Below the pieces are notes generated by a model. That model saw nothing but the letters and a program-made list of their open reading frames with translations, did no database searches and was not told the origin of the DNA. From an uncultured delta proteobacterium (GTDB lineage: Bacteria > Desulfobacterota > Binatia > UBA9968), in contig CAVSHR010000008.1 in NCBI GenBank assembly GCA_963727625.1, forward strand, positions 288,001 to 352,000: 64,000 bases of DNA, in the 5' to 3' direction. The translations under genes were made by a program, and so were the position numbers. Shown here in pieces: positions 1-64,000 of the stretch (its first letter is position 1; each line of letters opens with the position of its first letter).

Positions 1-175
1 AATGCTTGTAGAAACCGACTCGCCTTTTCTCACGCCGGTGCCGCATCGCGGCAAGCGCAACGAGCCGGCTTACGTCCGTCACGTTGCGGAAACCATTGCC
101 ACGGTAAAAGGCGTCTCCCTCGACCAGGTTGCAACACAGACGACGGATAACGCCCGCAGCCTGTTTCGGATCTAG
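1..175 (+). CDS. tatD: TatD family hydrolase, 3' end (partial)
   Basis: Frame 2 reads [30 protein letters not shown]...LFRI*, the ETDxP...RG.RNEP C-terminal signature of TatD. Confidence 0.9.
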
Positions 176-313
176 TTCGAGCGTAAGCTCGGTGCCAGGC
201 GGAAAGGCGCACCGGCAAATAGCCGAACAAGCGGTGACAATCATGAGCCAGCCTCTGATAGTCTCCATGGGTTATTATTGCCCATAGACGTTCCCTGGCC
301 TCCAATGGGTTGA

Positions 314-805
314 TTATTCTGCGTGCTCCGAAACCCGTAGCGATGCCGCCCGACCTAGGAAAATATGGGCGCAGAGCAAGGGCAGGACCGCGATCCCGAT
401 CGCCCAGTGCGTGACGCTGCTCCATTGCCGAGCGGTATCGTCGGCCACGTAATAAAGCAGCCATCCGGTAACTGTCAGCAGGACGTTGATGCCGATTACA
501 ATGCAGCCCGACCTGCGATTGGCACGCAACGCGAAGCCACGGCGCACATGAATCGCAAGCGTTCCTAGCATCGCCAGGTAGATCAACATCGCCGCGCCAT
601 GCATTTTCATGGTCGCGCTTTGCAGCGAAGTCCGGACCGGCCCGAGATTGGGATCTTTCAGCCACTCGGCCACCAACCAGACGCTGCCGCTCAGCCAAAC
701 GAGGCCGAACAGGAGATAAAAAATCCGGCTGTGATTGGGCGCCAGTCGAACCCGCTCGTGAAGCAGCGCCAGGATCTTGCCGGCGCGCTGGTTAGCCTCC
801 GTCAT
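314..805 (-). CDS. 4-TM membrane protein with paired His residues, probable small b-type cytochrome partner of the flavinylation module
   Basis: Four hydrophobic segments; His in KMHG, AIHV, VTHW and CAHI; overlaps the apbE stop. Confidence 0.6.
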   Translation of the reverse strand: MTEANQRAGKILALLHERVRLAPNHSRIFYLLFGLVWLSGSVWLVAEWLKDPNLGPVRTSLQSATMKMHGAAMLIYLAMLGTLAIHVRRGFALRANRRSGCIVIGINVLLTVTGWLLYYVADDTARQWSSVTHWAIGIAVLPLLCAHIFLGRAASLRVSEHAE

Positions 806-1731
806 GGGGTTCCCTGTTTGCTCCCTCGATTACAGACCGGTAGCGTTTGCGAAAGATTCCAGTTCACGCCGCCTTCGGATGGTCGCAATTCAATGGCTTT
901 GGCCTCGAAGTGATCGAGCAAAGCCGCACCGGCTTGCCGGTCGAGCGCCAGCACTTTGGTCAACGCGTCAGCCCACATGCAGGCGGCGGCGATAACGGTG
1001 ACGCTGTGGCGCAGGTCGAGCATTTCTCCCGTGCGCGGGTCGAGGTAGGGACTTAGGAGTCTCGAAGCTACCTTGCGGCAGCGGATATAGCCGCTGCTTG
1101 TCGCCACTGCGCCCGTCTGAATCGTGCCGATGCAAAGAAGCCGCTGCGGCGCTGAAGGATCGCGGATCCATAGAGGGTCATTCCTGGCGCCGAAGATGCG
1201 AAAATCTCCGCCGGCATTGACACAGGCCGAAGTTGCGCCGGCTGCGGTCAGCGCTTCTAGGGCACGATCGACCGCAAATCCCTTGGCAATACCGCCGAGA
1301 TCGAGACGCATAGGGCGCCGCAGGCGGAGTCGACGGCGATCCAACAATTCGATGTCGCCCATCGTCCCATCGATCCGTCCGCGGGATTGTCGCCGCCAGG
1401 CCGGCAGAAAAGAATTGCGCTCCAAGCTTGCGCCGATGGTGATATCGAAGACCCCGCTGCTTAAAAAATGGAGTTTTTGGGCGGCCTCGATCACTTCGTA
1501 AGTCCAAGGGTGAACGGCTACGGCGGTAGCGCCACGGGCATTGAAAAGCCGGCCGAGATCGCTTTGTGGATCATGGGCGCTCATGTGCCGTTCGACTCTG
1601 GCGATTTGCCGAAACGCTCGTTCGATGGCGTGCACGGCTACGTCTTTCGAAAGGCCGCGCACGCGCATTTCGACAAACGTGCCGAGCATCGGCCGCATCC
1701 GGCGAACCTCAGTGTCTGGCCAGCGCGACAT
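802..1731 (-). CDS. apbE: FAD:protein FMN transferase ApbE
   Basis: MLGTFVE, FDITIG, LDLGGIAKGFAVD, VNAGGD, AVATSS and ADALTK motifs; start uncertain (1731 vs 1770). Confidence 0.92.
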   Translation of the reverse strand: MSRWPDTEVRRMRPMLGTFVEMRVRGLSKDVAVHAIERAFRQIARVERHMSAHDPQSDLGRLFNARGATAVAVHPWTYEVIEAAQKLHFLSSGVFDITIGASLERNSFLPAWRRQSRGRIDGTMGDIELLDRRRLRLRRPMRLDLGGIAKGFAVDRALEALTAAGATSACVNAGGDFRIFGARNDPLWIRDPSAPQRLLCIGTIQTGAVATSSGYIRCRKVASRLLSPYLDPRTGEMLDLRHSVTVIAAACMWADALTKVLALDRQAGAALLDHFEAKAIELRPSEGGVNWNLSQTLPVCNRGSKQGTP

Positions 1732-2242
1732 AATAAAGGGCCAGATTGCGGCGGATACCTTCGGTGACATGCTGGCACGAAAGTGTGGCGCCGCTAATGT
1801 TGCGAACGTCTTTGTCCAATTTCAAGCTGTCCGCCGCGCCTTTGCCGATAAACTGGGCGCGCCATGCTCGGTTTCTCACTCCGCCGCCAAAGCTCTCGCG
1901 GTATTCGAGGATTTCGACGCCGACGATCTTTCCATCAGGTCCGATGGCCATCGCGTAGGTGATGAACTCATGCTTGCCGTAAACTTCGTCGACAATCACC
2001 ACGCCCAAGCTTTGATGATGCGCCTTCGCTTCCCACACGCGATAGCGCTTGAGCCGCATGCGCGTGTGCGCGCGGCTTTCGATCTGCGCGATCTGAGACG
2101 CCGATAAATCCAGTTTTTGCTCCAGGAAAACATCCGCCGCCGGAAAGAACACGCGCTGTGCCTGCTCAACGGTGAGAAATTGCGCCGCATGGGCGGTGGC
2201 CGCCAGGACCGGCACGGAAAGGGTATAACGCAACAACTTCAT
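1709..2242 (-). CDS. Exported FMN-binding (flavinylated) protein
   Basis: Signal peptide ending AHA-A; NISGATLS flavinylation motif ([S/T]GA[S/T]); adjacent to apbE. Confidence 0.88.
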   Translation of the reverse strand: MKLLRYTLSVPVLAATAHAAQFLTVEQAQRVFFPAADVFLEQKLDLSASQIAQIESRAHTRMRLKRYRVWEAKAHHQSLGVVIVDEVYGKHEFITYAMAIGPDGKIVGVEILEYRESFGGGVRNRAWRAQFIGKGAADSLKLDKDVRNISGATLSCQHVTEGIRRNLALYYVALARH

Positions 2243-2253
2243 GGTCGACGACA

Positions 2254-3132
2254 TCAAAACACGTACGCGATCTTGAGCCTGAACTCGTAGCGTTCATGCT
2301 CACCGAGGTGTAAACCCGTCGGGCGCCCCAGCGTTCTTGGCCAACCGTGAATCTGCGGCAGGAAGGTAAGCGTGAACCACCATTTTTCCGAACCGTAGTG
2401 GAGGTTGGGGCCGAGAAAATACGCGCCATGCTCCTTCTTTCCGAACTCTGGATATTCGGAATGGTAGCGTCCTTCGATGCCTGCGAACCAGTTGGGCAGA
2501 ACGCGATACGAGGCGCCGACGGTATGCTCAACCTCGAGCTCTTTCTCCCGTTCCCCGCTCGCCGTGAATTTGCTCCACTCGGGTTCCAGGGTCAGATTGT
2601 AAGCGAGCGCGAGTTGGTCGTCGAAGAAGTTTTTCTGAAACATCAGTTTGGTTTCGAGGCCGAATTGGTTCATGCGCTCGCCGGAGATTTTGTGAATTCT
2701 CGAATAGGACGGCTCGAGATAGAGCGAGAGGCCGAACAGGTCCTTGTAGACGCTTAACAAGTTATATTTGAAAGCCACGTTGACGCCATCGAATTCCAGG
2801 CTGCGGCTTAAATTTCTCCCTGGATCGTCGTCCAGGGCGCCTCCGGCGATGCGGTGCGATCTGCCTTTGAGATAAAATGATGCTTGAAAGCGGTCGGTGA
2901 AGCCGTGCTCGAGTTCGAGCATCTCGTCCCAGCCCCGGTAGGTTCCCTTGCCCTTGCCGGTGCGAAGCGTCAACCAGTTGTAAATCTCGGTGCCGCCCTT
3001 GGGCAGGGTGTCCGTGCCATAAACATAGCCCCAGAGATTTTCATCGGCGCGAACTTGGTCGATTAGGAACGGCGCGGGAAGCAAGAGCGCGACAACGAGC
3101 GTCAAGTGAACAATAAACGAACGGTAGTACAT
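2254..3132 (-). CDS. Putative outer-membrane beta-barrel protein (DUF6662-like)
   Basis: Signal peptide, alternating amphipathic strands, C-terminal aromatic residue (IAYVF), GGAGAG RBS. Confidence 0.7.
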   Translation of the reverse strand: MYYRSFIVHLTLVVALLLPAPFLIDQVRADENLWGYVYGTDTLPKGGTEIYNWLTLRTGKGKGTYRGWDEMLELEHGFTDRFQASFYLKGRSHRIAGGALDDDPGRNLSRSLEFDGVNVAFKYNLLSVYKDLFGLSLYLEPSYSRIHKISGERMNQFGLETKLMFQKNFFDDQLALAYNLTLEPEWSKFTASGEREKELEVEHTVGASYRVLPNWFAGIEGRYHSEYPEFGKKEHGAYFLGPNLHYGSEKWWFTLTFLPQIHGWPRTLGRPTGLHLGEHERYEFRLKIAYVF

Positions 3133-3230
3133 TTTTCTCTCCTTCCAATGAGCAACAATTTGATTCGGCGACTGATATCAAATCTTCCGTTTGCCACCGG
3201 ACTCCGACGTCTCGGCGAATTATTTTTCGC

Positions 3231-3277
3231 AAAAATAAAAAGCCCAGGGTCCGCCGTTTATGACGGAACGCTGGGCT
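3231..3277 (-). terminator. Intrinsic terminator/attenuator inside the operon, upstream of the porin gene
   Basis: Minus strand AGCCCAG-cgttccgtcataaacggcggacc-CTGGGCT followed by TTTTATTTTT. Confidence 0.75.
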
Positions 3278-3331
3278 CTGGATTCTCGACCTCTGGCCGC
3301 TTAATTTAGCTCTTTAAAACCAAAAACTATC

Positions 3332-3523
3332 TCACAAATTCATGCGTATGCTCCCCTTGGCATCGAACGGCAGGATGACTTGCCGTTTACAGCGGCGGCA
3401 TTTGATTTCCACCCCGGTTTCCACCATGCGCGCGAGCAGACTGCCGCAACTGCAGCGCAGCGACGATGCGGATTTCGCGGCGGCGCCGGTCTTATTCTGT
3501 TTTAGCTCTAAACGGACCTGCAT
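3332..3523 (-). CDS. Small zinc-ribbon protein, phage Mu Com-like
   Basis: LRCSCGSLLAR...VEIKCRRCKR (CxC-x17-CxxC); ATG directly follows the ftr1 TAA. Confidence 0.7.
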   Translation of the reverse strand: MQVRLELKQNKTGAAAKSASSLRCSCGSLLARMVETGVEIKCRRCKRQVILPFDAKGSIRMNL

Positions 3524-5458
3524 TTACGTCTTCTTCCGTTCTCTGGCCAGCCAATACGATGTGGCGATGAATGCGCAAAGCATAAGACTTTGAGCCGCCA
3601 GAGTTTCGACCGTGGGGTAGATGCCGAGCAGCGGGACCGCTTTCGGTACGCTTAAAGGCGTCATCGGCACCCATAACGCCGCCTGGAGTTCTTTGATGCC
3701 GTTGCCGGCGAAGATGAACGCCATTATGTAAAGCAAAGTGCCGGTCGCCCCAAAGAAATATTTCAACGGTATTTTCAGCCCAAGCTTGAGGATGGCCATG
3801 GTGATGAGCACCAGTGCTGCAAGGCCCGCGGCTAGGCCCCAGAGTATCGAGGCATGGGTGCTTTCATTCTGCAGCCACAATGCCTGATAAAAGAGCACGA
3901 CTTCGAAGGCTTCCCGATAGACGGCGAAGAAGGAAATGCCCATCAGGCCAAAAACACTTTTGCTGGAAAGACTGTTTTTGACCTTGTCCTGGATAAACGC
4001 ATGCCACTTTTTCGCTTCGGACCGGGTATGGAGCCAAAAGCCTACATAAAACAGCGCCACCGCGGCAAAAATGGAAATAAATCCTTCCATACTCTCCCGG
4101 TGCTGACCGCTAAGCGTCAATACTGACTGGGTGGCCAACCAGGTCAGCCCGCCCAACACGAGGGCCAAAATCCAGCCTAAATGGATATAACGAATGGCTT
4201 CCTTCGCCCCCATCACTTTCAGCATCGCCAGGATTGCGGCCAAGATCAGCGTCGCCTCAAGCCCTTCTCGAAGAATGATGAGCGCAGAATTGGTGAAGGT
4301 GTAGTAACTGGAGAGATCATCTTGGCGCGCCAGCATTCGTTCGGCTTGATCGAGCTTGGTCTCCATCTCGCGATGGCGCTTATCTAGATCTTCGGCGGAA
4401 ACTCCTTGTTTGATCGCGTTGCGAAATTCCGTGAATTGGGTTTCGAGATTGCGGCCAAAAGTCATGTCTTTGGCGAATACGGCTGGTTCCGCCAGATCGT
4501 AGCCGTCAATGTACGCGTCGACGGCCTTTTGGTAAGCCTTTTCTTTGTCCCCCTGTTTGTAGAGCTCCACCGCCTCGCGCACGAGGCCGCGCGCGACCGA
4601 CAGGGGGTCGTTTGCCACTGCCTGCAAGTGGCCGCGCCGCAGGTAGGCGAGCATATTCATCGCGTCCGATTCGTTGCCGGCGTAGCTCTTCAGTTTGTCG
4701 AGCAGTTGAGCATCGCTGCTGGTCGCCAGGTTGGCGACGGTGAGCAAATCCGTCGGCACCTTTTTCTCTTGGAGCAGGCGCGCGCCGGCCTTGGAGGCGT
4801 CGTCGGAAAAGCGCAGCGTGAAGATATAGAAGGCGACCTGCCACCGCTGTTCTTCGGAGAGCGCGGCGAAGGAGGCCATTGCCGTGCCTTCGATACCGAA
4901 GCTTGCGGTATTGAAAACTTTAAACGGAGACAGCCCGCCGATCCGTTCGGGATCGGTAAAATTCGCCGGTGGCGGCGTTTTCGGGTTCATCGACTCGCGG
5001 CCCGAGCCATCGCCTTTGCCGGTGGCGCCGTGGCATTGAGCGCAGTTTTCGTCATAGATTGTCTTGCCGATGGCGAATGACGGCAGACGGCGCGGATAAG
5101 GGATAATGTTATAGCCGGCAATGAGTTTTTCCTTGACGCTCATTGCCGCCTCGGCGACAGCTTTAGGGTCGCCTTTGTTGCCGATTCGCTTAACCAGCGC
5201 GGTTAACTCAGATTCGACTCCCGCTTTGTCGGCCTTATCATTGGCCTTCAGCTGGTTGAAAATATCGACACTGCGTTTGGCAAATTCCTGCATCTCGCCG
5301 TACTCGTCCTGGCTCAGCACCTTGCCGTCCTGCACCGCGTTTTTATAGTCGCTGCCGAGATAGTCGAGCAACGCGACGAGTCGCCTCGCTTCGTCGGCAG
5401 CCCACAAACGCGGGCTGGCTGTCAGGAGTAGAAGGACGACGATTAGAATAATCCGCAT
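3524..5458 (-). CDS. Cytochrome c-FTR1 family iron permease fusion
   Basis: CAQCH heme motif; REGLE and REAFE (RExxE) motifs in a multi-TM C-terminal domain. Confidence 0.92.
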   Translation of the reverse strand: MRIILIVVLLLLTASPRLWAADEARRLVALLDYLGSDYKNAVQDGKVLSQDEYGEMQEFAKRSVDIFNQLKANDKADKAGVESELTALVKRIGNKGDPKAVAEAAMSVKEKLIAGYNIIPYPRRLPSFAIGKTIYDENCAQCHGATGKGDGSGRESMNPKTPPPANFTDPERIGGLSPFKVFNTASFGIEGTAMASFAALSEEQRWQVAFYIFTLRFSDDASKAGARLLQEKKVPTDLLTVANLATSSDAQLLDKLKSYAGNESDAMNMLAYLRRGHLQAVANDPLSVARGLVREAVELYKQGDKEKAYQKAVDAYIDGYDLAEPAVFAKDMTFGRNLETQFTEFRNAIKQGVSAEDLDKRHREMETKLDQAERMLARQDDLSSYYTFTNSALIILREGLEATLILAAILAMLKVMGAKEAIRYIHLGWILALVLGGLTWLATQSVLTLSGQHRESMEGFISIFAAVALFYVGFWLHTRSEAKKWHAFIQDKVKNSLSSKSVFGLMGISFFAVYREAFEVVLFYQALWLQNESTHASILWGLAAGLAALVLITMAILKLGLKIPLKYFFGATGTLLYIMAFIFAGNGIKELQAALWVPMTPLSVPKAVPLLGIYPTVETLAAQSLMLCAFIATSYWLARERKKT

Positions 5459-5503
5459 TATGTGGCTCCAGGTCCAATAGTTTGTGCGCCTGAACTCAAG
5501 ATA

Positions 5504-5537
5504 TTCGTATATGCAAATAAAAAAAGTTTGTCAATTC
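5504..5537 (-). promoter_or_regulatory. Promoter/operator of the ftr1 operon (TTGACA plus TTYG-N6-CGAA palindrome)
   Basis: Minus strand GAATTGACAAACTTTTTTTATTTGCATATACGAA, which aligns with the site at 5889-5922. Confidence 0.6.
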
Positions 5538-5888
5538 AATTAACTTGACTTAAGCGTTGGTCATATATGGTCTTTGTAGTGCACGTGGAGCTTGGTAGCA
5601 CCGTCGATATGAGACGCGACCAGATTGTTTTGCTCGGTAGGAAGCCGCTCGCCGTCACCGGAATGATCGGCTTAACCACGAGCATTGGCGTGGAGATCGA
5701 CAGCCGGCCGAGCGCGTCGAGCCGCTCGATGACCGAGTGGAAGAATATTGGTGAGTGAACCGCGACAACTCGGTTCATGGCTTCGGAGATTCGCCGGAAA
5801 TTTTGCTTATCTTGAACTTCGCAGTTCCCTGAAATAGGATGCAGTCTATAGCAGCAGAGCCATTCTAGCGATATCAACGATCAGCTTA

Positions 5889-5922
5889 GAATTGACAAAC
5901 TTACAAGATTCGCTGTACCGAA
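5889..5922 (+). promoter_or_regulatory. Promoter/operator of the DtxR-family gene (TTGACA plus TTCG-N6-CGAA)
   Basis: GAATTGACAAACTTACAAGATTCGCTGTACCGAA. Confidence 0.6.
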
Positions 5923-5943
5923 AAATACTGCTTAGCAAACGTC

Positions 5944-6612
5944 ATGGAAGCCCCGAGAGTTACCCACGCGATTGAAGATTATTTGAAGGCGATCTACCAG
6001 CTTTCATCCGAGGAAACGAAGCCGGTGATCGCAGCCAGGATCGCTGCTGAGACCGGCGTCTCGGCGTCGACGATCTTTGCCACCCTGCGCCGTCTGGCCA
6101 AAGAAGGTTACGTGACGATCAATCGGCGCAAGGAGATTCATCTGACCGACGACGGCAAGCGGGTAGCGGAAAACATCGTGCGGCGGCATTTTTTGACCGA
6201 GCGTTTTCTAACCGATCTGCTGGGGCTGGATTGGGTCAAGGCGCACCAGGAGGCGCACCGCCTGGAGCATGCGATATCGCAAGATGTAGAGGAACGGTTA
6301 GCGAAGTTGCTCAGCCATCCGACCACTTGCCCGCACGGCAATCCGATACCGGGTGCCAGTGCAAGCCCGCCGCCGAAGACGATGCCGCTGAGCGAGACCG
6401 TCGATGGACAGCAGGTCGAGCTCGATTACATTACCGAGGGCGGCGAGCGCGATGTGCGCCTGCTCGGTTACCTGCAGGATCACGGGTTACGCCCCGGCGC
6501 GAGAGTTCACGTGCTCGACGTGGCGCCGTCACTTGGCATGATGACGCTAAAGGTCAATGAGGAGGAGTTTTCCCTGGGAATCGAGGCGGCAAAGAAGATC
6601 CGCGTCCACTGA
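5944..6612 (+). CDS. DtxR/MntR family metal-dependent repressor with C-terminal FeoA domain
   Basis: IEDYLKAIY, EAHRLEHAIS, CPHGNPIP, GLRPGARV. Confidence 0.93.
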   Translation: MEAPRVTHAIEDYLKAIYQLSSEETKPVIAARIAAETGVSASTIFATLRRLAKEGYVTINRRKEIHLTDDGKRVAENIVRRHFLTERFLTDLLGLDWVKAHQEAHRLEHAISQDVEERLAKLLSHPTTCPHGNPIPGASASPPPKTMPLSETVDGQQVELDYITEGGERDVRLLGYLQDHGLRPGARVHVLDVAPSLGMMTLKVNEEEFSLGIEAAKKIRVH

Positions 6613-6631
6613 TGGACGGCGAAGTCGCCGG

Positions 6632-6907
6632 TTAGCTAGCTGCGATTGTGGCGGGTGGCTCCGCGCTTTGCTCTAGGCTGGTTTGCCGCTCGGCCAGCTC
6701 ACTGGCGAGAAATTCGATCTTGTCGCTCACCCGGGCATCGCGGTCGATCAAAATAAGTTCTTGACCATTGACCCGGCAGCTGCCGCTCTTGGGGCGGTAA
6801 CCGGCCTCACGCAACAGTTTCTCGGTGCGCACCTGGATGTTCAGCTGTTTGGCGCTGAGGATCAGTTCCTGAAGACGGGTTTCCTGCTTATTCTTGGTTT
6901 GGGCCAT
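6632..6907 (-). CDS. Hypothetical protein
   Basis: 91-aa ORF with protein-like composition filling the gap between genes. Confidence 0.6.
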   Translation of the reverse strand: MAQTKNKQETRLQELILSAKQLNIQVRTEKLLREAGYRPKSGSCRVNGQELILIDRDARVSDKIEFLASELAERQTSLEQSAEPPATIAAS

Positions 6908-7085
6908 CGGCTTACTCGACGATTAAACGGATTATCGCCAAAATCACGCCAACTGTAAACCTACCGGCAATTTTTTTCCCTTGCAATAGAAACATTCCTT
7001 GTTATCGTAAAATGGCCAAGTTAATCGAGAGTCGGTTGACGGCATTACCGCTGGTGGAGGGTGGCGCAGACTTCGGGAGACAAGC

Positions 7086-7922
7086 ATGATCAAGAACATC
7101 CTTGTACCTCTGGACGGTTCCGAACATTCAAAAGCGGCGCTGGACTACGCAATCTGGATCGCTCAGAAGTTCGACGGCACACTCTTCGGCCAGCATATCA
7201 TCGACACCGTTTCCCTGGAGGGAACTTTCTTTCACGACATTTCAGGCTCCCTCGGTTTCGAACCCTATTTGGATTTTTCGAGCAAGATGCGCGAGATTCT
7301 CGATGAACGTGGCAAAATGATCCTCGAGGATTTCGCCGCCCGTTGCGAAAAAAAAGCCGTGCGCTACACGACCTGCCTCGACATGGGTCTTATCGCCAAC
7401 GAGATCTGCGAGCGCGCCAAGGTTGCCGATCTGGTGGTAATCGGCCATCGCGGCGTCAACGAAGAATTTTCCACCGGACTGCTGGGCTCGACCACAGAAA
7501 CCATCACTCGCAAATGTCCCCGACCGATCTTTGTTTCAACAAAACAATTCACGGTCGTTGAAAAGCCGTTATTGGCTTATGACGGCAGCCAGCGCGCCAG
7601 CTCCGCCATGGAATCCGCGGCGGAATTCTGCTCGGTGCTGAATTTGCCGCTGACCGTACTAACCATCGCCAAGGAAGAGGCCGTAGCGCGCAGCAATTTG
7701 CACCAGGCAAAAAACTATTTGAGTAGCTACACCCTCGACGTGACCTACGAGAGCACGCACGGGCACCCCGAACAAAAAATCATCGAGCAACTGGTCAATC
7801 TGCGCCATGACTTGCTCTTCATCGGCGCCTACGGCCACCGCCGGATCATTGAAATGGTGCTCGGCAGCACGACCGAATATGTGCTGCGCAACGCGCCCTG
7901 CCCGGTGTTCTTGAACAGATAA
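7086..7922 (+). CDS. Tandem-domain universal stress protein
   Basis: ILVPLDGSE, DLVVIGHRG...LLGSTTE; second domain LLAYDGS...LGSTTEYVLRNAPCPV. Confidence 0.93.
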   Translation: MIKNILVPLDGSEHSKAALDYAIWIAQKFDGTLFGQHIIDTVSLEGTFFHDISGSLGFEPYLDFSSKMREILDERGKMILEDFAARCEKKAVRYTTCLDMGLIANEICERAKVADLVVIGHRGVNEEFSTGLLGSTTETITRKCPRPIFVSTKQFTVVEKPLLAYDGSQRASSAMESAAEFCSVLNLPLTVLTIAKEEAVARSNLHQAKNYLSSYTLDVTYESTHGHPEQKIIEQLVNLRHDLLFIGAYGHRRIIEMVLGSTTEYVLRNAPCPVFLNR

Positions 7923-7971
7923 AACTGCCGTTCAAGATTCAAGGGCTCAAAAGTTTGAGGTCGGATCAGCT

Positions 7972-8778
7972 ATGGGGTTTATTGCCGCAGCGGTTCAAAT
8001 GATGGCCGGGAGCGACAAGGCCTCCAATTTAAAAGAAGCCGAGCGCTGGGTGCGCGAGGCCGCCGGCGCCGGCGCCCGAGTCATCGCATTGCCTGAAGTT
8101 TTTATCTGGCGCGGCAGCAAGAAATTGGAGCGGGGACAAGCCGAGCCGATACCCGGTCCATCGTCGCGGGCGATGGCTCATTTGGCGCGCGAGCTAAAAA
8201 TCTATCTGCTCGCTGGGTCGATTCTCGAAGAGATTTCCGAAAGCGACAAGGCTTACAACACGAGTTTGCTCTTCGATCCGGCGGGGAAACTGCTGGCGTC
8301 TTACCGAAAGATCCACCTCTTCGACGTCGACCTTGCCAACGGCGTGTCGCTGCGCGAATCCGATACCCGCGCTCATGGCGAGTCGGTGGTGGTCGGCGCC
8401 GGCGAGCTTTGCGCCATGGGTCTGAGCATCTGTTACGATCTGCGTTTTCCTGAGCTCTACCGCGGCCTGGCCAGGCAGGGTGCCGAGCTGATCTTTGTTC
8501 CCGCGGCGTTCACCGCCTTCACCGGCGCGGCGCACTGGGAAAGTCTCTTGCGTGCCCGCGCCATAGAGAACCAAGCCTACGTCATCGCCCCGGGCCAGTT
8601 CGGCCAGAGCGAGCATAGTTTCAAGACCCACGGCCACTCGATGATCGTCGATCCCTGGGGCAAAATCCTAGCTGAGCTACCCGACGGTCCGGGTTTTATC
8701 AGCGCCGAAATCGATCTGAATTATCTCGCCAAAGTGCGCTCCGAATTACCCGCGCTGACGCACCGCCGGCTCGACTGA
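7972..8778 (+). CDS. Carbon-nitrogen hydrolase (Nit1-like / deaminated glutathione amidase-like)
   Basis: LPE, YRKIHLFD, ICYDLRFPE catalytic E-K-C triad motifs. Confidence 0.92.
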   Translation: MGFIAAAVQMMAGSDKASNLKEAERWVREAAGAGARVIALPEVFIWRGSKKLERGQAEPIPGPSSRAMAHLARELKIYLLAGSILEEISESDKAYNTSLLFDPAGKLLASYRKIHLFDVDLANGVSLRESDTRAHGESVVVGAGELCAMGLSICYDLRFPELYRGLARQGAELIFVPAAFTAFTGAAHWESLLRARAIENQAYVIAPGQFGQSEHSFKTHGHSMIVDPWGKILAELPDGPGFISAEIDLNYLAKVRSELPALTHRRLD

Positions 8779-8825
8779 CCCGACAGGCGGTCGCGGCTCG
8801 GTGATCAGGCCGCGCGCGATTGAAG

Positions 8826-9554
8826 TCATTTTTGCCGCGCCGCAAAGACCGCTTTGTAATCCGACCAGGCTTGCGCGCCGGCGCGATCAAAAACTTTCTC
8901 GCGCAGGCCGCCAGCATAATCGGCCGGAATATAGTTGATCCTTTCAGTGTAAGACGGTTTGACGCGGACTCCCTGGGATTGTAGCCGGTCGGCTTGAACG
9001 AGATTGGCCAAGACGGCGGCGATCTCTTCGTGATCGGTCCACATGGCCTTGTAGGCGACCCGGCCGTTCTTGTCGACGATGTAGATCATATTCGGCATGG
9101 AGCCGTAGCGCCGGTGCACCGTGCCCTCGAGATCGTCAACCAAGAGAGGATTTTCGATGTCGTCCTGTTCCCGGCAATCCTTGGCGTACCGAAGCTTTTG
9201 CTGCTGAGTCTTGTGCGCCGGGTAATTTTCGCCCGGGTGGGGTTCGCGTACGTAGATCGTAAAGAACTCGAAGCCGTGGTCGCGATGTTCTTTGTAGAGG
9301 CGATTTAAGGGCGAGACCTCGCCCACGAAGGGCGGTCACGTAATGCTACCGAACTCCAACAGCACGTGCTTCCGGCCGCGCAGGGCCGACAGGCGCACGC
9401 TCTCGCCTTCTGGAGTCGCGAGCTCAAAATCCGGCGCCTCGTCGCCGGCACGAAGGGTACTCTTGAACTCGTCGGATTTGCCGACGCTTTCGGAGCGCGC
9501 GAAGGCCGCGTAGTTGTAGCGTTCCGCGCCGCTTTTCATCTCTGGCTTGGCCAT
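8826..9554 (-). CDS. Deiodinase-like thioredoxin-fold selenoprotein (UGA 9336-9338 = Sec), 242 aa
   Basis: ORFs 9336..9575 and 8826..9326 are in frame: APDFEL...LLEFGSIT-TGA-PPFVGE...YVREPHPGE; SECIS-like hairpin follows. Confidence 0.88.
9309..9324 (-). promoter_or_regulatory. Bacterial SECIS-like hairpin
   Basis: GGGCGA-GGUC-UCGCCC starting 11 nt after the UGA; apical AGGUCU as in the E. coli fdhF SECIS. Confidence 0.75.
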
Positions 9555-9629
9555 AAATCTTCCTTTAGCTGTCAATTGGGTATGACTTTAAAGGTGCCAC
9601 GGGCGCCGAGTCAAGGCGGAGCCGCCGAC

Positions 9630-10157
9630 TTATGGGTCGTGGTAATTGAGCTCGTTGTGCTGGATCGTATTGACGAAGCAGAGCGCCAGCGGTTTGCCGG
9701 CTTTTTTGGCGAGAACGAGCAGTCGCGATGCGGTCTCGCTTCGTCTGAGGAATACCCGGTAGCCGAGCTGCTCGTAGGCGCTTTTTTCCGGCAGGCTGCG
9801 GGCGTAAATAATCGCCGCGCGCTCGCCGATCAAGCCCGGCGCGAGGCTTTGCGCCAACGGCAAGCCCTGGCCGGCGTTGTTGCCGAAAACCACGTAATCC
9901 ACGGCACCGTCCAGCTCCGCCAGCGCGGCCACGATCGCCGGTGATGAGACATCGTCCCAGTTTCTCATTTCGAACTTGGCCTGTGCCGCGGTTAGGACGG
10001 TCGGATATCCTGCCGCGACTTGAAAGATGCCGTTCCGCTGCACCAGCCGCGTCCACGGCAGCGGCGGGTCGGTGACAAACTCGCCAACGGTAACTTCGTT
10101 ATCCAATATCAAGGCGACGTAGTGATCGGTCGATAAGCGTTTAAGTTCTTGATTCAT
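9630..10157 (-). CDS. Hypothetical protein
   Basis: 175-aa ORF with typical codon usage; no motif recognised. Confidence 0.7.
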   Translation of the reverse strand: MNQELKRLSTDHYVALILDNEVTVGEFVTDPPLPWTRLVQRNGIFQVAAGYPTVLTAAQAKFEMRNWDDVSSPAIVAALAELDGAVDYVVFGNNAGQGLPLAQSLAPGLIGERAAIIYARSLPEKSAYEQLGYRVFLRRSETASRLLVLAKKAGKPLALCFVNTIQHNELNYHDP

Positions 10158-10174
10158 AAGTTCAATGTTGTTTG

Positions 10175-10576
10175 CTAATGATAGATTTGCCTAAAATCCT
10201 TTCCGTTCCATGGCATTAAGTAGCCGGTTCCTGGCGTCGACTCCCTTGCTTTGAGAACGATTTGAGGCCACCAGTGCACCAGGCTTTCTGCTTGTTTCCA
10301 AAACCCCTTGCTGGCCCAGCCGTCGGCGAAGAAGAAGGCGGTCAGTCCGGACTCTTGCCAGGCTTTTCTCTGTGCTTGTCCTCTCGATATTCTGGGATCC
10401 CCGGAAATAATGACCCAGTCGCCGTCGTCGGCGAGCTTACGAATCCATGCTTCATCAGTAGTTTCTGGCGCGAATCGCTCGGTGAGATGGACAAGTTCGT
10501 ATTGTTGTATTTGAGCAAGGATGCGGAGGGCTTCGACGAATTTTACTGAGACGCAGTTGTCGAAGAAAAATCTCAC
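10175..10576 (-). CDS. PIN-like domain toxin (VapC45-like)
   Basis: FFFDNCVS, DEAWI, WVIISGDPRI; GTGA overlap with the upstream gene. Confidence 0.8.
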   Translation of the reverse strand: MRFFFDNCVSVKFVEALRILAQIQQYELVHLTERFAPETTDEAWIRKLADDGDWVIISGDPRISRGQAQRKAWQESGLTAFFFADGWASKGFWKQAESLVHWWPQIVLKARESTPGTGYLMPWNGKDFRQIYH

Positions 10577-11274
10577 GCCGCCAGCTTGGTTTCAAACTGA
10601 ACCGCGTCCGCTACTTCTTGTGCGTCGATACCATACCACCGAGCGACAAAATCGACGGACTTCTCGGCTTGCACCGCGCTGTTGAGGATTTTCGTTGGAA
10701 TGCCGGCCCTGGCGACGATCGGCGCCCCGAACGCACGGCGCGGGTCGATCACGACGGAGCGATCTTTGCCGAGCGGCCACCAGCGCGTGGGTTCTTTCAA
10801 TTCGTTGAATTCCAAGCCCGCATACAAAAATGGCGCCATCACCGCCTTGAAGACAAATTGATCGCTCATAATATCGAGGAGGGCCTTGTCACCGGTTTCC
10901 TTTGTAATTTCCGCGAGAATCGTCCGGCCGTCCGATTTAAAGATCTGTGTGGAAAATGGATGGTGACGCCCGAGTAATTCTTTCGCCCGCTGCGATGCAA
11001 TCCGGAGAGCCTTTGTACTTACGCCTTTTTGTCTGAAGGCGTCGAGGAATCTGATTTCGATCAAATCCGCGAAGGTGAGAACGGGGCTTTCTCCAGGTTC
11101 CGGCTCCCGCCCGATAATCGGAGGCATAGTCAGACGGGTGCCACGATACGCAAACGTGTATCCTCGAGACCAACGGCTGATCCGGTGGCGGTTCACACCC
11201 GTCAGCAGAGACGCCTCTGCAAGCGTGTAAACCCCGCGCCCGACATTACTAAAATGCAACTTGCTTACCTCCAA
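10573..11274 (-). CDS. HTH plus DUF433 antitoxin (VapB45-like)
   Basis: YTLAEAS HTH start, LTFADLIE, VVIDPRRAFGAPIV, VARWYGI...VADAVQFE. Confidence 0.82.
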   Translation of the reverse strand: MEVSKLHFSNVGRGVYTLAEASLLTGVNRHRISRWSRGYTFAYRGTRLTMPPIIGREPEPGESPVLTFADLIEIRFLDAFRQKGVSTKALRIASQRAKELLGRHHPFSTQIFKSDGRTILAEITKETGDKALLDIMSDQFVFKAVMAPFLYAGLEFNELKEPTRWWPLGKDRSVVIDPRRAFGAPIVARAGIPTKILNSAVQAEKSVDFVARWYGIDAQEVADAVQFETKLAA

Positions 11275-11508
11275 TATGCGACGTTCTTATTCTAAACAGC
11301 TACCGTAATGCAAGCAACGGCTCGGATCGAATGAGCAACCTGCCTAACACGGTTTTACGGCTCGCCGTTAAATGCCCGAAGGAGCAGCGACTGAAAGAGA
11401 TCCTCCAAGCGGGGGCTGGCGGCTTGCTCGGCTTCCATCGCGCGGAGTTCGGCGATTCTTCAGTGATTTGCGCGTCGAGTCACGGGGCGCCCGGGATTTG
11501 TCCGGACG

Positions 11509-14349
11509 TCAGGTGGTCACAAACTGTGACCGGTTCATTTTGTAATTGGTTGCCTGCGATGATGCACCTGCGAGTATCCCGAGCACTTCTCCTGGCTGCC
11601 GCGCCACCGCCCAACTCCACTTCCCGAATCCGCCGTGCTCGTTCACCGCTTTCACCCACTCGTCGAGAAACTTGCGCTTGGTCTTATCCTGATCGGTGTC
11701 CTGGCCTTTTGTTTCGAGAACTAAGAAATTACCGGTCTTGAGCCGGACGATAAAATCGGGACGGTATTTGGCCACGACGCCCTTGAAAACGTACAGGATT
11801 TCAAATCCCAGATGATCGTTTTTGACCCAGGCGTCAACATCCCCACTGTGATCGAGCTGGAACGCATCGGCCGACTCCCAGGTGCTGTCGTAAACGCAAA
11901 AGTTGACGTGCGACCGCTTGGTGAATTCGCACGGCCTACCGCTGTACCAGGTTCGCATATCGCCGGTCGAAACGATGGGTCTTTCCGTGTCGAACACGAG
12001 AGCCAGCGATTCGGTATTCTCGGTGCTGATACTTTCCCACATATGTTGGACAACCTTGCCAAGATTGAGCGTCACAACAAGCCGGCGCCGAAGATCGTCC
12101 TGATTGAAGAGCGGCGGTGTGATGTCGATCTTGCCGGAGGCGACGAACTCTTCCATCAATCGAATGAGCCGCGCCAGCAGGTACTCTTTGCTGCCTTTCC
12201 AGCTCGGCTTCATCTGATCGAAAATGCCGCTGGCGGTCTCGAAGGCGATTTTTTGCCAACGAAATTTTCTTCCTAACTCCTCAATATCGATTTCAGAAAG
12301 CTTGGTGACATCCGGCTTGCCGTCGACGATCGGCGCCACTTCGGCCAAGGTCGGCGTCTTGAGAGCGTCCAACTCCAGCGGCTTAACCTTGGCGAAATCC
12401 AGTTTCAGCTCTTGCCGGTAGATATGGTCGATTCGGATGATGTTCGGCCAACTGATCTCGAATTCTTTCTTCTCGATGACCGGTTCGATTTTGGTTTTAG
12501 GCGCGGGTGGCGGTGGCGGAGGGCCGTCCTGCGCTTCATGCGGCAGGAAAGTAAAAGGCACTCCGAAAATGTTGACGTATTCCGCCTCGAACAGGTTTTT
12601 TTGCTTGTCGAATTCGTACGAGACCCGCCTGAGTCCACGCCCGACGACTTGCTCGCAAAGTAACTGGCTGGAGAAAGCGCGCAGGCCCATGATGTGAGTG
12701 ACCGTTCGCGCATCCCACCCTTCGGATAACATGCCGACCGAGATGACATTCTGAATCTGTTCACCGGGCTTGCCTTCTTTCCCGACCGTATCAACTTGTT
12801 GGCGGAGTTGCTCGGCGAGTTCTTTCTTGGAGAGCTTTCGCACCGGTTCGTCGTCATTGTCTTCAGCGTCATCTCGATCGTTGGCGCTGTTAAAGGTTAC
12901 CGGTTCTTCTTGTGCTTCTGCGGTATCAAGAACTTTAGAATCGATGTGCAGAGTCCGCTCCGGCGCGCAGAGTTCATCGAGCAATATTTTCTTGTGATCG
13001 AAGGCATACTTTACCCGCGCTGCAGTCTCCGTGCGGTTGGCGACGGTGATCATGACCGGCGGCGTGCGCAGTCCTTGCGCTTTCCATCCCTTCGCGGCTT
13101 CGAGCCAATCTTTACCGAGCAGGTAATATCCGGTGGTCACCAGGTCGGGCAGCGGTACTTGCTCTTCCGCTTTGCGATTGAGATCGTCTTTGACATGTTC
13201 GTAGATGTGGTAAAGCTTCGACTTGTAGGTCTTGGCGTCCGGCACACCGTCGTCGCGCACGACGACACGCGGCGTTTTGACGAGGCCGGATTCGATGGCG
13301 TCGTTAAGACCAAAATCACTGACAATCCAGTCGAACTAGGCTTCGTCCGAGCTTTGCTTGCCCGATAGCGCGAAAGGCGTCGCCGAGAAGTCGTAGCAAT
13401 TTAGAATTCCACGCGCCCTGTGGATACGGTCCAGCCCGCCGACCCACTTGGTCGCTTCTTCGATATCTTCCTTTTTGACGCCTTTGATCTTCGACTCCGC
13501 CGGTATTCGCCAGGCGTGGTGCGCCTCATCGTTGATGACCAAGAGATTGGGGGTGCTTGCCAGCTCGCCAAGGACTTCTCTGACGTAGGCTTCGTCGCTC
13601 TTCGCGCCACGCTTATCCACTGACTTTCTTTTCGCGATCCGTTCTTCCGAATCCCAATTGAGCGTGTGCCAGTTGCGCACCAGGACTTTGCCTTGGCGCA
13701 GCTTATCCAAGAGCGCCGCTGGCACGACGTTAAATTCATCGTAAAAATTATTCTGTCCCGCCGGCTCCAAGACTTGCAGCCGGCTTTTTACCGTGAGCCC
13801 CGGCGCGACGACGAAAACATATTTCGAATAGCGCGCGTCCTGCGGGTAGGTGACTTTGTTGATGACCTGCCACGCGATCAGCATTGCCATGACGATGGTT
13901 TTGCCCGAGCCGGTCGCCATCTTCGAACAAAGCCGCGTGAACGCGCCGCCGTCCGACGGGACATCGATGCCGACTTTCTCCGAAGCCGGCGCTTCGGCGA
14001 GCCAGATGAGCGTTTCCATCGCTTCCAACTGGCAGAAGAAAAACTGATGCTCGCGCTCGTCGGGATTGTTCCAGTGCTCTAGCAGGCGCTTGGTGATACC
14101 GGTGACGCCGGAATAGCCCGCTTCTCGCCACGCTTTCACGCGCGGGCGAATCTGATTGACCAGCGGGATCTCAACGAATATTCCGGGATCGTCGAAGGCT
14201 TTGGAGCTTTGCGATGCGATGACGTAACCAGCGGGCCGCCGACCTGTTTTTTGATCGAAGGTTCGGCTCTCGCGGTCATAGCTCCAGTAGTGTTTAGGCT
14301 CTTCGTAAGGCGAGTTGATGATGAGGTGATCGATGGTCGTTCGGGCCAT
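11509..14349 (-). pseudogene. Type III-like restriction enzyme Res subunit (SF2 helicase plus nuclease), interrupted by in-frame TAG at 13336-13338
   Basis: MATGSGKT, INDEAHH, FSATP, then SDEA-TAG-FDWIVSDFGLNDAIESGLVKTP in frame with SEGWD, QVVGRGLR and YRPDF...LETKG. Confidence 0.85.
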
Positions 14350-14369
14350 CCGTGTAACCAACCTGTGCT

Positions 14370-14582
14370 TCAGTTTGCCTGTGGAATAGACTCGAACAGC
14401 AGGCGGTTGATTTCGGTGTCCGGTGCCCGCTTCGACAGGTAGAGCATCTCCACGCCCACGACGCGATCCTGCTCGTCGTAATCCACGATGATGCCCGGCG
14501 ATACTTCCTCGGAACGGCTCGCCGGCGCGTCGGTCAAGCTTAGGTACAAGGCGTCGGCCTGTTGGTCCACTTTAAGCTTCAT
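14370..14582 (-). CDS. DUF2283-like small protein, putative antitoxin
   Basis: DQQADALYLSL...EVSPGIIVDYDEQDRVVGVEML. Confidence 0.8.
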   Translation of the reverse strand: MKLKVDQQADALYLSLTDAPASRSEEVSPGIIVDYDEQDRVVGVEMLYLSKRAPDTEINRLLFESIPQAN

Positions 14583-14827
14583 GGAACGGTCCTCCTTCGA
14601 TCAAAAAATGCCGTCACGATCCGGGGCGGCGTTGTTTTTCCGTTCACTATAACACGCAGGACGCGATTACCCCACTCGGGAATCCGGGCCAGCCGATGTT
14701 CGAGATCGAGATCTACGGGATCAGCTTCGGTCGCTTCTGGCAAATCGAGTACACGTTCGACCCAAGCCAACTCGATTTTTCGCTTTTCAAGAGCGTCGCG
14801 GGCGTGCTCGGTCAACTCGTAGGCCAT
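14579..14827 (-). CDS. DUF4258-like small protein, putative RelE/BrnT-fold toxin
   Basis: LTEHARDALEKRKI...VLRVIVN...IVTAFFDRR; ATGA overlap with the DUF2283 gene. Confidence 0.78.
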   Translation of the reverse strand: MAYELTEHARDALEKRKIELAWVERVLDLPEATEADPVDLDLEHRLARIPEWGNRVLRVIVNGKTTPPRIVTAFFDRRRTVP

Positions 14828-14834
14828 TCAACTC

Positions 14835-17399
14835 TCATCCGGGAAGGTCCAGAAGTCTCAGACTCTCGATTCCTCGATCATCCACGATCTTGACCGCGAT
14901 ACGTTTGTGCTTCCCGCCCTCAAACGGTAGCGACACCGTGCCGCGATACGCTTCGATCAGCTCTTCGTCGATCTCCGCCTTGAGATTTCGTGCCAGCCGC
15001 GCCCAGCCGTCGTTTTCACCGGCCAACGGGAAGAACACCTGCCACGGCAGCAAGCTTCTGCCGTCGTAGTCGATATCGAGCATCCAGATCGCGATCTTTT
15101 CATTGCCGCCAGACTCGATGGTGCCCGTCTTGGTGTTGTAGTAGTCGAAGCCCATCACTTCGACCTGAAACTTACCCTTGTCGTCACCATCTTTGATGTT
15201 CTTGAGCACGATGTCGGGCTGGCCGATGAGCCAGAAGCTCTCGTTGCTCGCACGTTTCTTCTTCAGGTCTTCGGTCAACAGATCGGCGTTCATCTGGACT
15301 TTGAGAAGCGTCACGCCCGGCCAGTCGGTCTCGTCGATGTCTTTGGCCGCTTCCGGATCGAACTGAAAGGCGGCGAACACGATGATCTTCGGCTTCGGCA
15401 CCAGCGTCTGCGCTTCCTCGATCGCCAGCTCGACCTGCTTCTGTTCCAGCGGCGCATGCTCGGGACCGAACGAAATTACAACCCGCTGCGGTTTGCCGTA
15501 AAGGCCCTCCGGATCTTTTACTTTGTCCGCACCTTTGTCATTCGGCTTAGTCTCAGCCTCCGCATGCAGCCACCGCGTCCCCGGCAGCGGCTCGACACGT
15601 GAGAAAAGAACGTACTGCCTCTTCTTGCCGCGGATACCGGACTTCAATAATTCATCGCGCCATTCAGCCTGCCGCAACGTTTCACCGGACCGTGCTATCG
15701 ACTCATCCGCCGGTTGGTCGCTTTTGATCTCAACCAGCGGCTTAACCATCGGCGCTGGAACTGCTTCAACAGTGAACGGACCGGTAACCCGCGCTCGTGA
15801 GTTGTCCACGAAAGGTTGATCGTAGAGAACTTCTTGGTCCGCGGGTTCGTTGTTGGCGATGGACTTCAAAGTAATATGCGGAACGGTTTTGTATTTGAAG
15901 CCGCTGCCGACTCCTTCATGCGGATGCGCCAGTTCGTAGTAATCGTACACCGCCGTCATCAACCGCTGCTTTGCGAGCGTCAGGGCCACGCGTGATGAGT
16001 CACACGTAATCCAGCGGCGGCCCCACTCTTCAGCGACATACGCCGTCGTGCCGCTACCGCACGTTATATCGAGAACCAAGTCGCCGGGATCGGTGGTCAT
16101 GAGGACACATCGCTCGACAATGCGTCGATTTGTTTGCACTACGTAAATCGGGTCGCGTTCACCATGGAAATCCCAAATGTTCGGAATCGGGCTGAACGGA
16201 AAGTCGTCGAAAAATACAATTCCTCTAGCGGTATTTCTGGCTGCTCTGAGCCGGCCTGTTTCCGCAAGGCGTCGCATTCCAATCTCTGGATCATAAGTCC
16301 AATGGCGGTTTCTACCAGGAAAAAGCGGTTGCCCGTTTAACAGGAAAGGGCCGCTTCGCCCTTCTTGTTCGTCCTGACTCACTAACGGGTAGTCATCGTT
16401 GAAATAGCGAACTTTATTTTGCTCTAAGTCCTCTAACTGGCATTCATCAATATCCTTAACAGACCCGTCCTCAAACAAAACATTCGAGAAGCGACTTTTG
16501 GCGTCGTTCACCTTTTGAGGTTCAAAGAGCCTGTGCAACTTTAACGATTTCTTGTCTTTTGCATACCAGAGAAGAAAATCGTTAATCGGATCGGTTGTCG
16601 TTGTAACGGATTTCTTCTTTACCACGATAGAAACTGCGAAGTTTCTTTTCCCAAACACCTCATCCATTTATTGTCGTACGTAGTGCAGATTCTCATCGCT
16701 GATTTGCACAAAGATACTACCGTTCTCCGTTAGCAATTCTTTTGCGAGCAACAGGCGGTCTCTGAGATAAGCCAAATAGGAATGAATCCCCAACTCCCAA
16801 GTATCCCGAAATGCTTTAATCATCTCGGGTTCTTGGGTCAAATCTTCGTCCCTCCCATCCTTCACTCGCCGTTTATTGGTAAATGGTTGAAAGTTCGAGC
16901 CATAGGTTATGCCGTAGGGCGGGTCGATGTAGATCATCTGTACTTGCCCGGCCATGCCTTCCTTTTCGAGCAGGGAATTCATCACCAGCAGGGAGTCGCC
17001 GGCGATCAGGCGGTTGGACCAGTTGTGTGGATGTTTATAAAACTCGATGGCTTCACGCAGCGGCGGGTTTTCTTCGGGCGATTGAAACAGCGACATCTGC
17101 TGATCGGCCTGCCCATTGCGTCTGCGTACTGCTTCGACAATCGTGCGCGGGTCGATGCGCTCGTGGACGTGGAGCGAAACCGTCGGCACTTCGAACGAGG
17201 TCCGCTCCGCTTTGCCGGCCCAAACCAGTTGCGGGTCGAGATGCGGATCGTAGGCGTAGGTCTTCTTGCCGCTCTCTTTGTCCGTCGCGGGCGTGACTAA
17301 CCCGACCGGCGGATTGTTCGCCCGCTGCTTGCCTTTATGCGCGTACTGCTCGATGGGTTTCTTTTTTGAGCGGCTCGCGGTCTTCTTCGGTTTGGCCAT
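14835..17399 (-). pseudogene. Type III-like adenine DNA methyltransferase (Mod, beta class), interrupted by in-frame TAA at 16668-16670
   Basis: IYIDPPYG (motif IV) in the N-part and VLDITCGSGTT (motif I) in the C-part; junction [17 protein letters not shown] is in frame. Confidence 0.85.
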
Positions 17400-17581
17400 T
17401 CCTATCTCCGGATCAAGCCTTGTCAGAAATTAATCTTGAAATTTCCGCGATCTTACGCGATGCCGCAGCAGTCTGACAAGTCCAATGCCTTGAATCCTAA
17501 TCATACCGAACGTACTCTGAGTATCGGTGCGAGAAGTGATTGTCCTCTGGTATCGGAGATTGTGCCATAAGGAGCGATGCC

Positions 17582-17722
17582 TTGATTGAATCCCTACTGG
17601 TAGCCGTGACCCGGGTTTCGACGATGGCGGGCGGGACGCCGCTCACCGGCGCCACCGGCTTTTTTTTCGAGCGCGACGGCCGATGGTTTCTCATCATCAG
17701 CCGCCACGTGGTCGGAAATTAA
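17582..17722 (+). pseudogene. N-terminal fragment of a trypsin-like serine protease
   Basis: TGATGFFF...WFLIISRHVV* matches the GTGF...LVTNxHVV catalytic-His motif, then stops. Confidence 0.55.
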
Positions 17723-17829
17723 TCTTGGAATTTTGCGGATTTTACACGAGACCGCGCCATCTGGGCAAGGATGGAAGAATTCGTTTTGACGACGAATACC
17801 GAAGAACAGAAAATATAAGGAGAAAAAGG

Positions 17830-18075
17830 TTATGCGGCGGCGAAATCTGGCGCGTCGTAAAGAACGATCAGCTTGTCCGGTTGGACCGGCAAGATGGCAT
17901 ACGCCCGGCCGTCACGGTCGGCGAACTCGACTTCGCAGGTCCCGTCCATGTAAGTCATAACCACGGTGCCGATTTGCCCGCGATGCAGGAGCAATGGCCG
18001 GCCACTTTCGAAATGCTTTGCTGGCACTTCTTCTAGCAGTGCTACCACGTCGTGCATGTGTAAGTTGCGGTTCAT
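17830..18075 (-). CDS. DUF4926-like small protein
   Basis: HDVVALLEEVP...LHRGQIGTVV...CEVEFADRDGRAYA. Confidence 0.8.
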   Translation of the reverse strand: MNRNLHMHDVVALLEEVPAKHFESGRPLLLHRGQIGTVVMTYMDGTCEVEFADRDGRAYAILPVQPDKLIVLYDAPDFAAA

Positions 18076-18307
18076 CGATTACAATCGAATGCGATTCACG
18101 CTTAGGCCAGCCCATACTTTATTCCCGACGAAACTTGGTTCATCGGCTGATCTCTAGTCAGCGTCATCAAATCCACTTTCAGGCGAAGCGAAACTCACGG
18201 GCAGTCATTGCACCGCGGCTCAAACACCGCTTTGGGTTGAACGCAGCGTCGCGTTGGCGATCATCGGTCAACGCCGTGACTGCGGCTCCATTTATTTCTC
18301 GGTTGTC

Positions 18308-18483
18308 TGCCTAAAATATAATCGTGCTGCGTAAATCGTAGGCAGTCGTTTACGTCGTTTCACTGCGAAAGGAGTCGCGATCTAGTCGAAACTTAGCCGT
18401 AAAAAACTCATAAAATTATGTCGTTAGTCTATGAAGAAGTCGTGAAGAGAAGGGCCTGTGTGGAGCGAGGCACGCGCGTTGCT
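18308..18483 (+). promoter_or_regulatory. Sigma-54 promoter of glnK-amtB with upstream NtrC-like sites
   Basis: AGGCACGCGCGTTGCT (GG 18469, GC 18481); TGCGT-N7-AGGCA at 18328-18344 and a half-site at 18308. Confidence 0.75.
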
Positions 18484-18529
18484 ATGAGGGTGTTGATCGA
18501 TTTCGAGTGATTGCAATTGAAACGGTTAA

Positions 18530-18892
<363 letters not shown>

Positions 18893-18927
18893 TTTAACCG
18901 AGTTTTCCAAGCGAGGAGGTTTAGAAA

Positions 18928-20436
18928 ATGAATCCAGCAAAGAAGCTGACAGCAGTGCTCTCATTGTCGATTGTTCTAGGTTTATTCCCAATGATCAGCG
19001 CAGTATCGGCCCAAGAGGCGCCGGCAGCGGGAGCGAAGGTAGAGGCGCCGGTGGCGGGAGCTACGGCGCCGGCAGCGGAAGCGAAGAAAGAAGATCCTGG
19101 AGCGGCGCCGGCGCAGTTTACGCAGGGGATGATGGTGCAGCTTGGCGATGCCAAGATAGCGATGGACACGATGTGGACGTTGATTGCCGGCATGCTGGTG
19201 TTTTTCATGAACCTGGGTTTTGCCTGCGTGGAGTCGGGTCTTTGTAGAGCCAAGAACACGGTGACGATCATGGCGAAGAATTTTGTGGTATTCGCCGCTT
19301 CCTCGATCGCCTTTTTAGTTTTGGGCTGGGGATTGATGTTTGGCGACGGCAATTCGCTTTTTGGCACGCAGGGATTGTTGTTTGCGAGCGGGATGGATAA
19401 CAGTCCGGTGATGGGGGATGCCTACAAGGGGGTTTATTCCTCGATCAACTGGACCGGCGTGCCGCTGTGGACGAAGTTTTTCTTTCAGTTGGTATTTGCC
19501 GGCACGGCGGCAACGATTGTTTCCGGAGCGGTTGCGGAAAGAATCAAATTTGGCTCGTTCTATATTTTCAGTTTCTTGATGGTCGGGATTATCTACCCGA
19601 TAACCGGTCACTGGATTTGGGGCGGGGGTTGGGCGGCCAAGCTCGGCATGTTCGACTTTGCCGGTTCCACGGTGGTGCATTCGGTGGGCGGCTGGGCGGC
19701 GTTGGCCGGAGCTATGGTTTTGGGTCCACGCATTGGCAAATTTAGCAAAGACGGCAAGGCGCTTCCCCTTCCAGGGCATAGCATCGCTATGGCGACGATC
19801 GGCGTGTTCGTGCTGTGGTTTGGCTGGTTTGGGTTTAACCCCGGCAGCACAATGGCGGCGGACGCCGGAGCGATCGGGCGGATTGCAGTGGCGACCAATA
19901 CCGCAGCGGCTGCGGCAGCGATCGCGGCATCGATCACGGCCTGGATGCTTTTGGGCAAGCCGGATCTGACGATGATACTCAATGGTGCCTTGGCCGGGCT
20001 GGTGGCGATCACGGCGCCCTGCGCGTTTGTGAGCATACCGAGCTCGTTGATTATCGGTTTGATCGCCGGCGTGCTGGTAGTCCTTTCGGTTTTATTCTTT
20101 GACAAGGTGAAGATTGACGATCCAGTGGGGGCGGTCTCGGTGCACTTGGTGTGCGGCGTATTGGGTACGCTGTGCGTGGGGTTGTTTGCGCAGGATCAGT
20201 TTACCCCTGGGACCACGGGCAACGGGTTGTTCTTTGGCGGCGGCGCCGGGCTGTTGATGGCGCAGCTGGCCGGAATAATCGGCGTGGGAGCTTTTGTCTT
20301 CGTGGTGTCGTTGATCTTTTGGAAGATTCTCCAGGCTACTATCGGCATTCGCGTGGCGGCCGAAGAGGAGATCGAAGGCCTCGATGTCGGCGAGCATGGT
20401 AACGTCGCTTACCCCGATTTCGTGGGGCGCTCGTAA
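18928..20436 (+). CDS. amtB: Ammonium transporter
   Basis: DFAGSTVVHSVGG, WFGWFGFN, DDPVGAVSVH, EIEGLD..EHG C-tail. Confidence 0.96.
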   Translation: MNPAKKLTAVLSLSIVLGLFPMISAVSAQEAPAAGAKVEAPVAGATAPAAEAKKEDPGAAPAQFTQGMMVQLGDAKIAMDTMWTLIAGMLVFFMNLGFACVESGLCRAKNTVTIMAKNFVVFAASSIAFLVLGWGLMFGDGNSLFGTQGLLFASGMDNSPVMGDAYKGVYSSINWTGVPLWTKFFFQLVFAGTAATIVSGAVAERIKFGSFYIFSFLMVGIIYPITGHWIWGGGWAAKLGMFDFAGSTVVHSVGGWAALAGAMVLGPRIGKFSKDGKALPLPGHSIAMATIGVFVLWFGWFGFNPGSTMAADAGAIGRIAVATNTAAAAAAIAASITAWMLLGKPDLTMILNGALAGLVAITAPCAFVSIPSSLIIGLIAGVLVVLSVLFFDKVKIDDPVGAVSVHLVCGVLGTLCVGLFAQDQFTPGTTGNGLFFGGGAGLLMAQLAGIIGVGAFVFVVSLIFWKILQATIGIRVAAEEEIEGLDVGEHGNVAYPDFVGRS

Positions 20437-20460
20437 CATAACAATTCAACTCAGCCAAAT

Positions 20461-20500
20461 GGGGAGCAGGGGGTACGATCATCCTGCTCCCTTTAGTTTT
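20461..20500 (+). terminator. Intrinsic terminator after amtB
   Basis: GGGAGCAGG...CCTGCTCCC followed by TTTAGTTTT. Confidence 0.7.
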
Positions 20501-20685
20501 ATTCCGCCGCCGCAGTGTTTTCCTTTCGGCCGTCGGTCCGGCGGGCTCGGAGAGAGATTGGCAGGGGCATTTGATTGTTGGCAATCCCGAGGTGTAATCC
20601 CGCGCAGGGTTAAGCAAATCGGCTCGCTCATTTGAAACAAAATCTTATCTATATCTGGTTCTAAGGTTGGCGGTCTGACCACGTG

Positions 20686-20772
20686 ATACGGGTCAGCAAA
20701 GAGACTGAGATCGAAGGCCTCGACTGGCCGGAAATGGGCACACTCGGCTATCCGAATTTCCAACTTCACTGA
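20686..20772 (+). pseudogene. C-terminal remnant of a second Amt transporter
   Basis: IRVSKETEIEGLDWPEMGTLGYPNFQLH* vs the AmtB tail IRVAAEEEIEGLDVGEHGNVAYPDF. Confidence 0.75.
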
Positions 20773-20947
20773 GGCCTGAAAATCGTTCGGTAACCCAACT
20801 ATAGCGACCCGTATTTGGAGCGGTGTGGCTCGCCGTCAGCCATTTTCCGGCATAAAACTTCAACGCTACATTCAACGACCGACTTCTAGACGTAGCTCTT
20901 AATTGTTCTGATGAGCGCCAGACAGACTGCATGGATTTTAGGCTGGG

Positions 20948-21074
20948 CGCTTATTTGCTGAGCAGCTTTTGTGCACCGATGGCGTCTCATTTTGACAGTC
21001 TTTGTAAATTCCTCATTGTTTTTGAACCCTATAATCAGCCGACCATGAATCAATGCCATGGCATTGCACTTGCT
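20948..21074 (+). promoter_or_regulatory. Sigma-54 promoter upstream of glnA with NtrC-like sites
   Basis: TGGCATTGCACTTGCT (GG 21060, GC 21072); CGCTT-N7-GAGCA at 20948-20964 and a TGCAC half-site at 20972. Confidence 0.75.
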
Positions 21075-21456
21075 CCCAAGAATTTAAATTAGGGAGGGCA
21101 TGGTGCATCCTGCCGAGGATCCTGTTCAGATAGCTTCCATCTAAGCGTGAGGGATGTGACTGTGCGGCTTTTCAAGTTGGACGAGTCGAAGCAGGTGCTT
21201 AACCGGACCGGTATCAAGAAATGACGGGGCGGTAGTCGTGTGTCGCGCGATCGCCGCGCGGTGAGCGAACGGATTTCACGACGACAGTGTAAGAAAAATG
21301 GCTTTGACGCACAACCGAGTTAAGGAAGCGCCGACAGCCGCCTCTATCACATTTATTTGTTTGAGATCGCCAGTTGGTGCGTGGCTCGACGAAAATTAAG
21401 TCTATGCAAACAACAATCAACTCAAGAACAAATTAATCAGGGAGGTCAATAAAAAT

Positions 21457-22869
21457 ATGTCAGTCAAAGACGCCTTAGAGATGGCGAAGAAGAACAAAGC
21501 GGAGATCGTGGATTTGAAGTTTATCGACGTGCCGGGATTGTGGCAGCATTTTTCGATACCGGCCACGGAGTTAAGCGCGGATATCTTCGAGCAAGGGTTG
21601 GGGTTTGACGGATCGAGCATTCGGGGATTTCAGTCGATCAACGAATCGGACATGATATTGCTGCCCGACCCCGACAGCGCGATGATGGACCCGTTCACCG
21701 AGCACTCCACGATCAGCTTTATCTGCAACGTCCTGGACGCCATCACGCGCGAGCCCTACAGCAGGGATCCCCGCTACATCACCCAGAAAGCCGAGAAGTA
21801 TTTAAAGTCGAGCGGGATAGCCGACATCAGCTACTGGGGGCCCGAGATCGAGTTTTTTATATTCGACAGCGTGCGGTTCGACCAGAACCAGCACGAAGGG
21901 TACTACCACGTCGACTCCGAAGAAGCCTTTTGGAACTCCGGCAAAGAAGGAATCAATCTGGGAAACAAGATTCGCTACAAAGAAGGGTATTTCCCGGTCC
22001 CGCCCATGGACCAGTACCAGGATCTAAGATCCGAAATGGTATTGAACCTGCAGAAATGCGGGATCACGGTCGAAGTGCACCACCATGAGGTCGCCACCGG
22101 CGGGCAGACCGAGATCGACATGCGCTTTGACACCATGACCAAGATGGCCGACAAGGTGCTGCTGTATAAGTACGTGGTCAAGAACACGGCCAGGAAAAGA
22201 GGCAAGGTGGTCACGGTCATGCCCAAGCCCCTGTTTCAAGACAACGGCTCGGGCATGCACTGCCACCAGAGCCTGTGGAAAACCGGCAAGAATATCTTCT
22301 ACGACAAGAAGGGCTACGGGCTGATCAGCGACACGGCGAGATACTACATCGGCGGGCTGATCAAGCACGCCCACGCGCTGTGCGCCTTTATCGCCCCCAC
22401 GACTAATTCTTACCGGAGACTGGTGCCGGGCTACGAAGCGCCGATTAACTTGGTTTATTCGGCCAGAAACCGAAGCGCCTGCGTGAGAATCCCGATGTAC
22501 TCCACCAGCGAGAAGGCCAAGCGGCTGGAGTTTAGGACCCCCGACCCCAGCGCCAACCCGTACTTTGCCTTCCCGGCCATGCTGATGGCGGGACTGGACG
22601 GGATCCGCAACAAGACCGAGCCGCCCAAGCCGATCGACAAGAACTTGTATGAGTTGGAGCCCGAAGAGGCGGCCAAGGTGAAGTCGATGCCGGGGTCTCT
22701 GGATCAAGCGCTTGATGCCTTGGAGAAGGACCATGACTTCTTGCTCAAGGGGGATGTGTTTACCAAGGACGTGATCGAGACCTGGCTGGAGTACAAGAGA
22801 AAGCACGAAGTGGACCCCATCCGGCTCCGACCCCACCCCTGGGAGTTCGCTCTGTATTTCGATATCTGA
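21457..22869 (+). CDS. glnA: Glutamine synthetase type I
   Basis: [34 protein letters not shown], adenylylation-site motif DKNLYEL. Confidence 0.97.
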
Positions 22870-22870
22870 T

Positions 22871-22934
22871 CAGGACTGAGGGCTGAGGAAAATGACGAAG
22901 CTATTTGCTCGCGAGATTCCCAGCCCTCATCCTG
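22871..22934. repeat. Short tandem-repeat palindromic element (heptamer arms)
   Basis: AGGACTG-AGGGCTG-AGG ... CCCAGCCCTCATCCTG. Confidence 0.45.
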
Positions 22935-22964
22935 CGTTACTCATCAATTTTGGTGAGGGGCTGT

Positions 22965-23711
22965 ATGGAAGAGGTACTGGTATTTCAGCATGATCCTTTT
23001 GAGGATCTTGGCTTCTTTGCCGAGGTCCTGGAAAAACAAAGAGCCGATTTCCGGGTCGTGCGTCTATTCCATGGCGAGATGCCGAACGAAGAGTGGGAAA
23101 ATGTCAGCGCGTTGATTGTTCTCGGCGGTCCGATGAGTGTGGATGAGGAAGAACGTTTTTCTTTTCTGCGCTGGGAAAAAAGGATCATTCGGGCGGCGAT
23201 CGACGAAGCAGTGCCCATTCTCGGCGTTTGCCTCGGTGCGCAGTTGATTGCGGCGACATTGGGCACGCCGGTGTTTCATGGCGCGGTCAAGGAGATCGGC
23301 TGGAGCCCAATTTCGATCACACCCCATGGGCAGGTGGATTCGCTGCTGGGCTATCTGCCGGAGAACGCCACGGTGTTTCAGTGGCATGGCGATGGTTTCG
23401 ATTTGCCGGCGGGCGCGATTCGGTTGGCTACTTCGGCGCATTACAACACCCAGGCTTTTCGCGTCGGCAAAATGATTTACGGACTGCAGTTTCATCTCGA
23501 GGTGACGCCCAGGATGATCGAGCGATGGATCGGTGAACGATCGAAGGATTTGGCGCTGGCGCCTTATGTGCTGCCCGACAAGATTCTCGCCGACTCGAAC
23601 AACTACGCGCCCACGTTGAAGTACTACGCGGAGCGGTTTCTGTCGGAATTTTTGCGCCGGAGCTACCGTTCGCGCGGCGGTAAATCGGACGCAAGACAGG
23701 CAAGCGAATGA
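22965..23711 (+). CDS. Type 1 glutamine amidotransferase
   Basis: LIVLGGPMSV, LGVCLGAQL (nucleophile Cys), QWHGD, GLQFHLE. Confidence 0.92.
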   Translation: MEEVLVFQHDPFEDLGFFAEVLEKQRADFRVVRLFHGEMPNEEWENVSALIVLGGPMSVDEEERFSFLRWEKRIIRAAIDEAVPILGVCLGAQLIAATLGTPVFHGAVKEIGWSPISITPHGQVDSLLGYLPENATVFQWHGDGFDLPAGAIRLATSAHYNTQAFRVGKMIYGLQFHLEVTPRMIERWIGERSKDLALAPYVLPDKILADSNNYAPTLKYYAERFLSEFLRRSYRSRGGKSDARQASE

Positions 23712-24295
23712 AAAGGGTCCTGGTCATAGATGACCATGAGCTTTCGCGCCGTCATCTCGTTTCTATTCTATCCGAGGGCGGGTATGAGATTGCCGGTGAA
23801 GGGGTGAGCGGGAAAATCGCTCTTCCGCTGGCGCGCACGGCCGGTCCGGATGTCATTTTGATGGCCGTTGGCCTGCCGGATATTGACGGCATCGACGCTT
23901 CGCGCGACATGATGCAGTCCTACCCGGTGCCCATCGTTCTAACGACCAGCCACTACGACGCCGCCACCATCGAGCGCGCCAAACTCGCCGGCGTGATGGC
24001 CTATTTGGTCAAGCCGCTGAGGGCCGAAGAGCTCCATCCGGCCATCGAGTTGGCGATCACGCGCTTTCAGGAATTCGTCGCGCTAAGGGAAGAAAATTCC
24101 ACGCTCAAGGAAACTCTTGAGGCGCGCAAACAAATCGAGCGCGCCAAAGGCTTGTTGATGCAACAGCGAGGCATGTCCGAAGAGCAAGCGTATACGCTGA
24201 TCAAGAAAACCAGCATGAACCTGCGCAAGCCGATGGCTGAGGTTGCTCAAGCGATCATTTTGGCCGGTGGCATTTTTCGCAATGATAAAACTTGA
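23708..24295 (+). CDS. ANTAR-domain response regulator (NasT/AmiR-like); receiver lacks the canonical phospho-Asp
   Basis: REC domain with PDVILMAVGLP (D replaced by A) plus ARKQIERAKGLLM...SEEQAY..IKKTSMN. Confidence 0.92.
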   Translation: MKRVLVIDDHELSRRHLVSILSEGGYEIAGEGVSGKIALPLARTAGPDVILMAVGLPDIDGIDASRDMMQSYPVPIVLTTSHYDAATIERAKLAGVMAYLVKPLRAEELHPAIELAITRFQEFVALREENSTLKETLEARKQIERAKGLLMQQRGMSEEQAYTLIKKTSMNLRKPMAEVAQAIILAGGIFRNDKT

Positions 24296-24316
24296 CGTTT
24301 TAAGCATGTGGTAAGC

Positions 24317-24430
24317 TGCTGGCTCTCTAGGCAGGTTCTGACTTCAGCCTAGGCAGTCCACAAGCCGATTAGCAAAACTCATGAAAATAACGTCGATTTT
24401 TCTCTCTTTAGACATGGCATAGCGATTGCT
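24317..24430 (+). promoter_or_regulatory. Sigma-54 promoter with two NtrC-like sites
   Basis: TGGCATAGCGATTGCT (GG 24416, GC 24428); 17-mers ending AGGCA at 24317-24333 and 24339-24355. Confidence 0.75.
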
Positions 24431-24440
24431 GTTTTAAACC

Positions 24441-24510
24441 AACGTAGGCAACGACGCCTGCGTTGAGCAAAGGCGCTCATCGGGAATCCGATTGAGTGCC
24501 TTTTTTATTT
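24441..24510 (+). ncRNA. ANTAR-binding two-hairpin RNA overlapping an intrinsic terminator
   Basis: AACGTAGGC-AACGAC-GCCTGCGTT and TGAGC-AAAGGC-GCTCA (AxxG hexaloops closed by C-G); terminator AAAGGCGCTCA-TCGG...CCGA-TTGAGTGCCTTTTTT. Confidence 0.88.
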
Positions 24511-24528
24511 TGGGCTAAGGAGGTTGGC

Positions 24529-24729
24529 ATGGCCAGGCTGCAGGCAAAGAGCATAACCGGAAAAATTTTCGACAATATCTTATTTCTTGAGGAGGTTTTT
24601 GGGGATCAGGCTGAGCAGGATATCCCCAAGTTGCCGGTTCTGGAAATGGCGCGCTGCTTCGACCTGGAAAGCCCGAGGGTTAGCCGTAACGGCCGACGAC
24701 GGAACAAGGCGTGGCCGCTGTGGAAATAA
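24529..24729 (+). CDS. Small hypothetical protein (66 aa), first gene after the ANTAR leader
   Basis: Strong AAGGAGG RBS, then ATG at 24529. Confidence 0.6.
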   Translation: MARLQAKSITGKIFDNILFLEEVFGDQAEQDIPKLPVLEMARCFDLESPRVSRNGRRRNKAWPLWK

Positions 24730-24735
24730 ATTCAA

Positions 24736-25077
24736 TTGAACTACCGAGTCAGCGAGCTGGTGGGGTGGTTCGTTATCAAACCGTCCGGGCGGGCGGAGAA
24801 CAACGAGCCGCTCCGAGTTCGACATTTGTTTCGCCGCTGGTTATCGCGCGAGGGCGTGGGCGTGATTATCGATTTGCAGGGACTGGACCAGTTGGGTGTT
24901 TGGGAAGTCGGTTTGCTGACTTCGTTCAAAAGAGAAATCGATCAACGCTCCGGTGTCCTGCGCATCTGCAATCTAGATCGAAAATTGCATGGCTATTTTC
25001 AAAACGACCGGTTCGCCGGTCAATTCGAGATCTATGAGGACATGGAAAGCGCGCTGGCGGGTAAGAGGAATAGATAG
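24736..25077 (+). CDS. STAS-domain (anti-sigma antagonist-like) protein
   Basis: VIIDLQGLDQL...GLL...GVLRICNL...FEIYEDMESAL pattern; TTG start uncertain. Confidence 0.7.
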   Translation: MNYRVSELVGWFVIKPSGRAENNEPLRVRHLFRRWLSREGVGVIIDLQGLDQLGVWEVGLLTSFKREIDQRSGVLRICNLDRKLHGYFQNDRFAGQFEIYEDMESALAGKRNR

Positions 25078-25854
25078 ATGGGCAAGGACTTAGAGGCAGT
25101 CACCGAGCTCCAAGCGAGAATTTATCAGATCCGCGGGCTCAAAGGCAGCAGCCATAGTTATGTTATCAAAGGCGATTACATGAACGTCATGATCGATTCG
25201 GGATCGGATCAGAACTTTCCGGTCTTGGAGCGTGGCTTGCGCCAGATCGGCCTCAAGGTGCGCGATATCAATCTGATTATCAACTCCCATGAACATTGCG
25301 ACCACATCGGCGCCAATCGCTACTTTCAAGAATGCTCGATGATCGCGGCGTATCGGCTGGCGGCGGCGAAGATGATCACCGGCGACTACTACGTCACCAT
25401 GTATACGAGCAATGACCTCAACGAAATGCCGATGCGCGTGCATCTATGGCTCGAGAACATGACCCGGATCGATCTTGGCAATTATACGTTGCGCGTGTTT
25501 CATACGCCGGGGCATACCTCGGGTTGTATCTCGATCATCGAAACTACCCGCGGCCTGTTATTTTCCGCCGACAGCGTTTTCGCCGGCGGCACGCTTTCGT
25601 ACATCGCCGAATCGGGCAGCATCGGCGACTACCTCGATTCCTTGGCGCGGCTGCGCTGTTTCGATTTGCGCGCGTTGTACCCGGGACACGGCAAGATTTC
25701 TGCGACACCGATCAGCGACATCGATCAAGCGATTCAGAACGCGCAACGGGTGCTCAAGCGACCGAGCGAAGCCGGGCCGCAGATTTTCTTTCAGAAACAA
25801 GTGGCGGATTGCGTTGCCGGCGCGCGGGTCGGGCATGACGCTCGAGGGTTGTGA
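25078..25854 (+). CDS. Metallo-beta-lactamase-fold hydrolase
   Basis: SHEHCDHIG, HTPGHTSG, LFSADSV, YPGHG. Confidence 0.88.
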   Translation: MGKDLEAVTELQARIYQIRGLKGSSHSYVIKGDYMNVMIDSGSDQNFPVLERGLRQIGLKVRDINLIINSHEHCDHIGANRYFQECSMIAAYRLAAAKMITGDYYVTMYTSNDLNEMPMRVHLWLENMTRIDLGNYTLRVFHTPGHTSGCISIIETTRGLLFSADSVFAGGTLSYIAESGSIGDYLDSLARLRCFDLRALYPGHGKISATPISDIDQAIQNAQRVLKRPSEAGPQIFFQKQVADCVAGARVGHDARGL

Positions 25855-25889
25855 CCGTGATGACGTAGAGACAGATTTGGGGAGGCACA

Positions 25890-26347
25890 ATGAATTCACT
25901 TTCTGACAATGTGGCGAGCGCCGGTTCGGGAGGGTTGAATGTTGAGCTCCTGGAGTCGAGCTTTAAGATGCTCGCGCCACGCACTCAAGAGTTCGTCGGG
26001 GCATTTTACGAAAGGCTTTTTACCGCCTACCCCGAGATACGGCGCTTTTTGCCGATACCGACATGGGGGAACAGCGAAAAAAGCCGGTTTCGGCCCTGGT
26101 TCTCGTCGTGGAGAACTTGCACCAACCGGACGCTTTGACCGGCGCGTTGAGCGCTCTGGTGTAGAAGCATCAAAGCTACGGCATCGGTCCAAAGTACTAT
26201 CCGATGGTCGGCGATGCGCTGCTCAAGACCATGAGTCTATTTCTCGCGGAACATTGGACGCCCGAGACCGAGCAGGCCTGAACCCAGGCCTATGGAGTGA
26301 TCACCCAAGCGATGTTGTCCGGCTACGTCGCGCCGCATGAACCTTAA
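25890..26347 (+). pseudogene. Single-domain globin pseudogene
   Basis: FYERLFTAYPEIRRF; frameshift in the T-run 26046-26050; TAG 26162 just before KHQSYG (proximal His); YPMVGDALL; TGA 26279 at a conserved W position. Confidence 0.85.
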
Positions 26348-26861
26348 GCATTGGGGAATCGCGATAGGTGCCGTCAGGACGTTGTCGCTAAGCATGGCAT
26401 TTATGCTGGACCGCCGTGGAGTATTTCTGCCGGGGCGCACTTCAGACGGCCATCATACCATCGAGCAGGCATGCAATTCCTGCCATGTCGCCTTTGGTGG
26501 CGTGCCCAACAAAAATTGCAGCGGCTGCCACGCGGCGGGAATTTTGATGGGGCTTCGAAATCTGCCGAAAATCACCAGCGAGTTGTTAACTAGCGGCTGC
26601 GATCCGAAGCGTCCCGCCGCACTCATTCAATTGGGCAGATTGGCGGTACAAAAAACCTCCATGGGCAACGTCGGGAGCATAGCCGACTTGGCGAGGGCGG
26701 AAAAATTCCGTTCGCCGACGGTCATCGTCATCGGCCAAGTGGCAAACTTCGCCCGGCAAATAGCCTGGTTTCACGAATTGCGTCAGGACGGATCAAGTTC
26801 CCTCGCAAACATCCCGGCAGAACAATTAAAGCAACGTATCGTCCAAGAACTGACCAACTAA
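26337..26861 (+). CDS. Chimeric ORF: N-terminal part of a multiheme cytochrome c fused to the C-terminal half of uroporphyrinogen-III methyltransferase
   Basis: GHH..CNSCH, CSGCH, then ILMGLRNLPKI...PAALIQLG...SPTVIVIGQV. Confidence 0.65.
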   Translation: MNLKHWGIAIGAVRTLSLSMAFMLDRRGVFLPGRTSDGHHTIEQACNSCHVAFGGVPNKNCSGCHAAGILMGLRNLPKITSELLTSGCDPKRPAALIQLGRLAVQKTSMGNVGSIADLARAEKFRSPTVIVIGQVANFARQIAWFHELRQDGSSSLANIPAEQLKQRIVQELTN

Positions 26862-26871
26862 AATTGGCAAC

Positions 26872-27008
26872 TGCACAGAAATGCAACAGAGCTGGTTAAT
26901 TTCTGGGCAGCAAACGCGTGTTACTGCGAGTGTGTTTTGGTAAATTTGCTTTACTTTCAAAGGGATGAAAGCTGTAGTTTTTCATTTGCCGGTGGCATTC
27001 CTATTGCT
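26872..27008 (+). promoter_or_regulatory. Sigma-54 promoter of the porin gene with NtrC-like sites
   Basis: TGGCATTCCTATTGCT (GG 26994, GC 27006); TGCAC-N7-CAACA at 26872 and TGGTT-N7-GGGCA at 26893. Confidence 0.72.
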
Positions 27009-27083
27009 GTTCTTTGGTCGAGTCTATTAACACTCGATTGCAGGCGTGTTACATTGCGGCTCAATTTGAAGGAGGTCAGTTCG

Positions 27084-28304
27084 ATGAAACTACGGTTCGC
27101 AACAATGGCATTTGTTCTCAGCTTGGTTGTCGGGACAACAGGGATGGGGCGGGCAGACGAGGACAAGCCTCTTGGGCCCGGCTGGCTCAGCTTAGACGGC
27201 AGTGTCGGCCTGCTCGATAATAAAATCGCCCAGGGCAAGGGCGCGCTGGAAAAAGCGTTGGGCATAAGCATCGGCGGGTTTTTGGACAGTAGCTATACTT
27301 GGAGCTCGAATCATCCGCGCAGCCCGTCGAACATTTCCGGGAGATACTTCGACAAGGATCAAAACAAAGTTGTTTTCAATGACTTTCACTTAGTGCTTGA
27401 CAAGCCCGAGAAAGATTGGGGAGTTGGTTTCCACATTGCTGGAGACTTCGGGCGAACCGGGGAACTCCTCCGCGAGGCAACCTTGTGGGGCAAAGCCTTT
27501 CACAAGGAGCCCTCGGCGGAATTGCGCGAAGCGTTCGTAACCACGACGATTCCTGTCGGTGAAGGGATCGGCGTCAAAGGGGGTCTTTTTGTGACGACTC
27601 TGGGCACAGAGATTTTGCTCAACCCGGGTGCGTATAATGATAACATCTCCCGATCTTTTCTATTTAATTATGCTATTCCGCTGCGCCACCTCGGCATGAT
27701 GTTCAGCTATCCTATTCACAAGATGGTATCTGTGAGCGCGGGCGTCGTGACGGGTTGGGATGATCCTTACGACAATAACCATCAGCCGTCGGGAATGTGG
27801 GGTTTGAGCTTCACCCCGATGGATCAATTCTCACTGACGAGTAGTTTCATTTATGGGCCAGAACAAGGAAACAATGACGCCAATAAGCGCTTCACCATGA
27901 GCCATGTGGCGATATTTAAGCCAATAGATCCGCTGGCGATCACCCTAGAGTATTCCTACGGCCACGAAGGCAAGGCTTCCTTAGGCGGCACGCGCGACGC
28001 GAGTTGGCAGGGAGTTGCCGGCATCGTTTCGTACAACTGGACGGATCGTTTTACCACGGCGTTCCGCGGCGAAGTATTCGATGACCCCGACGGCGCGCGT
28101 CTGGGCGGCAACTTTTACGGAACGCATGCCGACCAAACCGTCGGTGAAATCACTTTCACCGGTTCTTACAAGCTCACCAAGATGCTGCTTGGCCGTCTTG
28201 AATTCCGCCAGGATTGGTCCGACGAAGCATACTTCAAGCGGGGATCGACCAAAGCCGACAAGAATCAATCGACCTTGGCGGCGCAGCTCATCTACGCGTT
28301 CTAG
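27084..28304 (+). CDS. Outer-membrane beta-barrel porin (BBP2/OmpL-like)
   Basis: Signal peptide, YNDNISRSFLF..AIP..HLG, RLEFRQD, C-terminal IYAF; AAGGAGG RBS. Confidence 0.82.
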   Translation: MKLRFATMAFVLSLVVGTTGMGRADEDKPLGPGWLSLDGSVGLLDNKIAQGKGALEKALGISIGGFLDSSYTWSSNHPRSPSNISGRYFDKDQNKVVFNDFHLVLDKPEKDWGVGFHIAGDFGRTGELLREATLWGKAFHKEPSAELREAFVTTTIPVGEGIGVKGGLFVTTLGTEILLNPGAYNDNISRSFLFNYAIPLRHLGMMFSYPIHKMVSVSAGVVTGWDDPYDNNHQPSGMWGLSFTPMDQFSLTSSFIYGPEQGNNDANKRFTMSHVAIFKPIDPLAITLEYSYGHEGKASLGGTRDASWQGVAGIVSYNWTDRFTTAFRGEVFDDPDGARLGGNFYGTHADQTVGEITFTGSYKLTKMLLGRLEFRQDWSDEAYFKRGSTKADKNQSTLAAQLIYAF

Positions 28305-28325
28305 AGAAATTAGTTCTTTCGCGCC

Positions 28326-28366
28326 AAAACGGGGAACGATATAACTTGTCGTTCCCCGTTTTTTTT
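28326..28366 (+). terminator. Intrinsic terminator after the porin gene
   Basis: AAAACGGGGAACGA-loop-TCGTTCCCCGTTTTTTTT. Confidence 0.85.
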
Positions 28367-28466
28367 AAAGCGCTTTGCCGAGTTTCGCACGTCGAGCCGA
28401 CTGCCGTTTTCCTCCTGGCTTTCTTAAGCCTCTGGCAAACCGCATTCGGCGTTGGTAAAAGCATAG

Positions 28467-30095
28467 TTGACCATCGCCTGCTTGGGTTCATCGAGCTTGG
28501 ATAACTGTAAATATTATCCCTTCCTTATATTGGCTCTTGGGCTTCTGTTGTTTTTCCCGGGACTTGGCGCCCGCGACTTTTGGGCACCGGTAGAGCCGCG
28601 CTACGCCGAGATCGTCCGGGTGATGTTTTCCAAAGGCCAATGGATCGTTCCCACTGTTAACGGTGAACTCTACACCGATAAGCCGATCCTGTATTTTTGG
28701 ATCGCCCTGGCGGCTGCCAAATGCTCCGGGGGCGTCAACGAATGGATCGTGCGCTTGCCTGCCGCCCTCGGCGGGTTGGGCTTTGTCCTGGCTACCTATT
28801 TTATTGGCCGCGAACTTTTCGGCGCGCGGATCGGCGTCATCGCGGCGGCGGTGCTCGCTACCTCTTTCCGAGTCGTCTGGGAGGCGCGCTGGGCTCATAT
28901 TGACATGCTTTTTGGTTTTTTCTTCCTTTTGTCGATCTATTTCGGCGCGCGGGCGCTTTTGCGCCGGGGCCCGCCCTATGAAGTTTTGCTGTCCTATATT
29001 TTCATGGCCTTGGCGACGCTGGCCAAAGGGCTGATCGGCGTCGTGCTGCCTGGATTGCTATTCGTCGCGTTTATCCTGGCGCGGCGCGACTGGCGTTTGA
29101 TCGGCGCCGCCAAGCTGCCGCTCGGTGTGCCGCTCTTTTTGCTCATCGCCGCGCCGTGGTTTTACCTGGTGAGCCGGGCCACCGGCGGTAAATGGTTGGC
29201 TGACTTTATCTATATTCATCACCTCCAGCGCTACACGGCGGGCGCGGGACACCGCCGGCCGTTCTATTACTACTTCACGACATTGCCGGCGGACTTTTTG
29301 CCTTGGACCGCCTTTGCGATTCCGGCGCTGGCTGCCTATCGTGACTATCGACGGGCTTGGGCCGAGCCAGCGCTGCAATTCTGTTTGTTGTGGTTTTTAA
29401 CCGTATTTTTTTTCTTCAGCGCGTCGGATACGAAGCGCGATCTCTATCTCTTGCCGCTGCTGCCGACGCTCGCTTTCCTAGTGGCAAATTATCTCGACGA
29501 TCTCGACGGCTATAAGCTTTCGCCGCGTGCGCTCTACCCTTGGTTCACGGCGAGTTTCTTCGCCATCATTGCGCTGTCGGGTCTCGCTCTGCCGGCGGTG
29601 GCCTGGTTTGTGCGCCCGGAGGTGATCTGGCTGTCTATCCCATCCAGTGTCGTTCTAGCTGTTACGGGAAGCCTAGCGGTCACAGGGATTTTACGCCGCC
29701 GGGCAAACGCCACTCTGGTATCCGTGAGTGCGATGATGCTGCTTACCGTGATCACGACATCGCTGTGGATTTTTCCGTACTTGGAGCAATTCAAGTCGCA
29801 CCGGCAGTTTTCCCGGGAGATTCAAAAATTGGTTCCGGCGGCGGCGCCGTTGTATGTTTATGCCGACACCATGAACGATTTCAATTATTATACCGGGCGC
29901 GAGGTCATGCCGGTGCTCGCGAGGCCGGAAGAAGTGGCAAAGCTTCGCAGCACGCCGCGAACGAGTTATCTCTTGATTAAGGCGCGTGATTTGAAACGGC
30001 TCCCGGCGCCGCCGCCGGCAACGGCGCTGGCAAGCCGCAGGCTCAGCAGCACAATTTGGTATTTGTTCGAGTTCAAGAATCCGCCCGGGAGTTAA
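28467..30095 (+). CDS. ArnT-like GT-C glycosyltransferase (PMT_2/GT39-83 like)
   Basis: EPRYAEIVRVM, YTDKPILYFW, LAKGLIGVVLP, multi-TM; start uncertain. Confidence 0.85.
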   Translation: MTIACLGSSSLDNCKYYPFLILALGLLLFFPGLGARDFWAPVEPRYAEIVRVMFSKGQWIVPTVNGELYTDKPILYFWIALAAAKCSGGVNEWIVRLPAALGGLGFVLATYFIGRELFGARIGVIAAAVLATSFRVVWEARWAHIDMLFGFFFLLSIYFGARALLRRGPPYEVLLSYIFMALATLAKGLIGVVLPGLLFVAFILARRDWRLIGAAKLPLGVPLFLLIAAPWFYLVSRATGGKWLADFIYIHHLQRYTAGAGHRRPFYYYFTTLPADFLPWTAFAIPALAAYRDYRRAWAEPALQFCLLWFLTVFFFFSASDTKRDLYLLPLLPTLAFLVANYLDDLDGYKLSPRALYPWFTASFFAIIALSGLALPAVAWFVRPEVIWLSIPSSVVLAVTGSLAVTGILRRRANATLVSVSAMMLLTVITTSLWIFPYLEQFKSHRQFSREIQKLVPAAAPLYVYADTMNDFNYYTGREVMPVLARPEEVAKLRSTPRTSYLLIKARDLKRLPAPPPATALASRRLSSTIWYLFEFKNPPGS

Positions 30096-30132
30096 ACCGA
30101 GCGTTGTTAAATTTTATTCGGCGCAATCGCGT

Positions 30133-30558
30133 ATGAAACAAACGGTTCTGTGGTTAATTGTCGGCGTGGCTGCCGGTGCACTAGTCTGGTGGGTGGTGCC
30201 GGCGTATTTTAATAAGCCGGTTGATCCGCGCTCGGTAGAACATTTGAATCAAATTGCCGCAGAGATCAATCGCTCGGTGCCGGTCATGATCGACGAGGAA
30301 ACCGAGCTCATGCCGTCCAGGGCCGGTTACGCGATGCTGATCTACAACTACAGGCTGGTGAAATATTCGGTAGCACAGTTGGATCATGAAAAATTCGCCG
30401 CCGGCGCCAAACAAAGGGTGACCCAGGGCGCCTGCAACCGGCCTGAAACCCGCGACGACTTTCTCAAGAAAGGCGTCGCTCTACGCTATTCCTATTTCGA
30501 TAAAGACAAAAAACATATCGCTACGATTGACGTGACTCCGGCAGATTGCGGGTTCTGA
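30133..30558 (+). CDS. Membrane-anchored hypothetical protein
   Basis: N-terminal TM segment, 141 aa, two Cys. Confidence 0.7.
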   Translation: MKQTVLWLIVGVAAGALVWWVVPAYFNKPVDPRSVEHLNQIAAEINRSVPVMIDEETELMPSRAGYAMLIYNYRLVKYSVAQLDHEKFAAGAKQRVTQGACNRPETRDDFLKKGVALRYSYFDKDKKHIATIDVTPADCGF

Positions 30559-30564
30559 AAAATA

Positions 30565-30637
30565 GAGTGTTGGAGTACTGGAGCGTCGGGGCTTTAAGGC
30601 ATCCCTTCATCGCTCCAGTACTCTCATGCCGATTACT
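30565..30637. repeat. Octamer-type tandem-repeat palindrome between convergent genes
   Basis: GAGTGTTG-GAGTACTG-GAGCG ... CGCTCCAGTACTCT. Confidence 0.5.
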
Positions 30638-30684
30638 TAGGTCCGATCCTTCGCTAGGGGGCTCAGGATTACCGTCTTCGACGG

Positions 30685-31701
30685 TTATTTGAGGATCTCT
30701 TTTGCTCGCGGAATCAGTTTCGGATCGAGATTGAAAACATTTTTCACGTTATGTTCGAGCTCGGCGCCGTCGAGCGGATTGATGTCGAGCTTTGCTTTTT
30801 TGGCGTCGGCGAGGAAGTCCGGATCCTTCATGGTGTCCATGAACGCCTTGCGGAGAATCGCCAGGCGAGCTTTCGGCGTGGCCGGAGGTAGCATATAGGG
30901 CCGTGCCGTCGGTCCAACGCTGTGCACCAGCGCGCGGATCAATTTTTTCCCCTCGTCGGTCTTGGCGTAGTTGATGGCTAGGGGCAGTTTAGGTTGCTCC
31001 GGGTACGGTTTCGCGGTGGTCTGCAACATGAGAACGAGATCGCCGGAGCTCAACTGCTTGGGCCAGGTCGACTTGAAGGATTCCCAAGCATTGCAAACTC
31101 CTTGGATCTCGCCGCTGTCGAAAGCAAGTCGGACATTTGCGGTACCTTTGTAGCCGCTTACGAGCTGCATGGGCAGACCAATCGTCGCCGCAAGAACTTT
31201 TGGAATGTCGTCAGTTGCCGAGCCGACGCCGACACCGCCGAGTTTCACTACTTTTTTAGTAGAGAGCCATTGATCGATGCTGGTGAGGCCGGTGTTCTTG
31301 TGTATGCCCAGCATATAGTGATCCTGCGCGGGCACGCCGACGTACTCGAATTTGCGTGCGTCGAACTCAATTCCCGGCTTGCCGAGAAGCTGTTGCATGA
31401 AAAGTCCGCCGATGAAATGACCCATGGTCAAGCCGTCCGGCTTCGCGACTCTGTACATATAATTAGCCGAGATCAGGAATCCGGCGCCGGGCATGTTGTC
31501 GACGACGATGGTCGGACTGCCGGGAATATGTTTACTCATGTGGCGGGCGATGGTACGGGAGTAGGTGTCGTAGCCGCCCCCGGCCGAAGCGCCGACGATG
31601 ATCCGCAGGGTCTTGCCCTGATAAAATGGAGTCTGCGCGTTGGCCGAGGCCAGGCCGAGGCACAGGCTCAGAAGGATTGCCAGAAAACCAGTTCGTTTCA
31701 T
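30685..31701 (-). CDS. Tripartite tricarboxylate transporter substrate-binding protein (Bug/TctC)
   Basis: FYQGKTLRIIVGASAGGGYD, NMPGAG, KPDGLT, GYKGT. Confidence 0.92.
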   Translation of the reverse strand: MKRTGFLAILLSLCLGLASANAQTPFYQGKTLRIIVGASAGGGYDTYSRTIARHMSKHIPGSPTIVVDNMPGAGFLISANYMYRVAKPDGLTMGHFIGGLFMQQLLGKPGIEFDARKFEYVGVPAQDHYMLGIHKNTGLTSIDQWLSTKKVVKLGGVGVGSATDDIPKVLAATIGLPMQLVSGYKGTANVRLAFDSGEIQGVCNAWESFKSTWPKQLSSGDLVLMLQTTAKPYPEQPKLPLAINYAKTDEGKKLIRALVHSVGPTARPYMLPPATPKARLAILRKAFMDTMKDPDFLADAKKAKLDINPLDGAELEHNVKNVFNLDPKLIPRAKEILK

Positions 31702-31743
31702 AACTTCTCCTCGTTGAAAAATGGCTAATCTTGTTGCGGCACT

Positions 31744-31872
31744 TTACTTTAAGATCTCTGTGAGTTGCTTGACTACGCGCATGTCGTTCTTAGAAGTCTG
31801 AGCGGAGATTTTAGCGATTTCCTGGCCGGTCAGCGGGGCGGTTTCAACCCGGGACTCCTTCACCTCGGCTAT
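31744..31872 (-). pseudogene. 3' remnant of a paralogous TctC gene
   Basis: IAEVKESRVETAPLTGQEIAKI...VKQLTEILK* vs the neighbour LADAKKAKLDINPLDGAELEH...RAKEILK*. Confidence 0.6.
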
Positions 31873-31940
31873 TATGTTGGAGGCCCCCAACCTCCACGGA
31901 CCACTTTTTTCGGCAATTAACTACGAAAAGCCGGTTTGAG

Positions 31941-32732
31941 TCAACGGTCGTGAAGCATCTCCATGCGCAGTTCGTCCTCCCATGCGCGGCTGCCGCCGGG
32001 CAGCCAATCACAGCCGAGATCGCGAATCTCGCCGCGCGACGTGAACTTTGGCAATTCCGCCAGTGCTCTCGTCAATATCGTTTGCTTGCGTTTGGCATCG
32101 TGAGGCGGTCCGAAAGTCCGACCGACCGGATGGTCGACAAAGGCCGCGCGCGGCGGCGTGACCTTGCTCATGATGTCGCGCGCGGTGCCAATTACCAGTG
32201 TCGGAACTTTATGCGCCTCGATTACGTGGGCGATGAGACCGACGGTCTCGTGACAGAAGGGTCAATAGGGGACGAGTAATGCGAGATCGACGCCGGCTTC
32301 GATTAAATCGTTAGCGATGGCCGGGGCCAGCTCGGTTTCGATTTCTTTGGGTCGTTTAACGCCGCCCATGAACGAAAAATGCCAGGGAGACAGCGAGCCG
32401 ACGATGCCTTCCTCTGCCAATGCGGCCAGTGCCGTGCGCGGAAAAACAATCTCCGGGTCCTGCCTCGGCACTATGCCGATGCCGGAATGATGGTCGATGA
32501 CGAGCACGCCGGCGTTCGGATCCGACGGCACGCGGCGGTAACTCAGGTCTTCGCGCGGTATAAAAGGCGGATGGTCGGCGAGCCGAAGCGCGGCGCTGCT
32601 CAGCAAAGCAACGCGCGACCGGCTGACGGGTTTGGTCACCGGGCACCAGGCCGCCTTCGACGGCGCCGCCAGCACGCGCGGCGGTTTCGGCGCCGAGTTC
32701 TGCGCCATGATCGGCAGATATTCAACAGCCAT
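31941..32732 (-). CDS. PrdB/GrdB-like (selenoprotein B family) reductase subunit, UGA 32262-32264 = Sec, 263 aa
   Basis: KPVSRSRVALLSSA...DLSYRRVP...DPEIVFP...FSFMG...VDLALLVPY-TGA-PFCHETVGLIAHVIEAHKVPT...PPRAAFVDHPVGRTFG, all in one frame. Confidence 0.88.
32235..32249 (-). promoter_or_regulatory. SECIS-like hairpin
   Basis: GAGACC-GUC-GGUCUC starting 12 nt after the UGA. Confidence 0.6.
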
Positions 32733-32842
32733 GGAGTATTTCCCACTCGTATTGCCACTACTACTCGACTCGCCGGCGCTAATCAACCGGAGCGGTGGTT
32801 ACGAGTGAATTACGGGTTGGGTTGTGATAAGCATTTTCCCTC

Positions 32843-33535
32843 ATGGTCGACGTTGCCGGTAACTACCGAACGATTCTATCGCGGATCAATGAAGCGGCGG
32901 ACAAAGTAGGGCGCGACGCAGGGGGAATCAAGCTTCTCGCGGCCGCCAAGTTGCAGAGCATCGAGCGGATTTGTGCGGCAGTTGCCGCCGGCGTGGCGCT
33001 GATCGGTGAGAATTACGTCCAGGAAGCCCAAGAAAAAAAATCACAGCTTGCCCAAACCGTCGAATGGCATATGATCGGCCACTTGCAGCGCAATAAAGTG
33101 AAGGCGGCGGCGGAGATCTTCGATGTGATCGAGTCGCTGGATAGCGTAGCCCTGGCACGGGCGCTGGACAAGGAAGGCGGCAAAAGCGGAAAGATCGTCC
33201 GAACCTTTGTCGAAGTGAACTTGGGCGGAGAGGAAAGCAAGAGCGGCATTCCAAAAGATCAGGTAAAAAGCGTGCTCGAAGAGATCGCAAAGCTGTCCCA
33301 CCTCTTTGTCCGAGGGCTGATGACTGTGCCGCCGTTTCGGGAAAATCCTGAAGAGGTGCGCGGTTTTTTTCGCGAGCTCGGCGAGTTGCGCGAGCAGCTT
33401 GGTGGTTTAAATTTACCAAACGTTGACTTGAAAGAGCTTTCCATGGGCATGACCCACGATTACCCGGTGGCGATCGAAGAGGGAGCGACCATCGTGCGCA
33501 TCGGCACGGCGCTCTTTGGTCCGAGGAATCAGTGA
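32843..33535 (+). CDS. yggS: PLP homeostasis protein YggS
   Basis: GENYVQE, WHMIGHLQRNK, LSMGMTHDY...EGATIVRIGT. Confidence 0.95.
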   Translation: MVDVAGNYRTILSRINEAADKVGRDAGGIKLLAAAKLQSIERICAAVAAGVALIGENYVQEAQEKKSQLAQTVEWHMIGHLQRNKVKAAAEIFDVIESLDSVALARALDKEGGKSGKIVRTFVEVNLGGEESKSGIPKDQVKSVLEEIAKLSHLFVRGLMTVPPFRENPEEVRGFFRELGELREQLGGLNLPNVDLKELSMGMTHDYPVAIEEGATIVRIGTALFGPRNQ

Positions 33536-33539
33536 TCCG

Positions 33540-33839
33540 ATGTTTATTTTGTCCAACTTTCTTGTCGCCCTGGCGCAGGTTCTCGACTATGTCTTGTGGG
33601 CTTACTCCTGGGTCCTTCTTGGTCGAGTGATCATTTCCTGGGTGAACGCGGATTATCAGAATCCGATCGTCCGGTTTCTCTATGCGACCACCGAGCCGGT
33701 GCTGGCGCCGGTGCGCCAGCGTCTACCGCTGTTTGGCGGCGGCCTCGATTTATCGCCGTTTGTCGTATGGTTTGCGGTCCTCTTTCTGCAGCGTTTTTTG
33801 GTTCGCTCGCTCTATGAGTTGGCTTTTGCCTTGAGGTAA
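33540..33839 (+). CDS. yggT: YggT family membrane protein
   Basis: ISWV...NPIVRFLY..TEPVL.PVR...GLDLSP. Confidence 0.9.
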   Translation: MFILSNFLVALAQVLDYVLWAYSWVLLGRVIISWVNADYQNPIVRFLYATTEPVLAPVRQRLPLFGGGLDLSPFVVWFAVLFLQRFLVRSLYELAFALR

Positions 33840-33857
33840 CCGGCGGAGGGCGTTTCT

Positions 33858-34829
33858 ATGAAGTCTCTCTACGCTGCCGATATTCGCGAGAATCAGCTGT
33901 TGGACACGTTGTTTTTGGTCGCATCGAAGAATCACGGCGTGACCAAGGGCGGGAGAAGTTACTTGACGCTCAAATTGCTCGACCGCAGCGGCGAGATCGA
34001 GGGGCGGGTGTGGGAGCGGGCCGATGATTTGGGGCGTGGTTTCGAAAGAAACGATTTTGTCCGCGTGCGCGGCCAGGCGACGCTTTATCAGGGGAAGATC
34101 CAGATCCGTGTCCAGGATGTCATGCGCGTCGACGAAACAAAAATTGCCGCAGAGGATTTTTTGCCGAAAAGCACGGACGATCCCGAGACCATGCTCACTG
34201 AACTGCAAGCGATTCTTCGCGGCATCAAAAATCCGCATCTGCTGGCGCTCGCCGAGGCCTGCTTTGCCGACGAAGAGCTGATGCGACTCCTTAAACAGGC
34301 GCCCGGCGCCAAGACGATTCATCATCCTTATTTAAGCGGTCTCTTGGAACACACCCTGTCGCTGCTTAAGCTCATCCTCAAAGTCGTCGAGAACTACCGC
34401 GGCATCGACATCGATCTACTGCTGATCGGTGGTTTCCTGCACGACATCGGCAAGGTTTACGAGTTCTCTTTCGAGCGTGCCATCGATTACACGGACGAGG
34501 GACAGCTATTGGGCCACCTGGTCATGGAAGTGGAGTTGGTCGGCAAGAAGATTGCCGCCATCGCCGATTTTCCGGCGGACCTGGCGCTGCTGGTGAAGCA
34601 TTTGCTGGTGAGCCATCACGGCGCCTACGAATTCGGCTCGCCGAAGTTGCCGCAGACGCTCGAAGCCGTTATTCTGCATTCCCTGGACGACCTCGACGGT
34701 AAAATTCAGGCGATTCAAAATCTGCCGGAAAAAGAGCCGGGTTCGAAGTGGACGGCGTTTCATCGCGCCTATGGGCGCAGTTTTTTTAAAGCTAATTCAC
34801 AACGCGACGAGAACGGCGGCGACGTTTGA
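33858..34829 (+). CDS. yhaM: YhaM-like 3'-5' exoribonuclease (OB plus HD)
   Basis: OB-fold N-terminus; HHPYLSGLLEH, LHDIGK, SHHG. Confidence 0.88.
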   Translation: MKSLYAADIRENQLLDTLFLVASKNHGVTKGGRSYLTLKLLDRSGEIEGRVWERADDLGRGFERNDFVRVRGQATLYQGKIQIRVQDVMRVDETKIAAEDFLPKSTDDPETMLTELQAILRGIKNPHLLALAEACFADEELMRLLKQAPGAKTIHHPYLSGLLEHTLSLLKLILKVVENYRGIDIDLLLIGGFLHDIGKVYEFSFERAIDYTDEGQLLGHLVMEVELVGKKIAAIADFPADLALLVKHLLVSHHGAYEFGSPKLPQTLEAVILHSLDDLDGKIQAIQNLPEKEPGSKWTAFHRAYGRSFFKANSQRDENGGDV

Positions 34830-34862
34830 GGCGTGTCGTTCGCGTCAAGGGAGGAATGAGCC

Positions 34863-36281
34863 GTGAAAAATTTTATCGCGGGAAAATGGATCGATAAGAC
34901 AAAAAAAATCGAAGTGCGAAACCCGTTCGACAACTCGATTATTGATACCGTGCCCAAGGCCGACGGTGCCGACTTGGAGCAGGCGCTGGTTTTCGCCGAG
35001 CGCGGCGCCAAGGTGATGGCCAAGCTGTCGAGCTACGAACGCTGGAAGATCTTGCGCAAGGCCGCCGATCTGATGGCGGCACGCAATGATGAGTTGGGCC
35101 AGGTGATTTCCAAGGAAGAGGGAAAGATCATCGCCGAGGGACGGGGCGAAGCGAGCCGGGCAGTGGAAACCATGATGGGCTCGGCGGAGGAGGCCAAACG
35201 AATCCACGGCGAGACGGTGCCGCTGGATGCGGACCCCACCGGCAGTAAAAAATTTGGCTTTACCCTGCGCATCCCATGCGGCGTCGTGGCGGCGATTGCG
35301 CCGTTTAACTTTCCACTCAACTTAGTTTGCCACAAGGTCGGCCCGGCGCTGGCGGCCGGCAATACCGTCATTATTAAACCGGCTTCCGACACGCCGCTGT
35401 CGGCGCTCAAGCTGACAGAGATTCTACTGGAATCGGGTTTGCCGCCGGAGGGCATTCAATGCATCACCGGCTCCGGCGGTGAGATCGGCGACGCCCTGGT
35501 CGCCGACCGGCGCGTGCGCAAGGTAACGTTTACCGGCAGCCGCGAGGTCGGCGACCGCATTTGCCGCTCTGCCGGTATTAAAAAGGTTACCATGGAACTC
35601 GGCTCCAATAGTCCGGTGATCATCATGCCGGACGCCGACCTGGAGAAAGTGGCCGCGGTGGTGGCGATGACCGGCTACGGAAATGCCGGTCAGACCTGCA
35701 TCTCGACGCAGCGGGTGCTGACGGCGAAAAAAGCTTACGGCGATTTTCTCAATCTACTAAAACCCAAAGTCGAAGCGCTGACCACCGGCAATCAGCTCGA
35801 CGAAAAATCCAAAGTCGGACCGATGGTGAAGGAGAGCGAAGCGGTGCGGGTCGACGATTGGGTCAATGAAGCGGTGGGTGGTGGCGCGCGGTTGGTGGCG
35901 GGCGGCGGCCGGCGCGGCTCGATTTATTTGCCCGCGGTCGTGGCGGACGTGCATCCCGACATGCGTATCTCGCGCGATGAGCTCTTCGGCCCGGCGGTGG
36001 CGGTGACACCGTTTGATTCAATCGAAGAAGCGATCGCCCTGGCGAACGATAGCGTCTACGGTTTGGCCGCGGGTATTTTCACCGAGAAGGTCGAATGGGC
36101 GATGAAGTTCGCGCGCGAAGCCGAAGCCGGCAACCTGCATGTCAATTGGGGCTCGCAGTGGCGCGTCGATCTGATGCCTTACGGCGGCTTGAAAGACTCG
36201 GGCTTCGGCAAAGAGGGGCCCAGATATGCCGTCCAAGAAATGACCGAATTGAAAATGGTCGTTTTCCATTTGAATAGTTGA
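34863..36281 (+). CDS. NAD(P)-dependent aldehyde dehydrogenase
   Basis: PFNFP, FTGS, MELGSN, GQTCIS, ELFGP. Confidence 0.94.
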   Translation: MKNFIAGKWIDKTKKIEVRNPFDNSIIDTVPKADGADLEQALVFAERGAKVMAKLSSYERWKILRKAADLMAARNDELGQVISKEEGKIIAEGRGEASRAVETMMGSAEEAKRIHGETVPLDADPTGSKKFGFTLRIPCGVVAAIAPFNFPLNLVCHKVGPALAAGNTVIIKPASDTPLSALKLTEILLESGLPPEGIQCITGSGGEIGDALVADRRVRKVTFTGSREVGDRICRSAGIKKVTMELGSNSPVIIMPDADLEKVAAVVAMTGYGNAGQTCISTQRVLTAKKAYGDFLNLLKPKVEALTTGNQLDEKSKVGPMVKESEAVRVDDWVNEAVGGGARLVAGGGRRGSIYLPAVVADVHPDMRISRDELFGPAVAVTPFDSIEEAIALANDSVYGLAAGIFTEKVEWAMKFAREAEAGNLHVNWGSQWRVDLMPYGGLKDSGFGKEGPRYAVQEMTELKMVVFHLNS

Positions 36282-36349
36282 GAGGCAACGGGCAAAGGTC
36301 TGGAAAAACGGAAAACAACACTGGGACGAGGCATAGATTGGATGGTTGA

Positions 36350-37090
36350 ATGAGATCTGATGGGCGAAAACCAAAGCAACTTAGACCGGTGACAATTGCG
36401 CCTGGCTACATCAAGACTGCCGATGGTTCGGTGTTGATCGAAATGGGCGGCACCCGGGTTATCTGCACGGCCAAGTTGGAGGAGCGTGTCCCGCCGTTTT
36501 TGCGCAACAGCGGCAAGGGCTGGATCACGGCGGAATATGGCATGCTGCCAGGCTCCTCCGGGACGCGTATCGGCCGCGAGTCGTCGCGCGGTAGGGTCGG
36601 CGGCAGGACTCACGAAATCCAGCGGCTGATCGGCCGCAGCCTGCGCACCGTCGCCGATTTGCACAGCCTCGGGGAAAAAACTATTTGGATCGACTGCGAC
36701 GTGATTCAGGCCGACGGTGGCACGCGCACCGCGTCGATCACCGGCGCCTACGTGGCCTTGGCCGAGGCGGTGCGCAGGTGGCTCGCGCGCGGGATCATCG
36801 GTATCGATCCGATCAAAGACGCCGTCGCCGCGGTGAGCATCGGCATTATCGAAGGCAAGATTCTCCTGGATCTGTGTTATGAGGAGGACAGCAACGCCGA
36901 CGTCGATATGAATTTCGTCATGACCGGCTCGGGAAAATTCATCGAGGTGCAAGGCACGGCGGAAGCTTCGCCGTTTACCAAGAAGCAGATGGAGCGGATG
37001 GCGGACATCGCCCAGCAGGGGATCAAAGAGTTGCTCAAGGCTCAAAAAAAAGCAATTGCCTCTCTCGCGGGATCCAGCACTCCGACGTGA
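36350..37090 (+). CDS. rph: Ribonuclease PH
   Basis: [35 protein letters not shown]. Confidence 0.97.
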
Positions 37091-37707
37091 TCGATCTTTT
37101 AGTGGCCACAACCAACCCGGGAAAGTTTGCCGAAGTACAAGCGTTCCTGAACGATCTCCCGTTACGGATCATCTCCCTCAAGAACATCGTCAATCCGCCG
37201 CCGGTCATCGAAGACGGCAGGACTTTCGAGGAGAACGCGCTCAAAAAGGCGCGCACTTTGGCCGAATTTTCGGGGCTGATCACCTTGGCGGACGATTCCG
37301 GGCTAGAAGTCGACGCATTGAACGGTGCGCCGGGAATTTACTCAGCCCGTTACGCTGGCCAGGAGGGCGATGACCAGCGGAACAACGATAAGCTGCTGCG
37401 GGAATTAGAAAATGTTCCGGAGGAACAACGGGCGGCGCGCTTCGTCTGCGCCTTGGCGATCTACGCCCCTGCTTCCGACCCCGCCCGGTCATGGACGGCG
37501 CGGAAGTCCTGCGAGGGTCGGATCGCTTTCGCAGCCAAAGGCGCGAACGGCTTCGGCTACGATTCGCTGTTTTTCTATCCGCCGTTGGGCAAAACCTTTG
37601 GCGAGATCGATCATGCAACCAAGGCGACGGCGAGCCATCGCGGCAAGGCGCTAAAAAAATTCGCCGAGATTCTCCCGTCGCTGATTGATTTGGTCGCAAA
37701 ACCTTGA
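37087..37707 (+). CDS. rdgB: Non-canonical purine NTP pyrophosphatase
   Basis: ATTNPGK, DDSGLEV, GFGYD, SHRGKAL. Confidence 0.95.
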
Positions 37708-37748
37708 TTTCACGCGCTTGCTGTGTAGAATGACCGCTGGTCAATTGA

Positions 37749-37825
37749 CGGGGCGTAGCGCAGCCTGGTAGCGCACCTGCCTTGGGCGCAGGGGGTCGGA
37801 AGTTCGAATCTTCTCGCCCCGACCA
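37749..37825 (+). tRNA. tRNA-Pro(TGG)
   Basis: Cloverleaf; anticodon arm CCTGC-CTTGGGC-GCAGG; CCA end. Confidence 0.95.
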
Positions 37826-37838
37826 TTCAGCAGTATGG

Positions 37839-37910
37839 AGTTATGAGTGCTGAGTGCTGAGCAATGCGGAACGAAAGAAGTTTGCCGCTCAGTCCTCAGC
37901 ACTTATTGCT
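37839..37910. repeat. Heptamer tandem-repeat palindrome in a tRNA spacer
   Basis: TGAGTGC-TGAGTGC-TGAGC ... GCTCAGTCCTCAGCACT. Confidence 0.55.
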
Positions 37911-37920
37911 CTAGGTCGTG

Positions 37921-37997
37921 GCGCCAGTAGCTCAGGTGGATAGAGCAACGGCCTTCTAAGCCGTAGGTCAGGGGTTCGAATCCCTTCTGGCGCGCCA
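37921..37997 (+). tRNA. tRNA-Arg(TCT)
   Basis: ACGGC-CTTCTAA-GCCGT; CCA end. Confidence 0.95.
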
Positions 37998-38018
37998 GCT
38001 TGGGGTTTCGGTTTTTGC

Positions 38019-38095
38019 GGTGAGTGTAGCTCAACGGTTAGAGCACTGGACTGTGGCTCCAGGGGTTGAGGGTTCAAATCCCTTCACTCACCCCA
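38019..38095 (+). tRNA. tRNA-His(GTG)
   Basis: CTGGA-CTGTGGC-TCCAG; G-1 and CCCA end. Confidence 0.95.
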
Positions 38096-38171
38096 GTTGA
38101 AAACAAAAAGGATGAAGGATAAGAGATGAAGTTCCTAATTATCCTTTCGTCTTTATCCTTCTCATTGTGTT

Positions 38172-38247
<76 letters not shown>

Positions 38248-38401
38248 TTTTTTTCCTTCCTGGGTGGTTCTTCCCCATCTCTCCGCGCACACGCTGTCGC
38301 GACCGTCAATGTTTGTTGTTAAGCGAATCGGCTGGTGCCATAATCGCTCCGGATAAGGCAAAACTCGATCGTTAGCCGCGTTCGGCGCAAGGAGCTGACA
38401 G

Positions 38402-38926
38402 ATGGCCGCAGAGGCGGGTCTCGTGTACACGATGTTGGTGGAAGTTTATCTCGAGGCGGCCGTCGTGCGCGGCGTTCTGGAAACCAATCAAGATCGGCTG
38501 AGCAGCTATTTAGCTGTCCGGCAGGGAGAAGAAGTATTCGCATTGAAAGAAGCGATACTGCAAGTCCCGGGTCGCGAGCCGGTGTCGGCCGGTTCCCACG
38601 AATATCTACTCTACATGCAGGAAGTATTGCTCATCGCCGACTTGAGCACCGAAGACCCGGCACGCCGCGCTGCTTTGCCGGGCTTGTTTGTTAAAAAAGA
38701 GAAAAGCAAAGCCTTACTTAGCGTCGGTTCATACCTTCTGCAGGGTAACCTACATTTGCAGGCTGGCAGTCCGTTGCAAGAATTTCTGATGGAAAACAGC
38801 CGCTTTCTTCCAGTCACCGAGGCAACGTTGGCGGATCGACCGGATATCGGACCACGCACCTATCTGGTCAACCGCGCCAAGATCGGCTTTCTATCAGCTC
38901 TGGGACAAGATTTGGTCGAATTTTAA
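38402..38926 (+). CDS. Hypothetical protein
   Basis: 174-aa ORF with AAGGAG RBS. Confidence 0.7.
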   Translation: MAAEAGLVYTMLVEVYLEAAVVRGVLETNQDRLSSYLAVRQGEEVFALKEAILQVPGREPVSAGSHEYLLYMQEVLLIADLSTEDPARRAALPGLFVKKEKSKALLSVGSYLLQGNLHLQAGSPLQEFLMENSRFLPVTEATLADRPDIGPRTYLVNRAKIGFLSALGQDLVEF

Positions 38927-38935
38927 AGGGTCGCA

Positions 38936-39259
38936 ATGGCAAGATCGAACCCAACGGAAATTAACCATATTAAATCGCGCAATGTTGTGCGCATAACCTG
39001 GGACGACGGCCACGCTGGCGAGTATGAGGAAATATTCCTGCGCGGCTACTGCCCCTGCGCACTTTGTCAGGGGCACGGAGCGCAGCGCCGTTTCGTCGAC
39101 GTACCGGATGCCAAATTGGTGGCAATTCGTCCGGTGGGCAACTATGCCATCGAGATCGGGTGGGATGACGGCCACAGCACCGGAATTTATACTTTCGACT
39201 ATTTGCGCTCTCTATGCCCCTGCAGCGAGTGTAAGGCGACGACAAGCGACAGTACATAA
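38936..39259 (+). CDS. DUF971 / GBBH-like N-terminal domain protein
   Basis: WDDGH...LRGYCPCALC...VGNYAI..WDDGHSTGIY. Confidence 0.9.
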   Translation: MARSNPTEINHIKSRNVVRITWDDGHAGEYEEIFLRGYCPCALCQGHGAQRRFVDVPDAKLVAIRPVGNYAIEIGWDDGHSTGIYTFDYLRSLCPCSECKATTSDST

Positions 39260-39664
39260 ATGCCGCGAACGACGATCGGCGCTCACCCATTCTCAAGAAT
39301 TTCCCCGGCCTCATGATGCGAAGTCCGCTGATGTACGCTTCGGCGACAGTTCTAGCCGAAGAGACAAGAGCTCGCGCATGGGAAGTTCCAGGAATCTTCT
39401 GCCTTTCCACGGCCAAGCGTTGATTTCCCTTTTGAAACAGACAACGGCGAGCGACGGTCAAGGTTACTCTTTGACAAGGTCGCGACGGGTATTTCTTCTG
39501 AAGATGAGGCGCGCCGGGTCGACCCGGATGGCTTGAGTTTAGTCAATCCGAACACACCTTAGGATTATCAATCGGCGCTGACACTTTGGAGCGCCCGGGC
39601 ACAGTGATGGCAAATTTGAGTAGGCTGCGGCTTTGGCGGCGCAAAAATTCGCTCCGGACGGTGC

Positions 39665-39693
39665 TTGACATACCGGTGGGTTATTTTTACTCT
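39665..39693 (+). promoter_or_regulatory. Sigma-70 promoter for tRNA-Leu/tig
   Basis: TTGACA-N17-TACTCT. Confidence 0.6.
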
Positions 39694-39745
39694 GCACTTC
39701 GAGTTGAAAAGGACTTCAGGAAATTTTGTTGCGAGCCCGCGGTGC

Positions 39746-39828
39746 GCGAGAGTGGCGGAACTGGCAGACGCACTAGACTTAGGATCTAGCGGGCAACCGT
39801 GGGGGTTCGAGTCCCCCCTCTCGCACCA
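39746..39828 (+). tRNA. tRNA-Leu(TAG)
   Basis: CTAGA-CTTAGGA-TCTAG; variable arm; CCA end. Confidence 0.95.
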
Positions 39829-39972
39829 TTGGAAAAAATTTCCAACCGAGCACATTCACAGAAAGGTCAATGTTTAGGGCTTTGGCCGCTTGTTGCAACG
39901 AGAGTGCAAGGCGAACCGTCCCGTCCTCGAACCCACAAGCCAAAGTGCCTGCGGAACATAATAGTAGTGAAC

Positions 39973-41298
39973 ATGAAAATCGACATCGATGAGCTAAGTC
40001 CGGTGCAGCGCAAGGTTCGCGTCGAGCTTCCGGTGGAAACGGTCAGCGGTGAATTCGCACGCGCCTACAAAAACCTGGGCCAGCGCGTCCGCGTCAAAGG
40101 GTTTCGCACCGGTAAAATCCCCAAGCACGTGTTACAGGGGATCTACGGCGACGAGGTGAAAGGCGAAGTTCGGTCGCACTTGGTAGATGAATCGTTAGGC
40201 GAAGCAATCCGCGAAAACGGATTGCAAATCGTGTCGCGGCCGGAGGTCGAAGCCAACGATCTCAGCGAAAACAGCGCGTTTTCGTTCTCCGCCGTGTTCG
40301 AAGTCAAACCCGAAATCGTCGTCAACGATTATCTTGGCATCCAAGTCGAAAAGGTCAAAGTTTCCATCTCCGATGAGCAAGTTGAGGAGGCGCTGAGGCG
40401 GCTGCAAGAGGGGCATGCTCGTCTTGAGCTGGTGGCGGACCGCGATGCCGTGCAAAAATGCGATTTTATCACGCTCGATTTCGAAGGCACGATAGATGGC
40501 AAACCCTTTGCCGGCGGTAAGGGGGAAAATTACACCCTCGAGGTCGGCGGTGGCCACGCCCTGCCGCAATTTGAAGACGCGGTGGTCGGATTGAAAGTGA
40601 ACGAGCAGGAAAACGTTCGGGTGAATTATCCAGAGAATTATCCCAACAAGGAAATTGCCGGCAAAGCGGTCAACTTTTCTCTGGTCGTGCGGGAAATCAA
40701 ACAAAAAATATTGCCTATTCTCGATGATGAATTTGCCAAAGACCATGGCGAATGCGCCTCCCTGGAAGAATTGAAAGGGCGCATTCGGGGACGGCTGGCG
40801 GAAGAGCTGAAACGATACCAGGACGATGAGCTTAAGGAAAAGATCATAAGTCTGCTGATCGAAGCGCACTCGTTTGCGATCCCGCCTTCTATGGTCGAGC
40901 GGCAAACCAGGTATTTGATGGAGCGATACCAGAATCAAGTCGCAACACAGGGCGGCGCTGAAGGCGGCGATACGCCGCCGATGGAAGAGGCGCGGAAAAA
41001 CCTTGAAGCGCGCGCCACGCGCCAGGTGCAGGCGACACTTTTGGTGGAACGCATCGCGCAACTCGAAAAGATCGAGATCGCCGACAAAGAAGTTCAGGAG
41101 CGAATCGATAACTTGGCGCGGGCGGCCGGCGACCGTGCCAAGACCTTACGGGATGTCTATTCACGGCCGGATACTCGGGAGGATCTGCGTGCCCAAATGG
41201 TGTTTGATCGAACCGTCGAATTTTTGCTGGAGCGCGCGAAGATCAAGGATGTCGATTTGCCGCCCTCCAAGGTTGATGAGCAGGCCGAAAAAAGTTAG
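39973..41298 (+). CDS. tig: Trigger factor
   Basis: VKGFRTGKIP ribosome-binding motif, FKBP domain; upstream of clpP. Confidence 0.95.
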   Translation: MKIDIDELSPVQRKVRVELPVETVSGEFARAYKNLGQRVRVKGFRTGKIPKHVLQGIYGDEVKGEVRSHLVDESLGEAIRENGLQIVSRPEVEANDLSENSAFSFSAVFEVKPEIVVNDYLGIQVEKVKVSISDEQVEEALRRLQEGHARLELVADRDAVQKCDFITLDFEGTIDGKPFAGGKGENYTLEVGGGHALPQFEDAVVGLKVNEQENVRVNYPENYPNKEIAGKAVNFSLVVREIKQKILPILDDEFAKDHGECASLEELKGRIRGRLAEELKRYQDDELKEKIISLLIEAHSFAIPPSMVERQTRYLMERYQNQVATQGGAEGGDTPPMEEARKNLEARATRQVQATLLVERIAQLEKIEIADKEVQERIDNLARAAGDRAKTLRDVYSRPDTREDLRAQMVFDRTVEFLLERAKIKDVDLPPSKVDEQAEKS

Positions 41299-41331
41299 AA
41301 TGCTTTTCGTGTTCGAGGTGTTTAACGCTAT

Positions 41332-41946
41332 ATGAACTTCATCCCCATCGTCGTTGAACAAACCGGGCGCGGCGAGCGCGCTTATGATATCTATTCGCGG
41401 CTTTTGAAAGACCGGATTGTATTTCTCGGCTCTGTTATCAACGACGAAGTCGCCAATCTCATTACCGCTCAATTGCTATTTCTCGAATCCGAGGACCCAG
41501 AACGGGATATTTTCTTCTACATTAATAGCCCAGGTGGTGCGGTGACCGCCGGCTTGGCGATTTACGACACCATGCAATACGTCCGGCCGCAGATTTCAAC
41601 GGTCTGTGTCGGGCAAGCGGCCAGTATGGGGGCGGTCTTGCTGGCGGCCGGGACCAAAGGCAAGCGTTTCGCGTTGCCTCATTCGCGCATCATGATTCAC
41701 CAGCCTTTGGGTGGTTTTCAAGGTCAGGCCGCCGACATCGACATCCAAGCCCGCGAGATTCTACGCATGCGGGAAGAGCTAAACAATATTCTCATGAAGC
41801 ATACCGGGCAGAGCTTGAAGAAAATCGAAAAAGACACGGATCGAGACATGTTCATGAACGGCAAGCAAGCCCAAGAATACGGCGTGGTCGACGAAGTGAT
41901 AGCAACTCGGCCCGATTCCTCTGTCAAAAAGTCATCGTCAGTTTAA
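41332..41946 (+). CDS. clpP: ATP-dependent Clp protease proteolytic subunit
   Basis: [30 protein letters not shown]. Confidence 0.98.
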
Positions 41947-41957
41947 GCGGGGGTTCT

Positions 41958-43211
41958 ATGGCCAAGCACGGTGAGCATGGATCGGGAAATCTCGTCTGCT
42001 CTTTCTGCGGGAAGAGTCAAGACGAGGTGCGTAAGTTAATCGCCGGTCCGACCGTATATATTTGCGATGAGTGCATCGATCTGTGCAACGATATTATCGC
42101 CGAGGAATGCGATCACGACGAAAACATCAGCTCCTCATCGAACGTTCCGAAACCCATCGAGATCAAACGCGTGCTCGATCAGTACGTCATCGGCCAGGAA
42201 CGCGCTAAGAAAATCCTCGCTGTCGCGGTCCACAATCACTATAAACGGATCGACAGCCAGTTGGTGACCGGCGAGGTCGAATTGCAAAAAAGCAACATCC
42301 TTCTGCTCGGGCCGACCGGCTCGGGTAAAACACTGCTGGCTCAGACACTCGCGCGTTTTTTGCAAGTGCCGTTTACGATCGCCGATGCCACGAGTCTCAC
42401 TGAGGCCGGCTATGTTGGCGAGGATGTTGAAAATATCATTCTCAATTTGCTTCAATCGGCGGACTATGATGTCGAAAAGGCGCAGCGGGGCATCGTTTAT
42501 ATAGACGAAATCGACAAAATCTCCCGTAAATCGGATAATCCGTCGATTACTCGCGACGTCTCGGGCGAGGGAGTGCAGCAAGCGTTGCTGAAAATCATCG
42601 AAGGCACGATGGCGAGCGTGCCCCCCAAGGGCGGGCGCAAGCACCCGCAGCAAGAATTTTTGCAGGTGGATACCACCAATATTCTTTTCATCTGCGGCGG
42701 CGCCTTCGTCGGTTTGGACGACATCATCCGTAAACGAACCGGGCGCAAACGCATGGGGTTTGGCGGCCAGCTAGACGACAAGGACGGCCGTCGGCCCACT
42801 GACCTGCTTCATGACGTGCAAACCGAGGACTTGTTGAAGTTTGGGCTGATTCCCGAGTTCATCGGTCGCTTGCCGGTGATCGCGACGCTCGAGGAATTGG
42901 ACGAATCCGCGTTAATGCGAATTCTCAAGGAACCGAAAAATGCTTTGACGAAACAGTATTCAAAACTATTTGAGATGGAATCCGTGCATCTGAAATTTAC
43001 CGAAGAGGCGCTGCGAGCGATTGCTCTTGACGCCATGAAGCGGAAATCGGGTGCGCGCGGGCTACGTGCGATCATGGAAAATATCATGTTAGATATCATG
43101 TACGACATGCCCTCACAGCCAAATATCAAGGAAGTCGTGATTTCAGAGGATGTCGTGGAAAGACATGAACCTCCGATCGTCGTATACACCAAGGCCGCAG
43201 AGAGCGCTTAG
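41958..43211 (+). CDS. clpX: ATP-dependent Clp protease ATP-binding subunit
   Basis: CSFCGK zinc finger, [13 protein letters not shown]. Confidence 0.98.
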
Positions 43212-43223
43212 GAGGGGATCTCT

Positions 43224-45689
43224 ATGCTATTTCGGAACGATAAAAAAGACGACAGGGAACAAGGCTCGGGGCCCGCGCGCGTTCCCCTGCTTCCGCTGCG
43301 CGATATCATCGTATTCCCCCATATGGTCGTGCCGCTTTTCGTCGGCCGGCAGCGCTCCATCAAGGCCCTCGAAGATGCGACCCAGAAGCAGAGCCTAATT
43401 TTTCTCTCGTCCCAGAAGGACGCCAAAACCAACGATCCCACCGAGGAAGATATTTATAAAATCGGCACGCTGGGTTCGGTCGTGCAAATGCTCAAGCTCC
43501 CCGACGGCACGGTCAAGGTTCTTATCGAAGGGAAGAGGAGAGCGGGGGTCGCCAAATTTGTTTCCAATGCGGATTTTTTCTTGGTGGACGTCGAAGAAGC
43601 GCCGGAGGTTGTCGATCGCAATACCGAGGTTGAAGCGCTGGTACGAGAAGTTCACACTACGTTCGAAAATTATGTAAAGCTCAAGAAGAAGATACCGCCA
43701 GAAATGGTGATGTCGGTGTCTTCCATCGATGATCCGGGACGGTTGGCGGATACCATCGTGGCCCATTTGGGCATTAAGCTAGAAGACCGCCAGAATCTTC
43801 TGGAGACTTTTAACGCCGCTGAGAGGTTGGAAAAAGTCCTTGGTCACATGCGCGCCGAAATCGAGATCCTGGAAGTCGAACGGCGCATTCGTTCACGCGT
43901 GAAGAAACAGATGGAGCGCTCGCAAAAAGAATATTATCTAAACGAGCAGATGCGCGCGATCCAAAAAGAGCTTGGCGAAAAGGATGAGTTCAAGAATGAA
44001 ATTCAGGAAATAGAAGACAAGCTCAAACAGAAAAAACTTTCGGCTGAAGCTAAGGACAAGGTCGAGAAGGAACTCAAGAAACTTAAAATGATGTCGCCCA
44101 TGTCGGCGGAAGCCACCGTGGTGCGAAACTATATTGATTGGATCTTGAGCCTGCCGTGGAACGAATTTACCGACGACAAGCTTGATATCAACGAAGCCGA
44201 ACGCGTGCTTGAAGAAGATCACTACGGTCTGGAGAAGGTCAAGGAGCGCATTCTCGAGTATCTTGCTGTGCAGAGCTTAGTGGGCAAAATCAAAGGTCCG
44301 ATCCTTTGCCTGGTCGGACCTCCGGGCGTTGGTAAAACTTCGCTAGGGCGATCGATCGCCAGGGCCACCGGCCGAAAATTCGTACGAGTTTCACTCGGTG
44401 GCGTGCGCGACGAAGCCGAGATCCGCGGCCACAGGCGCACTTACATCGGCGCTTTGCCGGGAAAAATCGTTCAATCCATGAAAAAAGCCGGGTCGAGCAA
44501 TCCGGTATTTCTCATGGACGAGATCGATAAGATGTCGACGGATTTTCGCGGCGACCCGTCGTCCGCGCTGCTCGAGGTCTTAGACCCCGAGCAAAATACA
44601 ACTTTCAATGATCATTACCTCGATCTCGACTATGATTTGTCGAAAGTGATGTTCATTACAACAGCCAACACTTTGGACCGGATTCCCCGACCCTTGCAGG
44701 ACCGCATGGAAATCATTCGCATTGCTGGCTATACGGAGCTGGAAAAACTCAGTATCGCCAAAAAATACCTTGTGGAAAAACAGAAAGAGGCCAACGGGCT
44801 GAATACGGACAACCTAGTTTTCACGGATACTGCGATCCTTGGTGTCATCCGGCACTATACTAAGGAGGCGGGAGTTCGCAGCCTGGAACGCGAGATTGCC
44901 GCCATTTGTCGCAAAATCGCAGTGGAAGTGGTGCGCAAGGACCGCGATTCCCACATTCAGGTCGGATCTAAGAGCATCCACAAATATCTCGGACCGATCA
45001 AATTTCGTTACGGTAAGGCCGATGCAGAGGTCAAAATCGGTGTAACCACCGGCTTGGCCTGGACCGAATTGGGCGGCGAGCTATTAGCTACCGAGGTCAC
45101 GATTATGCCCGGTAAAGGGCAACTGATCATTACTGGTAAACTCGGCGACGTAATGCAGGAGTCGGCACAGGCGGCGATGAGCTACGTGCGTTCTCGCGCG
45201 GCCGAGCTCGGGTTGGAGCGGGATTTTTATCAGAAGCTGGATGTGCACATTCATGTGCCTGAGGGCGCGATCCCCAAAGACGGCCCGTCCGCCGGTATCA
45301 CCATGGCAACTTCTTTGGTTTCCGCGCTGATGAAAATTCCGGTCCATAACGATTTGGCGATGACCGGTGAAATTACATTGCGCGGCAACGTGCTGCCGAT
45401 CGGTGGATTGAAAGAAAAAGTCTTGGCGGCTCATCGCGCCGGAATCAAGCGGGTTTTGATTCCCGCGGAGAATGAAAAAGACATCGAGGAGATCCCCAGC
45501 ACGGTGCTCAAAACCGTCGAACTGGAGTTAGTGTCCCATATGGACGATGTTTTGAAGAAAGCGCTGGTGATCAATGATCCGGCCCGACTGTTCCGCAATC
45601 CACCGGAGGAGAGTCAGTCGAAGGATGAGCCTCCCGCATTCACCGAGAAGGTCAACGAAGTGCCTGCCTCTGAGATTTTACCGCAATAA
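43224..45689 (+). CDS. lon: Lon protease
   Basis: [17 protein letters not shown]. Confidence 0.98.
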
Positions 45690-45711
45690 CAGTATTCAAA
45701 TAACCGAAAAA

Positions 45712-45751
45712 GTGCCGGGTGTTTGACACCCGGCACTCGTGCTGTTATAAA
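45712..45751 (+). promoter_or_regulatory. Hairpin after lon overlapping a sigma-70 promoter
   Basis: GTGCCGGGTG-TTTGA-CACCCGGCAC; TTGACA(45723)-N17-TATAAA(45746). Confidence 0.6.
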
Positions 45752-46127
45752 ACCGCATCGCGTAACCCGCCAAACCGCGCGTTATTTTTGTTCCTGGTTG
45801 ATGTTTGCCCGAGAGCATGCCGGGAGGATTCGTGTCTGGCAGAGTGTGTGGTAACAAAAGGGAATCAGCGGCTTGGGCTGAATCATCGATTTAATATTCG
45901 CAGTAGCTTTGGTGGGATTTGAGCCCCGGTGAAGTAATATGAATTATCTCGTGAGTCGCCGGTTCAAATATACAATTGCCACCTTTCGGCTGGTAAATTG
46001 TGAGCCGGAAAAATCCTGAGAGGTTGCCAAGATTAGGTTGGCTGGTAAAAAGCGGCGCCGAGGCGGGAGAGGTTTCTGCTCGTGCTAAAAAATTCTCTGC
46101 TGTAGCGTAGGCGGATGATTTAGCGGG

Positions 46128-46202
46128 GGGCGGTTAGCTCAGCGGGAGAGCATCGGCCTTACAAGCCGGGGGTCACAGGTTCAAATCCTGTACCGCCCAC
46201 CA
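46128..46202 (+). tRNA. tRNA-Val(TAC)
   Basis: TCGGC-CTTACAA-GCCGG; CCA end. Confidence 0.95.
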
Positions 46203-46228
46203 GGGGACGCACCAAAGAGCGCAATGTC

Positions 46229-46305
<77 letters not shown>

Positions 46306-46359
46306 CCTCTCCGCTCATTGGTGCGGTTCAAGAGATGAACGAGTAGTGGAGCGAGTGCC

Positions 46360-46785
46360 ATGAATAAAGAAGAAGCTCTGTCCCAACGACGATGGTACGT
46401 TGTCGACGCGCAAGGCAAGGTTCTTGGGCGGATGGCCACCGAGATCGCGAAGGTGTTGCGTGGAAAGCACAAACCCATTTTCACGCCGAATCAGGACGCT
46501 GGCGACTTCGTTATTGTCGTCAATGCGCGCGCCGTGAAACTGACGGGTACCAAGCTGGAAAAGAAGATGTATTTTCGGCACACCGAATATCCCGGCGGGA
46601 TCAGGGAGCGCACAGCGGCGCAAATGCTTGAAGAAAAGCCCGAAGAACTAGTGATGCTTGCCGTAAAGGGGATGCTGCCTAAGAACCGGTTGAGCCGGAA
46701 GCTGGTGACCAAGCTCAAAGTCTATGCTGGTCCTGAGCACCCTCATGACGCGCAAAAACCACAACCTCTGGCGATCGTAGCGTAG
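46360..46785 (+). CDS. rplM: 50S ribosomal protein L13
   Basis: WYVVDA..KVLGR...LRGKHKP. Confidence 0.98.
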
Positions 46786-46793
46786 GAGAACCA

Positions 46794-47186
46794 ATGGCGG
46801 ACAAAGCTTTTACAGCGACTGGACGACGAAAGACTTCCGTTGCCCGCGTGTTCTTGAAACCGGGTAAGGGCAAAATTACGATCAACGCTCGGCCTTTGCA
46901 AGAATACTTCGGCCGTGAAACGGCTCGCATGATTGTGCTCCAACCATTTGAACTTACACAAACGACAGACAGCTTTGATATCGATATAAACGTTGTTGGC
47001 GGTGGCAACTCGGGCCAGGCTGGCGCGATTCGCCACGGGATTACCCGTGCATTGATGCGGGTCAATCCGGATTTCCGAGCGCCGCTCAAAAAGGCGGGCT
47101 TCGTCACTCGTGATCCGCGCGCCGTAGAGCGTAAAAAATACGGCCGCCACAAAGCGCGGAAGCGACCGCAATATTCCAAGCGGTAA
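46794..47186 (+). CDS. rpsI: 30S ribosomal protein S9
   Basis: [22 protein letters not shown]. Confidence 0.98.
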
Positions 47187-47665
47187 ATATCTCCAGAATT
47201 TGTCTGCGGTTTTGGCCAGTTCGTATTGCGCGCCGGTCGCCTAACAGGCAACGATCAAAGCCGCGTAATTTCTTAATCCCGTCGCAAAAACCGCAATCTT
47301 CCGCGCCGGCCATTTTAGCCGATCTCTATGGATTCCGTTGTGTTGGGGGTTTGAAACGCCCCGCGTAGCGCAAACCCTACGCTTACGATTTTACAGTGAT
47401 CCAATATCCAGGTTAATTCCCCCGCAGTAAGTTCACGCCGCGCAGCTGCCTTGAATCTCAGCAACATTGAAATTTATCGTGCTATCTATTGCGCGATAAA
47501 ACCTGTTTCGTGCGGGAACTGGCTGGGACCGTCAAATCGCGCCACATGCAAACGATAGCGGCGTATTCTTGATGTTTGCAGATTATAGTGACTAGCTTTT
47601 GGCCGACATTCATAGGGGAAAAAGTATTGCGATCCGTCACAATATTTTACAAACCTCAATAATTG

Positions 47666-48775
47666 TTATTCCTCTGCGGTAAAGAAAAACAAACCGATCA
47701 TTGCGAAAATAACATTGGTTGCCCATGCTGAGATCCACGCCGGCATGGCGCCGCTATGGCCCAAAGATATGCAGAAGGCCGACAGAACCCAATAACCAAA
47801 TGCGATTACCATGGCGATGCCGAAACTCAACGAAATGCTGCCGCTCAATCGTCGCTTAAGTGCAAACGGGATCGCCAGTAGCACCATCAAAGGCGCGATG
47901 AACGGCAAAGCGATTTTAATCTGCAGATCGACTTCGGACGAAGTCGTGTCGATGCCCTTATTTTTCATATCGGTGATCTGTTTCTGGAGGTCGAAGTAAG
48001 AAAACTCTTCGGGGTCGCGCGCCAAGAGCTTGAGATCCTCCGGTGTTTCCGAAATGGGCAACGCGGCCGTCACCGTTTGTCGACTCGTTTGACCGTTTGC
48101 AAGAAAATTCCACTCCGTAGCCTGGTCGGTTGCCCATCGCCTGCCGTTCCATTGGGCCTTGGGAATCTCCACGAGAGCGCGTAGGCCGAAATCGCGGTTG
48201 AGAAGAAAAATCGTCACTGTATCGAGTTGGCCGGCGCGGGTGTCGAAGTAACCGACGTTGATAAAACTACCGTCGCCGCGGATCCATATATCATGGGTTC
48301 CTAAAAGGCTTCGTTGCTGTTTATTTTTGATTTCGGTTTTGTAGATGTTTTGTGCGTTGTGAGTAAAAATGGGGACGAGGGTTTCGTTCCAGACGAAAGT
48401 AGAACCGCAAATTATTAACGCCAGGAGCAAAAGCGGCAAGGCAATCCTTTCTACGGAGATCCCGCTGGAACGGATCGCCGTGATCTCGTGCGTTCGGACC
48501 AAAGACCCGAGGCAAAACAGAGTCGAAAAAAGCGCGGCAAATCCAACCACCCGCGAAATCAGCAGCGGCGCCTTATAAAAAAAATAGCGCATGATGCTCG
48601 ACATGGTCGCACCGCTATCCAGCAAGGTGCCGATACGGTCGAAAAAATCGACCGTGACGTAAAGCGACGTTACTACGGCCAGGCTGATGAAAAATATCCG
48701 AATAAATCCAACCACTAAATAGCGGTCTAAAATGCTACCGACGGGAAGAAATTTGAATCGCAGTTTGGTCGCCAT
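47666..48775 (-). CDS. lptG: LPS export permease LptG
   Basis: ILDRYL, EITAIRSSGIS, six-TM LptF/G layout. Confidence 0.88.
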   Translation of the reverse strand: MATKLRFKFLPVGSILDRYLVVGFIRIFFISLAVVTSLYVTVDFFDRIGTLLDSGATMSSIMRYFFYKAPLLISRVVGFAALFSTLFCLGSLVRTHEITAIRSSGISVERIALPLLLLALIICGSTFVWNETLVPIFTHNAQNIYKTEIKNKQQRSLLGTHDIWIRGDGSFINVGYFDTRAGQLDTVTIFLLNRDFGLRALVEIPKAQWNGRRWATDQATEWNFLANGQTSRQTVTAALPISETPEDLKLLARDPEEFSYFDLQKQITDMKNKGIDTTSSEVDLQIKIALPFIAPLMVLLAIPFALKRRLSGSISLSFGIAMVIAFGYWVLSAFCISLGHSGAMPAWISAWATNVIFAMIGLFFFTAEE

Positions 48776-48803
48776 GGGGTTTCCTAGTTGGGCCGAACGG
48801 GCT

Positions 48804-49982
48804 TTACCTTCTGCGCCAGCGACTGGCCAACGCAAGCGCGTTTTCCAACACTCGTGGCAGGAAAAGCGGCACTTCCCGCTGCGCATGGTTGAAGAAGTGG
48901 AGTCCGATTGCGGCTACGACGAGGTTAGGTAACCATGTCGCTGGCACCGGATGAAGAATGTTCTTATCGCCGAGCGCCTTGCCGAGGGAAAGGAGGGCGT
49001 AGTACGCCATGAGCCAAAATAGGCATAACATAAATCCCCACGACCGATTCGCCCGAGAGGTTCGCGGAAGAAGAGTCAGCGATACTCCTAGGAGGCAAAA
49101 TATCAACGGGACAAAGCCGAAGGAAATCCGCTGATGCAGCTCCATTCTCTCTCCGATGGCGTTGGCGCCACGGCTCTGCTTGGCCGAGATGGCTTTCAAG
49201 AGATCGGAAAGCGGCATTTCCTTCGGTCCCGATTCACGTTGGCGCACCGGTCCAACGAGGTCATCCAAGTCGAGTTTAAAATCATAAATATTAAAACGCG
49301 TCTGGCTGAAGCCGGGCCGCGATCTTTCGCGCTCATAAATCGATCCGTCGAATAACCGGAGACCCAAGCTATTGGTTTCTTCGTCGGTGGTGATGCGCGC
49401 GACCTTGCCGAGTATGATGTCCTCGCGCGACCTATCACGGTTGTCGACAATGAGTACTCCTTGAGCGGTGTTGCCCGGCGGCACGATTTCTTCCACGTAG
49501 ATCAAAATTTTTGGAAAGTCGTCATTGAAGACTTTTTCCTTTAGAGCAGTGCCGATGCGGCTCTTGGCAATATTGTAAAGTTCCTTCTTTAGTGCGAAGT
49601 TCGCCGCTGGGCGGACAAACATTGTCAAGGCGAAGGTCGCTAAGGTGATGACCACGGCGATCAGTATCGTAGGCCAGAGTATTTGCGTGGGACTGACGCC
49701 CGACGCTTTCATGGCCAATAGTTCTTGATCATTGGACATGCGCCCGAGTCCTAAAAGAATAGCCAGCAAGAAGGCCATCGGCACGGTCATTTCCAGAAAT
49801 GTCGGCAGAATCAGCGAGAAAAGTTTGGCGATTTGTAGTAACGGGACGCCCCTTGTGACTACTAATTCGATGAGTTTGATCATCCGCCCGATCAACAGAA
49901 TGAACGTAAACGCCAAAAGGCCGACAAAAAAAGGCGGAAGAATTTCCGAAATGAGATAACGAGAGAGGATCCTGCGTTTCAC
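48804..49982 (-). CDS. lptF: LPS export permease LptF
   Basis: ILSRYLISE, GRMSNDQELLAMKASGVS. Confidence 0.9.
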   Translation of the reverse strand: MKRRILSRYLISEILPPFFVGLLAFTFILLIGRMIKLIELVVTRGVPLLQIAKLFSLILPTFLEMTVPMAFLLAILLGLGRMSNDQELLAMKASGVSPTQILWPTILIAVVITLATFALTMFVRPAANFALKKELYNIAKSRIGTALKEKVFNDDFPKILIYVEEIVPPGNTAQGVLIVDNRDRSREDIILGKVARITTDEETNSLGLRLFDGSIYERERSRPGFSQTRFNIYDFKLDLDDLVGPVRQRESGPKEMPLSDLLKAISAKQSRGANAIGERMELHQRISFGFVPLIFCLLGVSLTLLPRTSRANRSWGFMLCLFWLMAYYALLSLGKALGDKNILHPVPATWLPNLVVAAIGLHFFNHAQREVPLFLPRVLENALALASRWRRR

Positions 49983-50049
49983 TGTGCGGCCATGTTAACT
50001 GGTGCGTAATTCAATGTAAAATCCTCCGGTCGCAGGAGCACGGCAAGCG

Positions 50050-50820
50050 ATGGCCACGAAGCAAAATCTGATCTTTGGTGTCAATTCGGTTTTAGAAAAG
50101 CTCAGAGCGTCACCAGACGATGTTATTGAGATTCTGCTTTCGGATGTTTCCGATCGTGCGGCTTTGCGTCACATTAGTGAACAAGCCCTGCGCCAGCGCG
50201 TTCCTATTGTCGCCGCAAGTCCCAAGTTACTCGATCACCTAGTCGGAGGGCAAAGACACCAAGGCGTGGTGGCCCGAATCGAAGACTATCGCTATCTGCC
50301 ATTTGTGAACCTGCTGGAGCAGGTTGTAGCATCTTCGGGAGCGGAACGCATTTTGATGTTGGACGGCTTGACCGACCCGAGAAATTTTGGAGCGCTGTTA
50401 CGGACAGCGGATGGCGCGGGTGTACGCTACGTCGTGATTCCCAAGAACCGCTCCGTGGAAGCGAATGCAGTTGCCATCAAAGCTTCTGCGGGTGCGGCGC
50501 ACCATGTAAAAATCGCCAAGGTTACCAATCTTCACCGAGCGATTTTAGAGCTCAAGAAACTCGATTACTGGATTGTTGGACTGGAAGCGGGCGGCCAAGA
50601 ATCAATTTATGACCGAAGTTATCCCTCGCGGTTAGCGATCGTTCTTGGCAGCGAAGGAAAGGGCGTTCGGCCGGTAATCCTGCGGGAATGTGACTTCTTG
50701 GTATCAATTCCCATGCTCGGCAAGGTTGCTTCACTTAACGTCTCAGTGGCCGGGGCGGTGTTGCTCTACGAGTTGCTCCGGCAACGGCGCAGCGTTGACG
50801 TAAATGTGGCAAGAACTTAG
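50050..50820 (+). CDS. rlmB: 23S rRNA Gm2251 methyltransferase
   Basis: HQGVVA, DPRNFGALLRTA, GSEGKG, SLNVSVA. Confidence 0.92.
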   Translation: MATKQNLIFGVNSVLEKLRASPDDVIEILLSDVSDRAALRHISEQALRQRVPIVAASPKLLDHLVGGQRHQGVVARIEDYRYLPFVNLLEQVVASSGAERILMLDGLTDPRNFGALLRTADGAGVRYVVIPKNRSVEANAVAIKASAGAAHHVKIAKVTNLHRAILELKKLDYWIVGLEAGGQESIYDRSYPSRLAIVLGSEGKGVRPVILRECDFLVSIPMLGKVASLNVSVAGAVLLYELLRQRRSVDVNVART

Positions 50821-51072
50821 AGGGCAAATTGGGTAAATTGAAATTTGCGCGTCCTTAAGGCATTGAGCTGTTGACATAACTACGGGGAGGTGCTTTAAAT
50901 ACCCGTTTACTAAAGGGGAAAGGTGTCTCCGGGCCGTGGTACGTCAAGTCGGTACCGATGCGCCACTGGGGTTGATCGATAACTTGCCAGAAATGTTCTT
51001 CTTTTAAGTAGTTGACTTAAGGGCGAATTCGCAGCATTTACGCGACGCGAGAAGGGCCACGATGTCAACCAG

Positions 51073-51147
51073 GCTGGCGTAGCTCAACGGCAGAGCAGCT
51101 GATTTGTAATCAGCAGGTTGTAGGTTCAAGTCCTATCGCCAGCTCCA
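51073..51147 (+). tRNA. tRNA-Thr(TGT)
   Basis: GCTGA-TTTGTAA-TCAGC; CCA end. Confidence 0.95.
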
Positions 51148-51229
51148 GCCAGAAGAGTTCGATTGCTAGAGACCCGGTGCGATGCAGGCTTTTTAAAGGA
51201 AATGTTTTTAAGTGGGGGTGAAGAGAGAC

Positions 51230-51314
<85 letters not shown>

Positions 51315-51323
51315 TTTTTGATT

Positions 51324-51399
51324 GCGGGAATAGCTCAGTTGGTAGAGCGCAAGCCTTCCAAGCTTGGGGTCGCGGGTTCGAGTCCCGTTTCCCGCTCCA
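51324..51399 (+). tRNA. tRNA-Gly(TCC)
   Basis: CAAGC-CTTCCAA-GCTTG; CCA end. Confidence 0.95.
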
Positions 51400-51487
51400 A
51401 TTGCCTATGGCGGGTGGTAGATCACACATGGCCCAAAAAGCCCTAGGTGGAAAAATCGACCATGCGCCATAAGCCATCGACTGCTAG

Positions 51488-51560
51488 GCCCAGGTAGCTC
51501 AGTCGGTAGAGCACGTCCTTGGTAAGGACGAGGTCAGCGGTTCAATCCCGCTCCTGGGCT
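51488..51560 (+). tRNA. tRNA-Thr(GGT), CCA not encoded
   Basis: GTCC-TTGGTAA-GGAC anticodon arm; standard position before tuf. Confidence 0.92.
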
Positions 51561-51639
51561 TTGCCCGAACCTTGGTTCGAGAGCGCGCTAATTTTTACGG
51601 AAGAAGTTGATCGACTGGCAAATCAATCAGGAGGATGAG

Positions 51640-52830
51640 ATGAGCAAACAGAAGTTCGAGCGGAAAAAACCGCACCTTAACATCGGCACGATCGGTCACG
51701 TCGATCATGGTAAGACAACTCTGACTGCAGCGATTACGAAAGTTCTGGAAAAGTCGGGGAAGGCTAAATTCCTTGCCTACGACCAGATCGATAAGGCGCC
51801 CGAGGAGAGAGAGCGCGGCGTCACGATCAATATCGCCCATGTCGAGTATGAGACCGAGAAGCGTCATTATGCCCACGTCGATTGTCCCGGCCACGCGGAC
51901 TACGTAAAGAACATGATCACGGGTGCGGCGCAGATGGACGGCGCGATTCTAGTCGTTTCGGCCGCCGATGGACCGATGCCACAAACGCGCGAGCATATTC
52001 TGTTAGCGCGCCAAGTCGGAGTCCCGGCCATCGTGGTCTTCCTCAACAAGGCCGACATGGTCGATGATAAGGAGCTGCTCGAACTGGTTGAGTTGGAGGT
52101 GCGCGAACTTCTGTCCAAGTACAAATTCCCGGGCGACGATACGCCTATTATCATTGGCAGTGCATTGAAGGCGCTCGAAGGTGATACCTCAGAAATGGGC
52201 GAGGGCGCGATTTTGAAACTCATGGATGCGGTAGACTCCTTCGTTCAAGAACCGGTTCGCGATATCGACAAGCCTTTTATTATGCCGGTTGAGGATGTTT
52301 TCACTATCAGCGGCCGCGGCACGGTCGTGACTGGTCGTGTGGAGCGGGGTGTTGTCAAGGTTGGCGAGGAAATCGAGATTGTCGGCTTCAAGGCGACCCA
52401 GAAGACCGTTGCGACCGGCGTCGAAATGTTTCGCAAATTGCTCGACGAAGGTCAGGCCGGCGATAATATCGGCGTGCTGCTGCGCGGCACCAAGCGCGAG
52501 GATGTCGAGCGCGGCCAGGTTTTGGCCAAGCCAGGTAGCATTACTCCCCATACCAAATTTAACGCCGAAGCTTACGTTCTGACCAAAGAAGAGGGCGGGC
52601 GCCATACGCCGTTTTTTAACGGCTATCGGCCGCAGTTTTATTTTCGCACCACCGATGTTACCGGTGTCGTTAAATTGCCGGAAGGAACCGAGATGGTCAT
52701 GCCCGGTGATAATATCAATGTGGAGATCGAGTTGATCACTCCGGTTGCTATGGACGATGGACTGAAATTCGCTATTCGCGAGGGCGGGCGTACCGTCGGC
52801 GCGGGGGTTGTTACTAAAATTATTCAGTAG
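51640..52830 (+). CDS. tuf: Elongation factor Tu
   Basis: [18 protein letters not shown]. Confidence 0.99.
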
Positions 52831-52860
52831 GATAAGACCGGACTAGAAAGGTTGGGGGTT

Positions 52861-53013
52861 ATGCGGGAACTCGTAGGATTTGCTTGCGATAAGTGTAAGC
52901 GTAAAAATTACACGTCGACGAAGAACCGGAAATTAACGACCGAAAAATTATCGCTCAAAAAGTTTTGCTCATCTTGCCGGACCCATACCCTGCATCGTGA
53001 GGTAAAAGTCTAA
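52861..53013 (+). CDS. rpmG: 50S ribosomal protein L33 (Zn-binding C+ type); missing from the ORF track
   Basis: MRELVGFACDKCKRKNYTSTKNRK...KKFCSSCRTHTLHREVKV*. Confidence 0.95.
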   Translation: MRELVGFACDKCKRKNYTSTKNRKLTTEKLSLKKFCSSCRTHTLHREVKV

Positions 53014-53025
53014 AGGAGTTACAGC

Positions 53026-53102
53026 GGGTCAGTAGCTCCAATTGGTAGAGCGCCGGACTCCAAATCCGGTTGTTGCAGGTTCGAGTCCTGCCTGACCCGC
53101 CA
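53026..53102 (+). tRNA. tRNA-Trp(CCA)
   Basis: CCGGA-CTCCAAA-TCCGG; CCA end. Confidence 0.95.
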
Positions 53103-53124
53103 GTTTAACTCGTTGTGGTGTAGC

Positions 53125-53340
53125 ATGGGGGATTGGATTCAAAAACTTCAGGACGGTGTCCGTCATGGTACGGAGTTTATCCAGGAGGCTTGGCAGGAGC
53201 TAAAGAAAGTTTACTGGCCTTCGCGTAAGGAAACCTATGCGGCGACTTTCGTGGTGATCGTCGTGGTTTTATTGATTTCCGGGTATTTAGCATTGGTCGA
53301 TTTGGCTCTGACGAAAGCCATTCAGGCCATTATCGGTTGA
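53125..53340 (+). CDS. secE: Preprotein translocase subunit SecE
   Basis: ELKKVYWPSRKE plus a single TM. Confidence 0.93.
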   Translation: MGDWIQKLQDGVRHGTEFIQEAWQELKKVYWPSRKETYAATFVVIVVVLLISGYLALVDLALTKAIQAIIG

Positions 53341-53358
53341 TTTGGCGGGTTCTCCGTT

Positions 53359-53889
53359 ATGGCGAAACAGTGGTACATCGTTCACACCTTTTCGGGCTTT
53401 GAGCAGAAGGCCAAGGCCGCGCTCGAAGAGCGGGTCAAGGCGTTCGGCAAGCAGGATTTATTCGGCGAGATCCTCGTTCCGGTGGAAAAGGTCGTGGAGC
53501 TGGTCAAGGGCAAGAAAAAGACTTCTTCGCGGAAATTTTTTCCCGGTTATATTCTCGTTCAGATGGAGCTGAACGATGACACTTGGCACGTGGTCAAGGA
53601 AACTCCGAAGATCACCGGCTTTGTTGGAGGAAGCACCAATCCGCCCCCGGTGAGCGACGAGGAAGTCCGCGCGATCACTCAGCAGATGGAAGAGGGGGCG
53701 ATCAAGCCCAAGCCTCGGGTGTTGTTCTCCGTGGGTGAAAACGTGAAGGTGATCGACGGTCCGTTCGCCGATTTCAACGGCGTTGTCGAAGAGGTTAAGC
53801 CGGACAAGGGTAAACTGAGGGTGTTGATCAGTATCTTTGGAAGAGCCACCCCGGTGGAACTGGAGTTCGTCCAAGTGGAACGCAACTAA
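53359..53889 (+). CDS. nusG: Transcription factor NusG
   Basis: WYIVHTFSGFE, FFPGYILV, KOW domain. Confidence 0.98.
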   Translation: MAKQWYIVHTFSGFEQKAKAALEERVKAFGKQDLFGEILVPVEKVVELVKGKKKTSSRKFFPGYILVQMELNDDTWHVVKETPKITGFVGGSTNPPPVSDEEVRAITQQMEEGAIKPKPRVLFSVGENVKVIDGPFADFNGVVEEVKPDKGKLRVLISIFGRATPVELEFVQVERN

Positions 53890-53908
53890 ACCGAAGGATT
53901 AGAAAGCA

Positions 53909-54334
53909 ATGGCGAAGAAAGTCATCGGCGAAATCAAGCTGCAAATTCCCGCTGGGCAAGCTAATCCGAGCCCGCCCGTGGGCCCGGCACTTGGGCAGCG
54001 CGGCGTCAACATCATGGAGTTTTGCAAAGCTTTTAACGCTTCGACTCAAGCTCAACAGGGCATGATCACTCCGGTGATCATCACAGTTTACGCTGACCGG
54101 TCGTTCACCTTTGTAACCAAGACGCCGCCCGCTTCGGTCTTGCTCAAGAAGGCCGCCGGGTTGGAGAAGGGCTCTTCCGAACCAGGAAAAAACAGAGCCG
54201 GCAAGGTTAGCCGCGCGCAGATCCGGCAGATTGCTGAGTTGAAACTAAGGGATCTAACCGCAAAGGACATCGCGGCGGCGGAAAGATCGGTGGAGGGCAC
54301 GGCGCGTAGCTTGGGTCTAGACGTCGAAGGCTAG
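53909..54334 (+). CDS. rplK: 50S ribosomal protein L11
   Basis: [11 protein letters not shown]. Confidence 0.98.
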
Positions 54335-54405
54335 ATAATTTGATTAATCGTTTTGAGCGGCTCTTTAGGGAAAACTTTAGTCGGCTCCTGCTTAGAGGAA
54401 AAACC

Positions 54406-55104
54406 ATGAGTGGAAAGAGTTATCGTGAAGCGTTAGCGAAAGTGGATCGTAATCAACGCTATCTATTGGAAGACAGTCTCCGTTTGGCCAAGCAAACGGC
54501 GCGCACTAAATTCGATGAAACCGTTGAGATGTCGATTCGTTTGGGCGTGGATCCACGCCAGGCTGATCAGAATATCCGCGGCACTGTGACCTTGCCCCAC
54601 GGCATGGGCAAAACTGTGCGTGTGCTCGCCTTTGCCAAGGGTGAGAAGGAAAAAGAGGCGCAGGATGCCGGCGCGGATTTCGTCGGTAGCGATGATCTGA
54701 TTAAGAAAATTACCGATGGCTGGCTGGATTTTGATAAAGCCGTTGCTACGCCCGACATGATGGCCGCGGTCGGCCGCATCGGGAAAATTTTGGGACCGCG
54801 CGGCCTCATGCCCAACCCCAAAACCGGAACCGTTAGCCCGGATATCGGCAAAGCGGTGAAGGAGATCAAAGCTGGAAAATTGGAGTTTCGGGTAGACAAG
54901 GCGGGAATTGTCCACGTGCCTGTGGGCAAGGCTTCGTTCGGCCCCGAGCAGTTGATCGATAACGCCAAAGCAGTTCTTATGTCAGTTTTGCGTGCCAAAC
55001 CCGCATCGGCCAAGGGCAACTATGTCAAAGGTGTAACCGTGGCGACCACCATGGGGCCGGGCATCAAGATTGATTTGGCGCAAATCCGTGCGATGGCCGC
55101 CTAA
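54406..55104 (+). CDS. rplA: 50S ribosomal protein L1
   Basis: [21 protein letters not shown]. Confidence 0.98.
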
Positions 55105-55159
55105 AAAAACAAGCTTCAGCAATTTGGAATGACGCCCCATCGGCGTCCGGGAGAAGGGA

Positions 55160-55702
55160 ATGTCGGAATTGGAAGTTGTCCGTGCCAGTCACGGTGAGAA
55201 GGCCGAAACGGTCGCCGCCATCCATCAGCGTTTAAAGTCAGCCAAAATGGCGATCGTTACGGAATACCGTGGGCTAACGGTAGCGCAGATGACTCGCTTG
55301 CGCCGGGAAATCCGCGACGTGTCGGGCGAGTATCAAGTGATAAAAAACACCTTGGTGCGCCGGGCGCTGCAAGACACCGCGTTCGGTGATCTGGAGAAGT
55401 TGCTCGAAGGACCGAACGGCTGGGTGTTCGCCTATGACGATCCAGTTGTGCTGTCGAAAGCGCTGATTAAATTCGCCAACGATAACGACAAGCTCGCGAT
55501 CAAGGGCGGTGTGTTTGAGGGAAGCTTCATGGACACTGCCGGTGTCAAGGTTTTGTCCCAGATGCCGAGCAAGCCCGAACTCCAGGCTAAACTGTTGGCG
55601 ACGATCAACGCGCCGGCTACACAGCTCGCACGTCTGATTCAGGAGCCCGGCGCACGGGTGGTGCGATTGCTCGAGTCTTTGCGGAAAACTAAATCTGAAT
55701 AG
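55160..55702 (+). CDS. rplJ: 50S ribosomal protein L10
   Basis: EYRGLTVAQMTRLRR, VIKNTL. Confidence 0.96.
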   Translation: MSELEVVRASHGEKAETVAAIHQRLKSAKMAIVTEYRGLTVAQMTRLRREIRDVSGEYQVIKNTLVRRALQDTAFGDLEKLLEGPNGWVFAYDDPVVLSKALIKFANDNDKLAIKGGVFEGSFMDTAGVKVLSQMPSKPELQAKLLATINAPATQLARLIQEPGARVVRLLESLRKTKSE

Positions 55703-55744
55703 ATTAAAAAGTTTGGCAGAAATTAGTAAAGGGGGAAGGTTTTT

Positions 55745-56122
55745 ATGGAAGGCGTATCGAAAGAGCAAGTAAAGGATTTCATCAAGAACATGAGCTTGAT
55801 GGACGCGGCCGCGCTGGTGAAGGAGCTTGAGGAAGAGTTGGGCGTGAGCGCGGCGGCGCCGGTTGCAGTCGCCGCGGCGACTGCGGGTCCGGCGGTGGCG
55901 GTGGAAGAGAAGACCGAATTCGATGTTATTCTGACCGAAGCTGGCGAGAAAAAGATTCAGGTCATTAAGGTCGTGCGTGAGCTGACCGGCCTGGGATTGA
56001 AAGAAGCTAAGGATCTCGTCGATGGCGCGCCGAAGGCGGTGAAGGAAGCGGTGCCGAAGGCCGAGGCGGAGACGATCAAGAAGAAACTTGAAGAGCAAGG
56101 CGCGAAGGTCGAAATCAAGTAG
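55745..56122 (+). CDS. rplL: 50S ribosomal protein L7/L12
   Basis: [19 protein letters not shown]. Confidence 0.98.
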
Positions 56123-56192
56123 GTCGAGGACGGTGGTGAGTGGCTGCGGGTTTTGATGGATTGTTGACCGGAAGTTCGACAGGGGAGTACGC

Positions 56193-59100
56193 ATGGCGTT
56201 TCAAGTTGCCAATAATTTAAGATTTCGGCGCAGTTTCGGGAGGATCAGAAAGATTATCGATCTTCCCTACCTAATTGAAATCCAAAAGAACTCTTATGAC
56301 CTGTTTCTGCAAAAGGACGCGGCTCCGACAGAACGTCAGAACATGGGTTTGCAGGAAGTCTTTAGGTCGGTTTTCCCCATCAAGGATTTTAACGAAACCT
56401 CGTCCTTGGAATTTGTCAGTTATTCTCTCGGTGAACCCAAGTACGATGTCGATGAGTGTCATCAACGCGGTATGACCTATGCGGCGCCTCTCAAGGTGAC
56501 CGTGCAGCTCGTGCTCTGGGACGTCGATCCGCATACCGGGTCGCGCAGCATCAAGAACGTCAAGGAGCAGGAGGTCTATTTCGGCGAAATTCCGCTCATG
56601 ACAACCAACGGAACCTTCATGGTCAACGGGACTGAGCGTGTCATCGTCAGCCAATTACACCGCTCCCCCGGAGTGTTCTTCGAGCATGACAAGGGAAAAA
56701 CTCACGCCAGCGGCAAACTGCTCTATTCGGCGCGGGTGATTCCATACCGCGGCTCTTGGGTGGATCTTGAATTCGACCCGCGTGACATTCTCTACGTGCG
56801 CATCGACCGGCGGCGCAAATTTCACGCTACCGTGCTACTGCGCGCGCTCGGCATGACTACGGAAGATCTGCTCAACTATTATTACAAGAGCGACACGATT
56901 GTGTTCGATGGCCGCAAGCCGTCCCTGGTTTTCAATCCCGGTCAGCTTATGGGCGCGAAAGTCAGTGCGGACGTGCGCGACCCGAAAACCAACGATATCA
57001 TCGTCAAGGAAGGCAAGAAATTCACTCGGCCGATTTTGCGCCAGATGGAAGCGGCCAGGGTGAAGCAGGTGCCGATCGCCTGGGAAGACATTTCAGGGCG
57101 AGTGGCGGCCCATGATGTTCTCGATCCGCAGACCAAGGAAGTGCTCGTTGAGTGCAATCAGGAACTGACTCAGGACAAGCTCGATTTGATCCGTGAAAAA
57201 GGCATTCACCAAATCGAGGTGCTGTTCATCGACGAATCCAGTGTCGGCCCCTACTTGCGTAACACTCTGCTCCAAGACCGGATTCGTGCCCCCCAGGATG
57301 CGATCTTGGAAATTTACCGGCGCTTGCGGCCGGGCGACCCGCCCACCGTCGATTCGGCGACAAACTTTTTTAACAATTTGTTTTTCAACCCGGATCGCTA
57401 CGATCTCTCCAAGGTCGGCCGGCTTAAGCTCAATCACAGGCTCAAGCTTTCGGTGCCGCTCGAGCAGGGAACTTTGCGCAAGGAGGATATTCTCGAGGTC
57501 GTGCGCTATTTGATGGAGCTCAAAAGCGGAAATGGGTCGGTGGATGATATCGATCATCTCGGTAACCGCCGAGTGCGCGCCGTCGGCGAACTAGTGGAAA
57601 ATCATTTCCGTGTCGGCCTGGTGCGCATGGAGCGGGCGATCAAGGAAAAAATGAGCCTGCAGGACATCGAAACTTTGATGCCGCAGGAGCTGATCAATTA
57701 TAAACCGGTCTCCGCGGCGCTCAAGGAGTTTTTCGGTTCTAGCCAACTTTCACAGTTCATGGACCAGACCAACCCGCTTTCGGAAATCACCCATAAGCGC
57801 CGCTTATCAGCTCTCGGCCCTGGCGGTTTGACCCGGGAGCGCGCCGGCTTTGAGGTCCGCGACGTGCATCCGACGCATTACGGCCGGGTCTGCCCGATCG
57901 AGACCCCCGAAGGTCCGAATATCGGTTTGATCGCCTCGCTGACCACCTACGCGCGGGTCAATGATTTCGGTTTTATCGAGACGCCTTACCGTGAAGTGGA
58001 AAATGGCCGGGTGACGGATCGCATCCGTTATCTTTCCGCTCTAGAAGAGGAGGACCATGTCATCGCCCAGGCCAACGCGCCGATCGACGGCCGCGGCAAC
58101 TTCACACTTGATTTAATTTCGGCGCGCAAAGGTGGCGAGTTCGTCATGGCTCGTCCGGAAGAAGTTAATTTCATGGACGTGTCGCCGAACCAGTTGGTGA
58201 GCGTGGCCGCCTCGTTGATTCCCTTCTTGGAAAACGATGACGCGAACCGTGCGCTGATGGGCTCGAACATGCAGCGCCAGGCGGTACCTTTGCTCAGAAC
58301 CGAAGCGCCGTTCGTTGGCACCGGAATGGAAAAAACTGTGGCGCGGGATTCCGGCGTCACCATCGTTGCGCGACGCGACGGCGTGGTGGAAAGCGTGGAT
58401 TCTGCGCGCATCGTTATCAAGGCCGACAAAACATCCGGTGCGCGCGACACCGGCGTCGATATCTATAATTTGATTAAATATCAACGGTCGAACCAAAATA
58501 CCTGCATCAATCAGCGCCCGATCGTCGTGGTTGGCGATCAAGTAAAGGCCGGCGAAATCATTGCCGATGGTCCATCCACCGAAATGGGCGAACTTGCTCT
58601 GGGGCGCAACGTCGTGGTCGCTCTGATGCCCTGGGGTGGTTATAATTTCGAAGATTCGATTCTGATCAGCGAGCGGGTCGTGAAGGAGGATATTTATACC
58701 TCGATTCACATCGAAGAGTTCGAGTGCGTTTCGCGCGACACCAAGCTCGGCCCCGAGGAGATCACCCGCGATATTCCCAACGTCGGCGACGAAGCGCTAA
58801 CTGATCTCGATGAGAGCGGCATCATCCGTATCGGCGGCGAAGTCAAGCCCGGCGATATTCTCGTCGGCAAAATTACGCCCAAGGGCGAAACGCAATTGTC
58901 GCCGGAAGAGAAACTCCTGCGGGCGATCTTCGGCGAGAAAGCGGGTGAAGTGCGCGATACTTCGCTGCGGGTTCCGCCCGGCGTCGAGGGCACGGTCATC
59001 AACGTGCGGATTTTTTCTCGCAAGGGCTTGGGCAAGGACGATCGCAGCCGAACGATCGAAGAGGAAGAGATTGTCCGGCTCAGAAAAGATCAGCACGACG

Positions 59101-60296
59101 AGATCCGCATTTTACAGGATGGCGCGCTCAGGCGTTTAAAGAAGCTTTTGACGAGCCGCAGGTTGGCGGGCCGGATCACCGACGACAGCCGGAAGGTCTT
59201 ACTCAATAAGGGCCAAGAGTTGACCGAAGAAGACCTCGATCAGCTGCCGATGGCTTATTGGAGCGAAATTCGCGTTGATAATGAATCGGTGGAAAACGAG
59301 CTCGGCCGCATCATTGAGAGCACGACGAGCCAGGTTAGCCAGATTAAGCGTAGTTTCGAAGACAAGATCGAAAAACTCAAAGGCGGCGATGAGCTGCCGC
59401 CCGGCGTAATCAAGATGGTCAAAGTTTTTGTCGCGATCAAGCGCAAGCTGCAGGTCGGCGACAAGATGGCCGGGCGCCATGGCAACAAAGGCGTCATCTC
59501 GCGAATTCTTCCGGAAGAAGACATGCCTTATTTAGAGGATGGCTCACCGGTGGACGTGGTTCTCAATCCCCTTGGCGTGCCCTCGCGAATGAACGTCGGC
59601 CAGATTTTAGAAGCGCATCTTGGTTGGGCCGCGCGCAGCCTCGGTCAGCAAATTGATGAGATGTTGCGCACTCAAGCCGGCGACGGTGACGCTCTGCGGC
59701 GCCGCTTGAAAGAATATCTCAGCACTCGCGAAGCTAACGAATTGATCGATGGAGCCAAGGAGGCTGAAATCGTAAAACTCGCCGAGAAGTACCGCGAAGG
59801 CGTTCATATCGCGTCGCCGGTGTTCGACGGCGCCGCGGAAGAGGAGATTTTCAATCTATTCAAAAAAGCCGGATTGCCAGTCACAGGACAGGTGACTCTC
59901 TACGACGGGCAAACCGGTGAACCTTTCGACAGCAAGGTTACCGTGGGCGTCATGTACATCATGAAGCTGCATCACTTGGTCGATGACAAGATTCACGCAC
60001 GCTCGACGGGTCCTTATTCGTTGGTTACCCAGCAACCGCTTGGCGGTAAGGCGCAATTCGGCGGCCAGCGCTTGGGTGAAATGGAAGTTTGGGCCCTGGA
60101 AGCCTACGGCGCCGCTTACACGCTCCAGGAAATGCTTACTGTCAAATCCGACGACGTCGTCGGCAGAACGCGTATGTACGAGGCCATCGTCAAAGGGGAC
60201 AATTTGCTCGAGCCGGGTTTGCCGGAGTCCTTTAACGTTATGGTCAAAGAACTTCAGAGCCTGGGCCTGGATGTGGAGCTAGTCGAGGAAAAATAG
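56193..60296 (+). CDS. rpoB: RNA polymerase beta subunit
   Basis: [24 protein letters not shown]; full length. Confidence 0.99.
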
Positions 60297-60341
60297 CTGG
60301 GCCAAGATGGGTTGTGCCGCTCAAACCGGAGGTGGTGCGTT

Positions 60342-64000
<3,659 letters not shown>

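Follow-up and report, generated by a model that had tools for sequence, protein, structure and literature searches.

Several known regulators share features with the system described here. In antitermination of the BglG/LicT type, the binding site of the protein overlaps the 5' arm of a terminator in the leader; termination is the default state, and the protein brings about read-through. ANTAR proteins, one of which is encoded at 23708..24295 of the DNA analyzed here, are RNA-binding regulators that likewise act on a leader terminator. TRAP and HutP recognize short, spaced GAG- or UAG-type triplets in single-stranded leader RNA beside a terminator, and TRAP promotes termination. HemP/HmuP is a small protein whose gene lies just upstream of TonB-dependent iron/heme uptake genes and is needed for their expression; to our knowledge, there is no shared RNA element. 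Com of phage Mu has so far been a one-off model, in which a phage zinc finger activates a single mRNA. In PMC6483171, Com is described as an RNA binder and an activator of mom whose recognition motif is 5'-CC(N)2-3GAG-3', in which the GA is accessible, and the Com motifs are described as adjoining and overlapping the inhibitory structure of mom.

The window, i.e., the whole 64-kb stretch of DNA that was analyzed, carries a gene for a small Com-like protein (here called ZR) among genes connected with iron uptake. The genes and the promoter-like motif that matter here are as follows.

314..805, minus strand: 163-aa membrane protein, DUF4405-like (nearest Atlas clusters named DUF4405; no Pfam or NCBIfam match)
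802..1770, minus strand: ApbE-family flavin transferase (Pfam, 1.7e-47)
1709..2257, minus strand: FMN_bind protein (Pfam, 8.7e-11)
2254..3132, minus strand: DUF6662 protein, the first gene after the RNA element (Pfam, 4.5e-42); such a gene follows 7 of 62 strong elements
3332..3523, minus strand: ZR, 63-aa Com-like zinc-ribbon protein (ORF and homologues; cysteines C24, C26, C42, and C45)
3524..5458, minus strand: 644-aa fusion of cytochrome c and the iron permease FTR1 (Pfam FTR1, 4.2e-38; Cytochrom_C, 4.6e-12)
5505..5534, minus strand: promoter/operator-like motif TTGACAAA-N8-ATTT-NN-ATATACGA, upstream of cytochrome c-ftr1 (exact consensus match)
5944..6612, plus strand: DtxR/MntR-family metal-dependent repressor, divergent from the ftr1 operon (Pfam Fe_dep_repr_C, 1.7e-30; FeoA; Fe_dep_repress)

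The ATG of ZR directly abuts the TAA of the cytochrome c-FTR1 ORF, and reading of the ORFs thus bore out a real 63-aa protein with a TAA-ATG junction to ftr1, as an earlier, sequence-only reading of this DNA had claimed. That reading gave the cysteine spacing as CxC-x17-CxxC; the spacing read from the ORF is CxC-x15-CxxC, with Cys at positions 24, 26, 42, and 45. Its description of the downstream genes as encoding a porin, an FMN-binding protein, ApbE, and a cytochrome b held for FMN_bind and ApbE by Pfam, whereas the “porin” gene is DUF6662 by Pfam and the “cytochrome b” gene encodes the DUF4405-like protein. For the latter, cytochrome b is a lead only: in one Atlas cluster neighboring the 163-aa protein, 17% of members carry PF01292. 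Pfam also confirmed the nearby DtxR-family gene, with scores against the NCBIfam DtxR and MntR models below cut-off, and the stated lack of nearby phage genes agreed with a scan of the 8 ORFs between 314 and 6907, among which no phage-related families were found.

Relatives of ZR are numerous. We found 386 in species-representative genomes; a word search returned 73 homologues as clusters, and a profile search returned 1176 representative clusters at E<=1e-3. In the homologue alignment, CGSLLAR...KCRRCKR forms an invariant core: C26, C42, and C45 are invariant, C24 is present in at least 90% of members, the first Cys pair is CxC throughout, and the four Cys align with the four of Com. ZR had no meaningful match in Pfam or NCBIfam, and the family profile gave weak zinc-knuckle matches only against PDB sequences (best E 0.11, to uS14). 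An AlphaFold2 model of ZR had a mean pLDDT of 60, with 68 to 79 in the core blocks and three strands, and Foldseek returned nothing from the PDB at E<=0.001. Homology to Bfd-type [2Fe-2S] proteins, suggested by the CxC...CxxC pattern, was considered and dropped, there being no such Pfam match at E<=10. A literature search, with subscription journals outside its reach, found no description of the function of the ZR family or of the RNA element.

Profile-profile comparison connects this family to Com. With hhalign, the ZR family profile (A1) aligned with Mu Com at 94.7% and E 5.6e-8, so that every Cys had its partner and the first knuckle took a single gap, and with an alignment of 19 Com relatives at 96.4% and E 1.1e-9 over 35 columns of the zinc finger. 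Consistent with this, one source names 15 of the 73 ZR homologues “phage FluMu protein Com,” and ZR-neighboring Atlas clusters carry Com family names. Judged by these sequence comparisons, the RNA-binding zinc finger of Com in phage Mu has a chromosomal relative in ZR. A search with a Mu-like Com HMM, proposed in the sequence-only reading as a check, gave a divided answer, in that the profile alignments support zinc-finger homology but the curated Com HMM PF10122 (Zn_ribbon_Com) left ZR unmatched at E<=10. At E<=1, PF10122 reached 7 of the 72 family members searched, the best value being 0.056, which counts against membership; as a positive control, it matched Mu Com itself at 2.7e-9. When phage records were searched with ZR by tblastn, two weak matches were obtained (E 0.6), both in Mu-like inserts.

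Directly after ZR on the same strand lies an RNA element of about 70 nt, the conserved bases of which begin at 3301, 30 nt past the ZR stop codon. Its parts are as follows.

3231..3302, minus strand: whole element, consisting of a 5' single strand, two repeats, P1, terminator, and U-tract (model R1, 75.4 bits, E 4.5e-16)
3291..3296, minus strand: repeat 1, CCAGAG (in 56 parsed elements, CCAGAG 33, CCAGCG 20, other 3)
3281..3291, minus strand: P1 mini-hairpin, G3291-C3281, G3290-U3282, and U3289-A3283, loop CGAGA (RNAalifold)
3276..3281, minus strand: repeat 2, CCAGAG, whose AGAG is the base of the terminator 5' arm (in 56 elements, CCAGAG 49, CCGGAG 4, CCCGAG 3)
3239..3279, minus strand: terminator hairpin with a variable inner stem (by folding; outer stem AGAGCCCAG, 3279-3271, with CTGGGCTTT, 3247-3239)
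3231..3241, minus strand: U-tract TTTTTATTTTT (read directly)

From 3279 to 3231 on the minus strand, a G+C-rich hairpin thus runs into a U-tract. The region 3215-3340 of that strand folded at -41.8 kcal/mol (z = -3.77), a value equaled by 0 of 200 shuffles, and the claim of a strong hairpin with a T-tract after ZR was upheld. The list returned by a simple terminator scan does not include this hairpin. The two CCAGAG copies are spaced 15 nt apart; the sequence-only reading had described short GAG/CC-rich repeats, and the unit that relatives conserve is CCNGNG, present twice, without the middle “GAG” (GTC-GAG-AAT). With filters off, R1 had a single full-length match in the 64-kb window. In Rfam 15, only 12 tRNAs passed the gathering scores in the window, leaving the element without a family, and the best matches for 3100-3400 (E 2.1 and 5.8) were to unrelated families. 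A leader peptide and a Shine-Dalgarno (SD)-like role of the repeat-1 “GAGGU” were considered and dropped, since a start codon is lacking and 20 of 56 elements have the variant CCAGCG.

The element was then compared across 80 loci, the best 80 of the 386 ZR matches, and the counts describe the closer relatives. The window and 42 of these loci each had a strong R1 match that began 11 to 163 nt past the ZR stop codon. The motif GAGCCC with GGCC no more than 30 nt upstream occurred in 58 of 81 ZR-downstream regions (the window plus the 80 loci), compared to 3 of 81 reverse complements, 77 of 2740 other locus segments, and a mean of 2.5 (maximum, 7) in shuffles. A conserved repeat-plus-terminator downstream of homologues, on the absence of which the sequence-only reading had agreed to stand down, is therefore present. 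A hairpin with a T-run followed ZR in 43 of the 81 regions; approximately 20 of the 80 loci had no recognizable element after ZR, which counts against the association. All full-length strong matches (62 of 62) were on the ZR strand. A generic REP-like repeat was also considered and rejected, the window having one copy in 64 kb and the copies having a single orientation within iron loci.

Structure was conserved along with the motif. Among 63 aligned sequences (the 62 full-length matches and one partial match on the opposite strand), the middle pair of P1 was GC in 34, GU in 14, AU in 12, UA in 1, and unpaired in 1, and the outer 9 terminator pairs were 96.8% paired, with both-side changes at 4 pairs. 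Overall, 97.5% of cells were paired and both-side changes occurred at 6 pairs, which 0 of 500 shuffles reached. The inner stem varied in length and sequence, with pairing always kept, and the spacer between repeats was 9 nt in 47 of 56 parsed elements. In lower-GC loci, the 5' motif of the element is joined to a terminator and U-tract; in high-GC Myxococcota, repeat 2 is instead the base of a hairpin over the ribosome-binding site or start codon, and such sequestration was seen in L026, L064, L071, L077, and the Corallococcus loci. In Corallococcus the repeat has the form CC-NN-GAG, as against CCNGAG.

The surroundings of ZR and of the element point to iron uptake. In the window and the 80 loci, the neighbors of ZR are iron-uptake genes, and the Mu-like context upstream of mom is absent. 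The promoter-like motif found upstream of cytochrome c-ftr1 has 42 sites in the same set at no more than 3 mismatches, every one of them on the strand of ZR; these sites precede the ftr1/ABC operons and, in ExbB-type loci, stand directly before elements. Ten loci have 2 to 3 strong elements each, and the extra copies precede other iron-uptake genes, including porins, a cupredoxin, an ExbB-TonB operon, and ZR itself. The genes after the 62 elements encode a small Cys/His protein followed by ExbB or DUF4198 (20 elements), a porin-like protein (15), a cupredoxin (7), ZR (5), and others. Since the operon downstream of the element varies among relatives, what is linked to ZR is the element and not the porin, FMN-binding, and ApbE genes.

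The repeats, CCAG(A/C)G and CCNGAG, resemble in sequence the Com target CC(N)2-3GAG given in PMC6483171, in which target RNA carries such CC-N-GAG-type motifs beside and overlapping an inhibitory hairpin. Further likenesses are a protein of about 60 aa with a four-Cys zinc finger that aligns with ZR, a regulator gene directly upstream of the regulated gene, and, in the high-GC ZR relatives, an SD sequence or start codon hidden by a hairpin, as in the mom translation initiation region (TIS). There are also clear differences. ZR resides in a chromosomal iron-uptake setting without mom (and with no phage genes among the ORFs scanned), its first knuckle is CxC rather than CxxC, and it falls below the PF10122 threshold. 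The hairpin in the window and in most lower-GC loci is a transcription terminator and not a translation block, and ZR loci have several target sites each. No similarity between the ZR-linked RNA and the leader of mom could be detected: R1 matched neither the Mu com-mom region nor a Mu-like insert, which counts against likeness. Finally, the ZR-linked repeats have a 1-nt spacer (CC-N-GAG), in contrast with 2 to 3 nt in the Com motif, and repeat 1 is CCAGCG, without GAG, in 20 of 56 elements, which counts against a Com-type motif.

Building on the ZR gene, its homology to Com, the conserved structured element, and the genomic association of the element with ZR and iron-uptake genes, all documented above, we consider it reasonably probable that ZR binds the repeats, opens the hairpin, and switches on the genes that the element precedes. 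Cytochrome c-ftr1 and ZR would be transcribed from the conserved, presumably metal-repressed promoter (5534..5505). Starting 30 nt past ZR, the transcript would contain a leader with CCAG(A/C)G and CCNGAG in which repeat 2 supplies the lowest pairs of the terminator, and by default transcription would end there. Once ZR had accumulated, it would bind the repeats, possibly as two copies, and keep the GAG at the stem base unpaired; the ZR-bound hairpin would then fall short of the U-tract, and read-through would reach the DUF6662, FMN_bind, ApbE, and DUF4405-like genes. Tandem two-domain ZR proteins were found, and they match the two-repeat layout of the element. In other places the leader follows a promoter copy of its own and stands immediately before other periplasmic and outer-membrane iron-uptake genes, and in high-GC Myxococcota ZR would be an activator of translation, like Com in the case of mom. 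RNA binding, the activating direction, and a delay or AND-gate logic are features that we infer from the sequences. A point against this proposal is that DUF6662 starts 98 nt beyond the U-tract in the window, where a separate promoter may lie. In ExbB-type loci, the promoter-like motif is immediately 5' of the element and an SD sequence and start codon are approximately 7 to 18 nt 3' of it, therefore leaving no room for another promoter, so that an antiterminator would be needed.

The element could instead be an autonomous riboregulator, whether a leader that responds to a ligand or ion, the target of another factor, or the source of a leader-derived sRNA, with ZR no more than a co-regulated member of the iron regulon that has a different job, e.g., a cytosolic protein that binds Fe or Zn and assists FTR1 or FeoB. 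An FTR1 gene is immediately upstream of ZR in 38 of the 80 loci, which would also fit a permease-linked role, and ZR follows FeoB in L019 and L051; iron could sit in a four-Cys site. Moreover, some elements are as far as 4 kb away from ZR, a copy in L062 is flanked by ftr1 and DUF6662 in a position where ZR is absent, and an element with its own promoter would yield a discrete terminated RNA of about 70 nt. However, the conserved 5' part, about 30 nt that are mostly single stranded with a 3-bp hairpin, is small for a ligand pocket, and about half of the loci have ZR but no FTR1, with the element still directly after ZR. ZR is also homologous to an RNA-binding finger whose motif, as published in PMC6483171, resembles the repeats. 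We therefore regard this explanation as unlikely, though one to be kept in view.

It is quite improbable, in our estimation, that ZR binds the element but stabilizes the terminator or SD hairpin, or protects or processes the 3' end of the ftr1-ZR transcript. The genomic association would fit such a role too, and several RNA-binding attenuation proteins, including PyrR as well as TRAP, promote termination. The hairpins, however, are strong unaided (-17 to -37 kcal/mol, followed by 5 to 8 U in the next 9 nt), and where a default-off terminator lies between promoter and SD sequence, the next gene could not be expressed at all if ZR repressed it; Com, too, is an activator in PMC6483171. A role for ZR as a DNA-binding transcription factor on a double-stranded motif, which the name “Com family DNA-binding transcriptional regulator” on Com relatives and Atlas clusters would suggest, is harder still to credit: the motif is in transcribed sequence downstream of the promoter motif, is coupled to covarying stems, and occurs on the ZR strand in every full-length strong match, and Com is documented as an RNA binder in PMC6483171. 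An ordinary operon-end terminator beside an unrelated or spurious small ORF, although a hairpin and U-tract would end the ftr1 transcript anyway, has next to no chance of being the explanation, given that word search finds the ORF kept as a protein in 73 clusters and profile search in 1176 representative ones, that the 5' motif is conserved far above chance, and that extra copies stand before other genes.

ZR and its element also differ from the other regulators named at the outset. Compared to BglG/LicT, ZR has no CAT or PRD domain in Pfam, sugar-phosphorylation control has no counterpart, and P1 and the terminator can coexist by RNAalifold. Neither RNAalifold nor inspection revealed an alternative antiterminator hairpin that excludes the terminator, the 3-bp P1 being the sole upstream hairpin, and inspection likewise turned up no antiterminator made of RNA alone. 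The ANTAR-like architecture suggested earlier survives as a functional likeness; by Pfam, ZR has no ANTAR or receiver domain, and its element has a 3-bp hairpin and single-stranded repeats and not the two-hairpin target. TRAP and HutP form oligomeric rings of unrelated folds, use many repeats, and respond to amino acid ligands. HemP/HmuP belongs to an unrelated sequence family without a zinc ribbon and is absent from the Pfam matches of ZR at E<=10.

In many soil bacteria, the conserved leader beside ZR probably controls iron-uptake genes. A much broader proposal would be that ZR and the element are a widespread, undescribed iron-acquisition switch in Binatia, Myxococcota, and their neighbors, in which a Com-derived finger, paired on two repeats spaced by 15 nt, opens terminators or SD hairpins regulon-wide, CxC...CxxC reports metal or redox state (Fe versus Zn, or thiol oxidation), and the uptake machinery of the outer membrane and periplasm is freed only if the transcriptional repressor and ZR agree; this we put forward as speculation and think decidedly unlikely. 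If ZR does act on RNA as proposed, Com-like fingers would become, through a large chromosomal family whose members are each paired with a conserved RNA target of their own, a general class of riboregulators in bacteria, iron regulation would gain a post-initiation layer in soil phyla that have been little studied, and the element would add an RNA family missing from Rfam. It would also be a case of platform swapping, with a single sensor motif wired to termination and translation platforms. The system occurs in Corallococcus and Sorangium strains.

ZR, the 63-aa zinc-ribbon protein of the window, is encoded behind an iron permease gene and followed by a conserved RNA of ~70 nt (window copy, 3231..3302, minus strand), termed the element here. 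The features concerned are as follows.

5944..6612, divergent from the ftr1 operon: DtxR/MntR-family gene (family search)
5534..5505, minus strand: promoter-like motif upstream of ftr1 (match to the motif; its other 41 sites are in the loci around ZR relatives)
3524..5458, minus strand: cytochrome c-FTR1 iron permease fusion, 644 aa (Pfam)
3332..3523, minus strand: ZR ORF, 63 aa (ORF calling)
3296-3291, minus strand: repeat 1 of the element, CCAGAG (read from the sequence)
3281-3276, minus strand: repeat 2 of the element, CCAGAG (read from the sequence)
3279-3271 paired with 3247-3239, minus strand: outer terminator stem, AGAGCCCAG with CTGGGCTTT, an inner stem lying between
3241-3231, minus strand: U-tract, TTTTTATTTTT (read from the sequence)

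On the minus strand, the TAA of the cytochrome c-FTR1 ORF immediately precedes the ATG of ZR, a junction claimed in the sequence-only reading and seen directly in the window. That reading also had the length of ZR and its CxC and CxxC pairs right but not the 17 residues between them, which are 15 (Cys at 24, 26, 42, and 45; CxC-x15-CxxC). Downstream of the element are DUF6662, FMN_bind, and ApbE genes (Pfam) and then a gene for a 163-aa membrane protein that resembles DUF4405-named clusters and had no family match in Pfam or NCBIfam. A 91-aa ORF without a Pfam match (6632-6907, minus strand) adjoins the DtxR-family gene and, by tblastn, is kept beside it in most loci having that gene.

A word-indexed search returned 73 ZR homologues, mostly of 55 to 77 aa, and among 1.84 billion representative proteins, a profile search picked out 1,176 at an E value of ≤1e-3 and 579 at ≤1e-10. 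CGSLLAR and KCRRCKR are invariant among 72 aligned proteins, of which ≥90% have the first Cys. Relatives of ZR are already labeled “Com family” by automatic annotation, and 15 of the 73 homologues are named “phage FluMu protein Com” in one source. The proposed relationship to Com was not borne out with the curated Com model: ZR matched no Pfam or NCBIfam model, PF10122 included, even at an E value of ≤10, and PF10122 matched 7 of 72 family members at ≤1 (best, 0.056), compared with 2.7e-9 for Mu Com itself. The ZR profile, in contrast, aligned with Mu Com (sequence from AF083977) at 94.7% and an E value of 5.6e-8 (all four Cys paired; the first knuckle has a one-residue gap) and with an alignment of 19 Com relatives at 96.4% and 1.1e-9 over 35 columns. 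Because the profile alignments match while PF10122 does not, we treat ZR as homologous to the Com zinc finger but divergent enough to lie outside the curated family. The predicted structure of ZR had modest confidence, and fold comparison with it yielded no useful matches. Some proteins of 71 to 127 aa carry two ZR modules in tandem (P0074, P0077, P0080, P0081, P0100, P0107, and P0142).

Species-representative genomes encode 386 relatives, and locus counts here refer to the best 80 of these, which by record title are mostly from Binatia, “Deltaproteobacteria,” and Myxococcota, cultured Corallococcus and Sorangium among them. The gene upstream of ZR is cytochrome c-FTR1 in 38 of the 80 loci (usually at a distance of 0 to 50 nt); L019 and L051 have FeoB there, L018 and L074 have a Fur gene, and other loci have a divergent gene. 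Downstream, on the same strand, FMN_bind and ApbE come after DUF6662 or OmpL-like porin genes in some loci, some have ExbB-ExbD-TonB-TonB-dependent receptor operons (in Corallococcus, receptor genes directly), and others have cupredoxin, multicopper oxidase, or cytochrome c peroxidase-like genes. The context of ZR is iron acquisition, and its constant neighbor is no gene but the short sequence after it. Two loci hold two ZR genes, L006 (6001 and 8313), whose second copy has an element both before and after it, and L070 (5290 and 6001). In L031 (5986-7515), the ZR frame runs without a stop into a porin-like ORF, 509 aa in one frame, which could be a fusion, read-through, or a sequencing error.

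In the window, the conserved RNA sequence starts at 3301, 30 nt past the ZR stop codon. The strong terminator with a T-tract noted in the sequence-only reading is present: the stretch around the element (3215-3340, minus strand) folds at -41.8 kcal/mol (z = -3.77; 0 of 200 shuffles as stable), and the element ends in the U-tract. A simple consensus terminator scan did not list this hairpin. Over the 80 loci and the window, 81 regions in all, a strong hairpin and then a T-run occurred within 260 nt past the ZR stop in 43. GAGCCC with GGCC no more than 30 nt upstream was found in 58 of the 81, at least 2 of which (L036 and L067) look like chance, compared with 3 of 81 reverse complements, 77 of 2,740 other locus segments, and a mean of 2.5 (maximum, 7) in shuffles. 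Alignment of 41 copies gave the consensus AG(C/A)GGCCAG(A/C)G(G/A)U(C/U)..(G/A)AA(C/U)CCAGAGCCCGG - variable hairpin - CCGGGCU(C/U)UUUU, in which RNAalifold predicted a 3-bp hairpin, P1 (middle pair GC in 21, AU in 10, GU in 9, and AC in 1), and the base of the terminator stem. R1, a covariance model of the element, had 62 full-length matches (E ≤ 0.003) in the window and loci, all on the ZR strand; the 64-kb window had a single match, also when filters were switched off. Across 63 aligned matches (the 62 plus one partial match on the opposite strand), 97.5% of cells were paired and six pairs changed on both sides, which none of 500 shuffles equaled. In 42 of 80 loci, a strong match starts 11 to 163 nt past the ZR stop, and eight more have weak matches there (E, 0.03 to 0.6). 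Ten of the loci have two or three strong elements. A repeat-plus-terminator with covarying stems is thus conserved downstream of ZR homologues. No family in Rfam 15 matched it.

The GAG/CC-rich repeats described earlier are real and conserved as two units, whereas the middle GAG of the window copy, in the P1 loop, is not kept in relatives. Among the 56 of 63 aligned matches parsed by a simple pattern, repeat 1 is CCAGAG in 33, CCAGCG in 20, and something else in the other 3. Repeat 2 reads CCAGAG in 49 of these copies, CCGGAG in 4, and CCCGAG in 3, and 47 have a 9-nt spacer. The terminator stem has the GAG of repeat 2 in its lowest pairs, beside the U-tract. Lower-GC loci have 5 to 8 U in the nine bases after the hairpin. 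High-GC Myxococcota retain the same 5' motif with a different partner arm, which in L026, L064, L071, and L077 takes in the Shine-Dalgarno (SD) sequence and extends as far as the start codon and in Corallococcus is paired to the opening codons of the receptor gene.

The Com target, as reported by Nowacka et al. (2019, PMC6483171), is 5'-CC(N)2-3GAG-3' with GA accessible; in mom, several such motifs adjoin and partly overlap a translation-inhibition structure, whose melting is thought to result from Com binding. Against the motif so described, the element has 1 nt rather than 2 to 3 nt between CC and GAG, and its RNA has no detectable similarity to mom RNA; the arrangement in high-GC Myxococcota, with pairing to the SD or start region, resembles that of Com and mom. 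The core of the sequence-only reading, that ZR is a Com-like RNA-binding protein with the repeat pair as its putative target, best fits these sequence comparisons. If ZR held repeat 2 single stranded, the hairpin would be detached from the U-tract or the SD sequence freed. No RNA-only antiterminator was found in the element alignment or RNAalifold prediction, which favors a factor acting in trans. In the window, the transcript encoding ZR would be the one terminated at the element. Transcription would then pass on to DUF6662, FMN_bind, ApbE, and the DUF4405-like gene once ZR had accumulated, which would amount to a delay or AND gate under the transcriptional repressor.

In the chief alternative, the element acts independently, and ZR has its role with the permease. 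The tight coupling of ftr1 and ZR fits this well; the Com homology of ZR fits it less well, as does the fact that ZR precedes the element also where no FTR1 gene is present. In the window, a separate promoter may lie in the 98 nt before DUF6662. In ExbB-type loci, a promoter/operator-like motif, TTGACAAA-N8-ATTT-NN-ATATACGA, is directly upstream of the element, and we infer a transcription start within a few bases of AGCGG; the SD sequence and start codon come ~7 to 18 nt past the element and so leave no room for another promoter. There the element appears to behave as a leader requiring read-through. The motif (42 sites, always on the ZR strand) is common to ftr1/ABC operons and element leaders and is probably a mark of this clade's metal regulon. 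Literature searches and Rfam gave no description of the module of ZR and element. New in the proposed reading of ZR as a Com-like regulator would be the transfer of Com-type activation to an iron regulon on the chromosome and, for most lower-GC loci, to the termination of transcription.

The gene following each of the 62 strong elements encoded a small 64- to 70-aa Cys/His protein, then ExbB or DUF4198 (20), an OmpL-like porin (8), DUF6662 (7), a cupredoxin (7), ZR itself (5), a ~100-aa family (3), a ~95-aa family (3), a peroxidase-like protein (2), ExbB (1), a multicopper oxidase (1), or an unclassified product (5). The 64- to 70-aa family (L029:6393-6605, L004:10258-10470, L011:6411.., L040:7490-7690, and L021:6292..; none in the window) has the core ...RWS(V/I)SLC(N)CS..T(A/V)H(F/L)HYG..LHI...KKGL(V/L)Q and no Pfam match; its Cys/His pattern suggests metal binding. 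The ~100-aa and ~95-aa families (L022:6249-6551, L034:6203-6505, and L050:751-1044; L046:4585-4866 and L014:6344-6637) had no significant Pfam match and one subthreshold match (DUF6890; E, 0.0074). An element directly precedes ZR in L037 and L058, which suggests autoregulation of ZR. In L062, an element (2788-2863) lies between ftr1 and DUF6662 without ZR at that spot, and ZR (6001-6361) is 3 kb downstream, past flavin genes and before a second element.

Elsewhere in the window, the “ANTAR switch” placed at 24441 held up in its protein part, a receiver-ANTAR response regulator (23708..24295, plus strand; Pfam ANTAR, 4.4e-22). It ends a run with glutamine synthetase and a GATase-domain protein, and a hairpin and T-run follow it near 24440-24510 (21457-24520, plus strand, for genes and hairpin together). 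Twelve tRNA genes form three clusters (37749-39825, 46128-46302, and 51073-53099, plus strand).
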